DNA of 53,155 nt, from assembly GCA_029858305.1 (NCBI GenBank), contig JAOUFI010000010.1, forward strand, positions 1 to 53,155, given 5' to 3'. The DNA is from Candidatus Thorarchaeota archaeon. GTDB lineage: Archaea > Asgardarchaeota > Thorarchaeia > Thorarchaeales > Thorarchaeaceae. The position numbers were made by a program, and so were the translations under genes. This document shows, piece after piece, positions 1 through 53,155 of the stretch. The notes beneath the pieces are model-generated. The model did not search any database, was not told the origin of the DNA, and saw only the letters and a list, made by a program, of their open reading frames with translations. Position 1 is the stretch's first letter; every line of letters begins with the position of its first letter.

Positions 1-62
1 GTTTTTCCATGGTCGATATGGCCCATTAGACCAACATGAACAGGAATTAGTGAGTCCATCAT
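1..62 (-). CDS. selB: Selenocysteine-specific elongation factor SelB, 5' end only (runs off the window)
   Basis: The reverse complement of 1-62 reads MMDSLIPVHVGLMGHIDHGK(T). This translational-GTPase G1 context resembles archaeal SelB (xVGLxGHIDHGKT) more than EF-1a or aIF2g. Not in the ORF track; only about 20 codons are visible. Confidence 0.72.
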   Translation of the reverse strand, partial: MMDSLIPVHVGLMGHIDHGK

Positions 63-160
63 ATCTCTCTGCAAATCATTGCGAGAAGAGAACATAAAAC
101 CTTGGTCACTTCCCATTAGAATTAGAGTAGTTTATGTGGCGGATTGCAGGAGTGATAGAT

Positions 161-571
161 ATGGTGTCTAGGTCTCTTGAGAAGATGATGTTGATAGCAG
201 TTGGGCTTTCAACTGCAGTCATTATTGGCGTTCCTGTTCTGCTCTATGCCATCAACACAATGACCTATTCTACGCATCTTCAAGATGCACAGAGTGCCGC
301 AGAGGCGATTTTCACAGCTACTAATAGGATAGATAGTGGTGAACTCCAGAACTTGACTATCCAAATCCATATTCCAACGGGAGTCACAATGACAGTGAAT
401 GGAAATGTACTAACGATTACCGTGCTTATAGATGGTCAACAGACAGGATGGTCTGAGAGCTATGACCATCAACTATCAATTAGTCCTCCCACCGAGTCAG
501 GCAATTACAACATGATATTTACTCTGGTTTCCAATGTGATTCAAATTACGCACTCGTGGATTTCGCTTTAG
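161..571 (+). CDS. Pilin-like / single N-terminal TM exported protein
   Basis: GGAGTGA SD before ATG 161; N-terminus MVSRSLE followed by a hydrophobic helix, then a beta-rich Ser/Thr/Asn-rich domain. Confidence 0.5.
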   Translation: MVSRSLEKMMLIAVGLSTAVIIGVPVLLYAINTMTYSTHLQDAQSAAEAIFTATNRIDSGELQNLTIQIHIPTGVTMTVNGNVLTITVLIDGQQTGWSESYDHQLSISPPTESGNYNMIFTLVSNVIQITHSWISL

Positions 572-676
572 TCACCCATTATTCACGAACTACAATGTCG
601 CTTTCAATTCAGCATAACGTTTTTAATCAGGGCACAAGTTGTCGCCGATAACTGCACCTAGGCGAGGAATGAATCC

Positions 677-1735
677 ATGGCTGAAGACGCCGAGAGGCTA
701 GAAGAAACGGGCGAGGAAGAGGAACTTCCTGAGTCAGTAGAAACGGTTGAAAAACCGGATATTAGTGAGAAGAAGGAAAGGAAGCCCAGAAGTAATCCGC
801 TCGGAATGATCTTCAATCTCCGAATGCTTCGTAGGGTTGTTCAGATAGTCTTTCTCCTAGGTATCAATGCCTACATATTCACAGCATGGTTTGGTGCAGA
901 GTATATCACGGCTTTCTGGACATCTATCAGGGATATTTTCCCCAGCATCCCAATCCTTTCTCCGTTGGAGGCTCCATTTGCAGTTATCTCAGGTTCGTTT
1001 GATACAATGCAAAGAACCTTCACATCAGGATTCTTCCCATTCTTCACAATTGGTTCGATGATTATAATCCTGATTTTTGTTGGTAGAGCGCCTTGTGGAT
1101 GGATCTGTCCATTAGGGACTATTCAGGACTTTGTAACATTGCCAAAACGAACAAAGGTCCGACCAGCACCAGGAACCGAGATTGAGCTAAGAAAATTCAA
1201 GTTCTACATTTTTGTTATTACAGCAGGACTTGCGGTCTGGCTGGGAGTCAGTGTGACGATGGGTAGTGAGGCAACACTTGAGGCAATTCTTGGTATATTC
1301 GCAACTGATGCCTTTGCACCTCTAAATCCAGCATACATTCTGTTCAAGATATTGCCTGATCTTCAGAGTGCCGGTCTTTGGCCAACTAGTATAGGCACAC
1401 TTTGGTACATCACTCAATGGGGTTTTGCACTTTTGCAACTAGCCTTCGTGATCTTTGTGTTCTTTCTTTCCATATGGGTGCCAAGATGGTTCTGTAGATG
1501 GCTTTGTCCAGCGGGATGGTTGTACAGTGTCTTTTCAAGAGAGGCATTAATTGGAATTGGCAGAAATCCAGCACGTTGCACTCCCGATACATGCAATGTC
1601 TGCGAAGTAGTCTGTCCAATGAATATTCGAATCAGGAAATATCCATACCAACATATGCATAGTCCAGATTGTATCATGTGCTTAGATTGCAAGAGTCATT
1701 GCCCGAACGATGCAATAATAATTCGATTCTCATAG
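677..1735 (+). CDS. NapH/MauN-type membrane-bound polyferredoxin (4Fe-4S binding protein)
   Basis: Multiple TM helices, CGWICP and CRWLCP motifs, C-terminal CxxCxxxCP and CxxCxxCxxxCP clusters; acidic N-terminal extension. Confidence 0.88.
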   Translation: MAEDAERLEETGEEEELPESVETVEKPDISEKKERKPRSNPLGMIFNLRMLRRVVQIVFLLGINAYIFTAWFGAEYITAFWTSIRDIFPSIPILSPLEAPFAVISGSFDTMQRTFTSGFFPFFTIGSMIIILIFVGRAPCGWICPLGTIQDFVTLPKRTKVRPAPGTEIELRKFKFYIFVITAGLAVWLGVSVTMGSEATLEAILGIFATDAFAPLNPAYILFKILPDLQSAGLWPTSIGTLWYITQWGFALLQLAFVIFVFFLSIWVPRWFCRWLCPAGWLYSVFSREALIGIGRNPARCTPDTCNVCEVVCPMNIRIRKYPYQHMHSPDCIMCLDCKSHCPNDAIIIRFS

Positions 1736-2089
1736 ATTGAGTGAACCAGTCTTATTCAAGACATCCTCAAAAGCTTCGCGTAGTTCAGAATAGGCTTTTA
1801 TAAACTTCAATCCCTGTTCAGTCACTCTGGCACCACCCCCGCCTACTTTTCCACCCTTGTAGGTTTCTATGAGCCGAGTGCCTAGCTTCTTCTCGATTTT
1901 TCTGATTACGCCCCAAGCATAGCGATATGACATATGGAGCTTTTCCGCGCCCTTAGTCAATGTACCCTCTTCAAGGACAGCAATTAGAATTGCACATGCC
2001 CCAGGACCAAAAATATACTCACCGTCTATTTCAAACCATAATTTGTAATTTGGCTTCAGACCATATTCAGTACCTTTCTTTGTGGGCAT
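1730..2089 (-). CDS. ModE-family winged-helix transcriptional regulator (N-terminal ModE domain only)
   Basis: KLWFE..FGPG..ILIAV.E.GTL.KGAE.L.MSYRYAW..I...GGKVGGGA is the typical ModE N-domain pattern; start placed at MPTKK. Confidence 0.85.
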   Translation of the reverse strand: MPTKKGTEYGLKPNYKLWFEIDGEYIFGPGACAILIAVLEEGTLTKGAEKLHMSYRYAWGVIRKIEKKLGTRLIETYKGGKVGGGGARVTEQGLKFIKAYSELREAFEDVLNKTGSLNL

Positions 2090-2144
2090 TTCACCACACT
2101 CCAGCCAAGTCACAATTTCTGTCTTTATGGCCAAAGATGTTGAT

Positions 2145-2369
2145 TTAATGACCCCAGCGGAGTCGCTCGGGTTTTGTTTCTTTCTTGAACGCCTTCTTCA
2201 CTATTTTCCAGTGATCCGCGCAAACATAGATTTTTCTTGCTCGAGCATCCTTTACCTTAAGACCTGAGTTGGTAATGCTTTCCATGATTCTCACAGTTGC
2301 AAATGATCGCTTCGATTCCTTTCTGCAACCGACAATACTGCATTCCTTTGTAGACGACACCTGAGACAC
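2145..2369 (-). CDS. Small basic putative zinc-binding protein
   Basis: CSIVGC...YVCADHWK pattern (C-x4-C...C-x2-H); GTG start near 2369/2360 avoids overlap with the upstream gene. Confidence 0.65.
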   Translation of the reverse strand: MSQVSSTKECSIVGCRKESKRSFATVRIMESITNSGLKVKDARARKIYVCADHWKIVKKAFKKETKPERLRWGH

Positions 2370-2415
2370 TTCGATAGTCAACGAGTAGTGAGACAATATA
2401 ACGCTAACGCAGGTG

Positions 2416-3408
2416 TCATTCGTGGTCATTCTTTGGAGTGAGCACAGGTCCTTTAGTAAAATCAAAGACTATGCGTTCCTCTCCATCAAGAGCTAGCTTG
2501 ATTTCTTTTGAATTATCAACAGCTCCAATTATACATGGGAACAGAGAATGATCTCTGGCTACATGTTCTAGCTTCGAGTAATTCTCTTTTGATGTAGCGA
2601 CCAGAAAACCTAGAGAGATGTACATTCTGAGCCAGTCCTCTAACGGGATTTCTGATGGTCTTGACTTTTCGACCTCATCCAAGAAGAGAATACCACCCAT
2701 CCCAGAGTACTCCAGCATCATGACGGCGGTTCCAACAATACCAGCCACAGACACATCTTTTGATGCTGTGAGAAGGTGCTGTTCAGCAAGAATGTTCATG
2801 ACTGACAATCGTTGTACAATCTCATCAGAGGGGCGGTCAGTTACCGAGTCCCAACCAAGAGTGTAATGTGCACCTCTCTGACCTTCTGGATCAAAAAGAA
2901 GGACAAGAATATTGTTAGCCAGAGCCCCGCCAGCAGTGAGCAGGTCATCTTTCTGTACAGTACCTGTAGCAGATCCTACAACATAAGTCGATGATGAACG
3001 AGGATTGGTATGCCCTCGCACAATAGGAATCTTGAAAGTATGTGAGCCAGCTATCAGTCCATCGAGCATTGCGCTTCCAATCTCAGGGTCAGAGTAGGAT
3101 AATGCAACCGCAAAGGAAGTTGGAGTGCCACCAGCTGCATAGATATCCATGATATTTGCAAGTACTGCATTAAATCCGGCAGCTCTAGGGTGAAGAAGAC
3201 ATAAGTCCTCCACGATAGCGTCTGTTGTAAGAAGGACAACGTCATTAGAATTTGTCAAGATAGCAGCAGAATCCTCTCCAAGACTATGGGGTGTATCTCC
3301 CTTGAAGGAACTCATTCGTAACTTGTCAATAATAGATGGAAGAACAAACTTGCGCGAGATACCATCAAAGTTGAGTAGTAAATCAATAATGTCATCAAGG
3401 CGTGTCAA
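2416..3408 (-). CDS. AIR synthase/PurM-superfamily protein (methanogenesis marker 2 / sll0787-like)
   Basis: GEDSAAI, TTD, ANIMDIYAAGG, GHT and KDVSVAG motifs. Confidence 0.8.
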   Translation of the reverse strand: MTRLDDIIDLLLNFDGISRKFVLPSIIDKLRMSSFKGDTPHSLGEDSAAILTNSNDVVLLTTDAIVEDLCLLHPRAAGFNAVLANIMDIYAAGGTPTSFAVALSYSDPEIGSAMLDGLIAGSHTFKIPIVRGHTNPRSSSTYVVGSATGTVQKDDLLTAGGALANNILVLLFDPEGQRGAHYTLGWDSVTDRPSDEIVQRLSVMNILAEQHLLTASKDVSVAGIVGTAVMMLEYSGMGGILFLDEVEKSRPSEIPLEDWLRMYISLGFLVATSKENYSKLEHVARDHSLFPCIIGAVDNSKEIKLALDGEERIVFDFTKGPVLTPKNDHE

Positions 3409-3438
3409 GGGAAGTCACTCCGTGTGCATCCCTTTCCT

Positions 3439-3564
3439 CTAAGGCCAAGTCAGAAAATCAATTGCGAAAGCCATTTGTCCTAACAAAATGCCAATACCAA
3501 GAAATGTTATTCCAATCATGAAGTAGATGAGCGCTCTCATCTCGGGACGGATTTCTTCGAACAC
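3439..3564 (-). CDS. 41-aa single-pass membrane microprotein
   Basis: Own translation: MFEEIRPEMRALIYFMIGITFLGIGILLGQMAFAIDFLTWP*. GTG start with AAGGTGA SD upstream; fills the gap in a co-oriented cluster. Confidence 0.65.
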   Translation of the reverse strand: MFEEIRPEMRALIYFMIGITFLGIGILLGQMAFAIDFLTWP

Positions 3565-3648
3565 TACGATTCACCTTCGCGTAACTACGAGGGACTTTGT
3601 GTTGCTTATAGACATTACGGGCCAAAGACGAATTATCGTCTTTGGACT

Positions 3649-3951
3649 TCATACTTTGTTTCTTAGTTTCTTTGCAATATCCTTCGGAATAGCGTCGGGG
3701 TATTCGTCATCAGGACCCATATCAATCACTGGGCTTACCTTTTGTGCTGGAGGTTTGCATTTTCCATCATCTGTCATTCTGCGTTCTACGCACTTAGAGA
3801 ACTGGCACCATGCACCGTCACATTCCTCATCGATCCATGTGCACCATACCGTTTTCTTATTCCCTTTCTGTATAATCTTAAAGGCGAGAGGCCTTTTCTC
3901 ACATTTAAAGTTCTTACAGAGTGCATTGCATTCCACATAACTTGTTGCCAT
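3649..3951 (-). CDS. Cys-rich hypothetical protein
   Basis: 8 Cys (CNALCKNFKC...WCTWIDEECDGAWCQFSKC...GKC); co-oriented with its neighbours. Confidence 0.7.
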   Translation of the reverse strand: MATSYVECNALCKNFKCEKRPLAFKIIQKGNKKTVWCTWIDEECDGAWCQFSKCVERRMTDDGKCKPPAQKVSPVIDMGPDDEYPDAIPKDIAKKLRNKV

Positions 3952-3986
3952 AACAATTCGCTCCAAGATCATGTTTCTTTGATATT

Positions 3987-4799
3987 TCATCTTTTCTTAG
4001 TCAGTTCTAATAGTTCATCTAGCCTTTCTTGGCCGCCTTCAATAATACGAATTCCGCGTTCCATCCTTGCCTTTGAAGATTCATACTTTTCTCTCGAGAT
4101 GTCACCGATCTTGAATTTGGCATCAAGTCGATTCATATCTTTCCGAAGAGCCTTCAAAGTATTCTTGATCCCTTTAGACCACTTTTGGCCTATCTTGATG
4201 GCGTCCTTGAGACTTGTCCGGAGTTCCTTGATAGTCTGAAGTATTTCTTTTCGTTGCTCCTCATACACATCTTTGTCAAGGGTTCCTGCAATTCCTTCAA
4301 GCTTTGATAACCGTGCTTCGTTCTTATCAAGGGCTTCCAAGATAGTCTCGAGAGCAAGTTTTTCTTTCACTGAGGTCAGTTCCCGTCGCCGTTGCTTGGC
4401 TCGTTCAAATTCCTCACGGAGAACTTCTGTACGTGCTGTTAATATCGCTTTGTCAGCCTGTCGGAGCTGCAGAGCCTGACGAGTTGCTTTGGTCTGTTCG
4501 ATGATTCGATCCAACTCATCATCAAGTACAACAAGTTCAGCACCGGACAGAAGAACAACAGCAGCATCAAAGGGCATGTCCTGAATCACCACATCAAAGT
4601 GAGGAAGTGATATCGGTTCAGAAGGAGTGTCCTCCTTGGGGATTTCTACAACCTCGGTGGTGTGATTTGCGGGGAGGTCCTCCGACTCGGGTACGTTTCT
4701 AGAGTCTCCGGGATGGAGTTCTTTTCCGCAGAGGTTGCAGTATTTCCCATCAGGAACTTCATGACCACAAAATGGACATTCAATAAGTGGTTTTGGCAT
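3987..4799 (-). CDS. Zinc-ribbon plus coiled-coil protein (CdvA-like helical region possible)
   Basis: N-terminal CPFCG..YCNLCG, acidic linker, long heptad-rich helices with two 'G.I/L....Y' turns (GTLDKDVY, GDISREKY). Confidence 0.65.
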   Translation of the reverse strand: MPKPLIECPFCGHEVPDGKYCNLCGKELHPGDSRNVPESEDLPANHTTEVVEIPKEDTPSEPISLPHFDVVIQDMPFDAAVVLLSGAELVVLDDELDRIIEQTKATRQALQLRQADKAILTARTEVLREEFERAKQRRRELTSVKEKLALETILEALDKNEARLSKLEGIAGTLDKDVYEEQRKEILQTIKELRTSLKDAIKIGQKWSKGIKNTLKALRKDMNRLDAKFKIGDISREKYESSKARMERGIRIIEGGQERLDELLELTKKR

Positions 4800-4858
4800 T
4801 CTCCTTTTCCGTCCACATCATCAATCGGCCCACAACAGACTTCAAATCAATCGACAAT

Positions 4859-5176
4859 CTACTTTAACGTGCCTAAGCGGCTTGCTACCTCGTCGAGTTG
4901 TGCCTTAGTTGTGACGATGGTATCTGCCCCATAAGTAGGCAATACCTTCAGCTCTTCCACTAGTAGGGCAATTGCTTTGATTGGGTCGATTTCCTTCTTG
5001 TCTAAGGATCCATCGGGAAACGTGAGCGATGCTTCAACCCACTTAGCCTTAGTGTCATCAGATGGGTAGAGACAGTAAATGTAGTCTTCGTTGCTGCAGA
5101 TAAATGAGGGAGTGTTCTCCCAGGCTTCTGCTAACAGCACACCAAAAGCCTTTGCGTTTTCAGCTTTGTTAGCCAT
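4859..5176 (-). CDS. Hypothetical protein
   Basis: 105-aa ORF with GAGGATGA SD, globular composition; no recognised motif. Confidence 0.7.
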   Translation of the reverse strand: MANKAENAKAFGVLLAEAWENTPSFICSNEDYIYCLYPSDDTKAKWVEASLTFPDGSLDKKEIDPIKAIALLVEELKVLPTYGADTIVTTKAQLDEVASRLGTLK

Positions 5177-5258
5177 TAGGATTCATCCTCGGGGCTAGAT
5201 GTTATATCATTGTCCATGCCTGCGAACTTATTTGTTTTGCTCATGGATAGTTGAAGAC

Positions 5259-5825
5259 CTACGGGCGGTGCCAGATGAATGAATAATGCGCGATTTCTCC
5301 ATTTGCCTTTACTGTTGCTATGATGAATCTCTTCCTCACACTGGTCGCTAGACGGCCTGCACGGACAATATCCAAAGGTACAACTCCTTTCTTCTGTGGA
5401 ATTACATGCACTAAAAAGGGTGCATGATCGAGTCCGGGACCTTTCTCATAGACCGCAAAATCTGTCCCAAATTTCAAACCGGGACGCACAATGTACCCAC
5501 GTTCTCGTAGCTGTGCATAGACCAAGAATTGATCCTTGAAATCCTCAGACCGCTCAAGGCCGAGGGTTACAATCTCATCCAAACTCAGTACATGGTCATC
5601 TCTTGTGTCTAGTATGTGTAGTCTCTTTTCACGAGTCAGATACGCGCTTTCGAGGAGTGAGAGCTCGAGAGGCTTATCAAAGACAGAGGACTTGGGTTTT
5701 CGAATACCAACAGGCTGGCCAAAGTAGCCTTGTTCATATAGGTACATGCCATCGGTTGAATCCCATACAATTGCTCGATCACCGACCAATCTCGCGATCG
5801 CAATCCTCTGGGCGTCTTTTGTCAA
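5259..5825 (-). CDS. endA: tRNA-splicing endonuclease, catalytic subunit
   Basis: LELSLLE, LRERGY.VRPGLKFGTDFAVY, GPGLDHA and SVRK: the Tyr/His/Lys catalytic triad is intact. Confidence 0.95.
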   Translation of the reverse strand: MTKDAQRIAIARLVGDRAIVWDSTDGMYLYEQGYFGQPVGIRKPKSSVFDKPLELSLLESAYLTREKRLHILDTRDDHVLSLDEIVTLGLERSEDFKDQFLVYAQLRERGYIVRPGLKFGTDFAVYEKGPGLDHAPFLVHVIPQKKGVVPLDIVRAGRLATSVRKRFIIATVKANGEIAHYSFIWHRP

Positions 5826-5844
5826 TTCATAGCACCAGCTAGTA

Positions 5845-6516
5845 TCACATGTTCAATGTGAGAGAGAGAGTTCTAATTGTGATTGCAGCGTCCTCGCCGA
5901 AGTTAGCAATATCTTCCATCATGTTGATGAAATCGCGGAACCTTAAGAGAATTGCAAGTGGTATGCTCGCAGGGTAGAGAAGCGTGACAATTTCTCGTTG
6001 AACTACATCCACCTGTTTCTCAAGCTTACAGATATCATCCGCTCGTTTCATTGACTCATCCATATTGATGGACAAGAAGCGTACAGCCTCCCTCTGTTGT
6101 GTGATCTCCTCAATCACAAGCTCACTCATCTTGGCTATTTTCTCTTTCAACTCGCCTTCAGGATTCCAAGATCCCGCAATAGCAGCTAAATGATACATAC
6201 ACCACTCCGCACCGTCAGTTAATTTGTCATTATAATGTACGAGTCGGAGAAGATCCTCACGTTGCATCAGAGTGTTTGCTTTTGCAAGTTCAATAAGGAT
6301 TGTATGTTTTAAGTCGTCGCCTTTCTCTTCAAGATTTGCGATAGTTCTCAGGTCTTCTGCTGTAATGTTGCTCTTTCCTGCTAGCCAGTCATTTACAGCA
6401 TTATTTACCATTTTACTAGCAGATAGTGCAGCTCTGAAATGTTCTTCTAACATCTGAGTGATATTGCTTAATTCTGAGTTAAGGAATCTGTCATTATCCA
6501 ACACCATGATGCTCAC
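5845..6516 (-). CDS. DUF47 / PhoU-like phosphate transport regulator
   Basis: LEEKGDDLK...REDLL.L....DKLTD and LEKQVD...EDIANFGED two-repeat helical pattern. Confidence 0.85.
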   Translation of the reverse strand: MSIMVLDNDRFLNSELSNITQMLEEHFRAALSASKMVNNAVNDWLAGKSNITAEDLRTIANLEEKGDDLKHTILIELAKANTLMQREDLLRLVHYNDKLTDGAEWCMYHLAAIAGSWNPEGELKEKIAKMSELVIEEITQQREAVRFLSINMDESMKRADDICKLEKQVDVVQREIVTLLYPASIPLAILLRFRDFINMMEDIANFGEDAAITIRTLSLTLNM

Positions 6517-6590
6517 CCACTTCAGCTGCTGTCGGTTGGAGTATCTTTTTAATTCTTATGGACATCGCCTTTAAAGGCGGAAGTGATACT

Positions 6591-7394
6591 TTGGAACTCT
6601 GGCAGATACTAGTAGCAGTCCTACAGGGCCTCGTTGAATGGCTCCCTATCAGTAGTGAAGGGCAGGTTGTCTTCTTCATCTATAACTTTACATCCATAAG
6701 CCAAGACCAAGTCCTACCCCTTGTGGTATGGCTTCACTTGGGTACAGCGCTCGCGGTGATCGTGCGGTATCCAAGAATTATTCTCGACATCATCTCTCTA
6801 AAGGACAAAAAACTGACACGCCTGTTGTTCATCGCTACAATTGCTACTGCCATCACTGCGATACCTCTGTACATCCTTCTGGAGAACAGCATTGAGATTT
6901 TCCAGGGAGAGATACTTAACGTACTCGTTGGATCCTTGCTCATAGTAACCGCTCTTGCACTCTATCTGCCTAGCCATAAGGACAGCGGGACACAGACTGT
7001 CGAGGTGAAAGAACCGACGGACCGCGAAGCCCTCCTAACTGGGCTGGTTCAAGGTTCGTCCGTCTTACCCGGACTGAGCCGCTCAGGTGTCACAGTATCC
7101 GCGCTCCTCATGCAGAAGATTGACAGGGAAACTGCACTGAGATTTAGTTTTTTGATGAGCGTTCCTGCAGTTCTTGGAATTCTATTATTAAATCTCTTGA
7201 CAGGAAGCGGTATTCCAGCTAGCATGAGTACGCTCGACCTGATAATCGTTGAGGCCATTGTCTTTATCGTGGGTCTTGGCTCCATGGAGTTTCTACTACG
7301 TGTAGCAAGGAGAGTCAATTTCTGGAAGCTCTGCCTTCTCCTTGGACTAGTCGCCATAGTATTCGGAATTCCAGCCTTCTTCGCAATAAGCTAA
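6591..7394 (+). CDS. uppP: Undecaprenyl/polyprenyl-diphosphate phosphatase (BacA family)
   Basis: QGLVEWLPISSEG, LHLGT, PGLSRSG.T and FSFLMSVPA motifs; polytopic; TTG start after GGAAGTGA. Confidence 0.93.
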   Translation: MELWQILVAVLQGLVEWLPISSEGQVVFFIYNFTSISQDQVLPLVVWLHLGTALAVIVRYPRIILDIISLKDKKLTRLLFIATIATAITAIPLYILLENSIEIFQGEILNVLVGSLLIVTALALYLPSHKDSGTQTVEVKEPTDREALLTGLVQGSSVLPGLSRSGVTVSALLMQKIDRETALRFSFLMSVPAVLGILLLNLLTGSGIPASMSTLDLIIVEAIVFIVGLGSMEFLLRVARRVNFWKLCLLLGLVAIVFGIPAFFAIS

Positions 7395-8116
7395 GTAGAG
7401 CCTGAGCGTTTCTGGAACATGATAGCAATAGGAGCATTTGCGCTGCGCCATTCCGCAAGTTTTCCATCATAGTTTAGTGGCACTGGGTGGCGCCCGTGAT
7501 TGCCTATGATTATGAAGAGTGTATCGTCGCGTGCTTGTCTGAGGAGAACCTTGATCCAGTTGTCAGTTCTTCGCACAATCTTCTCCAGCAGGGTCTTCGG
7601 AGGTGTCCTGTGTCCATATTGAGCATATAGACTTTCAAAATCTAAAAAGTGGAGATACAGAAGTTCGCTCTTGAAGATGTGTTTTGTGGATTCAATGTAT
7701 GTAGCCATGTCATCTCGAGGGTTGACAGTATATGATGAGTCAAATCCAAAAACGGCTTGGTCACTCTCTCTACATATGACCTTTATCACTTTACCATAAT
7801 TCTTGATATGATTGATCATGTGAAATCCATTAACAGGACCTTGTAAGAGGGTCTTCATTAGAGGAATTGCGTATGGGTCCTCGGTTTCAATGAGGGCAAG
7901 TGCCTCCATGTTCTTTATGAGTGCCTCTGGCTTGTAGACAACTGCTTCAAAGAGCCCAAAGTTGTCGATGACAACCATGACCACAGCTTTAGGGCTAAAC
8001 TTACTGACAAGTTCCTGATTTGCCTGATATAGCCCTTTTGGAATCTCAAGACCGAGCAGTCTCAGGATGGTAGAGGGAAACTCCACTGCTGTGGTTCTAA
8101 TCTGTGGAAACGACAT
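7391..8116 (-). CDS. Alkaline-phosphatase-superfamily-like protein (degenerate metal ligands)
   Basis: VVMVVIDNFG, LYLHFLDFE and FIIIGNHG mirror the DG...D..H...DHG pattern of the AP/nucleotide pyrophosphatase fold. Confidence 0.55.
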   Translation of the reverse strand: MSFPQIRTTAVEFPSTILRLLGLEIPKGLYQANQELVSKFSPKAVVMVVIDNFGLFEAVVYKPEALIKNMEALALIETEDPYAIPLMKTLLQGPVNGFHMINHIKNYGKVIKVICRESDQAVFGFDSSYTVNPRDDMATYIESTKHIFKSELLYLHFLDFESLYAQYGHRTPPKTLLEKIVRRTDNWIKVLLRQARDDTLFIIIGNHGRHPVPLNYDGKLAEWRSANAPIAIMFQKRSGST

Positions 8117-8282
8117 TCCTCTTTCCTCTATATGTTACGTAAATCTGTGTTTCGACTTGTTGAATAAGTTTTGCTGACTGTCCTAGGATAGCATATACTC
8201 ACTCATTCACATTCAGGCGACCTCTTTAACCTATGGAAGCATTAATAGAGAGAGCAGAGATTCGGTTTCTTGAGGTCTTAGA

Positions 8283-9254
8283 ATGACTCTCAGGGATGTT
8301 GTATACAAGGACTCAGTCAAGTTCATCCTCTCAGGAGGAAAAGGAGGTGTAGGTAAAACTAGTTGTGCGGGTGCAATAGCTGTTCTATCTGCGCGATATG
8401 GATTTCGTACCTTAGTTCTATCGACGGATCCAGCACATAGCCTTAGCGACAGTTTTGACCAAGATCTTTCGGGTGGAGAGGTTATTCCCATTAAGGGATT
8501 TGATAATCTCTGGGGGATGGAGATAAACACGGAAAAGGGAATGCAGCAGTTCCAAGATATTATTGGTGATGGTGCAGCAGGTCCTGAGGCACAAATGGCA
8601 GCGAACCTGATGGGAGATATGACAGGTATGTCACCTCCGGGTTCTGACGAAGCAATGGCGTTTGGTAAGATTCTCGAGTTCATCGAGGACTCTTCCTACG
8701 ACCGTGTTATATTCGATACCGCACCTACAGGGCATACGTTGAAGTTACTGGAGCTGCCAGACCTTCTTGATAGCTGGTTGGGTAAGATGTTAACTCTTCG
8801 TCAGCGATTAAGCTCAATGATGGGAGGGCTAAGAAGTATGTTTGGCGGGGGAAACCAGGATGAGGACAACTCTTGGGAGATGATTCAACAGACAAAGGAT
8901 AAAATTCGAGCGGCTCGTATCGAACTCTCGGATCCAGACACTACACAGTTTATTGTTGTCATGATTCCTGAGGCAATGGCTGTTTTTGAGACACAACGAC
9001 TCCTGGCTAATCTAGATACATGGCATATCCCTGCGACAAATATGGTCGTGAACCAACTAATCCCTCCAAATCCCTCTTGTATGTTCTGTACAAAAAGGTA
9101 TGAAATGCAACAGACAAACCTCAAAGACATTAGAGACCTATTCTCCGACATAGATATCACTGAAGTACCCTTATTTGATGGCGAGATAAGAGGACTCGAA
9201 GAACTTTCAAGACTCGGCATGATACTTATTGGTGACTCGGAGGATGAAACATGA
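8283..9254 (+). CDS. ArsA/Get3 (TRC40) family ATPase
   Basis: GGKGGVGKT, STDPAHSL.D, PGSDEA, DTAPTGHT, Met-rich inserts, C-terminal CMFC zinc-dimer motif; single domain. Confidence 0.93.
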   Translation: MTLRDVVYKDSVKFILSGGKGGVGKTSCAGAIAVLSARYGFRTLVLSTDPAHSLSDSFDQDLSGGEVIPIKGFDNLWGMEINTEKGMQQFQDIIGDGAAGPEAQMAANLMGDMTGMSPPGSDEAMAFGKILEFIEDSSYDRVIFDTAPTGHTLKLLELPDLLDSWLGKMLTLRQRLSSMMGGLRSMFGGGNQDEDNSWEMIQQTKDKIRAARIELSDPDTTQFIVVMIPEAMAVFETQRLLANLDTWHIPATNMVVNQLIPPNPSCMFCTKRYEMQQTNLKDIRDLFSDIDITEVPLFDGEIRGLEELSRLGMILIGDSEDET

Positions 9255-9352
9255 GACGTGAAACGCGAAGGAAAATCTATTCACTTATTTTTCTAATATT
9301 GCTTATAGCATCTGCAGTGGTTACTACAATGCTAATCCTAGGATTAGTATAG
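9251..9352 (+). CDS. 33-aa tail-anchor-like membrane microprotein
   Basis: Own translation: MRRETRRKIYSLIFLILLIASAVVTTMLILGLV*. ATGA overlap with the Get3 stop; GGAGG SD upstream. Confidence 0.62.
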   Translation: MRRETRRKIYSLIFLILLIASAVVTTMLILGLV

Positions 9353-9373
9353 TGACAATGAGAAATGAAACTG

Positions 9374-9517
9374 TCACGCGCCTTTTACTCGTTTAACTAC
9401 TGGAGGACGAAGCTTGTATAGGATTCTACCACCGCAGTATGGACATTTGACGCCTGGTAGTGTTTTAAGACCATCTGGGGTTACTTCTCGATGACAATTA
9501 TGACAAGTGTATACCAC
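9374..9517 (-). CDS. rpoP: DNA-directed RNA polymerase subunit P (Rpo12)
   Basis: MVYTCHNC...VKCPYCGGRILYKLRPPVVKRVK; GTG start at 9517. Confidence 0.93.
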   Translation of the reverse strand: MVYTCHNCHREVTPDGLKTLPGVKCPYCGGRILYKLRPPVVKRVKGA

Positions 9518-9575
9518 GGTGTGCCACCATCCTGACTCCCGTAGGCGTATCAATATGAAGCTTTGCCTAGAGCAA

Positions 9576-11177
9576 TTATGATCGCGACTCTGGTTCTGAA
9601 ACCACCTCTCCCTCAACAAGTCCACTACTAAGGACCTTGAGGATTCTCACATTCACCAGTATACCTGCTGAAAACCCACCCATAACAGTCATCAGAGGAC
9701 CTTCTTTCAGAGGATAGATCATTGTATAACCCGCTTGTGCCCAAGATGGCTCTGCAGCAATCCCTCGAACCACAAGCCCAACATAGTCATTCTTCTTCAT
9801 ACGATTGATTCGCTCAGCCTCTCTTCGAAGTTGAACACTAAACTCATCCCTCGTCGATGACTCGGAAAATTCTTCGAAGGCGGAACCAGGAAGGGGCCTA
9901 AAACCATAAAGAATAATTCGTTCAGCTCCTGCTTCACTGATTTCACGCATTGCCTTAATCGACTCTTTTGTACTCTCTGCATCTTCTCCGGGTAATCCAT
10001 AGATGAAATATACAAAAGGTTTCATACCATGACTTACGGCAATTTTCACAGCTGAAAGCACATCAGAAACACTTCCACATTTCCCAATTGCACGCAGATG
10101 CCGTTCTGAACCAGTTTCAAGACCAATGTTCGGAGAGCTTGACATCATCGATTCAGTCAACGTTTTAGCAACATCATTCGTGAAGAGACAGGCCTTCATA
10201 TTCTCAATTGCAATGTGTGCTGTCTTATCCATGACCTGAGGAAGACTGTTGAGTTGGTTCAAGAGATTTCTAATCGCATCAAGATTTGCACGGGGATAGC
10301 AGGGATCCGTGAGTGGTTCAGAGCCTCGCATATAATCAAGAAATCCAGGGGACTCCAAAACTATCCGGTGAACACCCAAATCGAGTAATTCCTTCACCTC
10401 ACGTACAATGACTTCTTGCAAACGGCTTCGAGGCGGCCCCCAAGTACTCGGAACACTGCAAAAACCACAGCCAGGAGGTATGTCCTCTGGACATTCCATT
10501 TTGATATCCGGACTCTCTGAGTCACAGTTGCCACAATCAGTGCAATGACGCCCATCTTTTAGAGGGAGGGTTGTCCTTCTGAAATTCGAGCACCCCCTAG
10601 TCACCTCCACATAGATTTTGCTTGCCTGATATGTAGGATAATCGATTATTCTGGTTATCGAGGGAAAATAATCGCGTGAGAGCATATCAGATGATATAAA
10701 CTCTCGATGCTGTGTGATATGGATCTGCTCATCCTCAAGATATGCAATACCCTTCACAGTAGAGAGCTCAAGAGGACTATCAAAGAATTGTCCAAGTACC
10801 AGTTCCTCAAGAGTCGCCTCTCCTTCTCCTATTACTAACAGGTCAACAGCCAGATCTTTTAATATTCTTGGTGCAGATGCAATTGGACCTCCAAGAATTA
10901 TCTTTCCTGAAACGCGTGTCTTACTCCGCCATTGTTTTACTAACATCTTGACGGCAGGATAATCCATGCTCATTGCACTTACTGCTAGATGATCAAACTG
11001 TTTTAGAATGCGAGGTCTTGAGAGAACCTCTTCAGCTCTGTGGATTCGACTATCCAAGTTATGTTTTTCGAATATGCCTGCAACAGTCCTTGGCCCACAA
11101 CCGATAGAATCTCGTGAACTGCGTCGCTGGCCACTACCTGCACTAAGTGCATCGATGATAAGAATCCGGCAGGACAT
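9576..11177 (-). CDS. B12-binding radical SAM protein with C-terminal TRAM-like domain
   Basis: ILGGP and GEGE B12-domain motifs; EVTRGCSNF...GCGFC SAM cluster motif; GLETGS; YFIYGLPGE. Confidence 0.88.
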   Translation of the reverse strand: MSCRILIIDALSAGSGQRRSSRDSIGCGPRTVAGIFEKHNLDSRIHRAEEVLSRPRILKQFDHLAVSAMSMDYPAVKMLVKQWRSKTRVSGKIILGGPIASAPRILKDLAVDLLVIGEGEATLEELVLGQFFDSPLELSTVKGIAYLEDEQIHITQHREFISSDMLSRDYFPSITRIIDYPTYQASKIYVEVTRGCSNFRRTTLPLKDGRHCTDCGNCDSESPDIKMECPEDIPPGCGFCSVPSTWGPPRSRLQEVIVREVKELLDLGVHRIVLESPGFLDYMRGSEPLTDPCYPRANLDAIRNLLNQLNSLPQVMDKTAHIAIENMKACLFTNDVAKTLTESMMSSSPNIGLETGSERHLRAIGKCGSVSDVLSAVKIAVSHGMKPFVYFIYGLPGEDAESTKESIKAMREISEAGAERIILYGFRPLPGSAFEEFSESSTRDEFSVQLRREAERINRMKKNDYVGLVVRGIAAEPSWAQAGYTMIYPLKEGPLMTVMGGFSAGILVNVRILKVLSSGLVEGEVVSEPESRS

Positions 11178-11304
11178 GTCAATGAATAAGGTACAAGGTC
11201 GTTCTTTACTCTTGCTCATCAGTAACGGCAGAACTTATATGCGGGAAATTGCAAACCCTCCGTAAGCAATTTGCTATAACCAAGTCTAAGGAGTACATAA
11301 CTTA

Positions 11305-11649
11305 GTGAGTAATGACGATGGCGGAATTTGCGCCAATTGTGGGTTGCCTTTGGACCTGTGCGTGTGTGAAACCATTGCACAGGAAGAGGCAAGGATTAGT
11401 GTGAGTATAGAACGAAGAAAATGGGGTCGTCTGACCACCATTGTTGAGGGTTTTGATAAGAATATTGACCTCGGCGACCTTGCAACAAAATTGAAAGGTA
11501 AGCTAGCCTGCGGAGGCGCGGCAAAGCATGGTCATATAGAACTCCAAGGGGATCATCGTGGTACAATTGGAGAGGTTCTTGCAAAACTAGGTTTCCCTGA
11601 AGATATGGTCCAGATTGACTGGTCATTTCAATCAACAGGACGAAGATAG
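11305..11649 (+). CDS. Translation initiation factor aIF1 (SUI1)
   Basis: CANCGLP.DLCVCE, T.VEG, LK.KLACGG and IELQGDHR motifs. Confidence 0.95.
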   Translation: MSNDDGGICANCGLPLDLCVCETIAQEEARISVSIERRKWGRLTTIVEGFDKNIDLGDLATKLKGKLACGGAAKHGHIELQGDHRGTIGEVLAKLGFPEDMVQIDWSFQSTGRR

Positions 11650-11709
11650 GTTATTTTCTCCTATAGAGAAACCCATAGTTCAGAATAGTACATTCCAGGG
11701 GAAGTTGGG

Positions 11710-12690
11710 TCAGAAGTCCATGGGCTCTAGACCTAGAGAGTCAATTCCAAGTTTTTTGACAATCTCTTTGTAGCGATTCCTAACAGTAACTTCTGTTACA
11801 CGAGCAACCTCGGCAATCTCACGTTGAGTTCGTCGTTCATCAAGCATTATTGAGGCCACATAGATTGCGGCAGCAGCTAGCCCAAGAGGGTCTCTACCAA
11901 TAGTGAGACCGATATCACGGCTCTGTTGCAGTATCTCAACAGTACGTAGTTGCACTGGACTTGATAGCTCAAGCTGGGAAGCAAAACGGGAGATGTAGTC
12001 GATCGGGTTGGAGAGTGGTATCTTGATGTCAAGACTTCGAAGAAGTAAGCGATAACATTGACCTAGTTTCTTGCGATCTATCCTTGAACCGTCAGCCACC
12101 TCGTCGAGAGGACGTGGTTTTAGGCGTATTCTGCATGCTGCATAGAGGGTAGCTGCGACCATGGCTTCAATCGAACGACCTCTCACAAGTTTCTTGATAA
12201 TTGACTTTCTATATAGAAGAGCTGCCAGCTCGCGGATTGGCTCAGGGATACCTAGCTGTGAAGAGAGTCGCTCCAACTCTGACATTGCTTGGGCGAGGTT
12301 ACGGTCTAGAGAGCTATGAACGCGACTTCGTATCTGCCATTTGCGGAGACGGTAAATCTCTGATCGTCTTGTGGGACTCAATTTCTTTCCAGAGGTGTCC
12401 CGGTCCCTCCAATCAATAATCGTTGAGAGACCTTTATCATGTACCGTATAGCGAAGAGGGGCACCAACTCGACTCCGCGAGTCACTCTCTTCAGAACTGA
12501 AAGCCCTCCATTCTGCACCTGTATCAATTCGATGGTCGGATAGTACAAGGCCACATCCGCCACATACACGCTCACCTCGAGTTGAGTCTTCAACAACAAG
12601 CGCAGATTTACACTCCGGGCACTTAACAACCTCAGTTGAAACTTCTAGTGCCTCTTCTTTGTGATCGTCAGTACTTCCTGTGCGGCCCAA
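11710..12690 (-). CDS. tfb: Transcription initiation factor IIB
   Basis: CPEC..CGGCG zinc ribbon, EWRAF, HDKGLST, two cyclin repeats ending VTEVTVRNRYKE. Confidence 0.97.
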   Translation of the reverse strand: MGRTGSTDDHKEEALEVSTEVVKCPECKSALVVEDSTRGERVCGGCGLVLSDHRIDTGAEWRAFSSEESDSRSRVGAPLRYTVHDKGLSTIIDWRDRDTSGKKLSPTRRSEIYRLRKWQIRSRVHSSLDRNLAQAMSELERLSSQLGIPEPIRELAALLYRKSIIKKLVRGRSIEAMVAATLYAACRIRLKPRPLDEVADGSRIDRKKLGQCYRLLLRSLDIKIPLSNPIDYISRFASQLELSSPVQLRTVEILQQSRDIGLTIGRDPLGLAAAAIYVASIMLDERRTQREIAEVARVTEVTVRNRYKEIVKKLGIDSLGLEPMDF

Positions 12691-12879
12691 TCGCTCTCCT
12701 CCAGTATGATGGGGTGGGATTAAGACCGCCAGTATTCACTGACAAGTCGAGGTATAGATGACAGTCTCCCAGGACCCACAATTGTAGAATTATGAACTAA
12801 ATACTTTTAATCCTTATGTGTTAGCCAATTTTTTGTTCGGCAGATGTGAAAGTACCAAAAATGTACCTCAGAAAGAAAT

Positions 12880-13821
12880 CTAAGTGGTCTTTTCGTGGCT
12901 TCTCTCAGTGATAATGACAGTGTGTTCATGTTGTGAAACGAACTCGCCCTTCTCTTCTGCAAGAATATGATGTGCAAAGAGCGCACCATTCTGCCGAAGC
13001 TCCTTGATAGCCATCTTCAGTGTTGCATGCTTCATTCGTTCTGCAAGCCAACGTTCTGCAAATGGAAATTCACGGTATTCCTTTCGTGCAATTCCTAAGA
13101 ACTGCTTTGAACCACTAAACCGTAGTGGCACTCGTATTGGAAGAAGCTGGTAGATAGTGGGATTTGGAAGATCGGTTATGTTTCCAGATCCCGTACTAGC
13201 AAAGGTTTCAATTGCGTATACTTCACCAGCCTCAACAAGAACTTCGGCTTTCCCACTAACACAAGGAATCTGCTTTTCACCATGTAGCTCGTATTCCTTT
13301 AATTGATGCCCGCTCAACTGCTTGATGGGCCTGAATCCCGCATTGGTGATTGTGTCTTCAATAAGGGCACCAATTGTATTGAGTTTGGCACCAGGACGCA
13401 TCATCTTGATGGCCACGTTTGTTGCATCCTCCGCAGCCTTCACAAGATTCTGATGATCTGGATTTAACGCAACAGTGAAAGCGGTATCTGCAATGCACCC
13501 ATCAACATGGGACCCACAGTCTACCGTGACAAGGTCACCTTCTTCGATTATAGTTTCATCATTGAGCGGTGAAGTATAGTGTGCAGCAATGTTATTCAGT
13601 GACACATTACACGGAAAGGATGTGCCTGATGAGTTCTCGCGGATGTAGTTCTCAACAGTATTGATGATTTCAAGTACCTTTACTCCAGGTTCAATCATTG
13701 GTCTCGCTAGAGCAAGGGCCTCACGAGCAACAACTCCGGCACGTCGCCAATTTGCCCAAACATCCTCGGTCTCTTCATCAGTTTCTTTCTTGATTTGTTT
13801 TTCAGCTGGCACAATAATCAC
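12880..13821 (-). CDS. map: Methionine aminopeptidase type II
   Basis: FPCNVS.N.IAAHYT, D.GSHVDG.IADTA, GH, AIETFA and SQHEHT motifs. Confidence 0.95.
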   Translation of the reverse strand: MIIVPAEKQIKKETDEETEDVWANWRRAGVVAREALALARPMIEPGVKVLEIINTVENYIRENSSGTSFPCNVSLNNIAAHYTSPLNDETIIEEGDLVTVDCGSHVDGCIADTAFTVALNPDHQNLVKAAEDATNVAIKMMRPGAKLNTIGALIEDTITNAGFRPIKQLSGHQLKEYELHGEKQIPCVSGKAEVLVEAGEVYAIETFASTGSGNITDLPNPTIYQLLPIRVPLRFSGSKQFLGIARKEYREFPFAERWLAERMKHATLKMAIKELRQNGALFAHHILAEEKGEFVSQHEHTVIITERSHEKTT

Positions 13822-13876
13822 CGACCTGACTGCTCGTCATTGAGAGGACTGATAAAAGTGACGATGAAGCAGAAAC

Positions 13877-14272
13877 CTATGACAATACTTGTTCTATCCG
13901 TCGTGCCGTTCTAGACATTGAGAAGAACATATACCCGATATTGGCGCGTTTATTGGTCAGTACAGCAAGGATCGCATCATTTCCAGCATCACAGATGATG
14001 ACATATCCATTCTCACCTTCAATAAGCATCCTCACCAAGGGACCACGCTTCAATTGCTTGAACACTTTTCGAGTGGCTTCTTGTATCTGTGTGGAACGAC
14101 CAGCTATAACATCCTCTTCAGGAATTCGCTTATCATCAGGACCCTCAGGGTAGAGTGAATAGATTGGAAGTCCTTGAGACTTTGAGATGATGGCACTAGC
14201 TTCCACATTACCTTGGGAGGCCCTACTCAAATCTAGAAGAAGTTCTTTCAGTAACTCGGTCTTTGAAGACAA
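13877..14272 (-). CDS. Roadblock/LC7 domain protein
   Basis: VEASAIISK.QGLPI.S...L.RMLIEGENGYVII...G.DAILAVLT...NIG pattern; TTG start after GGAGG. Confidence 0.85.
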   Translation of the reverse strand: MSSKTELLKELLLDLSRASQGNVEASAIISKSQGLPIYSLYPEGPDDKRIPEEDVIAGRSTQIQEATRKVFKQLKRGPLVRMLIEGENGYVIICDAGNDAILAVLTNKRANIGYMFFSMSRTARRIEQVLS

Positions 14273-14323
14273 GGTATTGCATACCTCCCAAAGCAAACTG
14301 AGAGAAAAAGGGGTGTCAAGTAT

Positions 14324-15097
14324 TTAAACTCTCTTGGCGCCTGCTCCTTTCAACGCTTTGACTATCAACTTAAGTCCTTCAGCCTTATCCTTCTGGACAT
14401 GCTTCTCGAGATATGTACCCTGTACAACTATTGATGCCCCAGCCTCAACTGCTCTAACAACGGATTCTGCATCATTAAAACCGCCTCCAGTGATTACAGG
14501 TATCTCAATGAATTTCGAAACCATGGCAATCATCTCAGATGGAACACCACCGCCTTCAGCACCACTGCCAGCTTCGAGATATACCAATTTCATCCCCAAG
14601 AGCTCAGCTGCCATGGCATACATAGCAGGAATCTTAGGCTTATCACGTAAGAAGGGTTTTGCATCACCAACCCATGCCGCAGTCTTTCCAGGGGCTACCA
14701 TAAGATAGGCCATAGGGATGGTTTCGATTCCAGTCATCTTGATTTTAGGTGCGGCAAGTGCCTGTGCACCAATAATCCAATAGGGGTTCATACTATTCAG
14801 AAGAGTCATGAAGAACATAGCATCAGCATGCTCGGATACTCCTGTGATGTTTCCAGGAAATAGAATGGTTGGGATATCAACAGCCTCAGTAATCTGGGCT
14901 ACAGCATCATCAATCACGCCAAAGACTGTGCTACCGCCTATCATCGCAGCATCAGTTCCAGCTTTCTCTGCAAGTGTAGCAATCTCTACAACGTTCTCAA
15001 TTGTAGTAGATAAGGGATCTGGGTCAAGGAGAGAGAAGTGACAGGCGCCTTCTGATTCAAGCTTTTCAGTGATATACTTCCAGACTTTTCCGACCAT
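14324..15097 (-). CDS. Geranylgeranylglyceryl phosphate synthase
   Basis: HFSLLDPD, MIGGS, PTILFPG, LLNS.NPYWI.GAQ, YLEAGSGA and GGG motifs; start MVGKVW after GGAGG. Confidence 0.95.
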   Translation of the reverse strand: MVGKVWKYITEKLESEGACHFSLLDPDPLSTTIENVVEIATLAEKAGTDAAMIGGSTVFGVIDDAVAQITEAVDIPTILFPGNITGVSEHADAMFFMTLLNSMNPYWIIGAQALAAPKIKMTGIETIPMAYLMVAPGKTAAWVGDAKPFLRDKPKIPAMYAMAAELLGMKLVYLEAGSGAEGGGVPSEMIAMVSKFIEIPVITGGGFNDAESVVRAVEAGASIVVQGTYLEKHVQKDKAEGLKLIVKALKGAGAKRV

Positions 15098-15473
15098 TGT
15101 ATAGCCTCCAAGTCGTAGGTGCTCCCAATTGTCGGGCTTTTTACGCTTTTGGTAATCCCATTCCATAAGGTCAAAATGATCTTGATGGGGAAAAATGCCC
15201 TTTTTCATGCATATATTGACACTGTATCAAAATAAGAATGAGAAATTTCTATTCCACTCTCTAAAAATGTGGTTATGCCACGCATTCCGGCAAGGGAAAA
15301 AATGAATAAATCCGTTAAGTCTTATACTCAACGTGTTCGATTTTGAACATCAGTTGCTTGGATTATACCGCATCTGAAATATTGTAAAGTGGTTCATGTC
15401 TGTTATTCTCAACCTTTATTACTAATGTTGGATGAAGCTTTACAATTGCGTTCTGCAGAAAGAGGATAGATAG

Positions 15474-18020
15474 ATGACCACAAGCCATCCAAAAGGAAGT
15501 AGTGCAGGACCTCCGGAAGTAGAAGTGGTTTCCTCAGAGCCTGAGCTTCGCATCGGCGTCTTTCCATGCAAATGTGGAAAAAACATAGGAGCTGTTGTAA
15601 ATATCGACGCCGTCGCAGAATATGCAAAGACCCTACCGGGCGTTGTTCACGTTCAAGTAAACACCTATACTTGTGCAGATCCAGGACAGAGAGAAATACA
15701 AGAAGCGATTGCCCAGCATGGACTAAACCGAATCGTAGTCGCATCTTGTAGTCCAACGATGCACGAGGACACTTTCAGGAAGACAGTGAAAGCCGCAGGG
15801 CTAAATCCATACCTTTGCATCATGACTAACATTCGAGAACATGTTTCATGGGTTCACCAACATGACCCAGCATCTGCAACAAAGAAGGCGATGGATCTCA
15901 TAGCAATGTCAGTAGCTAAGGCAGCCACCCTTGTAGCTCAACCGGAGCTTGATGTTCCAGTGACTCAAGCAGCTCTAGTAGTAGGAGCTGGTGTCGCAGG
16001 GATGCAGGCGGCTTTGGATCTTGCAGATGCAGGATTCAAGGCATACTTGATTGAACGGCAACCCACCATTGGGGGTATTATGGCTATACTGGACAAAGTC
16101 TTTCCTCAAAATGATTGTTCAATCTGCATTCTAGGACCAAAGATGGTCGACGTAGCAAAACATCCGAACATCACCTTGATAACAATGGCAGAGGTTGAAT
16201 CTATATCAGGCTATGTTGGTAATTTTGAGGTGCGTGTGAAGCAACGTCCTCGATATGTAAACATGGACAAGTGTACTTCATGCGGTGACTGTGTTGAGGT
16301 CTGTCCCGTTGATGTTCCCAGTAGAACAGACCAGAATCTCACTTGGCAGAAGGCCATTCAGATTCCATTCCCCCAAGCTGTACCATCCTCTTACTTCATA
16401 GATCCTGAGGCGTGCCTTGGAATGGACCTTATTAGATGTGGTAAATGCATTGATCGTTGCGAACAGGAGGCAATTAACGCATCAGACAGAACGAAATATG
16501 TAGACTTTGATGTGGGAGTCATTATTCTGGCTACAGGATTCAAACCTGCAGATCCCAGTAAGACTCCGCGTCTTGGGTGGGGTAGGTTCCCCAATGTTAT
16601 AACAACATTAGAGTTTGAACGTCTCATCAACGCTGCTGGACCCACTGAGGGTAAACTTGTACGCCCATCTGATCTCTTAAAACCCACATCAGTAGCAATT
16701 GCTCAATGTGTGGGTTCAAGGGATATTGGGACTCGGTCAGCCTGTTCGAACTACTGTTGTGCAGAGTCAGTTAAGTGCGCACTACTCATCAAGGAACATT
16801 ATCCTGACACTGATGTGACAATCTTCTACCAAGACCTAAGGATGCATGGTAAATATTTCGAAGATCAATATCTTAAGGCGAGAGAAGAGGGTGTGAAGTT
16901 CATTCGTGGTAGAGTTGGAGAGATTCAGCAATATCCAGATACAAAGAATCTACGAGTTAGTGTAGAAGACACGACACACAACAAACTGAGTATGGAAAAC
17001 TATGACATGGTCGTCCTTTCGATGGGAGCTGAGGGCGCTGCAGGGAACTTCCCACTCCCTATATCTTGCACAAGCGATTCCTTCTACATCGAATCGCATC
17101 CAAAATTGAAACCTGTTGATACAAGTTCAGCAGGCGTTTTCATCTGTGGTGGCGCAGAGAGTCCAAAGGATATTCGAGACTCGGTTATCCAGGCAAGTGC
17201 AGCTGCTGGCAGAGCAGCAATTATTCTGCAGAAGGGAAGATACCCTATTGAAGCATTGAGCGCGAAGATAATGCAAGATATCTGTAGTAGATGCGGCACA
17301 TGCGTAAGCCGTTGTCCCTATGGTGCTATCTCCCAAGATGGGACAGGTAAATTCACTGTAATGGGAGCGCTCTGCCAAGCATGTGGGACTTGCGCTGGAG
17401 ACTGCCCACAAGATGCAATCTACATGCCGAACTTTACTAGTGAGCAGATAGAAGCTCAGATTGAAACAGCACTTGTTGAAAATACAAGTGAAAAGATTGT
17501 TGCGTTCGCATGCGCATTTTGTTCATACAGAGGCTCTGATCTTGCTGGCGTGTCGCGAATGCAGTATCCAACAAATGCTAGAGTTATTCGAGCAATGTGC
17601 TCTGGAAGGTATTCTGTGAGGTTCGCTCAAAAAGCATTTGAACTTGGAGCTGGAGCGGTCCTCTATTCAGGGTGTCATTTGCCAGCAGACTGTCATTTTC
17701 AGACGGGCAATGTATGGATGGCAAAACGAGAATCTAGAATCAGGGGTTGGATGAAGAGAAACAACATTGAGGATGAACGCTTCAGAGTGGAGTGGGTGTC
17801 TGCTGGAGAAGGGAAAAAGTGGCAAAACATCATGACAGAGATGGCGCACGTGGTAACAACACCTAGAAAGAATAGCTCCACACCTAAAACACCAACCGTA
17901 GCCAAATCAGAAAAGCCTGTTAAACCAAAGACAAAAGCTAAACCAAAAGGGAAACAAGCAAGCAAGCCACACAGCCCTGGAAAGGGTACTAGTACGAAGA
18001 AGACTACGAGGAAGAAGTGA
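15474..18020 (+). CDS. hdrA: Heterodisulfide reductase subunit A fused to MvhD, with Lys-rich tail
   Basis: N-terminal C.CG.NI, GAGVAG FAD motif, DCSICIL, ferredoxin insert, QCVGSR, CSNYCC, HPKLKPV; C-terminal MvhD (AFAC..C, MCSGR, GCHL..DCHF..GN). Confidence 0.93.
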   Translation: MTTSHPKGSSAGPPEVEVVSSEPELRIGVFPCKCGKNIGAVVNIDAVAEYAKTLPGVVHVQVNTYTCADPGQREIQEAIAQHGLNRIVVASCSPTMHEDTFRKTVKAAGLNPYLCIMTNIREHVSWVHQHDPASATKKAMDLIAMSVAKAATLVAQPELDVPVTQAALVVGAGVAGMQAALDLADAGFKAYLIERQPTIGGIMAILDKVFPQNDCSICILGPKMVDVAKHPNITLITMAEVESISGYVGNFEVRVKQRPRYVNMDKCTSCGDCVEVCPVDVPSRTDQNLTWQKAIQIPFPQAVPSSYFIDPEACLGMDLIRCGKCIDRCEQEAINASDRTKYVDFDVGVIILATGFKPADPSKTPRLGWGRFPNVITTLEFERLINAAGPTEGKLVRPSDLLKPTSVAIAQCVGSRDIGTRSACSNYCCAESVKCALLIKEHYPDTDVTIFYQDLRMHGKYFEDQYLKAREEGVKFIRGRVGEIQQYPDTKNLRVSVEDTTHNKLSMENYDMVVLSMGAEGAAGNFPLPISCTSDSFYIESHPKLKPVDTSSAGVFICGGAESPKDIRDSVIQASAAAGRAAIILQKGRYPIEALSAKIMQDICSRCGTCVSRCPYGAISQDGTGKFTVMGALCQACGTCAGDCPQDAIYMPNFTSEQIEAQIETALVENTSEKIVAFACAFCSYRGSDLAGVSRMQYPTNARVIRAMCSGRYSVRFAQKAFELGAGAVLYSGCHLPADCHFQTGNVWMAKRESRIRGWMKRNNIEDERFRVEWVSAGEGKKWQNIMTEMAHVVTTPRKNSSTPKTPTVAKSEKPVKPKTKAKPKGKQASKPHSPGKGTSTKKTTRKK

Positions 18021-18523
18021 GTGACATGAGTGAAGACCTTCAAACAAACCGACTCAAAGAACTCAAAGAAACAGCCCTTCCGTGTTTCCAATGTGGAGTA
18101 TGTTCTTCATCCTGTCCGGTCTTCAGGGTATCGCCTGAGTTGAATCCAAGAGTATCAGTCGATTCCATCATAAGCAGAGGAAAAGTACCATCAGAAGGGA
18201 ATGAGTGGCTATGTGCTTATTGTCTCATGTGTGATCAGAGATGTCCGATGGGAGTTTCGCTTGCTGAAATCCTGATGGTAATCAAAAACATATCAGCAAA
18301 GGAAGGACAAGCCCCTCCAGATGTCATTGAGTCAGCAGAATCCTTGATGGCAGATGGTTGTCAGTCGCCTATATCTAGCAGGTCCGAAAAACAAAGAGAG
18401 GACATGGGACTACCAAAATTGCCCAGAGCGGATCCAGAAGATGTGAAGATGCTATTTCGGGCTACAGGGGCAGCAGAAGTATTGGAATTAAATCGATCCA
18501 CCTCAGGGGAGGCATCTGAATGA
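18017..18523 (+). CDS. hdrC: Heterodisulfide reductase subunit C
   Basis: CFQCGVCSSSCP and WLCAYCLMCDQRCP motifs; located between hdrA and hdrB. Confidence 0.92.
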   Translation: MSDMSEDLQTNRLKELKETALPCFQCGVCSSSCPVFRVSPELNPRVSVDSIISRGKVPSEGNEWLCAYCLMCDQRCPMGVSLAEILMVIKNISAKEGQAPPDVIESAESLMADGCQSPISSRSEKQREDMGLPKLPRADPEDVKMLFRATGAAEVLELNRSTSGEASE

Positions 18524-19437
18524 AGTTTGCCTTTTTCCCCGGCTGTACGATGGCATATCGACTGCCATTTGCGGAAAAATCCATCAGAATGGTAGTACCT
18601 CATTTTGATGTTGAATTAGTAGATTTGGCATTCACCTGCTGTCCTGAGCCAAATACTGTCAGAGCATTATCGGATGACACCTGGATAACTTTAGCAGCTA
18701 GAAATATTGCACTTGCAGAAGCGGAAGGACTCAATATTTTAACCGCATGTGCAGGATGTCATGAGTCATTATCTCTTGCCAAGCATGAACTTGATGAGAA
18801 TCCTGATAGAAAGAATAAAGTTAACGAGCTTCTGAAAGACCTTGGCCTTGAGTATAAAGGTACGTCAACTATTGTTCATGTACATCAATTATTGTTCGAT
18901 GAGATTGGTATTGAATCAATCTCTTCAAAAGTTGTCAGGCCAGTGCCAATCAAAGTTGTGACTCATACTGGTTGTCACCTCTTGCGGCCCGAGAGGGTTC
19001 TTCATGTAGACAATGCTGAGGTGCCTGTAAAACTAGATATGCTATGCGAATCATTGGGTATGGTACCCTTGGAATATATGGACAAGACAATGTGTTGTGG
19101 CGCTGGGGTCAGAAAGATAAATTCAGTCACATCGTATGCGATTCTCAGAGAAAAGATGACAAGTATAGCAATGGTCGAACCTAATGCAATAGTTGTGTTT
19201 TGTCCAACCTGCTTCATAACGTTTGAGTCTGGCCAGAGAGTAGCGAATAGAATCTTTGGAACTGATTTCAAGATTCCAGTATTCTATTATACAGAACTGC
19301 TTGCTATTGCCTTGAACTTGCCTGAAACAGACATCTTACTGGCAGAGCATAGAGTAAAGATTGAACTTCCTACTAGTACTGAAACAAAGGAAGAAAACAA
19401 AACGGAAACCAAGGATTCAATTCCGTCAAGTCCATAA
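18520..19437 (+). CDS. hdrB: Heterodisulfide reductase subunit B
   Basis: FFPGC, TCCP, CAGC, HTGCH, CCGAG and CPTC: two CCG domains. Confidence 0.93.
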   Translation: MKFAFFPGCTMAYRLPFAEKSIRMVVPHFDVELVDLAFTCCPEPNTVRALSDDTWITLAARNIALAEAEGLNILTACAGCHESLSLAKHELDENPDRKNKVNELLKDLGLEYKGTSTIVHVHQLLFDEIGIESISSKVVRPVPIKVVTHTGCHLLRPERVLHVDNAEVPVKLDMLCESLGMVPLEYMDKTMCCGAGVRKINSVTSYAILREKMTSIAMVEPNAIVVFCPTCFITFESGQRVANRIFGTDFKIPVFYYTELLAIALNLPETDILLAEHRVKIELPTSTETKEENKTETKDSIPSSP

Positions 19438-19536
19438 GCAGCTCAATCCCGAAACACTTTATTACTCAGGTTATGCCGCGCGAGATTGCTGATAGCGATA
19501 TGAAACCAGAGCCATCATTGCATTGGGGTACTACAT

Positions 19537-21507
19537 ATGCCTGAAAGAAGAATTGGTGTCTTTCTCTGTCACTGCGGAAGTAACATTGCTGGTGTGATCG
19601 ACCTTGAGGTACTCAAACAAGCAGTCCAGAGTCTTCCAGATGTTGAGATTGTTACCGATTACAAGTATGTCTGCTCAAAACCAGGACAAAAGATTCTCAA
19701 GGATAGTATAAAGAAACACAAGCTGAATGGTATTGTGATTGCATCTTGCTCTCCTCGGATGCATGAACCCACTTTTAGACAGGTCCTCCGTGAGATAGGT
19801 CTTAATCCGTTCCTTCTAGAGATTGCCAATATTAGAGAACATGTGAGTTGGATTCATGCGAATGATCCAAAAGCAGCTACTGAGAAAGCAATTGATCTAG
19901 TCAGAATGGCTATTGCTCGCGCGAGACTTTTAGAACCTCTTGAAGAACCAGAGGTATCCATCAAGAAATCAACGCTCATAGTTGGAGGCGGTATAGCAGG
20001 AATCTCTGCCGCTTTGGACCTTGCAAACGCGGGATTCAAAGTGTACCTCGTTGAGAAAGAACCCAGTATTGGAGGAAAAATGAGCCGCTGGGACAAGACC
20101 TTTCCAACCCTGGATTGCTCAAGCTGCATTCTTACACCTAGAATGGCAGAAGTTGGAAATCATGAAAATATTACACTTCTGACCATGGCACAGGTCGAGG
20201 AAGTTGAGGGATATGTTGGAAATTTTAAAGTGAAAATCAAACAAATCCCCAGGTATGTTGACATTGAGAAATGTACATCCTGTGGGGACTGCTCTGATAT
20301 CTGTCCAGTTGACATACCAGCTGAGTTTGACGCGAATCTATCGTATCGAAAAGCAATCTACATTCCATTCGCTCAGGCAGTGCCCTCTGCCTACGTGTTG
20401 GATATGGAGAACTGCCTTGGTGTTGAAGCAGTCAAGTGTGGAAAATGTGAAGATAAGTGCGAGGCGAAGGCAATCAGCTATGATGATAAAGAAAAAATCA
20501 TCGAAATTGAAGTAGGTACGATTATAGTATCAACGGGATTTGAGTTGTTTGATGCCTCTAAGAAGGAGGAATACGGCTATGGTCATTTCCCCAATGTTGT
20601 CAATCTTGGTGAGATTGAACGGATGCTTAGCTCGGCAGGACCTACACGGGGTCATGTTTTGAAACCATCAAACCTTACGGAGCCTAAGAAGATAGTATAT
20701 GTACAGTGCGTCGGAAGCCGTGATGAACTCACCAACAGATACTGCTCACGAGTCTGTTGCATGACAGCAATCAAACAGGCTCGCATGATTCGGGACAAAA
20801 CTGGAGCTAGTATCTATATGTTCTATATTGATCTCAGAACCTTTGGGAAGGGCTATGAGGAGTTCTATGAAAGTACCGCCGCAGCTGGCGTCACATTCAT
20901 CCGGGGGCGTGTGGGTGAAATCCTCCAGAACGAAAAAACGATGAATTTGATAGTACGCGGTGAGGACACCTTGCTTGGAAAACCCATTCAATTGGATGAT
21001 GTGGACCTTGTCGTACTATCGACAGGCGTGGTGGCTGCTGATGCAACCAATAAGATTGCTCATGTCCTGAATCTGAGTATTTCCCCCGATGGTTTTCTGC
21101 TCGAAGCTCATCCCAAGCTCCGTCCTGTTGACTCATTCAACGATGGCATCTTTGTTGCAGGTATGGCTCAAGGACCAAAGGATATCCCCGATACTGTGGC
21201 ACAGGCAAAGGCAGCAGCTTCTGGAGCGATGGCTCTCATGGGGAAGGGTAAAATCAATGTTGAGCCATACTACTCTGTAGTGGATGAAGAGAGATGTGCA
21301 GGATGTCAGGTATGTATCTCAGTTTGCCCGTACAATGCGGTGACATTGAACGAGAGAGGGTACGCAGAGGTGAATCCTGCAGTCTGCAAGGGCTGCGGTA
21401 CATGCACTGCAACATGCGCAAGTGGAGCGATAACTTCTCAGCATTATACAGATGGACAAATTGCAGCAATGATTCAAGAATATCTCTCAACCCGATATTG
21501 GGCTTAA
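19537..21507 (+). CDS. hdrA: Heterodisulfide reductase subunit A (second paralog)
   Basis: RIGVFLCHCGSNI, ASCSPRMHE, GGGIAG, KTFPTLDCSSCIL, CSRVCC, HPKLRPV, C-terminal ferredoxin. Confidence 0.95.
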   Translation: MPERRIGVFLCHCGSNIAGVIDLEVLKQAVQSLPDVEIVTDYKYVCSKPGQKILKDSIKKHKLNGIVIASCSPRMHEPTFRQVLREIGLNPFLLEIANIREHVSWIHANDPKAATEKAIDLVRMAIARARLLEPLEEPEVSIKKSTLIVGGGIAGISAALDLANAGFKVYLVEKEPSIGGKMSRWDKTFPTLDCSSCILTPRMAEVGNHENITLLTMAQVEEVEGYVGNFKVKIKQIPRYVDIEKCTSCGDCSDICPVDIPAEFDANLSYRKAIYIPFAQAVPSAYVLDMENCLGVEAVKCGKCEDKCEAKAISYDDKEKIIEIEVGTIIVSTGFELFDASKKEEYGYGHFPNVVNLGEIERMLSSAGPTRGHVLKPSNLTEPKKIVYVQCVGSRDELTNRYCSRVCCMTAIKQARMIRDKTGASIYMFYIDLRTFGKGYEEFYESTAAAGVTFIRGRVGEILQNEKTMNLIVRGEDTLLGKPIQLDDVDLVVLSTGVVAADATNKIAHVLNLSISPDGFLLEAHPKLRPVDSFNDGIFVAGMAQGPKDIPDTVAQAKAAASGAMALMGKGKINVEPYYSVVDEERCAGCQVCISVCPYNAVTLNERGYAEVNPAVCKGCGTCTATCASGAITSQHYTDGQIAAMIQEYLSTRYWA

Positions 21508-21547
21508 TAGGTGATGTATAACTCAGTAGTATCTCGATTGGTAGACA

Positions 21548-22162
21548 GTGATTATGATGACAGATGTAACTGTAGCTATTCTGGCTGGAGGCAATTCGAA
21601 AAGATTCGGTTCAGAGAAAGCCCTGGCGAATTTCCATGATCGGCCCCTCATATCCCATATGTTGGATATTGCTCGAAAGGTATCAGGAAACATACTTATT
21701 GTGCTGTCTGATAATGCACAGTTGGAGAAGATTAAACCATATGTTAAGATAGGGCGAACAGTAGTGGATCCGGAAGGCAGCACCAAGTCTGCCCTGAGTG
21801 GAGCCATTACAGCGTTCGAATATGCAGGAACAGAACATACCCTCTTACTACCAATCGATGCGCCACTAGCAAAACCGCACCTATTGAAGGTGCTTGTCGA
21901 AATGAGCCCTACGCATGGAGCAGTGGTACCATCATGGCCATCAGGATACATCGAACCACTTCATTCAGTCTACCTGACAGAACACGCCTATTATCATGGA
22001 ATGAAAGTTACAGAGAGTGGGTCCTATAAGATGAGTAGCATGCTTGAGCATCTCCAAAATGTTCTATATGTATCCACAGAGACTCTGAAGCAATTCGATG
22101 CAAAACTTGAAACATTTAAGAACTTTAATACATTGAGAGACCTGAAGGCAGCAGAGAGATAG
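21548..22162 (+). CDS. mobA: Molybdenum cofactor guanylyltransferase
   Basis: AILAGG.SKRFGSEKA, D.P, IEPLHSVY and FKNFNT..DL motifs. Confidence 0.9.
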   Translation: MIMMTDVTVAILAGGNSKRFGSEKALANFHDRPLISHMLDIARKVSGNILIVLSDNAQLEKIKPYVKIGRTVVDPEGSTKSALSGAITAFEYAGTEHTLLLPIDAPLAKPHLLKVLVEMSPTHGAVVPSWPSGYIEPLHSVYLTEHAYYHGMKVTESGSYKMSSMLEHLQNVLYVSTETLKQFDAKLETFKNFNTLRDLKAAER

Positions 22163-22207
22163 TATGAATTCAGGTAGAATTTTTTTTGTCGGATTAGTCA
22201 ATGGAAT

Positions 22208-23287
22208 CTACAGAGTCGTATACTCATGACGAATTCTACAGGTACCTTCATGACCGACCATACATGGGCCATAGGGATCTTCGGGAGTGCAACGTCGACC
22301 GAATAGGCTGCAATCAACAGGATCCACTATACCAAGAATCACTTCATGACATCTACAACCTGGAAGGATATCAACAGAATCGAAATCAGGCAAATCGAAC
22401 TTGAGCCGAGCATCATACTCAGAGTACTCTTCTCTGATAAAATAGCCGGACTTCTCTATGATTCCAAGACCCCTCCATGGAGCATCACCGATTCGAAATA
22501 CCTGTGCCAACACCCTTTGCGCGGCAATATTGCCCTCAGGAAGAACTACACGAGTGTATTCATTTTCGGAAACAGATTTTCCCTCAATAAGCTGTACTAA
22601 TAACATTCGGATTGCTTCAAGTACATCAAGTGGTTCAAAGCCAGCGGCTACACAGGGAATATGATATTTTTCTGCAAAAGGCTGGAAAGCATTTGTACCA
22701 ATTATTGCCGATACATGTCCAGGGGTTATAAAACCATCAACCGAGAATCCTTCTATATTGGCAAGGAGGTCCATAGCAGGAGGAATTACCTTCAGCGACG
22801 TTAGAATTGAAAAGTTACGTGGAGGAGCACGAAGGAGTTCTAGAGCGATTGTTGGGGCAGTAGTTTCAAAACCAACTCCGACGAATACAACTTCTTTGTT
22901 GGGATTTTTCCGAGCAATCTCCACAGCATCATTTGTTCCATACACGATTCGAACATCGGCGCCTTTCGTATGTTCCTTGGCTAGAGAAGACTCTGTAGAC
23001 GGAACCCGGAACATATCACCAAAGGTTGTTACGATGTGACCTTGCTGTGCAATAGCAATTGCCATATCCACATCTTCAGCCGCACACACACAGACTGGAC
23101 ATCCTGGACCAGCAACTAATCTCAATCCTGTCGGTAGAAGAGACCTTATTCCATGTTGACTTATCGTATCTTCATGGGTACCGCACACATGAACAATTCG
23201 AAGCTGCCGATTCCCGATAAGACTTTCAATCTCTCGTTTAACAGCTTGAGCATATCGAGCATCTCGAAATCCCGGCTGTTCGCTCAT
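22208..23287 (-). CDS. hypD: Hydrogenase maturation protein HypD
   Basis: HVCGTHE, GPGCPVCV, GFETTAP, PGHVS and PYGPCMV..EGTC motifs. Confidence 0.97.
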   Translation of the reverse strand: MSEQPGFRDARYAQAVKREIESLIGNRQLRIVHVCGTHEDTISQHGIRSLLPTGLRLVAGPGCPVCVCAAEDVDMAIAIAQQGHIVTTFGDMFRVPSTESSLAKEHTKGADVRIVYGTNDAVEIARKNPNKEVVFVGVGFETTAPTIALELLRAPPRNFSILTSLKVIPPAMDLLANIEGFSVDGFITPGHVSAIIGTNAFQPFAEKYHIPCVAAGFEPLDVLEAIRMLLVQLIEGKSVSENEYTRVVLPEGNIAAQRVLAQVFRIGDAPWRGLGIIEKSGYFIREEYSEYDARLKFDLPDFDSVDILPGCRCHEVILGIVDPVDCSLFGRRCTPEDPYGPCMVGHEGTCRIRHEYTTL

Positions 23288-23352
23288 TTCATCATAACCG
23301 CATGTCCTTTGTGACCGCAGCATAAAAATGAAGATATTTGGCCAAAACTCTT

Positions 23353-23670
23353 TCAGGACTTGGGTTCGTAGCCCTCCAGAATTGCTAGAGCTTCACCCAC
23401 TGTAATGGACAGCTTGTATGCAAGTTCTTTTGGAGTGATCGTTGGATTCTCAGGTATGATGTGATTGTGAGCATAACCAGCATTTCCAGCAAACAGGGGA
23501 TTATTACGTGCCGTTTCAATCAATATCTTCCATAACGGATGACCTTTGAAATCAGCCACATCAATGTCAATAAACCTCCCTGATTCCAGCTCGATAGAGC
23601 GGATATTAGGCACGTTCTTCGGCTTGTCTTTGCGTTTGTCATCGTCAGTAAGTTTTGACTGTTTCAACAT
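23353..23670 (-). CDS. Hypothetical protein with C-terminal HTH-like segment
   Basis: Ends ITPKELAYKLSITVGEALAIL; co-oriented upstream of hypD. Confidence 0.6.
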   Translation of the reverse strand: MLKQSKLTDDDKRKDKPKNVPNIRSIELESGRFIDIDVADFKGHPLWKILIETARNNPLFAGNAGYAHNHIIPENPTITPKELAYKLSITVGEALAILEGYEPKS

Positions 23671-23908
23671 AGCAACCAACCTGAAATTTCCCGGCGTAGT
23701 CCAAAACGATGGACACATCATAGGATTCTCAAGTTAATCGATATAAGCCTTGGGGAACTTCCACTATTTATTGGTAAAGTCGCGCCAGTGCGTTAGCGAG
23801 GCATTTTACCACTTCTAATGATGCGAATGTACACTGTAGCAAGATTTAACAAGCCAATGAAAAAATGCATTTCTCGAATCAAATTATGACCTAATGGTCA
23901 AATGGAGT

Positions 23909-24214
23909 ATGTTGTTATTGCCTCATGGCATCCGTAGAATCGTATTAGATGTTTTGAAACCCCACAGTCCGCGATTGACTGAATTGTCTTTGATGCTCGC
24001 ACGTGATGCACGTGTAAGTGGTGTCAATATCTCATTGAAGGAAGTGGACCAGAACACTGAGAGTATTTCTATTACTCTAGAGGGCGATGATCTCAGTTAT
24101 GATAGCATCAAGGAGATTCTCGAGCAAGCTGGAGCAGTAATTCACTCAATCGACCAAGTTGTTGCAGGGAAGACGTTTGTTGAAGAAGTGACTCTTCAAC
24201 CTGAGAATTCATAG
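23909..24214 (+). CDS. DUF211 family protein
   Basis: IRRIVLDVLKPH.P...G.VIHSIDQV.AG signature; exact start between 23894 and 23918 is uncertain. Confidence 0.9.
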   Translation: MLLLPHGIRRIVLDVLKPHSPRLTELSLMLARDARVSGVNISLKEVDQNTESISITLEGDDLSYDSIKEILEQAGAVIHSIDQVVAGKTFVEEVTLQPENS

Positions 24215-24221
24215 ATTTGAA

Positions 24222-24836
24222 TCATCTTCGCTGAATCTGATCAGATACTCTCTTGCTCTCAATCTCAATTTTCTTCCGAACGAGGGCGTAAAGCTCCTGT
24301 TCGAAGACTTGGGGAATTATCTTAACAACGCTGCATAGCTGGTCGACTATCTTCTCTGCGAGGTACTCTGGTGAAAGCACATTGCGACTCACGATGCTAA
24401 TCACAAGCTCTTCACCAACATTGGCACGAACCACAGAATCGATTACACTAGCAATCGTCCCTTGAGGATCCATAAAGAAAGGTAGTTGTGCGCTATCGTG
24501 AATCGTAGAAAATCCAAGCTTGTCACAAATGCTTTCGGTGTACCATTCCAGGCTTGATTCTTTCATATTGAGTTTGTTTGCAAACTCAGTCTTAGTAAGG
24601 GGGTTTGGGTGGCTCCACGGGTGTCTAGTTACAATGTAAAGAGCCGCGGCAAAGAAGGGATCCTCCTCTCTGGATCTGCCTTCATGTGATACATATCTCC
24701 GAACAAGATCGAGAGCCATCTTCTCGTACCTTGCTTCTATACGATTCTCTTTGAAGAACTCATGAGCGTGAAGCACAGCTTCTACTATGACCTGTGGATT
24801 AATTTGAAGGTCTCCTGCGTCTTGATGAGATGCCAT
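24222..24836 (-). CDS. Hypothetical protein with a cyclin/TFIIB-repeat-like domain
   Basis: AAALYIVTR...PLTKTEFANKLNMKESSL..YTESICDKLG aligns by eye with the TFB repeat in this window. Confidence 0.55.
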   Translation of the reverse strand: MASHQDAGDLQINPQVIVEAVLHAHEFFKENRIEARYEKMALDLVRRYVSHEGRSREEDPFFAAALYIVTRHPWSHPNPLTKTEFANKLNMKESSLEWYTESICDKLGFSTIHDSAQLPFFMDPQGTIASVIDSVVRANVGEELVISIVSRNVLSPEYLAEKIVDQLCSVVKIIPQVFEQELYALVRKKIEIESKRVSDQIQRR

Positions 24837-24953
24837 GTGCTTTACTCCCGGTTATACTCTGCAAGCTACGCTGATATTTCGTGGAAGCCAATGCAAGTTA
24901 TATTCTTTTGCAAAGGAAGTTAAGGTAAGTTCTCAAGGGCGCCTTCAATCATA

Positions 24954-25532
24954 TTATCTGGCACTGTAGGTCTTCTCAAGCGCCCAACGAAGTGTTGACT
25001 GTATCTCCTTCATACGGTTTTCATCGCCATAGTTCCGAATAATCATCTCACCGAGGATATTATCCTCAGCATGCACTTCGAAGTCAAAGGCATCCTCCCA
25101 CTCAATCTCCCCATTTTCAACTCTATGACGATCTTCCTGTTGGAATTTCCCAAGTATTCGCTCCACAAAGAAGCGGGCAAAAGCTCCTCGAGTGATATCG
25201 TAGACTGCTCCTTCAGCAGGTAGAAATCGTATTGTCTGATCGATAATTTCAAGGATTCCAAGTTCAAGTTTGCTAGCCTTATCCATAATAACGATGCTTT
25301 GAGGTTCTGTAATCTTAGCTAGAGGAGGAACAGGAGTAGGAACTTGAGCGCGTGATGTCTTGCTTAAGGCGGCATCTGCTGTGGTGAAACTAGTCTTAGC
25401 AATTTGACCATCAAGAATTTCGATTTGCTCCTCTATGCGTGCAATCATATCTTTTAGTCTATCTACCTCTTCATTAAGCTTTGTCCGAATATTCAGAAGA
25501 AACTGAATGTCTGAATTCTCCAAGTTATCCAC
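24954..25532 (-). CDS. Hypothetical protein (N-terminal coiled coil)
   Basis: 192-aa ORF; heptad N-terminus, Pro-rich linker, globular C-domain ending WALEKTY. Confidence 0.7.
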   Translation of the reverse strand: MDNLENSDIQFLLNIRTKLNEEVDRLKDMIARIEEQIEILDGQIAKTSFTTADAALSKTSRAQVPTPVPPLAKITEPQSIVIMDKASKLELGILEIIDQTIRFLPAEGAVYDITRGAFARFFVERILGKFQQEDRHRVENGEIEWEDAFDFEVHAEDNILGEMIIRNYGDENRMKEIQSTLRWALEKTYSAR

Positions 25533-25623
25533 CTGCTGGACTATCGACTATTCAAGTCAATGTCTAATTATATATCACTGCATGTATTATTAGTGCTCGT
25601 AGAAACCGAGTATGAAAGGTGAT

Positions 25624-25848
25624 TTATTCCTCGACTTCCTCGACGGATATGGCAAAGTCGGGACATTCCATCTCGCAAAGGCGACAGACCTTGCACGACT
25701 CAAGGTCTACGACTAATGGAAGGAAATAGCCACGATCATCAACATCATCTGATTTTTTCAAAACATCATGCGGACAGACGAATATACAGATATGGCATCC
25801 CTTGCATAATTTGGCATCAATAGAGATTTGTTTTGCCTTCCTTGTCAT
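25624..25848 (-). CDS. 2x[4Fe-4S] ferredoxin (2-oxoacid oxidoreductase delta-subunit-like)
   Basis: CKGCHICIFVCP and CKVCRLCEMECPDFAI motifs. Confidence 0.9.
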   Translation of the reverse strand: MTRKAKQISIDAKLCKGCHICIFVCPHDVLKKSDDVDDRGYFLPLVVDLESCKVCRLCEMECPDFAISVEEVEE

Positions 25849-25968
25849 CGTTTGAATACCAAGGCCATTTGCCAATTGTGCTGGATATAACAATATTCAT
25901 TCGACCAGAGAGAAAGACCATTAAATACTCAGTTCTGTAAACATCTTAGTGATGTAGGTGTTCCGCCT

Positions 25969-26682
25969 TTGAAACAATTCGTAGTTTTCATGTGTCCGAA
26001 GTGTAGAAATTTCACCAACTCACCTTTGGGTCAAAAGCGAAGGCGATGCAGTTATTGCGGCACGATAATAGATATCAAAAAGGCAAACCAAGCCCTCTTT
26101 GATAGTCCTGAACAAGCATTAGTTGCAGTGAAAGAGTTCAATGCTGCAAGGGGAGGAGATGAATTTCAAAAAGCAGTCGAACAATCACGAGCGCGCTTTC
26201 AACGGCTATTGCCGGATGAACCAGTTAATCTTGAAAAAATTATGACTGATGATGAAAATGTTGTACTCCCAGGAAAACGAGCTCGTTTGATGACAATACT
26301 AGAAGAAGAATCTAAAGAAAGACCCTGTACACTTGATAGACTCGAAGAATTGTGTGCTGCTCAAGGTCTCAGTTGGGAATGGGTTGAGAAAACTGTTCAG
26401 ACCCTTTCAAACGTTGGCGCATTGATATTCCCTCGTCCATGGGAAATACAACTGGTGGGGACTGCTGAGGACACTTCACCAAAGAGTGACACTAGGCAGG
26501 ATGTGTCTCTGGAAATCATATCATTTCTTAGGACTCGTAAGGACAGAGTAAGAATTGATGAGATTGTACGCCATTTTGAGGAGAGGGGTATCTCTGAAGA
26601 CTCTGTTGACAGTTCGCTTGAACGCCTGATGAGAAGTGGAGCCATTTTCCAACCTGTTGTTGGGTATGTCAGCCTTGTATGA
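25969..26682 (+). CDS. Zinc-ribbon (DUF1922-like) protein with two C-terminal winged-helix repeats
   Basis: CPKC...CSYCG; repeats '...VEKTVQTLSNVGALIFPRPWEIQLV' and '...VDSSLERLMRSGAIFQPVVGYVSLV'. Confidence 0.65.
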   Translation: MKQFVVFMCPKCRNFTNSPLGQKRRRCSYCGTIIDIKKANQALFDSPEQALVAVKEFNAARGGDEFQKAVEQSRARFQRLLPDEPVNLEKIMTDDENVVLPGKRARLMTILEEESKERPCTLDRLEELCAAQGLSWEWVEKTVQTLSNVGALIFPRPWEIQLVGTAEDTSPKSDTRQDVSLEIISFLRTRKDRVRIDEIVRHFEERGISEDSVDSSLERLMRSGAIFQPVVGYVSLV

Positions 26683-26731
26683 GCTTTTCGAATCATTCAA
26701 GAGGAATAGAAACGAAGGGAATGTGATTCAA

Positions 26732-27121
26732 ATGCCGATTGTCGAACTCGTGGCAAAAAAGACACTGGAGAGATATCCAGATCTTGGTCTCGATGTCATC
26801 GACCTAATCGTTTTACTTTGGATGTATTCCAATCCGTATGACAGCAATCGCCGCCAAATTAGTTCTATGAGAAATGTCCTCAAAATGAGCGAAATTATGC
26901 AAGTGCCTGGTGGAGGGCTTGATGTGACAGAGGAGGAACTCACTCAGATTGTGTTAAAGAGCCTCCAGATTCTCAAGAAAATGGATCTCGTTTACATTCA
27001 ATCTGCAGGGGTTCATTACATTAAAGGAACACTGACAGAGTCTGGAGTGAAATTAGTTAAGAGAACTGTAAGTACGCCACTGCTTAAACGTGTGACTGCA
27101 GAGTTTGGGGATAATCCATAA
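26732..27121 (+). CDS. Hypothetical winged-helix-like protein
   Basis: SLQILKKMDLV....GTLTESG is a wHTH-type C-terminus; start MPIVEL. Confidence 0.6.
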   Translation: MPIVELVAKKTLERYPDLGLDVIDLIVLLWMYSNPYDSNRRQISSMRNVLKMSEIMQVPGGGLDVTEEELTQIVLKSLQILKKMDLVYIQSAGVHYIKGTLTESGVKLVKRTVSTPLLKRVTAEFGDNP

Positions 27122-27147
27122 TCGCAATTCTCGAACATGTGACAATG

Positions 27148-27155
27148 TTTAAATG
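27148..27155 (+). promoter_or_regulatory. Candidate TATA box for the ribosomal operon
   Basis: TTTAAATG about 210 nt upstream of the uL22 start, in the only large gap before the operon. Confidence 0.45.
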
Positions 27156-27179
27156 TGAAAGTCTTCCGGAACCGCTTAG

Positions 27180-27335
27180 TTGCTCATAGGATGTGACTGT
27201 TTCAGAACCGATGGAAGCAGTGCAGGCCACTTAGTTCTGCTCGCGAGAACTGTCTGCAAACGTGTGCCAGTAGGGTCTGGAGTGGTTGCTGAGCGCAATA
27301 ATGACTTGAAAGCTTGCAAAAAGAAAGTGAGCTTT
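27180..27335 (+). ncRNA. Candidate structured leader RNA upstream of uL22
   Basis: Hand-folded stems: 27182-86/27290-94, 27197-203/27214-20, 27221-27/27252-58, 27233-38/27246-51, 27267-70/27277-80, 27309-17/27327-35. Confidence 0.4.
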
Positions 27336-27364
27336 GTATAGTCCCACAGCGGAAGTGACGCACG

Positions 27365-27829
27365 ATGCCATCGTATGGATATTCAATCATAGGCATTGAC
27401 CCTGATAGAACTGCCATAGCTAGTGGAAGGAATATACGGGTTTCCCCGAAACATTGCAGAGAAGTCTGTAATGAAATCCGAGGAATGATGCTTGACAAGG
27501 CCATAGAACTTCTAGAGGCCGTAATCGAAGAAAAGGCTTGGATTCCCTACAAACGCCATTACAAAAAGCGTGGACACCATCCTGGTATGAAGAAATGGAT
27601 GGCAGGTGGGCACCCTGTGAAGGCCTCAAGTCATATCATAAAGATTCTGAAGAATGCTGAAGCGAATGCAGACAATAAGGGCCTCGACATTGATCGACTG
27701 AAAGTCATTCATGCGGTAACGCATAGAGGGAGAATCTACAAGAAATTCATAGAGAGAGCATTTGGAAGAAGCTCCGCATATTTCGAGCAAACCTCCCATA
27801 TTGAAATCGTTCTGGAAGAGGTGACATAA
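27365..27829 (+). CDS. rpl22: 50S ribosomal protein uL22
   Basis: RVSPKHCREVC.EIRGM, NAEANA..KGLD and RAFGR motifs. Confidence 0.97.
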   Translation: MPSYGYSIIGIDPDRTAIASGRNIRVSPKHCREVCNEIRGMMLDKAIELLEAVIEEKAWIPYKRHYKKRGHHPGMKKWMAGGHPVKASSHIIKILKNAEANADNKGLDIDRLKVIHAVTHRGRIYKKFIERAFGRSSAYFEQTSHIEIVLEEVT

Positions 27830-28743
27830 TGTCGGCTGTAAAATATTTTATTGAGCAGAACACGCGAAAACTGGCTATTGATGAGTTCTTGACAAAAGAA
27901 CTCAACGCCGCAGGATATGGCGGTGTTGAAATAAGGAAAATGCCAATGAAGACAGAGGTCGTCATAAATGCATCACGACCAGGTGTTGTTATTGGCCGAC
28001 GTGGAGCAAAGATCAGAGAATTAACATACATCCTTGAAAACGAATTTGGATTAGAAAATGTGCAAGTTGAAGTCAATGAAATAGAGAATCCGTGGCTCGA
28101 TGCGTCTGTTATGGCATCAAGATTAGCAAGACAGCTTGAACGTGGCGTTAGATTCAGAAGAATGGCATATTGGATTCTTAGAAGAGTTATGAGAGCAGGA
28201 GCCATCGGATGCGAGATTATTGTTAAGGGTAAGCTCTCAAGTAGAAGAGCACGGTATCAGAAATTCAAGCAGGGGACGATTGCTAAGACAGGAGAACCTT
28301 CAGATATTTTTGTTGATGAAGCAGACGATAGAGCTGTTCTCAAGCCGGGTGTTATCGGTATTAAAGTCTTAATCATGAGACCTGATGCAAAGTTGCCAGG
28401 CGTTATTTTGATTAAGCCTCCAAAACCGAGAAAACCGGAAGAGATTGAACTAGTCAAGAAAGCTGAAGAGGAAAAGACTCCTGAGGAAGAAGAAGCGATG
28501 GAGGAAGTACTCGAAGGAATCACCAATATTGACGAACTTCGGGAACTTGAAGAGCTAGACGGTCTCGAACTAGTAGAAGATGTCACAACTCCTGATGAGT
28601 CAGATGCTCCCACAAAAGAACCAGATGGCACACTAGTGAAGAAACCAGAGGTTTTGGATGATGAATCTGATAAATCAACAGACGAGAGCATCGTAGATGA
28701 TCTTGCGGAATTAGATTCGATGGAGAAGGAGGATGCTGAATAA
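27829..28743 (+). CDS. rps3: 30S ribosomal protein uS3 with long acidic C-tail
   Basis: RPGVVIGRRG KH domain and GCEIIVKGKL; about 100-aa Glu/Asp-rich tail. Confidence 0.97.
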   Translation: MSAVKYFIEQNTRKLAIDEFLTKELNAAGYGGVEIRKMPMKTEVVINASRPGVVIGRRGAKIRELTYILENEFGLENVQVEVNEIENPWLDASVMASRLARQLERGVRFRRMAYWILRRVMRAGAIGCEIIVKGKLSSRRARYQKFKQGTIAKTGEPSDIFVDEADDRAVLKPGVIGIKVLIMRPDAKLPGVILIKPPKPRKPEEIELVKKAEEEKTPEEEEAMEEVLEGITNIDELRELEELDGLELVEDVTTPDESDAPTKEPDGTLVKKPEVLDDESDKSTDESIVDDLAELDSMEKEDAE

Positions 28744-28955
28744 TGGCAAGACTTACTGCTAAAGACATCCGCAAGCTCACTGCCGCAGAGCGTCAAAAGA
28801 AATTAGATGAACTCTATAATGAAATGTCCAGCATCAGGATTGAGTCAGCCACAGGTGGAGGTACTCAAAATCCGTATAGAATTCGTGGTGTGAAGAAAGC
28901 AATAGCCAGAATTCTGACTATTCAACATCAAGAAGAGTTGGAGGCATCTAAATGA
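28743..28955 (+). CDS. rpl29: 50S ribosomal protein uL29
   Basis: NPYRIRGVKKAIARILT; operon position. Confidence 0.95.
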   Translation: MARLTAKDIRKLTAAERQKKLDELYNEMSSIRIESATGGGTQNPYRIRGVKKAIARILTIQHQEELEASK

Positions 28956-29236
28956 AAATCACACCAGAAAATATTGTGAGACACGAACTCACTGGCCTAC
29001 CAATGCACATTGTCAAATCGACTGACCCAAATCTTGTGAGCAAGAAGGGCATCATCCTTCGAGAAACAAAGGAAATGATACATTTCGGTACAGATAGCAG
29101 TGCATTAAGCGTACCCAAGAGCAATTGTGTCTTTGATGTTACACTTCCGGATGGCACACAAGTACGAATCAAAGGAGATGTACTTCGTGGCAGACCGGAA
29201 GATAGAATGAAAAAACGCCTCAATAGGAGCTGGTAA
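28952..29236 (+). CDS. rnp1: Ribonuclease P protein subunit Rpp29/Pop4
   Basis: ITPENIVRHELTGL, G.I..ETK, VPK and GRPEDR motifs. Confidence 0.95.
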   Translation: MKITPENIVRHELTGLPMHIVKSTDPNLVSKKGIILRETKEMIHFGTDSSALSVPKSNCVFDVTLPDGTQVRIKGDVLRGRPEDRMKKRLNRSW

Positions 29237-29238
29237 GG

Positions 29239-29604
29239 ATGGTTGACACAAAAGCAAAGATTCGAAATATTGGCATCCCAAATGTGGAGCCACCAGAAGC
29301 AACGTGCGATGATGCGCATTGTCCATTCCACGGAAAACTCTCAGTAAGAGGTCGAGTGTCAGAGGGAGTGGTGACTAGCACAAAGATGCACAACACAATT
29401 GCATTCCAGCAGGATTTTCTGAGTCTGGTGAAAAAATATTCCAGATACGAACGTCGTCGATCAAGAAAACTCGCCCATCATCCACCATGTATCAGTCTCA
29501 AAGAAGGCGATACTGTGAAAGTAATAGAGTGTCGACCCTTGAGCAAGAATGTATCCAACGTTGTTGTAGCAGTAACAAAATCTGAAGGAGCCCAGGAGGA
29601 ATAA
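29239..29604 (+). CDS. rps17: 30S ribosomal protein uS17
   Basis: CDDAHCPFHG.LSVRG, KYSRYERR and ECRPLSK motifs. Confidence 0.97.
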   Translation: MVDTKAKIRNIGIPNVEPPEATCDDAHCPFHGKLSVRGRVSEGVVTSTKMHNTIAFQQDFLSLVKKYSRYERRRSRKLAHHPPCISLKEGDTVKVIECRPLSKNVSNVVVAVTKSEGAQEE

Positions 29605-29607
29605 TCT

Positions 29608-30030
29608 GTGTCAAGAAAAGTTGGAAGAGGCATTAGGAAATTCATTCCAAAGATGTCAAGAGGTTTACCAATTGGTGCGAAGATATTGTGCGCAGATAAC
29701 TCAGGAGCTAAGGAACTTCAGCTGATAACAGTCTTCGGTTATAAGGGCAAGTTGAGAAAGATCGGCAAAGCCGGAATCGGGGACATGGTGAATGTTTCAG
29801 TTACAAAGGGGAAACAAGAACTAAGAAAGCAGGTTCTACAAGCTGTAGTTGTTAGGCAGAAACAACAATTCAGGAGACCTGATGGCACCTGGATGCAGTT
29901 TGAAGATAATGCTGCAGTTCTAGTAAAACCAGGCGGAGAACCACAAGGTTCAGAGCTGAGAGGACCAATGGCAAGAGAAGTCACTCTGAAGTGGCCACGT
30001 GTTGCTGCGATTGCTTCAAAGATAGTGTGA
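29608..30030 (+). CDS. rpl14: 50S ribosomal protein uL14
   Basis: CADNSGAK and RRPDG...FEDNAAV motifs. Confidence 0.97.
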   Translation: MSRKVGRGIRKFIPKMSRGLPIGAKILCADNSGAKELQLITVFGYKGKLRKIGKAGIGDMVNVSVTKGKQELRKQVLQAVVVRQKQQFRRPDGTWMQFEDNAAVLVKPGGEPQGSELRGPMAREVTLKWPRVAAIASKIV

Positions 30031-30041
30031 GGTTGATTCAA

Positions 30042-30431
30042 ATGGTAAAGAAACCTAGTCCAAAATCCCCGAGAAAGCAGCGAAGACAAGTACAACAGAG
30101 TTCAATGCATGAACGCAGGAACTTGCTTAATTGTCGACTGGATGAGTTCCTACAAGAGGAATACGGTCTCAGATCACTCCTAGTAAAGAAGGGAGATCTT
30201 GTCAAAATAATGAGAGGCCAATTCCGCGATACTGAGGGGAAAGTTGTTCGCGTAGACCACAAGAATATCCGAGTCCACCTTGATAGTGCGACAGTTACCA
30301 AATCTGATGGTAAGGAAGTAAACAGTCCAATTCATCCCTCAAATCTTATGCTTGTGAAATTAGAAATTGATGACGAAAGAAAGAAACTCATCGAAAGCAA
30401 ATTGATGAAGACTGGGGAGAGTGAAGAATAA
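30042..30431 (+). CDS. rpl24: 50S ribosomal protein uL24
   Basis: SPRKQR, KGDLVKIMRG KOW motif, PIHPSNL. Confidence 0.96.
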   Translation: MVKKPSPKSPRKQRRQVQQSSMHERRNLLNCRLDEFLQEEYGLRSLLVKKGDLVKIMRGQFRDTEGKVVRVDHKNIRVHLDSATVTKSDGKEVNSPIHPSNLMLVKLEIDDERKKLIESKLMKTGESEE

Positions 30432-31187
30432 ATGACGAGAAGAGGTCAAAAGAAGCATATGAAACGCCTGCCCGCGCCGAAATACTGGCCCATACCAAGA
30501 AAAGCAGGCAAGTTCACGACACGCGTCATTCCGGGTCCCCATGCACGGGATCATTCTCTGACATTAGCATTAATCCTAAGGGAGATACTTGATTATGCAG
30601 AGAACATGCGCGAGATAAGAGCAATTCTTTCAACAGGCCAAATCAAGGTTGATGGCCAAGTAAGAAAAGATGCACGATTCCCAGTCGGATTAATGGATGT
30701 CATCGAGATTACTACCTCTGGAGAACGATTTAGAGTTCTTCCAAAGAAGCGAGGAGGTTTACGCCTAGTCAATATCGATGATTCAGAGGTTGGATTCAAG
30801 CTCTGTAGAATTGAGAAAAAGACGCTGAACAAAGGCGGCAAGATTCAATTGGGTCTTCACGATGGGCGCACGCTGCTACTTCAGGGAGGCGAGAAGGCTT
30901 CAAAATATAACAATCTTGATACTCTCAAAATTGCGATACCTGAACAGAAGCTCTTGAGCGCAATACCTCTCGAAAAAGGAGTTCAAGCAGTAGTATCCAG
31001 AGGAAAGAACATTGGGATTGAGGGTAAAGTCCTTGCAATTGAAAAGAGACACGGCACTCACGCAAGTACTGTGACTTTGGAGGACCAGACTGGAAATAGA
31101 TTCCAAACAGCCCTTGAATATGTGTTTGTTGTGGGCAAGAACAAATCAGAAGTGAAATTTCAGTCAGAAGGAGGCAGTTCTGAATGA
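30432..31187 (+). CDS. rps4e: 30S ribosomal protein eS4
   Basis: KHMKRLPAPKYW, PGPH, FPVGLMDVI and LHDGR motifs. Confidence 0.97.
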   Translation: MTRRGQKKHMKRLPAPKYWPIPRKAGKFTTRVIPGPHARDHSLTLALILREILDYAENMREIRAILSTGQIKVDGQVRKDARFPVGLMDVIEITTSGERFRVLPKKRGGLRLVNIDDSEVGFKLCRIEKKTLNKGGKIQLGLHDGRTLLLQGGEKASKYNNLDTLKIAIPEQKLLSAIPLEKGVQAVVSRGKNIGIEGKVLAIEKRHGTHASTVTLEDQTGNRFQTALEYVFVVGKNKSEVKFQSEGGSSE

Positions 31188-31759
31188 GTATAGAGAACGA
31201 ACAAGTCTACACTAAGGACTGGAAAGTATACCCAATGCGGGAGCCTTACATATCAAAGGTAGTTGTAGACATCTGTACCAGTGGTGGTGAGGAACTCAAC
31301 AGAGCAACCACAATACTTGAGCAACTCACAGGTCAGACACCAACTCAATCAAGGGCACGACAAACTATTCGTGACTTTGGCATTCGGAAGAAAGATCCAA
31401 TAGCAGTCAGAGTCACTCTTAGACATAAGCGTGCTGAAGAGTTCCTTGGAAGAGCAATGAAAGCCAAGGATGACGTTCTTCTTTTGAAGAACTGGGATGA
31501 TGATGGTAACTTTGCATTTGGTATCACTGAACATATCGACATCCCTGATGTAAAGTACGACCCCACATTGGGAGTTCAAGGAATGAATATCACTGTCTGT
31601 ATTGAGCGACCTGGATACAGAGTGAAGCGAAGACGCAGACAAAAAGCGAAGGTACCCTACAGACACCGTTTGACTCCAGAAGAGAGTATGGTGTTTGTAA
31701 AGAGCAAATTCGGTATCGAGATACTAGAAAAGGAGCGAGAACGGACATACCTGTTCTGA
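31184..31759 (+). CDS. rpl5: 50S ribosomal protein uL5
   Basis: LTGQ.P, FGIRK..PIA.RVTLR, GNFAFGITEHI and RPGYRV motifs. Confidence 0.97.
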   Translation: MSIENEQVYTKDWKVYPMREPYISKVVVDICTSGGEELNRATTILEQLTGQTPTQSRARQTIRDFGIRKKDPIAVRVTLRHKRAEEFLGRAMKAKDDVLLLKNWDDDGNFAFGITEHIDIPDVKYDPTLGVQGMNITVCIERPGYRVKRRRRQKAKVPYRHRLTPEESMVFVKSKFGIEILEKERERTYLF

Positions 31760-31770
31760 GGTGATTAATG

Positions 31771-31941
31771 ATGAGTACAAAGAAAGAGCGGACACGACAG
31801 AAGAAGAAGTCGGGCAAGGGTAATAGGACATGCGTCCGTTGCGGAACACATCAGGCAATAATCCGTTCATACGGTCTCTACATGTGCCGACGTTGTTTCA
31901 GAGAAACAGCGACTAAACTCGGATTCCGGAAATATATGTAA
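31771..31941 (+). CDS. rps14: 30S ribosomal protein uS14
   Basis: Own translation: [56 protein letters not shown] (below the ORF-track length cutoff). Confidence 0.96.
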
Positions 31942-31957
31942 GGAGGTCTAAGAGAAA

Positions 31958-32350
31958 ATGACACTACTAGACCCACTGGCTGATGCGATGTCAAACATAC
32001 ATAATAGTGAAACAGTAGGCAAGTCCGAAGTGGTCATTGCCCCAGCATCACAGCTAATTGAGAAAGTGCTACAGGTTATGCAGTCCAAGGGCTACATTGG
32101 AGAGTTCGAACGAATAGATGATGGAATGGCAGGTAGACTGCGAATCCAACTCATGGGTCGGACGAACAAGTGTGGTGTAATAAAACCAAGATATCCAGTC
32201 CGACGAGATGGCTTTGAGAAGTACGAGAAGCGATTCCTTCCTGCATACAACTATGGTATCTTGATTGTTACTACTCCTGCAGGAGTAATGACACACCAAG
32301 ATGCAAAGGACCGCGGAATTGGCGGGAGACTACTGGCATACGTGTATTAA
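31958..32350 (+). CDS. rps8: 30S ribosomal protein uS8
   Basis: [23 protein letters not shown] and GGRLLAYVY motifs. Confidence 0.97.
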
Positions 32351-32363
32351 GGAGATCTGACAA

Positions 32364-32927
32364 ATGGCTGAAGAACTAGTATACCATCAAACGATTGAGA
32401 TTCACAGTGAGTGTCAGATTTCTTTGGATGACAAGACAGTCACTGTAAAGGGTCCAAAGGGCTCACTAACTCGCACATTTCCTGAACCACAGACTTCCAT
32501 CAAGATTGAAGGAAATGAAGTGTATGTAGGTACGAACATTAGCAGAAAACGTGCCCGAGCATTGGTCGGGACAGTAATTGCCCATATCCGTAATATGATG
32601 CTCGGTGTTCGTTTGGGCTACGAGTACGAGATGAAGATCGTCTATAGTCACTTTCCAATCAGTGTTGAGCTGAAAGATAAGATCATGATTATCAAGAACT
32701 TCATTGGAGAGCGAGGAATTAGGAAGGCGCGAATTGTCGGAGATGTTCAGATTCGAACCACAGAGGATGAGATTTTCATCAGTGGCATTGATCTTGAACA
32801 TGTATCGCAGAGCGCAGCTAATATCCAGCAGGCCTGTAAGATTCGTGATAAAGACAGACGTGTATTCCTAGATGGAATCTATGTAATCAGGAAGACGAAG
32901 GGTGATACAATAAAGTCCGTAGTATAG
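32364..32927 (+). CDS. rpl6: 50S ribosomal protein uL6
   Basis: VKGPKG, YSHFPI, NFIGER and DRRVFLDGIY motifs. Confidence 0.97.
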   Translation: MAEELVYHQTIEIHSECQISLDDKTVTVKGPKGSLTRTFPEPQTSIKIEGNEVYVGTNISRKRARALVGTVIAHIRNMMLGVRLGYEYEMKIVYSHFPISVELKDKIMIIKNFIGERGIRKARIVGDVQIRTTEDEIFISGIDLEHVSQSAANIQQACKIRDKDRRVFLDGIYVIRKTKGDTIKSVV

Positions 32928-32938
32928 GAGGCAACAAA

Positions 32939-33835
32939 ATGTCGAAAAAGCCAGAACTAAAAGATCTGCCCGGATTGGGTCCTAAGCTTGAAGAAAAGCT
33001 TGTAGAGGCAGGAATAAAGACAGTACTTAATCTGTCACGGGCAAAAGCGGACAAGCTTGCTGAAAAAGTAGATGGACTTAGTGTTAGCCGTGCAGAGGCA
33101 TTAATAGCAGCAGCTCAAGAAACCCTCCAGAGCGTCCCAACTCCTGTAAAGGAAGCCAAACCAAAGAAAGCGGTGAGCAAAGAAGCGGCACCTGCGAAGA
33201 AGCCTGCAACGAAAACCGCACCTAAGAAGAAAGTTGAGGCAGAAGTAGAGGCTCCAAAGAAGAAAGTTTCTGCAAAGGAAGCTCCAAAGAAGAAGGCTGA
33301 AGAAAAACCAAAGCCTTCTAAAAAAGCCGCCAAAATTACTGAGGTCAAACCCAAGAAGAAAGCGGTGAAGAAGGAAAAGCCAGAGGTGCCTGTGAGGTTC
33401 AAGAACCTAGACCAACGGCTTGTAAGAATAAAACATGATAGAAAGATACGGATGCCAAAATTCCATGCTGAAAATGCACATCGCTGGACCCGTATAAGTA
33501 GACGATGGCGCAAAATACGAGGAATCGATAGCTATACACGACAGAAGAAGAAAGGCAGAATTGCCATGGTATCTCCCGGATATAGAACGCCTAAGGCTAT
33601 TCGTTACTTACACCCTTCAATGTACAAAGAAGTTCCAGTTTATAGACCATCTGACCTAGAGAGTCTTGATCCTGATATCCATGCAGTACGCATAGCTGCA
33701 ACTGTTGGAGGAAGAAAACGACAAGACATACTTGAGAGAGCAGATGCAAGACTCATTCGTGTGCTAAATCCAGGCACAAAAGAAGAGATTGGTGAAGAGG
33801 ACCTCTTCACAGACCTAGACTTGGAGGAGGATTAG
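32939..33835 (+). CDS. rpl32e: 50S ribosomal protein eL32 with N-terminal HhH domain and Lys/Ala/Pro-rich linker
   Basis: LPGLGPK HhH motif; PAKK-type linker; WRKIRGIDS, GYRTPK..R.LHPS and VLNP eL32 core. Confidence 0.93.
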   Translation: MSKKPELKDLPGLGPKLEEKLVEAGIKTVLNLSRAKADKLAEKVDGLSVSRAEALIAAAQETLQSVPTPVKEAKPKKAVSKEAAPAKKPATKTAPKKKVEAEVEAPKKKVSAKEAPKKKAEEKPKPSKKAAKITEVKPKKKAVKKEKPEVPVRFKNLDQRLVRIKHDRKIRMPKFHAENAHRWTRISRRWRKIRGIDSYTRQKKKGRIAMVSPGYRTPKAIRYLHPSMYKEVPVYRPSDLESLDPDIHAVRIAATVGGRKRQDILERADARLIRVLNPGTKEEIGEEDLFTDLDLEED

Positions 33836-33837
33836 TA

Positions 33838-34290
33838 ATGAAACTCTCCACTCAAAAAAGACTAGCAGCCGATGTAATGAAGGTCGGAGTATCAAGAGTT
33901 TGGATTGATCCAACATTCGAAGACGAAGTCAGTCTAGCAATAACTAGAGATGACATTAAGCGACTTGTGGATGAAGGGGCTATCCAGAAAAAGCAAGTGA
34001 CTGGTGTGAGTAGAGGCAGAGCTCGATATGTCCTTGAACAGAAGCGAAAAGGTCAGAGAAAAGGCCCTGGCAGAAAGAAAGGCAAGGCCACTTCAAAACT
34101 TAGCGGCAAGGACCGATGGATGATTAAGATACGCCCAATGCGTAAAGAACTACGCAAGCTTCGTGATAATAAGAAGATCACAAGCAGGACCTACAGAGAA
34201 TTGTATCTAAAAGCCAAGGGTAATGCATTCCGTAACACGGCACACCTTAGAACATATATTACCGAACGCAAGCTGGAGGTGTCAAAGTAA
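33838..34290 (+). CDS. rpl19e: 50S ribosomal protein eL19
   Basis: QKRLAA, RVWIDP, AITRDDI and YRELYLKAKG motifs. Confidence 0.97.
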   Translation: MKLSTQKRLAADVMKVGVSRVWIDPTFEDEVSLAITRDDIKRLVDEGAIQKKQVTGVSRGRARYVLEQKRKGQRKGPGRKKGKATSKLSGKDRWMIKIRPMRKELRKLRDNKKITSRTYRELYLKAKGNAFRNTAHLRTYITERKLEVSK

Positions 34291-35054
34291 TGGCACAGGG
34301 ACCAACATATCGAGTGAAGTTCCGTCGTCGACGAGAAGGAAAAACTAACTACTACCGCCGGCGAAGCTTACTCCTGTCACGACGATCACGACTTGTAGTA
34401 CGAAAAACCAATTCAAATACAATAGTTCAGGTCATCAATGCCAATGTTGCTGGAGATGTGACTGTAGCTTCAGCGGTTGCAAGAGAACTCTCCAATTTCG
34501 GATGGACAGCAGGAACATCTAATCTACCTGCTGCATATTTGACTGGATACCTAGCTGGTCTGCGCGCAAAAAGCCGCGGAGTCAGTGGAGCAATACTTGA
34601 TATTGGACTTAATCCTCCGGTCAAGGGCTCTAGGATTTACGCAGCTCTAAAGGGAGCCATCGATGCAGGTCTTGAAGTTCCACATAGTCCAGAAATTCTT
34701 CCCGATGATTCCAGAGTTTCAGGAAACCATATTGTTTCGGGCTTTGAACACTTCAGTGGATTGGATAACACATTCATGTTCAACAGACTTGGTAAGAAGA
34801 AGACAACAATCACATCAATACCCAAACAGGTAGATGCTGTGAAGAAATCACTTCTTGCAATTCCAGCTGCGGATCTGAAAAAGAAGAAACCAAAGAAAGC
34901 CCCTGCTAAAGCAAAAGCTGCAGAGAAAATGGAAAAGAAGCCCAAGAAGGAAGTACCAACGGTTAGACCTCCACGGGCAATACCGAGAAAGCCCAAGCCA
35001 AAGAAATTGATTGCCAGAGGTAAGGGAAAGAAGGGGAAGAAAGGTAAGATCTAG
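34290..35054 (+). CDS. rpl18: 50S ribosomal protein uL18 with Lys-rich C-tail
   Basis: RRRREGKTNY, NLPAAYLTG and LKGAIDAGL.VPH motifs; about 60-aa Lys/Pro tail. Confidence 0.96.
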   Translation: MAQGPTYRVKFRRRREGKTNYYRRRSLLLSRRSRLVVRKTNSNTIVQVINANVAGDVTVASAVARELSNFGWTAGTSNLPAAYLTGYLAGLRAKSRGVSGAILDIGLNPPVKGSRIYAALKGAIDAGLEVPHSPEILPDDSRVSGNHIVSGFEHFSGLDNTFMFNRLGKKKTTITSIPKQVDAVKKSLLAIPAADLKKKKPKKAPAKAKAAEKMEKKPKKEVPTVRPPRAIPRKPKPKKLIARGKGKKGKKGKI

Positions 35055-35067
35055 GGGATGATGAACG

Positions 35068-35739
35068 ATGAGTAAACAGAGAAGAAGAGCGCCTCGAGCA
35101 GAAATCAATCCACTAGACGAGTGGATTCCAAAGACGAAGCTTGGAAGACTTGTCAAGGACGGTCATATTAACAGTATCGAGGAGATAATAGCCAATAACT
35201 ACAGAATCAGGGAACCTGAGATTGTAGATGCTTTATTCCCAGATTTGAGGCAGGAAGTTGTTGATGTCAGCATGGTACAACGCCAGTCTGATAGTGGTCA
35301 ACAGAAGAGCTTCAGAATAACCGTCATTGTTGGAAATGGTGAAGGTTTGCTTGGGATTGGTGTTGGAAAGGCTCCGGAATTCGTCCCTGCAGTACGTGCA
35401 GCAGAATCACGAGCAAAACTAAACATTACAAAGTTCCGAAGAGGATGTGGATCTTGGGAGTGCAGATGTCATGATCCGCATAGTATCCCATTCCAAGTGG
35501 ATGGCGCAGCTGGATCAGTAAGTGTCACGCTCAGACCAGCGCCAAAAGGTACGGGGCTTGTGACCGCAGATGTTGGAAAGATCGTGCTCAGAATTGCAGG
35601 TCTTCATGATGTCTGGTCCATTTCAAAAGGACGCTCAAGAACATCATCGAACTTTGCAAAGGCCTTCGTGGATGCACTTACACAGACATACAGAATGCTA
35701 CCTCCACAAGAATGGATATCATCAGGGGTGACTGAATAA
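35068..35739 (+). CDS. rps5: 30S ribosomal protein uS5
   Basis: WIPKTKLGRLV, RGCGSWEC and PAPKGTGLV motifs. Confidence 0.97.
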   Translation: MSKQRRRAPRAEINPLDEWIPKTKLGRLVKDGHINSIEEIIANNYRIREPEIVDALFPDLRQEVVDVSMVQRQSDSGQQKSFRITVIVGNGEGLLGIGVGKAPEFVPAVRAAESRAKLNITKFRRGCGSWECRCHDPHSIPFQVDGAAGSVSVTLRPAPKGTGLVTADVGKIVLRIAGLHDVWSISKGRSRTSSNFAKAFVDALTQTYRMLPPQEWISSGVTE

Positions 35740-36221
35740 TGAGTGAAGATGAAAAAGTCATTCTTGCCATACGAATTAGAGGTCAAGTTCGAGTTCGACC
35801 TCAGATAGAGGATACTCTTAACAAATTGCTACTTGGGCGCCTACACCAAGCAAGGCTCATCAAGGCCACACCCAGTTTGGAAGGAATGATTGCAAAGGCG
35901 AAGGACTACATCACTTGGGGAGTGCCTTCTGAAGAAGTGATTGAAAAACTCCTCATAAAGAGAGGACGAATAACTGGCAATGCTCACTTGACTGATAGTT
36001 ATGTGAAGAAGAATTCGAACCACTCCAGTGTGAAAGCCTTAGCAAAGGCTATCGCAGCAGGAGAGGCCTCTGTCTCTGATGTTGAGGGTCTAAAGCCGGT
36101 ATTTCGGCTTACTCCACCAACAAAGGGATTCAAAGGAAAGAGAAACGTACCAGTGAATATGGGTGGCATCACTGGAGATCGTGGTGAAGGTATAAGTGAA
36201 CTTGCACTACGTATGATTTGA
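35739..36221 (+). CDS. rpl30: 50S ribosomal protein uL30
   Basis: AIRIRG, KDYITWG, FRLTPP.KGF and G.RG..I motifs. Confidence 0.96.
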   Translation: MSEDEKVILAIRIRGQVRVRPQIEDTLNKLLLGRLHQARLIKATPSLEGMIAKAKDYITWGVPSEEVIEKLLIKRGRITGNAHLTDSYVKKNSNHSSVKALAKAIAAGEASVSDVEGLKPVFRLTPPTKGFKGKRNVPVNMGGITGDRGEGISELALRMI

Positions 36222-36231
36222 GGGATAACTA

Positions 36232-36762
36232 ATGTCTTGGGACGACGATCGTGACGACGAAACGAAAAGAAGGATACGGCGCTGGTTTGGCGACTTTATC
36301 CCAGAAGAGATGCTCAGACAGATAGAGGAGATGATGGAGCGAATGATGTCTGAGATGAACCAAGGAACATTCCTGAATCCTGAAACCTTCGAAGAGATGC
36401 TCAGGAGTCAGGAGGGAACAAATCCATTCCTATTTGGATTCTCCATGAATCTCGGCCCAGACGGAAAGCCCATAATACAAAGATTCGGGAATACACCGGG
36501 TTATGAAGGTGAGAGTCATGTACTCGAACCTTTAGTGGATATTGTGGATGAAGACGGTGAAATCATCGTTGTTGCAGAAGTACCAGGAGTAAGCAGGGAC
36601 GAAATCAAGGTTCGAATCAAGGGAACTGAACTGACAATCCATGCAGAGAACCAAGAGAGACCCTATCACAAGGTCATCCAACTCCCCGCAAAAGTAGTGA
36701 AAGAAGAAGCAAAATCAGCAATACGTAACGGTGTGCTGGAAATTCGATTGAAAAAGGCATAA
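36232..36762 (+). CDS. hsp20: Small heat shock protein (archaeal Hsp20)
   Basis: PF.FGFS...GPDGKP.IQRFGN, EPLVD, AEVPGV and NGVLEI alpha-crystallin motifs. Confidence 0.95.
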   Translation: MSWDDDRDDETKRRIRRWFGDFIPEEMLRQIEEMMERMMSEMNQGTFLNPETFEEMLRSQEGTNPFLFGFSMNLGPDGKPIIQRFGNTPGYEGESHVLEPLVDIVDEDGEIIVVAEVPGVSRDEIKVRIKGTELTIHAENQERPYHKVIQLPAKVVKEEAKSAIRNGVLEIRLKKA

Positions 36763-36778
36763 TCAGGAGATTGCAGCC

Positions 36779-37228
36779 ATGCAGAAAAGAACCAAGAAGA
36801 AAATTACAAAACTGAGAGGCCAGCGGTCAGCCGGCTATGGATTCACTAAAGGACATAGAGCAGCAGGACAGCGCGGTGGAAAAGGAATGGCTGGTTCACA
36901 TAAGCATCACTACCAGAAAAGAATGCAGGAAGACCCACACTACTTTGGTAAGTGGGGATTCAAGAGACCACAGAAGCTCTTGCAGAATGTCGATGCTGTG
37001 AATATCGGAGAGATCGACGAGGCTGCAGACAGATTAGTGGCGAAGGGTCTTGCTACTATGACAGGCAAGAGATACAATATTGATGTATCAAAACTGGGAA
37101 TTGACCGCATCCTTGGTTCAGGCAGGGTTAGTCGCAAGCTGAATTTAACAGGTGTGAAGTCAATCACAGCGCGAGCGAGAGAAAAAGTCGCAGGCGCTGG
37201 CGGAACTCTTGACTTACCAGAAGAATAG
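36779..37228 (+). CDS. rpl15: 50S ribosomal protein uL15
   Basis: RGGKGMAG..KH, YFGKWGF, ILGSG and AREKV..AGG motifs. Confidence 0.96.
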   Translation: MQKRTKKKITKLRGQRSAGYGFTKGHRAAGQRGGKGMAGSHKHHYQKRMQEDPHYFGKWGFKRPQKLLQNVDAVNIGEIDEAADRLVAKGLATMTGKRYNIDVSKLGIDRILGSGRVSRKLNLTGVKSITARAREKVAGAGGTLDLPEE

Positions 37229-37254
37229 AGTACAACTTCTGGCCGACCACTATC

Positions 37255-37262
37255 TTTAAAGG
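37255..37262 (+). promoter_or_regulatory. Candidate internal TATA box upstream of secY
   Basis: TTTAAAGG about 50 nt before the secY ATG; GGAGG SD follows. Confidence 0.4.
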
Positions 37263-37309
37263 TATAGCCCCGCTGGAGCCGAAAAGTACCTGCAGGAGGC
37301 AAGATATGA

Positions 37310-38821
37310 ATGCCTAGCACATTTCTCAAAGCTCTATCACCATTTGTCAGGGTAATGCCTGAAGTGAAGGCACCCGACAGAGAGGTCTCTTTTAGAGAGA
37401 AAATCGTTTGGACTGCTATTGTGCTCATTATCTTCCTTATCATGTCACACCTGCCATTGTATGGCGTGGATAGGACAGTAGGGACAGATTATCTATGGGC
37501 AATGCGAGTTATCCTCGCGTCCACAAGAGGCACATTGATGGAGCTGGGAATAGGACCAATAGTCACTGCAGGTCTGGTCATGCAACTCCTATCAGGCTCA
37601 AAGATTATCAATGTGGACTTTGGAGACCCAGAGGACAGAGCCCTATTTACCGGTGGTCAGAAGGTATTAGCCCTGTTCATGACTGGTTTTCAGGCGATCG
37701 CATACATCATGGGTAATGCCTATGGTTCATTAACACCAACTAATGCACTTCTAGTATTTCTTCAACTCTTCATGTCAGGAATCATTGTAATCCTCATGGA
37801 CGAACTTGTTCAGAAGGGCTGGGGTCTCGGATCTGGAGTTTCTCTCTTCATCATGACCAATGTTGCAGGACAGGTCCTCTGGAATATGCTTGACTTTACT
37901 CAAGTAGAGGGTACAGGTCCTGATGGTTATCTCGGTGTCGATGGAACAGCTACAGGACTGCCAAAAGGTGTCATCGCTGCAATTCTCTCAAACATCCTGA
38001 GAGCAATTGGAATCGGCACAACAGCAGGGCCCGCTGTTGATGCTGGATGGCTATTCGTACGAGATGGGTTCACTCCAAGTATCTTCTCACTCATAATTAC
38101 ATTCGTAATCTTTGGGGCGGTCATTTGGATGGAGTCTGTTCGTGTTGAGATACCGTTACAATATGCAAAGTATCGAGGTATGAAAGCACGATATCCAATC
38201 AAACTCCTCTACACTTCGAACATTCCAGTCATTCTAGCACAGGCACTCTATGCAAACATCCTGTTCTTTGGACAGATGATCTGGGGGGCTTTCAATAGTG
38301 AGAATAATAATCCCTTCCTGAATTGGTTAGGTACATTCCATAAGGATGAGGCATCAGGGAGAATGATAGCAGATTCCGGTCTATCACGCTATATCACGCC
38401 GCCACAGGGAATATTCAGTCTGAGCGGGGAACCGGATTGGGCAATCCATGTGTTTGTCTATTTCGCCCTCATGATACTCCTCTGTTGGGGTTTCTCTAAG
38501 GTGTGGGTAGATATCTCAGGTATTGCACCTCGTGATGTCTCGCGCCAGTTGCTCAATTCAGGGTACATGGTCCCTGGATTCAGAACAAGCGAGAAGGTCA
38601 TGGAGAGACTACTTGAGCGCTACATCCCAGTTGTCGCAGGACTCGGTGGATTCCTCATTGGAGTACTCGCAGCCACTGCAGATGTCTTGGGTGCTCTAGC
38701 CAGCGGAACAGGAATATTACTGATGGTTTCGATCATAAAACAATACTACGAACAAATTGCGAAGGCCCAACTATCCGAGATGGGCGGGGAAGGCGTAGCG
38801 GGGCTATTAGGGATTCTGTAA
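37310..38821 (+). CDS. secY: Preprotein translocase subunit SecY / Sec61 alpha
   Basis: GTLMELGIGPIVTAG, DELVQKGWGLGSG.SLFI, YPIKLLYTSNIP, PGFR and GTGILL motifs. Confidence 0.98.
   Translation: MPSTFLKALSPFVRVMPEVKAPDREVSFREKIVWTAIVLIIFLIMSHLPLYGVDRTVGTDYLWAMRVILASTRGTLMELGIGPIVTAGLVMQLLSGSKIINVDFGDPEDRALFTGGQKVLALFMTGFQAIAYIMGNAYGSLTPTNALLVFLQLFMSGIIVILMDELVQKGWGLGSGVSLFIMTNVAGQVLWNMLDFTQVEGTGPDGYLGVDGTATGLPKGVIAAILSNILRAIGIGTTAGPAVDAGWLFVRDGFTPSIFSLIITFVIFGAVIWMESVRVEIPLQYAKYRGMKARYPIKLLYTSNIPVILAQALYANILFFGQMIWGAFNSENNNPFLNWLGTFHKDEASGRMIADSGLSRYITPPQGIFSLSGEPDWAIHVFVYFALMILLCWGFSKVWVDISGIAPRDVSRQLLNSGYMVPGFRTSEKVMERLLERYIPVVAGLGGFLIGVLAATADVLGALASGTGILLMVSIIKQYYEQIAKAQLSEMGGEGVAGLLGIL
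38768..38821 (+). repeat. Direct repeat copy 1: last 18 codons of secY
   Basis: 46/54 nt identical to 39658-39711, with a 26-bp identical core TCCGAGATGGGCGGGGAAGGCGTAGC (38774-38799). Confidence 0.95.
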
Positions 38822-38834
38822 GAAGATTTCACTA

Positions 38835-38877
38835 AAGAGTGGATGGAGATAATACTCCATCCTCACTTTTTTCTTCT
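38835..38877 (+). terminator. Hairpin plus T-tract terminator after secY
   Basis: GGATGGAG-ataata-CTCCATCC followed by TCACTTTTTTCTTC. Confidence 0.6.
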
Positions 38878-38894
38878 CCTTCAAGGTACACACT

Positions 38895-39458
38895 TCAATC
38901 TCTGGTATTTTCTTGCACTTGTTTCCCACGAATGATAGCTAACGATTTTCTAGATGGTAATAATAGAACAAGGCCAAACATGGCAAAGAAGAACAATGGG
39001 TCTTCCAATATTGTTACGATATCTAATAACTTGATGAAAAAAAAAGTTACAAATGAGAGGATTGAACCAATCCATCCAGCAAATTTGAGCTGCTCAATAA
39101 AAACAGGATCATACTCTATCCTTAGCCCCGCGCTCATTCCAAGTTTCAATGATAGCCCTATAAAACTCCTATAAGGGAAATAGGTGAAGGTTGGCCATAG
39201 TAAAAAAATGAGGGTAATTACTCCACTTGCTTCCTGTATATTTATTGTGTCCGTGTGTTGTAAAGCTACAATTCCGAAATTGATTGGAAATGCCCAGAAC
39301 ATCAGATAAAAAATCATCTGAAATAATCTCGGATGGATCATGAAATAAAATGGTTCTTCGTCTTCAAGATAGCCAACGGCATCAAGATGTAATATCAGGA
39401 GCAGCATGAGTGATCCAACAAACAGCACAGTTCCAGTAAATAAGACCTCGAAACCCAT
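38895..39458 (-). CDS. AT-rich orphan polytopic membrane protein
   Basis: About 5 hydrophobic segments, GGAGAGG SD, visibly more AT-rich than the flanks; lies between the two secY 3'-end copies. Confidence 0.7.
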   Translation of the reverse strand: MGFEVLFTGTVLFVGSLMLLLILHLDAVGYLEDEEPFYFMIHPRLFQMIFYLMFWAFPINFGIVALQHTDTINIQEASGVITLIFLLWPTFTYFPYRSFIGLSLKLGMSAGLRIEYDPVFIEQLKFAGWIGSILSFVTFFFIKLLDIVTILEDPLFFFAMFGLVLLLPSRKSLAIIRGKQVQENTRD

Positions 39459-39657
39459 TGTCCTCTCCTAAATCTCTCTAGATGCTAATATTATTTGAAT
39501 TTTTCCAGATTGTCACCAATGAGAAGAGAATCAGGCAATGGATTAGATAAAGTAACATACAAGGCAAGAAAGAACAAAATTAGATGTAAGCAATATAGAT
39601 ACTCAGGTCGCCATACATTTGATTCAGTCTACCTTGGAAGAAGGAAATAGCTAATCT

Positions 39658-39711
39658 CAACTGTCCGAGATGGGCGGGGAAGGCGTAGCAGGTCTGCTAG
39701 GTATCCTGTAG
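39658..39711 (+). repeat. Direct repeat copy 2: orphan secY 3' end (QLSEMGGEGVAGLLGIL*)
   Basis: Encodes the identical peptide to the secY C-terminus; all 8 substitutions are synonymous; no intact reading frame upstream. Confidence 0.95.
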
Positions 39712-39714
39712 AAC

Positions 39715-39754
39715 GAAGAGGGGGTCCAGAGCGACCCCTTTCTTTTCCTTTTTT
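39715..39754 (+). terminator. Hairpin plus T-tract terminator after the orphan secY end
   Basis: GGGGTC-cagagc-GACCCC followed by TTTCTTTTCCTTTTTT. Confidence 0.6.
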
Positions 39755-39819
39755 GATGCACTTCATACCATGGTGTATTTATGGAAGCCTCTGTATATTT
39801 TCACGAGGAGGCTAGAGAA

Positions 39820-40860
39820 TTGCCAACGAGTCTCACAGTAGGTACAGCAACGGCGAAAAGAGGAGAACTCAAGAAGGGTGTCATCAAAGGAATCGAGTTG
39901 AACACAACGACTTCCATTGATATTCCAGTCTTGGTTATGAATGGAGAGAAGGATGGGCCAACACTACTCATGGTGTCGACTCAGCATGGTATTGAGATAC
40001 AGGGGATTGAGGTCATTCTCAAGATAATGAGAGAGCGGGTGAATCCAAAGGGGCTTCGAGGAGCCATTATTGGCATTCCGGTCGAGAATCCACTTGCCTT
40101 CATGCACCACCAGTATCTCTCTTGGATAGACAATCTTGATCTTGGTGGAGGTGGAAGTGCGAGTCCATTAACTGCAGACCAGCCATCTGGAACTGCAACA
40201 GAACGACTAGCTCATGCTTTATGGGAGAAGGCGTGGAGCAAGGCTGACATGGTTATCAATATACACTGTAATGTGAGACCAGACTCGCTCTTCTTCACTG
40301 AGGTCAATATTGGCAATCCATCAACAAAAGAGAGTCTTGAGAGAATGGCAAAGGTGTTTGGTGTAACAAATGTTGTTGAGAATGTCCCCCTCAAAGAGAA
40401 CGCGCCTGATACCCTCTCAAATCTGGCTGTCAAGAATGGTGTCCCTGACATTCTGGTTGAACTCATCGATGGACGTTGGATATCAGAACCCTCGACAACA
40501 GTGGGTGTCAAAGGTGTTCTTAACATAATGAAAGAGTTCAACATGATTGATGGTAAAATCGAACCGCAGAATGGGATAACCATCATACCTGGTGTGTGTA
40601 CAATGCACGGGATTGTCAGAGCAAATAGAGGTGGACTCATTCGATTCAAGAAGGTCCCAGGTGCTTTTCTGAAGAAGGGAGACATTTTTGCAGAGATCTA
40701 CGACCTGTATGGCGATGTCCTTGAACAGGTGAAGAGCCCGGTTGATGGATATATTTGGGCATACCCATGTGGTGACATCTTAGGTACACCAGGTAGTTTA
40801 CAAGCTGTACAAACCGGAGCCAACATTGCATACGCTTTTACTTCGAGTGAGAAGCGGTAG
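39820..40860 (+). CDS. Succinylglutamate desuccinylase/aspartoacylase (M14) family deacylase
   Basis: GPTLL....HGIE..G, NPLAF, INIHC and a C-terminal biotinyl-lipoyl-like hairpin (A..GG...G...KG....I.DLYG); TTG start after GAGGAGG. Confidence 0.88.
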   Translation: MPTSLTVGTATAKRGELKKGVIKGIELNTTTSIDIPVLVMNGEKDGPTLLMVSTQHGIEIQGIEVILKIMRERVNPKGLRGAIIGIPVENPLAFMHHQYLSWIDNLDLGGGGSASPLTADQPSGTATERLAHALWEKAWSKADMVINIHCNVRPDSLFFTEVNIGNPSTKESLERMAKVFGVTNVVENVPLKENAPDTLSNLAVKNGVPDILVELIDGRWISEPSTTVGVKGVLNIMKEFNMIDGKIEPQNGITIIPGVCTMHGIVRANRGGLIRFKKVPGAFLKKGDIFAEIYDLYGDVLEQVKSPVDGYIWAYPCGDILGTPGSLQAVQTGANIAYAFTSSEKR

Positions 40861-40887
40861 TGGGTACGTTCGCATAATGAGATAGAG

Positions 40888-41868
40888 GTGTTCCATGTGG
40901 GGTGGCGTAATCATCTAAATTACGATCCTTTGCCACAGTTTGCAGATGTTGATAATAAAGCCCTTCAATATCAGGTGCGAAGAGACCTTCAGGGATTGAA
41001 TCCAGGCCCAGTCACTTCTCTCTGGGACTTGTATCCTGTGCAAAGAATCCTGAGAAAGCAACAAGAGGATGGCTCTTGGAAGTATCCTAAGAAGAAGACA
41101 GATCCAATCGAAATCTCTGGTTACAAGCAACTTGAAACCTTCAGACAGCTCGGTATACTTGTTGAGAAGTATCTCCTAAATAGAGATCATTCCTCAGTGC
41201 AAAGAGCCGCAGACTTCCTTTTTAATTGTCAGACAGAAGAAGGTGATTTCAGAGGCATCTATCGAAATCAGTACAGTCCAAACTACACTGCTGCCTATCT
41301 TGAGATTCTAATCAAGGCAGGATTTATTGACGAGGAGGCCATAGAACGAGGTCTTCAGTGGTTACTCTCTATTCGCGAAGATGACGGAGGATGGACAGTG
41401 CCTCTTCGTACTGAACATCTGAGGTGGGGAGAGGTAATAAAACTGACAGAACCGGTGCAGCCAAGAAGGGAAAAGCGTTTCTCGCAAATGATCACCGGAG
41501 TAGTTCTACGTCCTTTTGCGGTCCACCCAAGATACAGCCATCAAGCAGATATTTTGCGAGCCGGCGAGAAACTTGCTACCCAAATATTCAAGGCGGATAA
41601 TTACACAGACAGAAAAGCACCTGAATACTGGACTAGAATTACATTCCCATTTTGGTTCAGTGACATCTTATCCGTATTGGATACTCTTTCGAGATTAGGA
41701 TTCTCTGCAGATCATCAGAATATAAGAGAGGCAATAGACTGGTTTGTAAATCAGCAGAAGAGAGATGGAAGCTGGTCGCTATACCTACTTAAAGGAGCAG
41801 GAGATAAGCACCAAAGTCTCTGGGTTGCGCTTGTTATATGTAGAATGCTCAAACGTTTCTTTGGATGA
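40888..41868 (+). CDS. Prenyltransferase/squalene-cyclase-repeat (alpha/alpha barrel) protein
   Basis: QW-type repeats QQEDGSW, CQTEEGDF, REDDGGW and QQKRDGSW; only 326 aa. Confidence 0.75.
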   Translation: MFHVGWRNHLNYDPLPQFADVDNKALQYQVRRDLQGLNPGPVTSLWDLYPVQRILRKQQEDGSWKYPKKKTDPIEISGYKQLETFRQLGILVEKYLLNRDHSSVQRAADFLFNCQTEEGDFRGIYRNQYSPNYTAAYLEILIKAGFIDEEAIERGLQWLLSIREDDGGWTVPLRTEHLRWGEVIKLTEPVQPRREKRFSQMITGVVLRPFAVHPRYSHQADILRAGEKLATQIFKADNYTDRKAPEYWTRITFPFWFSDILSVLDTLSRLGFSADHQNIREAIDWFVNQQKRDGSWSLYLLKGAGDKHQSLWVALVICRMLKRFFG

Positions 41869-41963
41869 TTTGCATCGGTGTCCACTGAAGGTACATGGAA
41901 GGAATTATAACTACCCTCATTCGACCATGCGGTCGAATTCAGAGTCGAAGGTGAGTCCATTCG

Positions 41964-42554
41964 ATGAGTGAGTCAAGAAATATTGTCATTGTAACTGGTA
42001 TTCCAGGAGTTGGTAAGACAACTGTGATCAATACTGCTGTGGATATTGTCAAACAGAAACATGGGGAAGATGTTCTCGTTCTGAACTTCGGTACAGAGAT
42101 GTTTGAAGTAGCCTCTAAGACCGGACAGGTAAAAACTCGGGACGAAATGAGAAAAATGCCCACTGCCCTGCAACGCAAGAATCAGAAGCTTGCTGGAGAA
42201 TCAATTGCAAAGAAAGCTCGAAAAACAAGGGTGATTGTTGACACTCATACTCTTATCCAGACTAATAATGGATACTTGATTGGGCTCCCTGAGTGGGTTA
42301 TACGGGCCATCCAACCAAAGACTGTCGTACTTGTGGAGGCTGAATCTGATAAGATAGCAAGCCGTAGAAGTAGTGATGAAACCAGAACTCGTGATGCACA
42401 GGCAGTCAGTGATATTCAAATACATCAAGAGATGTGTAGGGCAGCTGCTATTTCAGTTGGAACACTAACTGGGGCAACGGTGAGAAGAATCATGAACCGA
42501 GAGGGTAAAGTTGAAGAGGCGGCCGCTGAATTAGCTCAGACATTAATGGAGTAG
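41964..42554 (+). CDS. adkA: Archaeal adenylate kinase
   Basis: TGIPGVGKTTV, NFG..M, RDEMRK and VDTH...GY..GLP motifs. Confidence 0.96.
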   Translation: MSESRNIVIVTGIPGVGKTTVINTAVDIVKQKHGEDVLVLNFGTEMFEVASKTGQVKTRDEMRKMPTALQRKNQKLAGESIAKKARKTRVIVDTHTLIQTNNGYLIGLPEWVIRAIQPKTVVLVEAESDKIASRRSSDETRTRDAQAVSDIQIHQEMCRAAAISVGTLTGATVRRIMNREGKVEEAAAELAQTLME

Positions 42555-42560
42555 AAACAG

Positions 42561-43130
42561 TTGCAGGATCTCTTCACAGACTTTGCCATTTGGTTTGCTA
42601 CAGCTTTTCAGTTGTTTCAGAAGCCGCCCTTTTCTGCGTTATTCATCATGCTTGTATCAGTCGTGGTATCAACGATGAGTAACCTAGCCATGAAACGTTT
42701 TTCGGACATGCGAAGACTTCAACGACAGCAGTTGGAGATAAAGCAGTATCAAGAGATGGAGAAGGAGGCAAAGCGAACACAGAATGAAAAACTGCTCAAG
42801 AAGGTAAAAAGAAGGAAGGCATACATTGATAGAATCCAACGCGAACAGTTGAGCTCTCGATGTAAACCATCTCTGATATTTCTTATTCCATTCATGCTTA
42901 TCTTCACGATTCTTAGAGGCTTTTACACCATTGACGGTACGGAACAGATTGTTGCAGTGATACCGTTCAACTTGCAGAAAGTTCTACCATTCCTGGTAGG
43001 TATGGGCGGTCGAGCTACCGAGGCTGGCTTTGGTCTGACATATTATATCTTCTACTTCATTGTAGGTCTTGGGCTCTCTAGCATCCTTCAAAGAATCATG
43101 GGTACACAAGTCATGGCTCCGCAGACGTAG
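42561..43130 (+). CDS. EMC3/TMCO1/Get1 (DUF106, Oxa1 superfamily) membrane insertase
   Basis: TM, cytosolic coiled coil, KP..I...P, then further TMs; conserved position between adk and eL34. Confidence 0.88.
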   Translation: MQDLFTDFAIWFATAFQLFQKPPFSALFIMLVSVVVSTMSNLAMKRFSDMRRLQRQQLEIKQYQEMEKEAKRTQNEKLLKKVKRRKAYIDRIQREQLSSRCKPSLIFLIPFMLIFTILRGFYTIDGTEQIVAVIPFNLQKVLPFLVGMGGRATEAGFGLTYYIFYFIVGLGLSSILQRIMGTQVMAPQT

Positions 43131-43211
43131 CAATTCATAAGTGACCCACCGCTTTGCTTAAAAGAGAACGACCAAGGGTCTCAAGGGAACAATAAAGGAA
43201 TGGTGTTGAAA

Positions 43212-43478
43212 ATGGCACGACCTGGCCAATTAACAAGAGGAAGAGCAAATCGAATGGTTAGAACGCCCGGTGGTAGAAGAGTCGTACATAGACAAAAGTT
43301 CTACAAGTCTGGAGGCATTTGCCCCGTGACTGGTGCACAGCTGCAACTTCCTAAGAATTCGCTATATCGACTGAGCAGAAAAGCAAGTCGATCATCAAAA
43401 CGTCCAAATCGTCCCTATGGTGGAGTGCTATCATCAGCAGCTGTACGTCGTGCAATAATCACAAAAACTCGAGAGTAG
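43212..43478 (+). CDS. rpl34e: 50S ribosomal protein eL34
   Basis: VRTPGG and SKRPNRPYGG motifs; position before cmk. Confidence 0.92.
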   Translation: MARPGQLTRGRANRMVRTPGGRRVVHRQKFYKSGGICPVTGAQLQLPKNSLYRLSRKASRSSKRPNRPYGGVLSSAAVRRAIITKTRE

Positions 43479-43482
43479 AGAG

Positions 43483-44028
43483 ATGAAGCGAGTCATCACT
43501 ATTGGCGGGCTTCATGGAACAGGAAAGAGCTCCGTGGCTGATGCAGTAGCGAAGAGATTCAATTTGAGAAGGAGTTCTGCTGGAGCCACATTCCGGCAAT
43601 TAGCCAAGGAGAGAGGATTAACCTTGGAGGAGTTCTGTCGCGTGGCAGAGGGCGACGAGGAAATTGATAAGCTAATTGATAACGCTCAGAGAAAAGAGGC
43701 ACAGAAGGGCAATGCTGTCATCGATGGTCAGCTTGCGGCATGGATGGCAGGAGAATATGCAGACCTGAAAATACTATTGACAGCTCCCCTTGATGTAAGA
43801 ATTAGGAGAATTGCCGCGCGGGATGGTGCAGATTTTGAGTTCGCTCGCCGGGAAACCATCCATCGCGAGGGGAGTGAAAAGGCAAGGTATCTCGAATACT
43901 ACAAAGTAGATGTTTCTGATTTGTCTATCTATGATCTCATTCTCAACACAGGCAAGTATTCTCTTGAAGGGGTCAGCAGTATAGTAATCACCGCAATTGA
44001 AACATATTTTGATATTGAAAAGAGGTAG
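43483..44028 (+). CDS. cmk: Cytidylate kinase
   Basis: ITIGGLHGTGKS, SAG.TFR.LA.ERG, RY..YY and YDL.LNT motifs. Confidence 0.94.
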   Translation: MKRVITIGGLHGTGKSSVADAVAKRFNLRRSSAGATFRQLAKERGLTLEEFCRVAEGDEEIDKLIDNAQRKEAQKGNAVIDGQLAAWMAGEYADLKILLTAPLDVRIRRIAARDGADFEFARRETIHREGSEKARYLEYYKVDVSDLSIYDLILNTGKYSLEGVSSIVITAIETYFDIEKR

Positions 44029-44158
44029 GGCTTTTACAGGTCCTAGCGGAAAGCTCATATTGTGAACAAAAGCAAGTGACCGTATTCTCCCAGTCCAGTG
44101 GGATGATACATCGAGGCGACTTGGTTGCAGACTATGGACAAGGTGAGGTGTAATTGAT

Positions 44159-44440
44159 ATGAACTTGTACGACATTGGTAGAATCTGTGTTAAGGTGGTA
44201 GGTCGAGAGACTGGAAGCCACTGTGTCATCGTTGAAATTAAGGATGATAGCTATGTGGTTATCACCGGACCGAAGAATCTTAGTGGAGTCAGACGACGCA
44301 ATTGCAATACTCGACACCTTGAGCCCTTGGAGACCGTACTACCAATCTCCAAAGGAGCGGATGACGAGGCGGTAAGAAAGGCAATTGATGATGCAGGTCT
44401 TACTGATAAATTCCGACAGAAGATTCGGTTCGAGCTCTAG
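44159..44440 (+). CDS. rpl14e: 50S ribosomal protein eL14
   Basis: IGRICVK..GRE.G, TGPK.LSGVRRR..N..HLEP motifs. Confidence 0.96.
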   Translation: MNLYDIGRICVKVVGRETGSHCVIVEIKDDSYVVITGPKNLSGVRRRNCNTRHLEPLETVLPISKGADDEAVRKAIDDAGLTDKFRQKIRFEL

Positions 44441-44471
44441 ACGGAGCTAGATGTAAAAGGAGTGTCTGTGA

Positions 44472-45485
44472 TTGGTGGGTCTTCTGCCTTCAGACCAACC
44501 TCGTGAAATTATTCAAAGAGCATCAGATACTACCAATCCAGACTATGGATTCTCTTCACTTGATAATCTCCCTATCGAATACCTCCTTGAGAATGGTGTA
44601 ATAGTCCTTGACAAACCAGCAGGGCCTACAAGTCATGAGGTTGCGACTTGGGTCAAGAAAATACTGAATGTTGATCGTGTAGGTCATGGAGGCACATTGG
44701 ATCCCGGAGTAACAGGCATTCTACCAACAGGTATTGGAAATGCCACGAAAGCTATGCAGGCACTTCTTCCGGCCGGAAAAGAGTATGTTTGTGTTCTTGA
44801 ACTTCATCACTCATCACCGGAGGAGGAGATAAGACGAGTCATTGAGGAGTTTGTAGGCAAAATCTACCAAAAACCTCCACTCAGGTCATCAGTGAAGCGG
44901 GTTTTGCGAGTCCGTGAAATTTACTATAATCAAATCATCGAAATCAAGGGAAGACTTGTCCTCTTTCGTGTTGGATGTGAAGCAGGCACCTATGTTCGAA
45001 AGCTCTGCTTTGATATTGGAGAAGCCCTTGGTGTTGGAGGGCATATGAGAGAGCTTCGCCGAACACGGGTTGGAGGATTCAAGGAGGATATACACCTATG
45101 TTCGTTGTACGATCTGAAGGATGCCTATATCTTTTGGAAGGAGGATGGGGATGAGAAACTCCTTCGAAGATATCTATTGCCTACGGAATTCGCACTTAGT
45201 CATTTACCCTTCATTCAGATACGTGACTCCGCCGTCGATGCAATATGCCATGGCGCAGATCTAGCAGCGACGGGAGTGATTACACTCAACACTGGTATCA
45301 CGAAAGGAGACTTAATCCTCCTCAAGACACTGAAGGGAGAAGCTGTTGCACTAGCAAAGAGTAATGATATCAGCGAGAGAATAGCTAAAGCCAAGAGTGG
45401 AATTGTTGCAACAAGCGAGCGAGTTCTAATGGTGAGAGGTAGGTATCCTCAGATGTGGAAAAGGCATACAGAGAATGCGGATTGA
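44472..45485 (+). CDS. cbf5: H/ACA pseudouridine synthase Cbf5
   Basis: LDKP.GPTSHEV, GHGGTLDP, CEAGTYVRKLC and PUA domain (DSAVDAICHGA). Confidence 0.96.
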   Translation: MVGLLPSDQPREIIQRASDTTNPDYGFSSLDNLPIEYLLENGVIVLDKPAGPTSHEVATWVKKILNVDRVGHGGTLDPGVTGILPTGIGNATKAMQALLPAGKEYVCVLELHHSSPEEEIRRVIEEFVGKIYQKPPLRSSVKRVLRVREIYYNQIIEIKGRLVLFRVGCEAGTYVRKLCFDIGEALGVGGHMRELRRTRVGGFKEDIHLCSLYDLKDAYIFWKEDGDEKLLRRYLLPTEFALSHLPFIQIRDSAVDAICHGADLAATGVITLNTGITKGDLILLKTLKGEAVALAKSNDISERIAKAKSGIVATSERVLMVRGRYPQMWKRHTENAD

Positions 45486-45525
45486 AATATTAACCATCTT
45501 TTTATGAGTATCCTTCGAGAGGATT

Positions 45526-45882
45526 ATGTAGCTCTGGAGCAGAAGCGCAACTGACGGTACTCATCCTTCGGGGTGAGAGCTGAGGAAACTCCCGACTCGT
45601 GTCGACGCCGGTCCAACGAAAGAAGGGAGGCGAGAGCCTCGCTCTGGGAACAGAAACGACACCCCCGAACGGGCGTGACAATGATACAGACTTGAATCTG
45701 TTGAGGACTCGTTTGGCTTGGCTGAAACGGCCTATCACCGGTTGAGCAATTCCAAGAATACACTGTTGATGTGCCGACCTGAGGTGTAGGGTAGGAAGCT
45801 TAGTTCGATGTTGCAAGACCTCTGATCGGTAACTTTCGGAGGTGGAACAGAATTGGGGTTACTCTCTGGACCAGAGCTACAT
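45526..45882 (+). ncRNA. rnpB: RNase P RNA
   Basis: P1 ATGTAGCTCTGG/CCAGAGCTACAT; P3 CTCATCC-TTCG-GGGTGAG; conserved elements GAGGAAACTCC, ACAGAAAC, TGAAACG, GAGCAA and AACAGAA..GGGGTTA; P19-like CCTCTGA/TCGGAGG. Confidence 0.93.
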
Positions 45883-45890
45883 CACATCAT

Positions 45891-46418
45891 TCAGCCATTC
45901 TGCAATTCCATATACTCTTTTTGAATTTGAACGACTTCTCCGCTAGTGGAGCATTTCGAATACTCTTCTAAAAGCTCATGATTCAATGTTATGAATGTAG
46001 AACCCCATTTGAATACGGACATGATATCCTCGGCAAAGTCTTTGAATCCAGCGATGTATATTGCTGCAGCAATAGCCTCAGCAGTTGAAAGTTTGATCGG
46101 TTTGTATGTGTTGATTGGATTAGCAGCAAGCAGATATGGTAATGCTCTTTGTATACCAAGTCTTGAGGTGGCAAATATCTCTTCAGCCTTTTTCCATGAA
46201 CAATCAAGCGCAATAAGACCTGAGCGAAGTATAGCATCCCTATCTGCCCTAGAGAATGCAACCTCTGACACAGGGTTGAGAACAACGCCACCCTGAGGAA
46301 TTTGGTTCATGTTTGTCAGAATTTGACCTCTTTTCATTCTGCTGAGGCGTATCCCTGTACATTTCTTTGGGGCACATTGGCCAGCATGATAGATGAGAAT
46401 TCTCGGTTGTGGGGTCAC
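45891..46418 (-). CDS. tsr3: 16S rRNA aminocarboxypropyltransferase Tsr3 (DUF367)
   Basis: QC.PKKCTG, LDCSW, RALPYLLAANP.N, LSTAEA and FKWG..F..LN motifs. Confidence 0.94.
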   Translation of the reverse strand: MTPQPRILIYHAGQCAPKKCTGIRLSRMKRGQILTNMNQIPQGGVVLNPVSEVAFSRADRDAILRSGLIALDCSWKKAEEIFATSRLGIQRALPYLLAANPINTYKPIKLSTAEAIAAAIYIAGFKDFAEDIMSVFKWGSTFITLNHELLEEYSKCSTSGEVVQIQKEYMELQNG

Positions 46419-46492
46419 TCTTGATTCACCAATCGTGCAATCCAAAAAGGGTAAAGGATTTCTGTGTTTTCATAGGCCTCAACAAAGAGGAA

Positions 46493-46771
46493 ATGCCAAG
46501 AATGTACTACGCACCAGGAATAATATGTGAGATTTGCAGTGAGGAAAATAGACAGCTCGTATCGTGTAAGATGTGTGGAGCATTTGTATGTACTGATTGC
46601 ATGAATCACGATGAGATATGCTTGAATTGTAGTGAGGCTAGATGCTACATCTGTCAAGATTACTTGGCTGCGCGAGCATGTAATATCTGTGGAAGACTCG
46701 TCTGTGAGGACCATGGAACGAAAGTGGATGAGTCTACAATCTGCGATAATTGTCGGAAGAGAGAGGCATGA
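46493..46771 (+). CDS. Cys-rich multi-zinc-finger protein
   Basis: Eight CxxC/CxxH pairs in about 90 aa; ATGA overlap with tiaS. Confidence 0.7.
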   Translation: MPRMYYAPGIICEICSEENRQLVSCKMCGAFVCTDCMNHDEICLNCSEARCYICQDYLAARACNICGRLVCEDHGTKVDESTICDNCRKREA

Positions 46772-48102
46772 GCAATAGGGAAATCCACATTGGTCTTGAC
46801 GACATTGACAGCCCAAAGGGCGGCTGTACAACACACTTTGCAAGCCTGCTAGTAGAACATCTCACAAAACAGTCCGTGGATTGGAAAGATTACCCTCGAT
46901 TGATTCGGCTCAATCCAGGGATTCCATTCAGAACCCGTGGTAATGGAGCTGTCGCACTTCAGTTTCTCTTTGACACCAGCTTGGTTGAAGATTTGATGGG
47001 CCGAATGGTGCAGATGGTTCACAAATACGTAGACGAAACTTACCCCAACACAAATCCCGGTATTGTTGTTATTGTTGAAGAGATACCAGAGAGTGTAAGG
47101 GCACTCTCACAGCAAGCACTATGGCGGACAGTTCCAATAGATCTAGCGTGCAGACTAGTGAAAAGAAATAACATTATTCACTTCGGAGGTGGTAATGGAA
47201 GGGGATTGATTGGCGCTTTGTCAGCAGTTGGGAACGCTCTTGAGGGGGACCATACCTACGAATTCATTGCATATCGAGGAATAAACCAGTGTGATCAGAA
47301 AAGAGGTGTGGATCCAGAGTCTGTACAAGAGATGGTTGATAGAATGGGAAATAGGATATTTTCGAATATCGACATAACAGATGGGAGGATTCTGATTGAA
47401 CCACATGGTCCCGATCCAGTCATCTATGGAATCAGAGGTGAAACTGCACAAGATGTCAAAAATGCAGCTGATTTCGTGAGAAGCGAACAAAATGTGGATA
47501 GATGGATGGTTTTCAGGAGTAATCAGGGAACAGGGGAGCATCTAAAGTATACCATGAAGATACGAGATTTGAGACCGTACATGGCGTCTATTGTTCATGG
47601 CTTTGTAGAGAGTCGTTCAAAGATAATTGAGGGAGGACACGTTGTATTCGGGCTCCGTGATGATAATGGGAGAATAGATTGTGCTGCTTATGAACCCACA
47701 CGAGACTTTAGAGAGATTGTCAAGGCTTTACGAATTGGTGATGAGATCAAGGTCCACGCAAATGTGAGACCTAGTTCTCGGTCACATGGGCTTACTCTAA
47801 ATATTGAGGGTCTTGAGATTCTCAATCTCACACAGGAGATTCGGTCGCTAAATCCATTCTGCCCACATTGCCTAAAGCGAATGAAGAGTGCTGGAAGTGA
47901 TAAGGGATACAAGTGTTTCAAGTGTGGTTTCAAAGACAGGACAGCAGTGAAGATTGATACACAGATAGAGAGAAGCATCAGAGAAGGATTGTACATCCCG
48001 CCACTCAGCGCACAAAGACATCTCACTCGCCCAAGTGCTAGATTCGAATCGCGAAACTCGGGAAGACCATTGAGTCTAATTAGCAAATGGCATAGTCCAT
48101 GA
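46768..48102 (+). CDS. tiaS: tRNA(Ile2) agmatinylcytidine synthase
   Basis: IGLDDIDS..GGCTT, LIRLNP.IPF.TRGNG, PHGPDPV.YGIRG, AAYEPT, zinc ribbon and RHLTRP. Confidence 0.96.
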   Translation: MSNREIHIGLDDIDSPKGGCTTHFASLLVEHLTKQSVDWKDYPRLIRLNPGIPFRTRGNGAVALQFLFDTSLVEDLMGRMVQMVHKYVDETYPNTNPGIVVIVEEIPESVRALSQQALWRTVPIDLACRLVKRNNIIHFGGGNGRGLIGALSAVGNALEGDHTYEFIAYRGINQCDQKRGVDPESVQEMVDRMGNRIFSNIDITDGRILIEPHGPDPVIYGIRGETAQDVKNAADFVRSEQNVDRWMVFRSNQGTGEHLKYTMKIRDLRPYMASIVHGFVESRSKIIEGGHVVFGLRDDNGRIDCAAYEPTRDFREIVKALRIGDEIKVHANVRPSSRSHGLTLNIEGLEILNLTQEIRSLNPFCPHCLKRMKSAGSDKGYKCFKCGFKDRTAVKIDTQIERSIREGLYIPPLSAQRHLTRPSARFESRNSGRPLSLISKWHSP

Positions 48103-48139
48103 ATGCCAGCTAAATGAGAGAAATATACGCGAAAAGAAT

Positions 48140-48541
48140 CTATACTCGTCTTCCGCGACGACCGCCAGCTTTTCTGGTTCCGTCATGAGGGACAGGGGTA
48201 ACTTCATCGATGATACCGATTCTCAGACCTGCCCTGCTCAGCGCACGAATTGCCGCTTGTGCACCAGGACCTGGAGTCTTAGGGCCAGAACCACCGGGAG
48301 CTCGTACACGGATGTGAATACCATAAACGCCCTTGTCCTTGGCTTCCCTTGCCGCTTGAAAAGCGGCTTGCATAGCAGCATGAGGTGAGGATTCGTTCCT
48401 ATCCGCCTTGACCATCATACCACCAGTATGTCGTGCCAATGTCTCTGCGCCAGTTATGTCAGTGATGGTAATTATTGTGTCATTGTATGATGCAAAGATG
48501 TGGGCTACTGCCCATTTGTCTCTCTTCTCTTCTTTACTCAA
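48140..48541 (-). CDS. rps11: 30S ribosomal protein uS11
   Basis: [22 protein letters not shown] and [12 protein letters not shown]...GRRGRRV motifs. Confidence 0.98.
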
Positions 48542-49196
48542 GGTCCTCAGCTCCTATAGAATCATCATCGTTTCTCAAAGGTTCTCGTTCATCATCATCA
48601 GTGGGTATTGGTACGCGTCTTCGTGATGGACGTTCTACCTCGATTTCCTCAGGAACTGCAGTAATCCTTGTTGCTGCGTCAGATGCAGCAATTCGAGCTG
48701 GATGAGACTGGTCGTTCAAAGCAGATTTTGTAGTGTAAGTGATATGCTCTTCTTCAGAAGTGGTAATCAATCGTGCAGGTGTGGTTACGCGGCTATTGTT
48801 CAAACCAATGTGACCATGTATCACAAGTTGTCGAGCGTGATGCATGGATGCAGCAAGACCCTTTCGGAAAACAATCGTCTGTAATCTGCGCTCAAGTAGG
48901 TTTTCTAAGGTCAGGTCCAAAACGCTGTCAAGAGTCGGCTCTCCTGAGAGAATGCCAATTCTACTTAACTTGTCGACAAGCTCTTTCTCCAGATGAGCTC
49001 TTTCGGAGGGGGGTAGAGCCAATAATGTTCTTGCCTGTCTGCGATAATTGGACAGTTCTGTTCTATGCATCCATATCTCTTTTTTATTCCGTAGACCAAA
49101 GGTGCCGACCAATTGAAGTTCCTGTTCAAATCTGTCTGTATCGAATGGACGTTTCGGTGTTACGTACTTTTTCTTCTGGCTGCGTGGATCTCCCAT
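48534..49196 (-). CDS. rps4: 30S ribosomal protein uS4 with acidic tail
   Basis: MGDP....KY.TP..P, GLRNKKE, LERRLQT and ARQL..HGHI motifs. Confidence 0.97.
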
Positions 49197-49209
49197 ATTT
49201 CATTCCTCT

Positions 49210-49659
49210 TTATTCTTTCTTCCTCGACACACCAACAGCCACGCCACCACGTCCAGTTGTTCTTGTGTGTTGACCTCTTACCTTAAGACCAAGCGAATGC
49301 CTTGATCCTCGCCACGACTTGATTCTGCGTAACCTGTCAATATCATTTCTATTAGCAAAGTCAAGATCCGAACCAGTCAAATGAAGCATTCTGCCGCTCA
49401 TTCTATCTCTAGGGCGGTTTACAAACCAATCAGGGAATCCTACGGCCACTGGATTCTCGAGAATGGACTCGATTTCTTCAATATTCTTATCGGTCATGAA
49501 TCCGAGCCTATCATTGGGATTCATTCCGAGATGTGCAAGAATAGTCTTAGACATTCTAAGACCAACACCTCTAATATGGGTAAGTCCCTGGATTAGGCTC
49601 TCTTGGCCATCTATATCGGAACCTCCGATACGAACAATATGCTTGTAATCTTCAGACAC
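49210..49659 (-). CDS. rps13: 30S ribosomal protein uS13
   Basis: IRGVG, P.W..NR..D and WRG.RH.LGLKVRGQHTRTTGR motifs. Confidence 0.98.
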   Translation of the reverse strand: MSEDYKHIVRIGGSDIDGQESLIQGLTHIRGVGLRMSKTILAHLGMNPNDRLGFMTDKNIEEIESILENPVAVGFPDWFVNRPRDRMSGRMLHLTGSDLDFANRNDIDRLRRIKSWRGSRHSLGLKVRGQHTRTTGRGGVAVGVSRKKE

Positions 49660-49850
49660 GGTCTATAACCTCATTCTGACTGGCTTTGGCTAGTTCGCCT
49701 CTTTTGGATTCCTTATAACCATTACCATAGAGAACTGATTTTTAAAGGTCTTTTTAGCCCTCAGCAAGTGTTCATTCTATGGGGAAATATTTGTCAACTG
49801 AACCATCCCTAACGCCTAGTAGCATATCGAGTATTCCATCTCACCTAAAA

Positions 49851-50162
49851 ATGACTCTTCTTGAGATTCTTAGTAGATATGAGGGAAAGGGAAGAAAGGG
49901 CATACTCATTTCAAGTAACAGTTTAGCGAACAAGTTCATACATCTACAATGGAACATTAGACCAACGCAGAGAAGGCAATATCGAAATCTGTTCCTCGCT
50001 GTGAGAGAGGAGTGTCGTAGTATCTTTCAGTATTATATCAATAATAGAGAGGTCATTTACCAAGAACATGGAACAGACTATAAATTCAGAGTTTACAAGT
50101 TTGATGAGGTGCGTGGCAATCTGATTCTAGGCTTTGTCTACATTGATCCCAATTCACTATGA
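49851..50162 (+). CDS. Hypothetical basic protein
   Basis: ORF divergent from rps13, with TTTTTAAAGG upstream; start at 49779 or 49851 is uncertain. Confidence 0.6.
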   Translation: MTLLEILSRYEGKGRKGILISSNSLANKFIHLQWNIRPTQRRQYRNLFLAVREECRSIFQYYINNREVIYQEHGTDYKFRVYKFDEVRGNLILGFVYIDPNSL

Positions 50163-50266
50163 GATGCAGTCCGCAAGGTTTGAAACACCGTGTCCTGCTT
50201 TATCTCGGTATACTTATTTGAGCATGAAAGATTAACAGCATATCTTTAGAAGGGTGGTGTTCCAGC

Positions 50267-51835
50267 ATGATAGTCATTCAAAGGCAGAGGGGCAGAGAAC
50301 ATTACAGCATCGGATGGCTTGCTCTTTTCCTAGTGCTTTTAGTGTCGGTTAGTTCCTTAGGGGTGTCTGAGGTTTCATTTGACACAAGGAGTTTGACAAA
50401 GACAATCACAAATAGCACTGTCACCACTACTTCGACCGATAATAGAATAGCTGTGGTCAAGCCTATTTTTACTGCGACGGCCTACTCAAATGCATTCTAT
50501 ACATTTTACTCCAGATACAGCTGGCTACCTGTGGGAGAATACATTACAACAGACCTAAATCTTTTCAACAGAACAGTGGTTGATGATTGGGGCTGGAGCA
50601 CGCAGCTTTGCTCGTGGTTTGAGAGTGATGCAGCTTACTCTCTTCATCTTGTCCTCGGAGAAACTGTGACGCTCATCAACGAAATCGATGTGGATCAAGG
50701 TGGGCTCTTTCATGATGGTGCGAGACTATATGATGTCGTAATACTTGGATTTACTGAATATGTCACAGAGAGGGAGTACCTCTATTACAAGCAATTCGTG
50801 GCGTCGGGAGGTACACTGATAATTATGGATGCCTGCACTTTTCTAGCTGAGGTTACATATTCTAATGGCTATCTAAGCCTGACCAAGGGGCATGGGTGGG
50901 AATTTAACGGAACTCATGCCTGGAAATCCGTCTTCCATAGGTGGCCTGAGAACAACACGAATTGGGTTGGTAGTAATATCTGGAAGTATTGGATTGGTAA
51001 CCATTACAATTGTATCAAAGTCAACACAACAAATGCTCTCAGCGACTTTCTCAGAACTACATTAGGTGAGAACATTTACTCTAGCTACAGGGGCCATGAA
51101 GAAAATCTTCTGCAAAATCAAACAGAAACGGATATTATCGGTTACTGGAATTTCGTCAATCCTAGTGAATGCCCTGAATATCCGGTAGCGGCTTATATGC
51201 ACAGGTATAGAGATGGAGTGGTCATACATTCAGGGATAATGGCAAGCGATGTATTGGCATCTGATGAATTCCTCAGTGTGTTCCTTGCCGCCTCTATAAG
51301 ATTTGGTCTCACCGGAGAAGTCTGTCAATGGACATACCCTGAACCTCTAGTTTCGTCAGATGATTTTGTGAAATCTACAGTAGAAATATATGAAAAGTAC
51401 GGAGGGCGGGCTTCTGAAACACTTTCTGGTTTAGCCTATTGTGACGTTAATTTCAATATAACGACAAATGTTCTCCGGGACTGCTATCAATGCAACCTTG
51501 AATCAGTGACTGGAGAAATTGTCGAACAGGTGGATACAGACCATCAAGTACTGTATGATGCCATCTTACAGGCTCGGGCAGTGAACAACACTTGTTGGCG
51601 ATTAGACATAAACACATTTCTGATTACGAATGGAAACTGCAGACTAATGATTAACGCCACATGGGAGGGAGTACACAATTCGTATATCGCTATTGAAACC
51701 ATAGAAGTACTGTATTTCACTGTTCATAACAGTTGGTGGATATCGATACTGCCCTTGGCTGTGCCTTTAGGCTCTGTGATTTGTGCGGCCATCATCATTA
51801 TCGCATACAACAAAATCAATGGGACGAGGTCCTGA
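50267..51835 (+). CDS. Secreted, C-terminally anchored surface glycoprotein (possible N,N-dimethylformamidase-beta-like domain)
   Basis: N-terminal hydrophobic signal, Thr-rich linker, many NxS/T sequons, T.TAY and EY.T...Y...FV..GG.L segments, C-terminal TM followed by a short tail. Confidence 0.6.
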   Translation: MIVIQRQRGREHYSIGWLALFLVLLVSVSSLGVSEVSFDTRSLTKTITNSTVTTTSTDNRIAVVKPIFTATAYSNAFYTFYSRYSWLPVGEYITTDLNLFNRTVVDDWGWSTQLCSWFESDAAYSLHLVLGETVTLINEIDVDQGGLFHDGARLYDVVILGFTEYVTEREYLYYKQFVASGGTLIIMDACTFLAEVTYSNGYLSLTKGHGWEFNGTHAWKSVFHRWPENNTNWVGSNIWKYWIGNHYNCIKVNTTNALSDFLRTTLGENIYSSYRGHEENLLQNQTETDIIGYWNFVNPSECPEYPVAAYMHRYRDGVVIHSGIMASDVLASDEFLSVFLAASIRFGLTGEVCQWTYPEPLVSSDDFVKSTVEIYEKYGGRASETLSGLAYCDVNFNITTNVLRDCYQCNLESVTGEIVEQVDTDHQVLYDAILQARAVNNTCWRLDINTFLITNGNCRLMINATWEGVHNSYIAIETIEVLYFTVHNSWWISILPLAVPLGSVICAAIIIIAYNKINGTRS

Positions 51836-51954
51836 AGGTCTTTCGTTTCAAACAAGCTTCGTACGTGTGATGAGAGGCGGTGAAAATTTCTCGCTAATTA
51901 GAGAAAATGTCTAAGAGAAAAGATGAAAAGGGATATCAAAAACACGACTAGTAA

Positions 51955-52105
51955 GCCTGGGTAGCCAAGCCTGGTTTACGGCGACAGCCTGGAATCGACG
52001 GTTGTCTTACCGGCCTTCGGATAGACAGCTGTTCTCCTCCGGGAGGCATGAGAGTTACTCACTTTGAGTGACTTTGCCTGAGTTCAAATCCCATCCCAGG
52101 CGCCA
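51955..52105 (+). tRNA. tRNA-Ser(GGA) with two introns (51995-52026 at 37/38; 52051-52080 at 51/52), CCA encoded
   Basis: Acceptor GCCTGGG/CCCAGGC + G + CCA; D-arm GCC..GGC; anticodon stem ACAGC/GCTGT with CT-GGA-A; long variable arm CTCC-TCCG-GGAG; T loop GTTCAAATC. Confidence 0.9.
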
Positions 52106-52200
52106 CTTCCTTTTCAGTTCTCGCCAGATAGTTTTGATGGGTACTGCACTAATCGTAGATATAATAACACCTGCAGAGGTTGATATACTGCCAACGGTGT

Positions 52201-53155
52201 CTATTTGTTCAGTGAATCAGCTAATCCAGTGTACGATACCTCGCCCACGTAGCTAATACTCATCATCTCTCGAACACGGTCCGGATCACGAGTGTGACCC
52301 AGGACCCATGCTAATTTCACAAGAGCGGCTTCTGAAGTCATATCAAAGGCACTCATTGCTCCAACATTCATTGCAGCACGGCCTACCTCGTAGATTGACA
52401 AGTCAGCTTGTCCAAAAGCACACTGCGAACTGATAACTACAAAGCAGCCTTGGTCAATCGCTTGAAGAATTCCTCCAGTGAGGGCATTCTCATCAGTGGG
52501 GATATTTCCAGATCCAAATCCTTCGACTACAATTCCATGATATCCCATATCCATGATTCTCGTTAGAGTCTGTGGAGGAATTCCTGGAAAAACTTTCAAC
52601 AAGAACACTCGGTCATCAAGGCGTGTATCGAACCTGGGAATAAGATTCATGTTTCGTTTCTTACGTCCATCATAAAGTACGATTTCTCGAGCTAAAATCC
52701 CAACGGGAGATGGGTCCACAGAGTCAAATGCGTCGTAGGAATTGACACGTACTTTCTTGGTTCGCGTGGCGCGATGAATCTCACCATTGAACACGATAAC
52801 GGTTTCACCCAGATCACCAAAGGCCGCAACCCTCATTGCATCCAACAAATTCCGTGGTCCATCACTCCAGGGTATACTCGCAGGTATCTGGGCCCCAGTA
52901 AAGACTATTGGTTTCCCAAAATCCTGAACCATGAAACTGATAGCTGCTGAAGAATATGTCATCGTATCTGTACCATGAGAAACAACAATCCCTCTTAGGT
53001 CATTTATTTCCTCACTGACTTGTTTAATGGCACCAGCAAGAGTCTGCCAGTGGTGCGGCTGAGCATTTGCAGAATCTAGTTGGTACAACTCTCTTTTGAC
53101 TACCTCAATATTACCCATTTCCTTGGGGAGCCTGTTTAGGAGCTCATCCACAGAG
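52201..53155 (-). CDS. L-asparaginase type I family protein, 5' end outside the window
   Basis: DSAN, HGTDTM, P.VFTGAQ, SDG..NL, GFGSGN, SQC and DMTSEAALVKL motifs; GatD cannot be excluded without the N-terminus. Confidence 0.85.
   Translation of the reverse strand, partial: SVDELLNRLPKEMGNIEVVKRELYQLDSANAQPHHWQTLAGAIKQVSEEINDLRGIVVSHGTDTMTYSSAAISFMVQDFGKPIVFTGAQIPASIPWSDGPRNLLDAMRVAAFGDLGETVIVFNGEIHRATRTKKVRVNSYDAFDSVDPSPVGILAREIVLYDGRKKRNMNLIPRFDTRLDDRVFLLKVFPGIPPQTLTRIMDMGYHGIVVEGFGSGNIPTDENALTGGILQAIDQGCFVVISSQCAFGQADLSIYEVGRAAMNVGAMSAFDMTSEAALVKLAWVLGHTRDPDRVREMMSISYVGEVSYTGLADSLNK

Follow-up and report, generated by a model that had tools for sequence, protein, structure and literature searches.

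A displaced secY 3' end beside a one-gene insert in a Thorarchaeota genome

Described cases of gene-end replacement

Replacement of the 3' end of a housekeeping gene by incoming DNA is described for e14 and phage 21 in the icd gene of E. coli; as outlined in PMC13626634, the incoming DNA brings a replacement 3' end and the resident end is left downstream as the icdC pseudogene. The icd and icdC ends differ, according to the same source, mostly by conservative or silent changes, and by recombining with each other they give back one chimeric gene (PMC13626634). The locus described here, at the end of secY in a Candidatus Thorarchaeota archaeon, resembles that outline in its replaced housekeeping 3' end with a downstream fragment. 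It differs in that e14 is presented as a 15-kb prophage with its own SOS-induced site-specific recombination, whereas the secY insert is 0.84 kb long and holds one gene and no recombinase, and six genes of the genome are affected.

Streptococci carry, at the 3' termini of rpmG, rpsI, fda and rplL, CIMEs of 1.2-13 kb that hold cargo and microCIMEs of 130-220 bp that hold no gene; they are characterised in PMC7563491 as deletion derivatives of ICEs and IMEs which keep their att sites and occur in tandem with such elements. As portrayed there, they share with the secY insert a small size, the lack of a recombinase and bounding repeats in the 3' ends of conserved genes; in contrast, no ICE, IME or integrase was recognised in 26 secY-downstream stretches and independent inserts have no shared arms. 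C-terminal displacement has also been described in rhs and T6SS effector-immunity arrays, for which homology-facilitated illegitimate recombination is proposed (PMC5361080). On that description, a conserved upstream part anchors the event, a new 3' end enters together with its neighbour, and the former one is displaced downstream; repeated events give stacked orphaned ends, much as nrdD bears two relics in the present genome. The displaced ends of those arrays are, as described, different toxin domains with a matching immunity gene as cargo, and the protein is changed, whereas at secY the housekeeping protein stays the same or nearly so whichever end is read; the cargo is unrelated, convergent and without a Pfam match, and the genomes are those of Asgard archaea.

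Tn7-like elements of Asgard archaea are reported to use nrdD as attachment site (10.1101/2025.07.27.667033), and nrdD is also a target gene here; unlike those elements, the present loci have no transposase genes, and the duplicated part of the nrdD 3' end is about 75 nt long, more than a short target-site duplication would produce. The text of that paper contains 0 mentions of secY. No paper naming secY as an attachment site was found in a literature search at the level of listings, and PMC8813620 and PMC11529989 showed nothing of this kind under integration-site, attachment, direct-repeat and similar terms.

The two secY ends and the insert between them

The DNA analysed (the window) is a stretch of 53,155 nt, contig JAOUFI010000010.1 of assembly GCA_029858305.1 (G000 below). 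Within it secY (37310-38821, plus strand) is intact and encodes 503 aa, with Pfam matches to SecY (8e-71) and Plug_translocon; compared with secY of the closest relative, G007, it is 96% identical in amino acids and 89.3% in nucleotides. The working 3' end of the gene is a donor-type, incoming end (copy A, 38768-38821, plus strand) consisting of the last 17 codons, which encode QLSEMGGEGVAGLLGIL, and a TAA stop. A second copy (copy B, 39658-39711, plus strand) is untranslated and has an in-frame TAA two codons upstream. The repeat search of the window gave the pair as 53 nt at 87% identity, and an exact 26-nt core (38774-38799, equal to 39664-39689) is present at these two places in the window but in none of 100 shuffles, and has no third copy in the 3.04-Mb assembly.

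The copies differ at eight positions (6, 33, 36, 39, 40, 45, 48 and 54 of 54), all of them silent; A and B encode identical SecY residues, with 0 replacement changes in the 17 codons of copy B. Silent changes make up 45 of the 162 single changes possible in the secY end, which gives P = 3.5e-5 for eight out of eight, and only 2 of 200,000 random sets of eight changes were wholly silent. Since all eight differences are silent, copy B was under selection until recently. An earlier reading of this DNA, made from the letters alone (the sequence-only reading), had described the repeat, its eight silent differences and its 26-nt core just as found here, and had argued that local duplication followed by neutral decay would not give purely silent changes; that course is excluded. 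The weaker similarity which it saw for about 15 nt upstream of copy B is present but only marginal, as equal scores are reached by 179 of 5000 shuffles and, among 800 24-mers drawn from the insert, by 13 (p ~0.02-0.04).

Between the copies lies an insert of 836 nt with 36.6% GC (38822-39657), in agreement with the "about 840 bp" of AT-rich DNA reported earlier; GC drops from 45-49% to 37% across 38820-39650. Each copy is followed by its own hairpin and T-run, and in the terminator scan the two, at 38841-38862 and 39718-39741, differ from each other, again as the earlier reading had it. The one after copy A (38841-38872, plus strand) has a related hairpin after secY in G003, and its minus strand is also hairpin-like, behind the cargo gene; the one after copy B (39718-39751, plus strand) matches the hairpin after secY in G007 and is the original secY terminator, now behind the relic. 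Terminator-like sites number 5 in this 1.3 kb, compared with 0.9 expected.

The only ORF between the copies is the cargo gene (38895-39458, minus strand), which is convergent with secY and encodes 187 aa without a Pfam match. It codes for a membrane protein that is all-helical and whose small family is confined to this archaeal family. The AF2 model (pLDDT 76) has 8 DSSP helical segments and no fold match in the PDB (1 match, E = 6.3). Two related proteins were found by word-index search and 13 clusters by HMMER (E<=1e-3, 1.84 billion representatives); the insert holds a single membrane gene, as had been stated, but this gene is not a strict orphan. The protein is 66% identical to that encoded by the neighbour of secY in G003, and members of the family occur in 9 of 400 genomes of the phylum searched with the cargo alignment. 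A distant homolog follows a TFB gene, away from secY, in G014, G020, G021 and G024, and the G019 homolog (a short locus) lies on another contig than secY, with the same downstream neighbours (HAD-like and CPBP-type ORFs). Upstream of the cargo gene, 39459-39511 (minus strand) is alignable with G003 and is probably the promoter; the colinear alignment of G000 and G003 stops at 39511. The remaining 146 nt (39512-39657) are unique to the insert, with no other copy in the genome, and their last ~20 nt weakly resemble secY codons -24 to -19.

A transposon or IS with target-site duplication was considered and rejected: the repeat search found no inverted repeats at the insert ends, and the copies differ at 8 of 54 positions though the flank is 99.6% identical to the empty allele.

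The layout could also be an artefact, either a chimera assembled from two strains or a tandem duplication made locally, with neutral decay. The assembly is indeed a binned metagenome of 205 contigs with 2.8% contamination, and several strains co-occur in the compared runs. Against this, an independent contig of the probable source run (2210 nt, 38257-40466) spans both copies and the cargo with 1 mismatch and a flat depth of 13, and because of this contig the locus is not taken to be an assembly artefact. The shared core of 26 nt is also shorter than the word length of the run index, 31; Logan contigs are presumably assembled with 31-mers, so that the core could not have fused the copies. Furthermore, the flanks of A and B differ and are each orthologous to a different genome, all A/B differences are silent and the same layout is found in assemblies of other species. 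It is therefore extremely unlikely that the locus is an artefact, including the chimera which the sequence-only reading had itself raised as an objection.

The empty allele and the source of each end

In G007 secY is followed by AstE-like, SQHop-like and adk genes, with no cargo and no duplicate. The first resident gene after the site in the window, an AstE/AspA-like gene of 359 aa (39781-40860, plus strand; Pfam PF24827), is the one directly 3' of secY in G007, G001 and G013. Copy B and its flank (39658-39830) align with the native end of G007 at 87% over 174 nt, hairpin included; judged from this orthology, copy B is the ancestral secY end, displaced. Copy A, by contrast, runs on into a terminator and gene colinear with G003 and not with G007 (38711-39511, 77% over 803 nt), and in G003 the cargo homolog adjoins secY.

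The empty allele is also found within the same species, in metagenomic runs of two studies other than the source study. In these runs (X2, X3 and X4) 38810-39617 is uncovered, and in X3 and X4 copy B is the live end of secY, the evidence being single contigs (depth 2.6 and 4.2) and not raw reads. The X3 contig matches 39661-39895 with 1 mismatch in 235 nt and the 18 letters before this read QIAKAQ in frame; that of X4 matches 39664-39937 with 2 mismatches in 274 nt, and the preceding letters read AQL. The insert is absent from both contigs, as from G007; the right junction lies at 39657-39661, the fit of the X3 contig starting at 39661 and that of the X4 contig at 39664. Deleting the insert from the filled allele of G000 would not yield the empty allele, because 5 of the 18 letters before the match in X3 differ from the sequence before copy A. 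X3 may not be the exact recipient lineage.

These comparisons establish both the direction of the event and its recency. They also bear out the view of the sequence-only reading that the ends evolved as working secY termini in different lineages, B being of the G007 type and A colinear with G003, and that incoming DNA supplied a new C-terminus and terminator, given the empty site in G007 and the contigs that read from secY into B. In the comparison with empty-site relatives that this reading had suggested, it is copy B and not copy A which agrees with G007 and X3/X4; nor do relatives carry both copies invariantly, the other objection foreseen, since G007, X3 and X4 are empty. Our best reading is a recent, strain-level gain of a gene at secY, with DNA from a related Thorarchaeota lineage.

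A much older origin would have the module ancestral to G003, G000, G007, G001 and G013, with precise loss by A/B recombination from G007, from G001/G013 and from the strains of X3 and X4. This would be consistent with the cargo adjoining secY in both G000 and G003, and with a module divergence (77% nt identity) equal to the secY divergence of the two genomes (77.1%). It is nevertheless very unlikely: a relic so old should have decayed, yet copy B has no replacement change in 17 codons and G003 has no detectable relic between cargo and next gene, where local alignment scores are within the shuffle range; the empty allele left of the core is not of the copy-A type, and at least 3 independent precise losses are needed. 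On the tree (G003,((G000,G007),(G001,G013))) vertical inheritance of the module is unparsimonious.

Recombinases were sought at several levels. The insert (38822-39657) contains none, and neither PF00589 nor PF00239 (tyrosine and serine recombinases) has a match in the G000 assembly (88.9% complete, binned), which agrees with the lack of an integrase noted before; a recombinase may lie on an unbinned element. Of 28 genomes examined in the genus, only 8 have PF00589, G016 and G023 among them, and no recombinase, ICE or IME was recognised in the 26 secY-downstream stretches, for which six query proteins and the ORF lists were checked. Duplicated secY ends are also present in G016 (insert of 216 nt) and G023. 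The left edges are at -54 in G000, -51 in G016 and about -66 or more in G023, the three inserts share at most 11 nt, and nothing beyond 9-11 nt is common to the ends of these inserts and that at nrdD. An apparent second secY end in G019 is really the overlap of two contig ends, with no duplicate. Searched as a degenerate DNA pattern for SEMGGEGVAGLLGIL, the secY end was found on 0 viral contigs and on 1 JGI metagenome contig, L061; this comes from another lineage and has one end only, native in type, with an NTPase gene after it.

The insert might be a reduced, non-autonomous CIME-like element moved in trans, with attB in the secY 3' end, the 26-nt core as crossover and the replacement end carried as by e14 in icd. 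Direct repeats at a gene 3' end, a working end supplied by the element and an exact core that can be read as an att core are all consistent with this, as are the tyrosine recombinases elsewhere in the genus and the sizes given for streptococcal CIMEs and microCIMEs in PMC7563491, which are similar to those of the G000 and G016 inserts. However, such an element predicts that copy A left of the core should be host-type, whereas 5 of 18 positions, besides CTA/CTG, are unlike the empty allele of X3, a strain that may not be the exact recipient lineage. The want of a recombinase in the interval, the downstream stretches and the assembly, the lack of shared arms among the secY inserts of three genomes, their differing left edges, the absence of the site from viral contigs and the six specificities that six target genes would need also tell against an element of this kind, which we consider unlikely.

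Recurrence at other genes and a proposed mechanism

The layout recurs in the same genome and so looks like a general route of gene acquisition. A scan of G000 with the last 24 residues of each of 1822 ORFs of at least 200 aa (threshold 12 identical residues in 24) found a 3'-end relic within 6 kb downstream at 6 genes: secY, nrdD (two stacked relics), actin, an etfA-like gene, the 2-oxoacid oxidoreductase beta subunit and a solute-binding protein. On the reverse strand, used as control, all scores stayed below 11, and the upstream control gave 9 matches, 8 of them tandem paralogs and 1 low-complexity; no clear 5'-end relics were found in G000. All 7 gaps (7/7) hold one ORF convergent with the target, the relic edges lie between -48 and -125, the insert edges are abrupt and the longest exact runs at the other five loci, read by eye, are ~15-26 nt. 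One relic only follows secY in the window, while nrdD has two in G000 and one or two in G003, G001 and G023. At the locus labelled C5, ARAGORN gave no tRNA and Rfam an intron-containing tRNA.

Relatives show that the displaced-end layout is polymorphic between species and even strains. At the 2-oxoacid oxidoreductase beta locus the site is empty in G007, whose native end, KKRCGVE, is identical to the G000 relic, while the working end of G000, KKKCGVD, is that of G023, which has a cargo homolog there (37% identical). Different species share the same pairs of cargo and target, the membrane gene lying by secY (G000 and G003), cargo330 by korB (G000 and G023) and cargo183 by actin (G000 and G007). 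A retro-copy (RNA-mediated) origin, prompted by the cargo 3' end always facing the target, was set aside; PF00078 (RVT_1, reverse transcriptase) has no match in the G000 assembly and homology to G003 extends 53 nt upstream of the cargo start codon.

The idea of a secY-targeting integration or cassette system, put forward in the sequence-only reading, is not supported: the same layout is present at five other unrelated genes, the inserts and left edges of G016 and G023 differ, the proposed search for carriers gave no viral contig, and the assembly has no match to PF00589, PF00239 or PF00078. Of the three options that it left, homology-anchored capture fits best and a reduced element mobilised in trans is weakened.

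We propose that the insert probably arose by homology-anchored "terminal displacement", a homologous crossover in the conserved gene combined with a far join by short homology or illegitimate recombination. The 187-aa membrane gene would already have stood tail-to-tail with secY in a related Thorarchaeota lineage. The conserved body of secY would have served as anchor, by homologous recombination, and the donor secY end, terminator and convergent gene with its upstream region would have entered as one piece, the promoter-side end being rejoined at about codon -17 of the resident secY with very short homology or illegitimately. secY would then be translated through copy A, its protein unchanged, and the resident 17 codons and terminator (copy B) would be shifted 890 nt downstream as an unused relic. 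We infer that host homologous recombination and not a site-specific recombinase was at work, and likewise how the right-hand join was made. Compared with G007, secY shows no recombination breakpoint within it; the last 29 codons are 86% identical compared with 89.3% overall, and a 40-codon identity scan against G007, G003 and others showed no clear switch. The nearest sampled module, that of G003, is only 77% identical, too distant for a comparison at the right-hand join.

The narrow range of relic lengths (48-125 nt) may reflect survivorship, as longer direct repeats would recombine the insert out, and shorter relics would escape the threshold of the scan. Simple capture does not predict these lengths or the convergence of all 7 cargo ORFs, and a more specific mechanism may be involved. 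A rival explanation is homing without a recombinase: recombination between A and B would free a circle of one repeat and the gene, and a single crossover in the same gene end of a naive genome would rebuild the order A, cargo, B. This would account for the fixed association of cargo and target across species, the abrupt edges and the missing recombinases, and the faint resemblance to secY left of B could stem from an old part of the repeat, never refreshed. But if a single crossover took place in the 54 nt, the sequence to its left should be host-type in A and donor-type in B. Position 6, which is CTA in A but CTG both in B and in the empty allele, does not agree with this, nor do the upstream 18 nt, unless the crossover fell in the first 5 nt. 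The circular junction is, moreover, not among the contigs of the source run, X1, where it was sought at contig level, and the orientation rule is left unexplained. We regard such homing as improbable, somewhat more so than the element moved in trans.

Terminal displacement could also be the work of recombinase-free, rule-governed cassettes, each a single transcription unit with the last 50-125 nt of an abutting conserved gene, its 3' end facing that gene; they would insert at the same gene in new genomes and take over its working end, so that old ends are stacked. We hold this only tentatively. Were it true, terminal-displacement cassettes would be homing elements that use host recombination only, and a cassette would be locked in once the old end decays, since an essential gene (secY, nrdD, actin) would owe its end to it. 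Should the orientation rule and the narrow range of relic lengths prove true of many genomes, they would point to a specific integrase-free recombination mechanism.

For annotation, it follows that short relics of essential-gene ends should not be taken as att sites of mobile elements without further evidence. Each displaced end marks one insertion, gives its direction and preserves the former sequence of the recipient. A displaced gene end is thus a datable footprint of the entry of an accessory or orphan gene into Asgard genomes, in a lineage that is central to ideas on the origin of eukaryotes.

A displaced secY end and an incoming copy

The secY gene of the window (37310-38821, + strand; 503 aa; Pfam SecY, 8e-71) ends in a sequence that is present twice; its final 17 codons and stop (38768-38821, copy A) are repeated at 39658-39711 (copy B). 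The repeat search scored this pair as 53 nt at 87% identity, with an exact core of 26 nt that is found at two places in the window and in 0 of 100 shuffles; no third copy was found when the 3.04-Mb assembly was searched with the secY end. The copies differ at 8 positions, each time silently. Of the 162 single changes possible, 45 would be silent, which gives P = 3.5e-5 for this outcome; it was seen in 2 of 200,000 random 8-change sets. The terminator scan places a separate hairpin and T-run behind each copy (38841-38862 for A, 39718-39741 for B). All of this agrees with the sequence-only reading, which had also reported weak similarity upstream; that similarity exists to the left of copy B but is marginal, an equal score being reached by 179 of 5000 shuffles.

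Between the copies GC falls to 37% and a minus-strand gene of 187 aa (38895-39458), the cargo, has no Pfam match. A word-indexed protein search with it returned only itself and a protein of G003, a genome of the same genus, annotated as a hypothetical protein of a Thorarchaeota MAG. HMMER gave 13 clusters at E<=1e-3, and family members were found in 9/400 genomes of the phylum, all within this archaeal family. Distant homologs (23-28% identity) are carried by five genomes on a contig other than that of secY; in G014, G020, G021 and G024 such a homolog follows a TFB gene, not secY. The AF2 model is all-helical (pLDDT 76) and a PDB fold search with it gave no match; we read the cargo as a predicted integral membrane protein.

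The origin of each copy was addressed by comparing 26 secY-downstream stretches, from the genome holding the window (G000) and 24 others (G019 in two contig pieces) of the 28 species genomes of the genus. The closest relative, G007 (SecY 96% identical in amino acids, 89.3% in nucleotides), has the order secY, AstE-like gene, SQHop-like gene, adk, with neither the cargo nor a duplicate end downstream of secY. Copy B and its flank (39658-39830) align with the native secY end and flank of G007 at 87% over 174 nt; the alignment begins precisely at 39658, and the hairpin of copy B corresponds to that of G007, whose site is empty. Window 38711-39511 is colinear with G003 instead (77% over 803 nt), a span that takes in copy A with its hairpin as well as the cargo gene with 53 nt of its upstream region; in G003 a gene 66% identical to the cargo directly follows secY. 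Copy B is the old resident secY end and copy A the incoming one. Furthermore, a quick tree of SecY, adk and EMC3, which represents three flanking genes of the locus rather than the whole genome, gave (G003,((G000,G007),(G001,G013))) with supports of 95, 100, 92 and 100, a topology on which the module is not simply inherited.

The sequence-only reading had named chimeric assembly as a possible refutation and an empty-site junction as something to be sought; contigs of sequencing runs bear on both. A single contig from the probable source run (X1; depth 13) crosses 38257-40466 with 1 mismatch, which rules out a binning or scaffolding artefact. Three runs from two other studies (X2-X4) have contigs on secY and to the right of 39661, with zero cover on 38810-39617. 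The X3 contig matches 39661-39895 with 1 mismatch in 235, and the 18 letters before the match translate as QIAKAQ, in frame with copy B; that of X4 matches 39664-39937 with 2 mismatches in 274, preceded by letters translating as AQL. There is therefore an empty-site allele with copy B as its working secY end, the evidence being single contigs of low depth (2.6 and 4.2), not raw reads. Its flanks are >99% identical to G000, as against 87% for G007, and so belong to the same species; since the 18 letters of X3 differ at 5 positions from the sequence preceding copy A, this allele did not arise from the filled one by deletion. Even with such low-depth contigs, the insertion at secY is recent and polymorphic.

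Variation at secY across the genus

What lies between secY and adk differs among the genomes of the genus: secY directly abuts adk in 8 genomes, 5 carry ORFs of 650-740 aa there (the one scanned is M1-peptidase-like), and G024 has a metallo-beta-lactamase-fold gene. The interval (window 38822-41960 and its counterparts) is a hotspot whose contents range from nothing to AstE-like/SQHop-like and other genes; a JGI contig has an NTPase gene in it.

Displaced secY ends were also seen in G016, with a 216-nt insert and no ORF, and in G023, where a convergent ORF of 193 aa separates the copies. Since these relics carry replacement changes, they are older; their flanks are similar to native ends in sister genomes, and the inserts have <=11 nt in common with that of G000.

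A mirror image occurs at the secY 5' end in G002 (C3:149600-153600), where a 28-codon secY-start relic after the L15 gene is followed by two codirectional ORFs (208 and 176 aa, with signal-peptide-like starts) and then intact secY; no clear 5'-end relics were found in G000. Separately, a 176-aa ORF at window 36232-36762 lies between two ORFs that, by eye, are putative ribosomal proteins L30 and L15. Also by eye, it resembles a small heat-shock (alpha-crystallin) protein; in G002 a homolog of it (76% identity) is found immediately before the L15 gene.

Displaced ends at other genes

The last 24 residues of 1822 mechanically called ORFs of at least 200 aa in G000 were searched against the 6 kb downstream of each, a relic being a short open frame with its stop at the same place as that of the target gene. 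Twelve matches had at least 12/24 identical residues, 6 of them tandem paralogs and 6 relics. On the reverse strand of these 6 kb no score reached 11, and the 6 kb upstream gave 9 matches (8 paralogs and 1 low-complexity). By Pfam the relic-bearing genes are secY, nrdD, Fer4+ETF-alpha, actin, TPP-binding 2-oxoacid oxidoreductase beta and SBP_bac_5. Left edges of the relics are abrupt (-54, -75, -125, -48, -50 and -95). On the right the relics end with the stop codon, and that of actin alone extends ~30 nt into the terminator. Every gap contains a single ORF of at least 80 aa without an overlapping opposite-strand ORF, and it is convergent with the target in 7/7 gaps. These cargo ORFs encode 187, 447, 274, 470, 183, 330 and 510 aa, and Pfam matches were obtained for just two of them, the 274-aa (luciferase-like) and 510-aa (TPR) products.

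At nrdD (713 aa; C129:17361-21850) two displacement events are stacked: nrdD is followed by the convergent 447-aa cargo, relic 1 (24 codons, 22/24 residues identical), the convergent luciferase-like gene and a more decayed relic 2. The order in G003 is nrdD, luciferase-like gene, relic, with the luciferase-like gene 12 nt from the nrdD end, as against 13 nt behind relic 1 in G000. One or two nrdD-end relics are present in G003, G001 and G023. At actin (C185:53677-55633; Pfam Actin, 5e-133) a relic of the last ~16 codons with the terminator hairpin lies 662 nt downstream, beyond a convergent 183-aa ORF; G007 has a second actin copy with a relic ~900 nt behind it, and beyond the relic comes a homolog of this cargo (71% identity). 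Convergent ORFs of 470 and 510 (TPR) aa accompany relics of ~125 nt at Fer4+ETF-alpha (C88:6403-9366) and ~95 nt at SBP_bac_5 (C32:12556-16198). At oxidoreductase beta (C31:13764-15858; relic ~50 nt, 330-aa ORF) the G007 site is empty, with a native end (KKRCGVE) of the G000 relic type; the working end in G000, KKKCGVD, is of the type of G023, which carries a 37%-identical homolog of the G000 cargo at this place. With the same layout at five other genes and unrelated inserts at secY in G016 and G023, the secY-specific integration system proposed from sequence alone is not supported.

Elsewhere in G000, a methyltransferase ORF of 236 aa lies between the two copies of a 218-nt direct repeat (C5:5771-5988 and 6847-7064; 98.6% identity). 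The repeat contains the final ~186 nt of a 178-aa ORF; on its opposite strand it takes in ~25 nt from the 3' end of a tRNA gene with an intron (C5:7040-7144), which Rfam detected and ARAGORN did not.

Recombinases and a possible mechanism

Searches for Phage_integrase, Resolvase and RVT_1 gave zero matches in the G000 assembly (88.9% complete). Phage_integrase-family matches were obtained in 8/28 genus genomes and not in G000, G007, G001 or G013; the same search was positive in 14/14 control genomes. A core Xer-type recombinase may be missing from the genus, or it may be too divergent to detect or unbinned. It is possible that the secY insert had a CIME-like origin, comparable to elements described in PMC7563491, but no integrase was found, the inserts share no arms and the left half of copy A, judged against the X3 contig, is not host-type.

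More probably, the body of the conserved gene served as the homologous anchor, the far end being joined where pairing stopped or close by. This resembles the homology-facilitated illegitimate recombination that PMC5361080 proposes as the route of C-terminal displacement at rhs and T6SS loci. The short relics may be survivors, longer repeats recombining the insert out by analogy with icd/icdC, where recombination between repeats removes e14 (PMC13626634). Such a homology anchor leaves the all-convergent orientation and narrow relic lengths unexplained; speculatively, the gene-less 216-nt insert of G016 would fit a piece ending at the first promoter region met.

The comparison with G007 and G003, together with the empty-allele contigs, upholds the earlier inference that secY received a new C-terminus and terminator: incoming DNA brought a secY end, its terminator and a convergent gene and displaced the resident end, and this layout recurs at unrelated genes and stacks.
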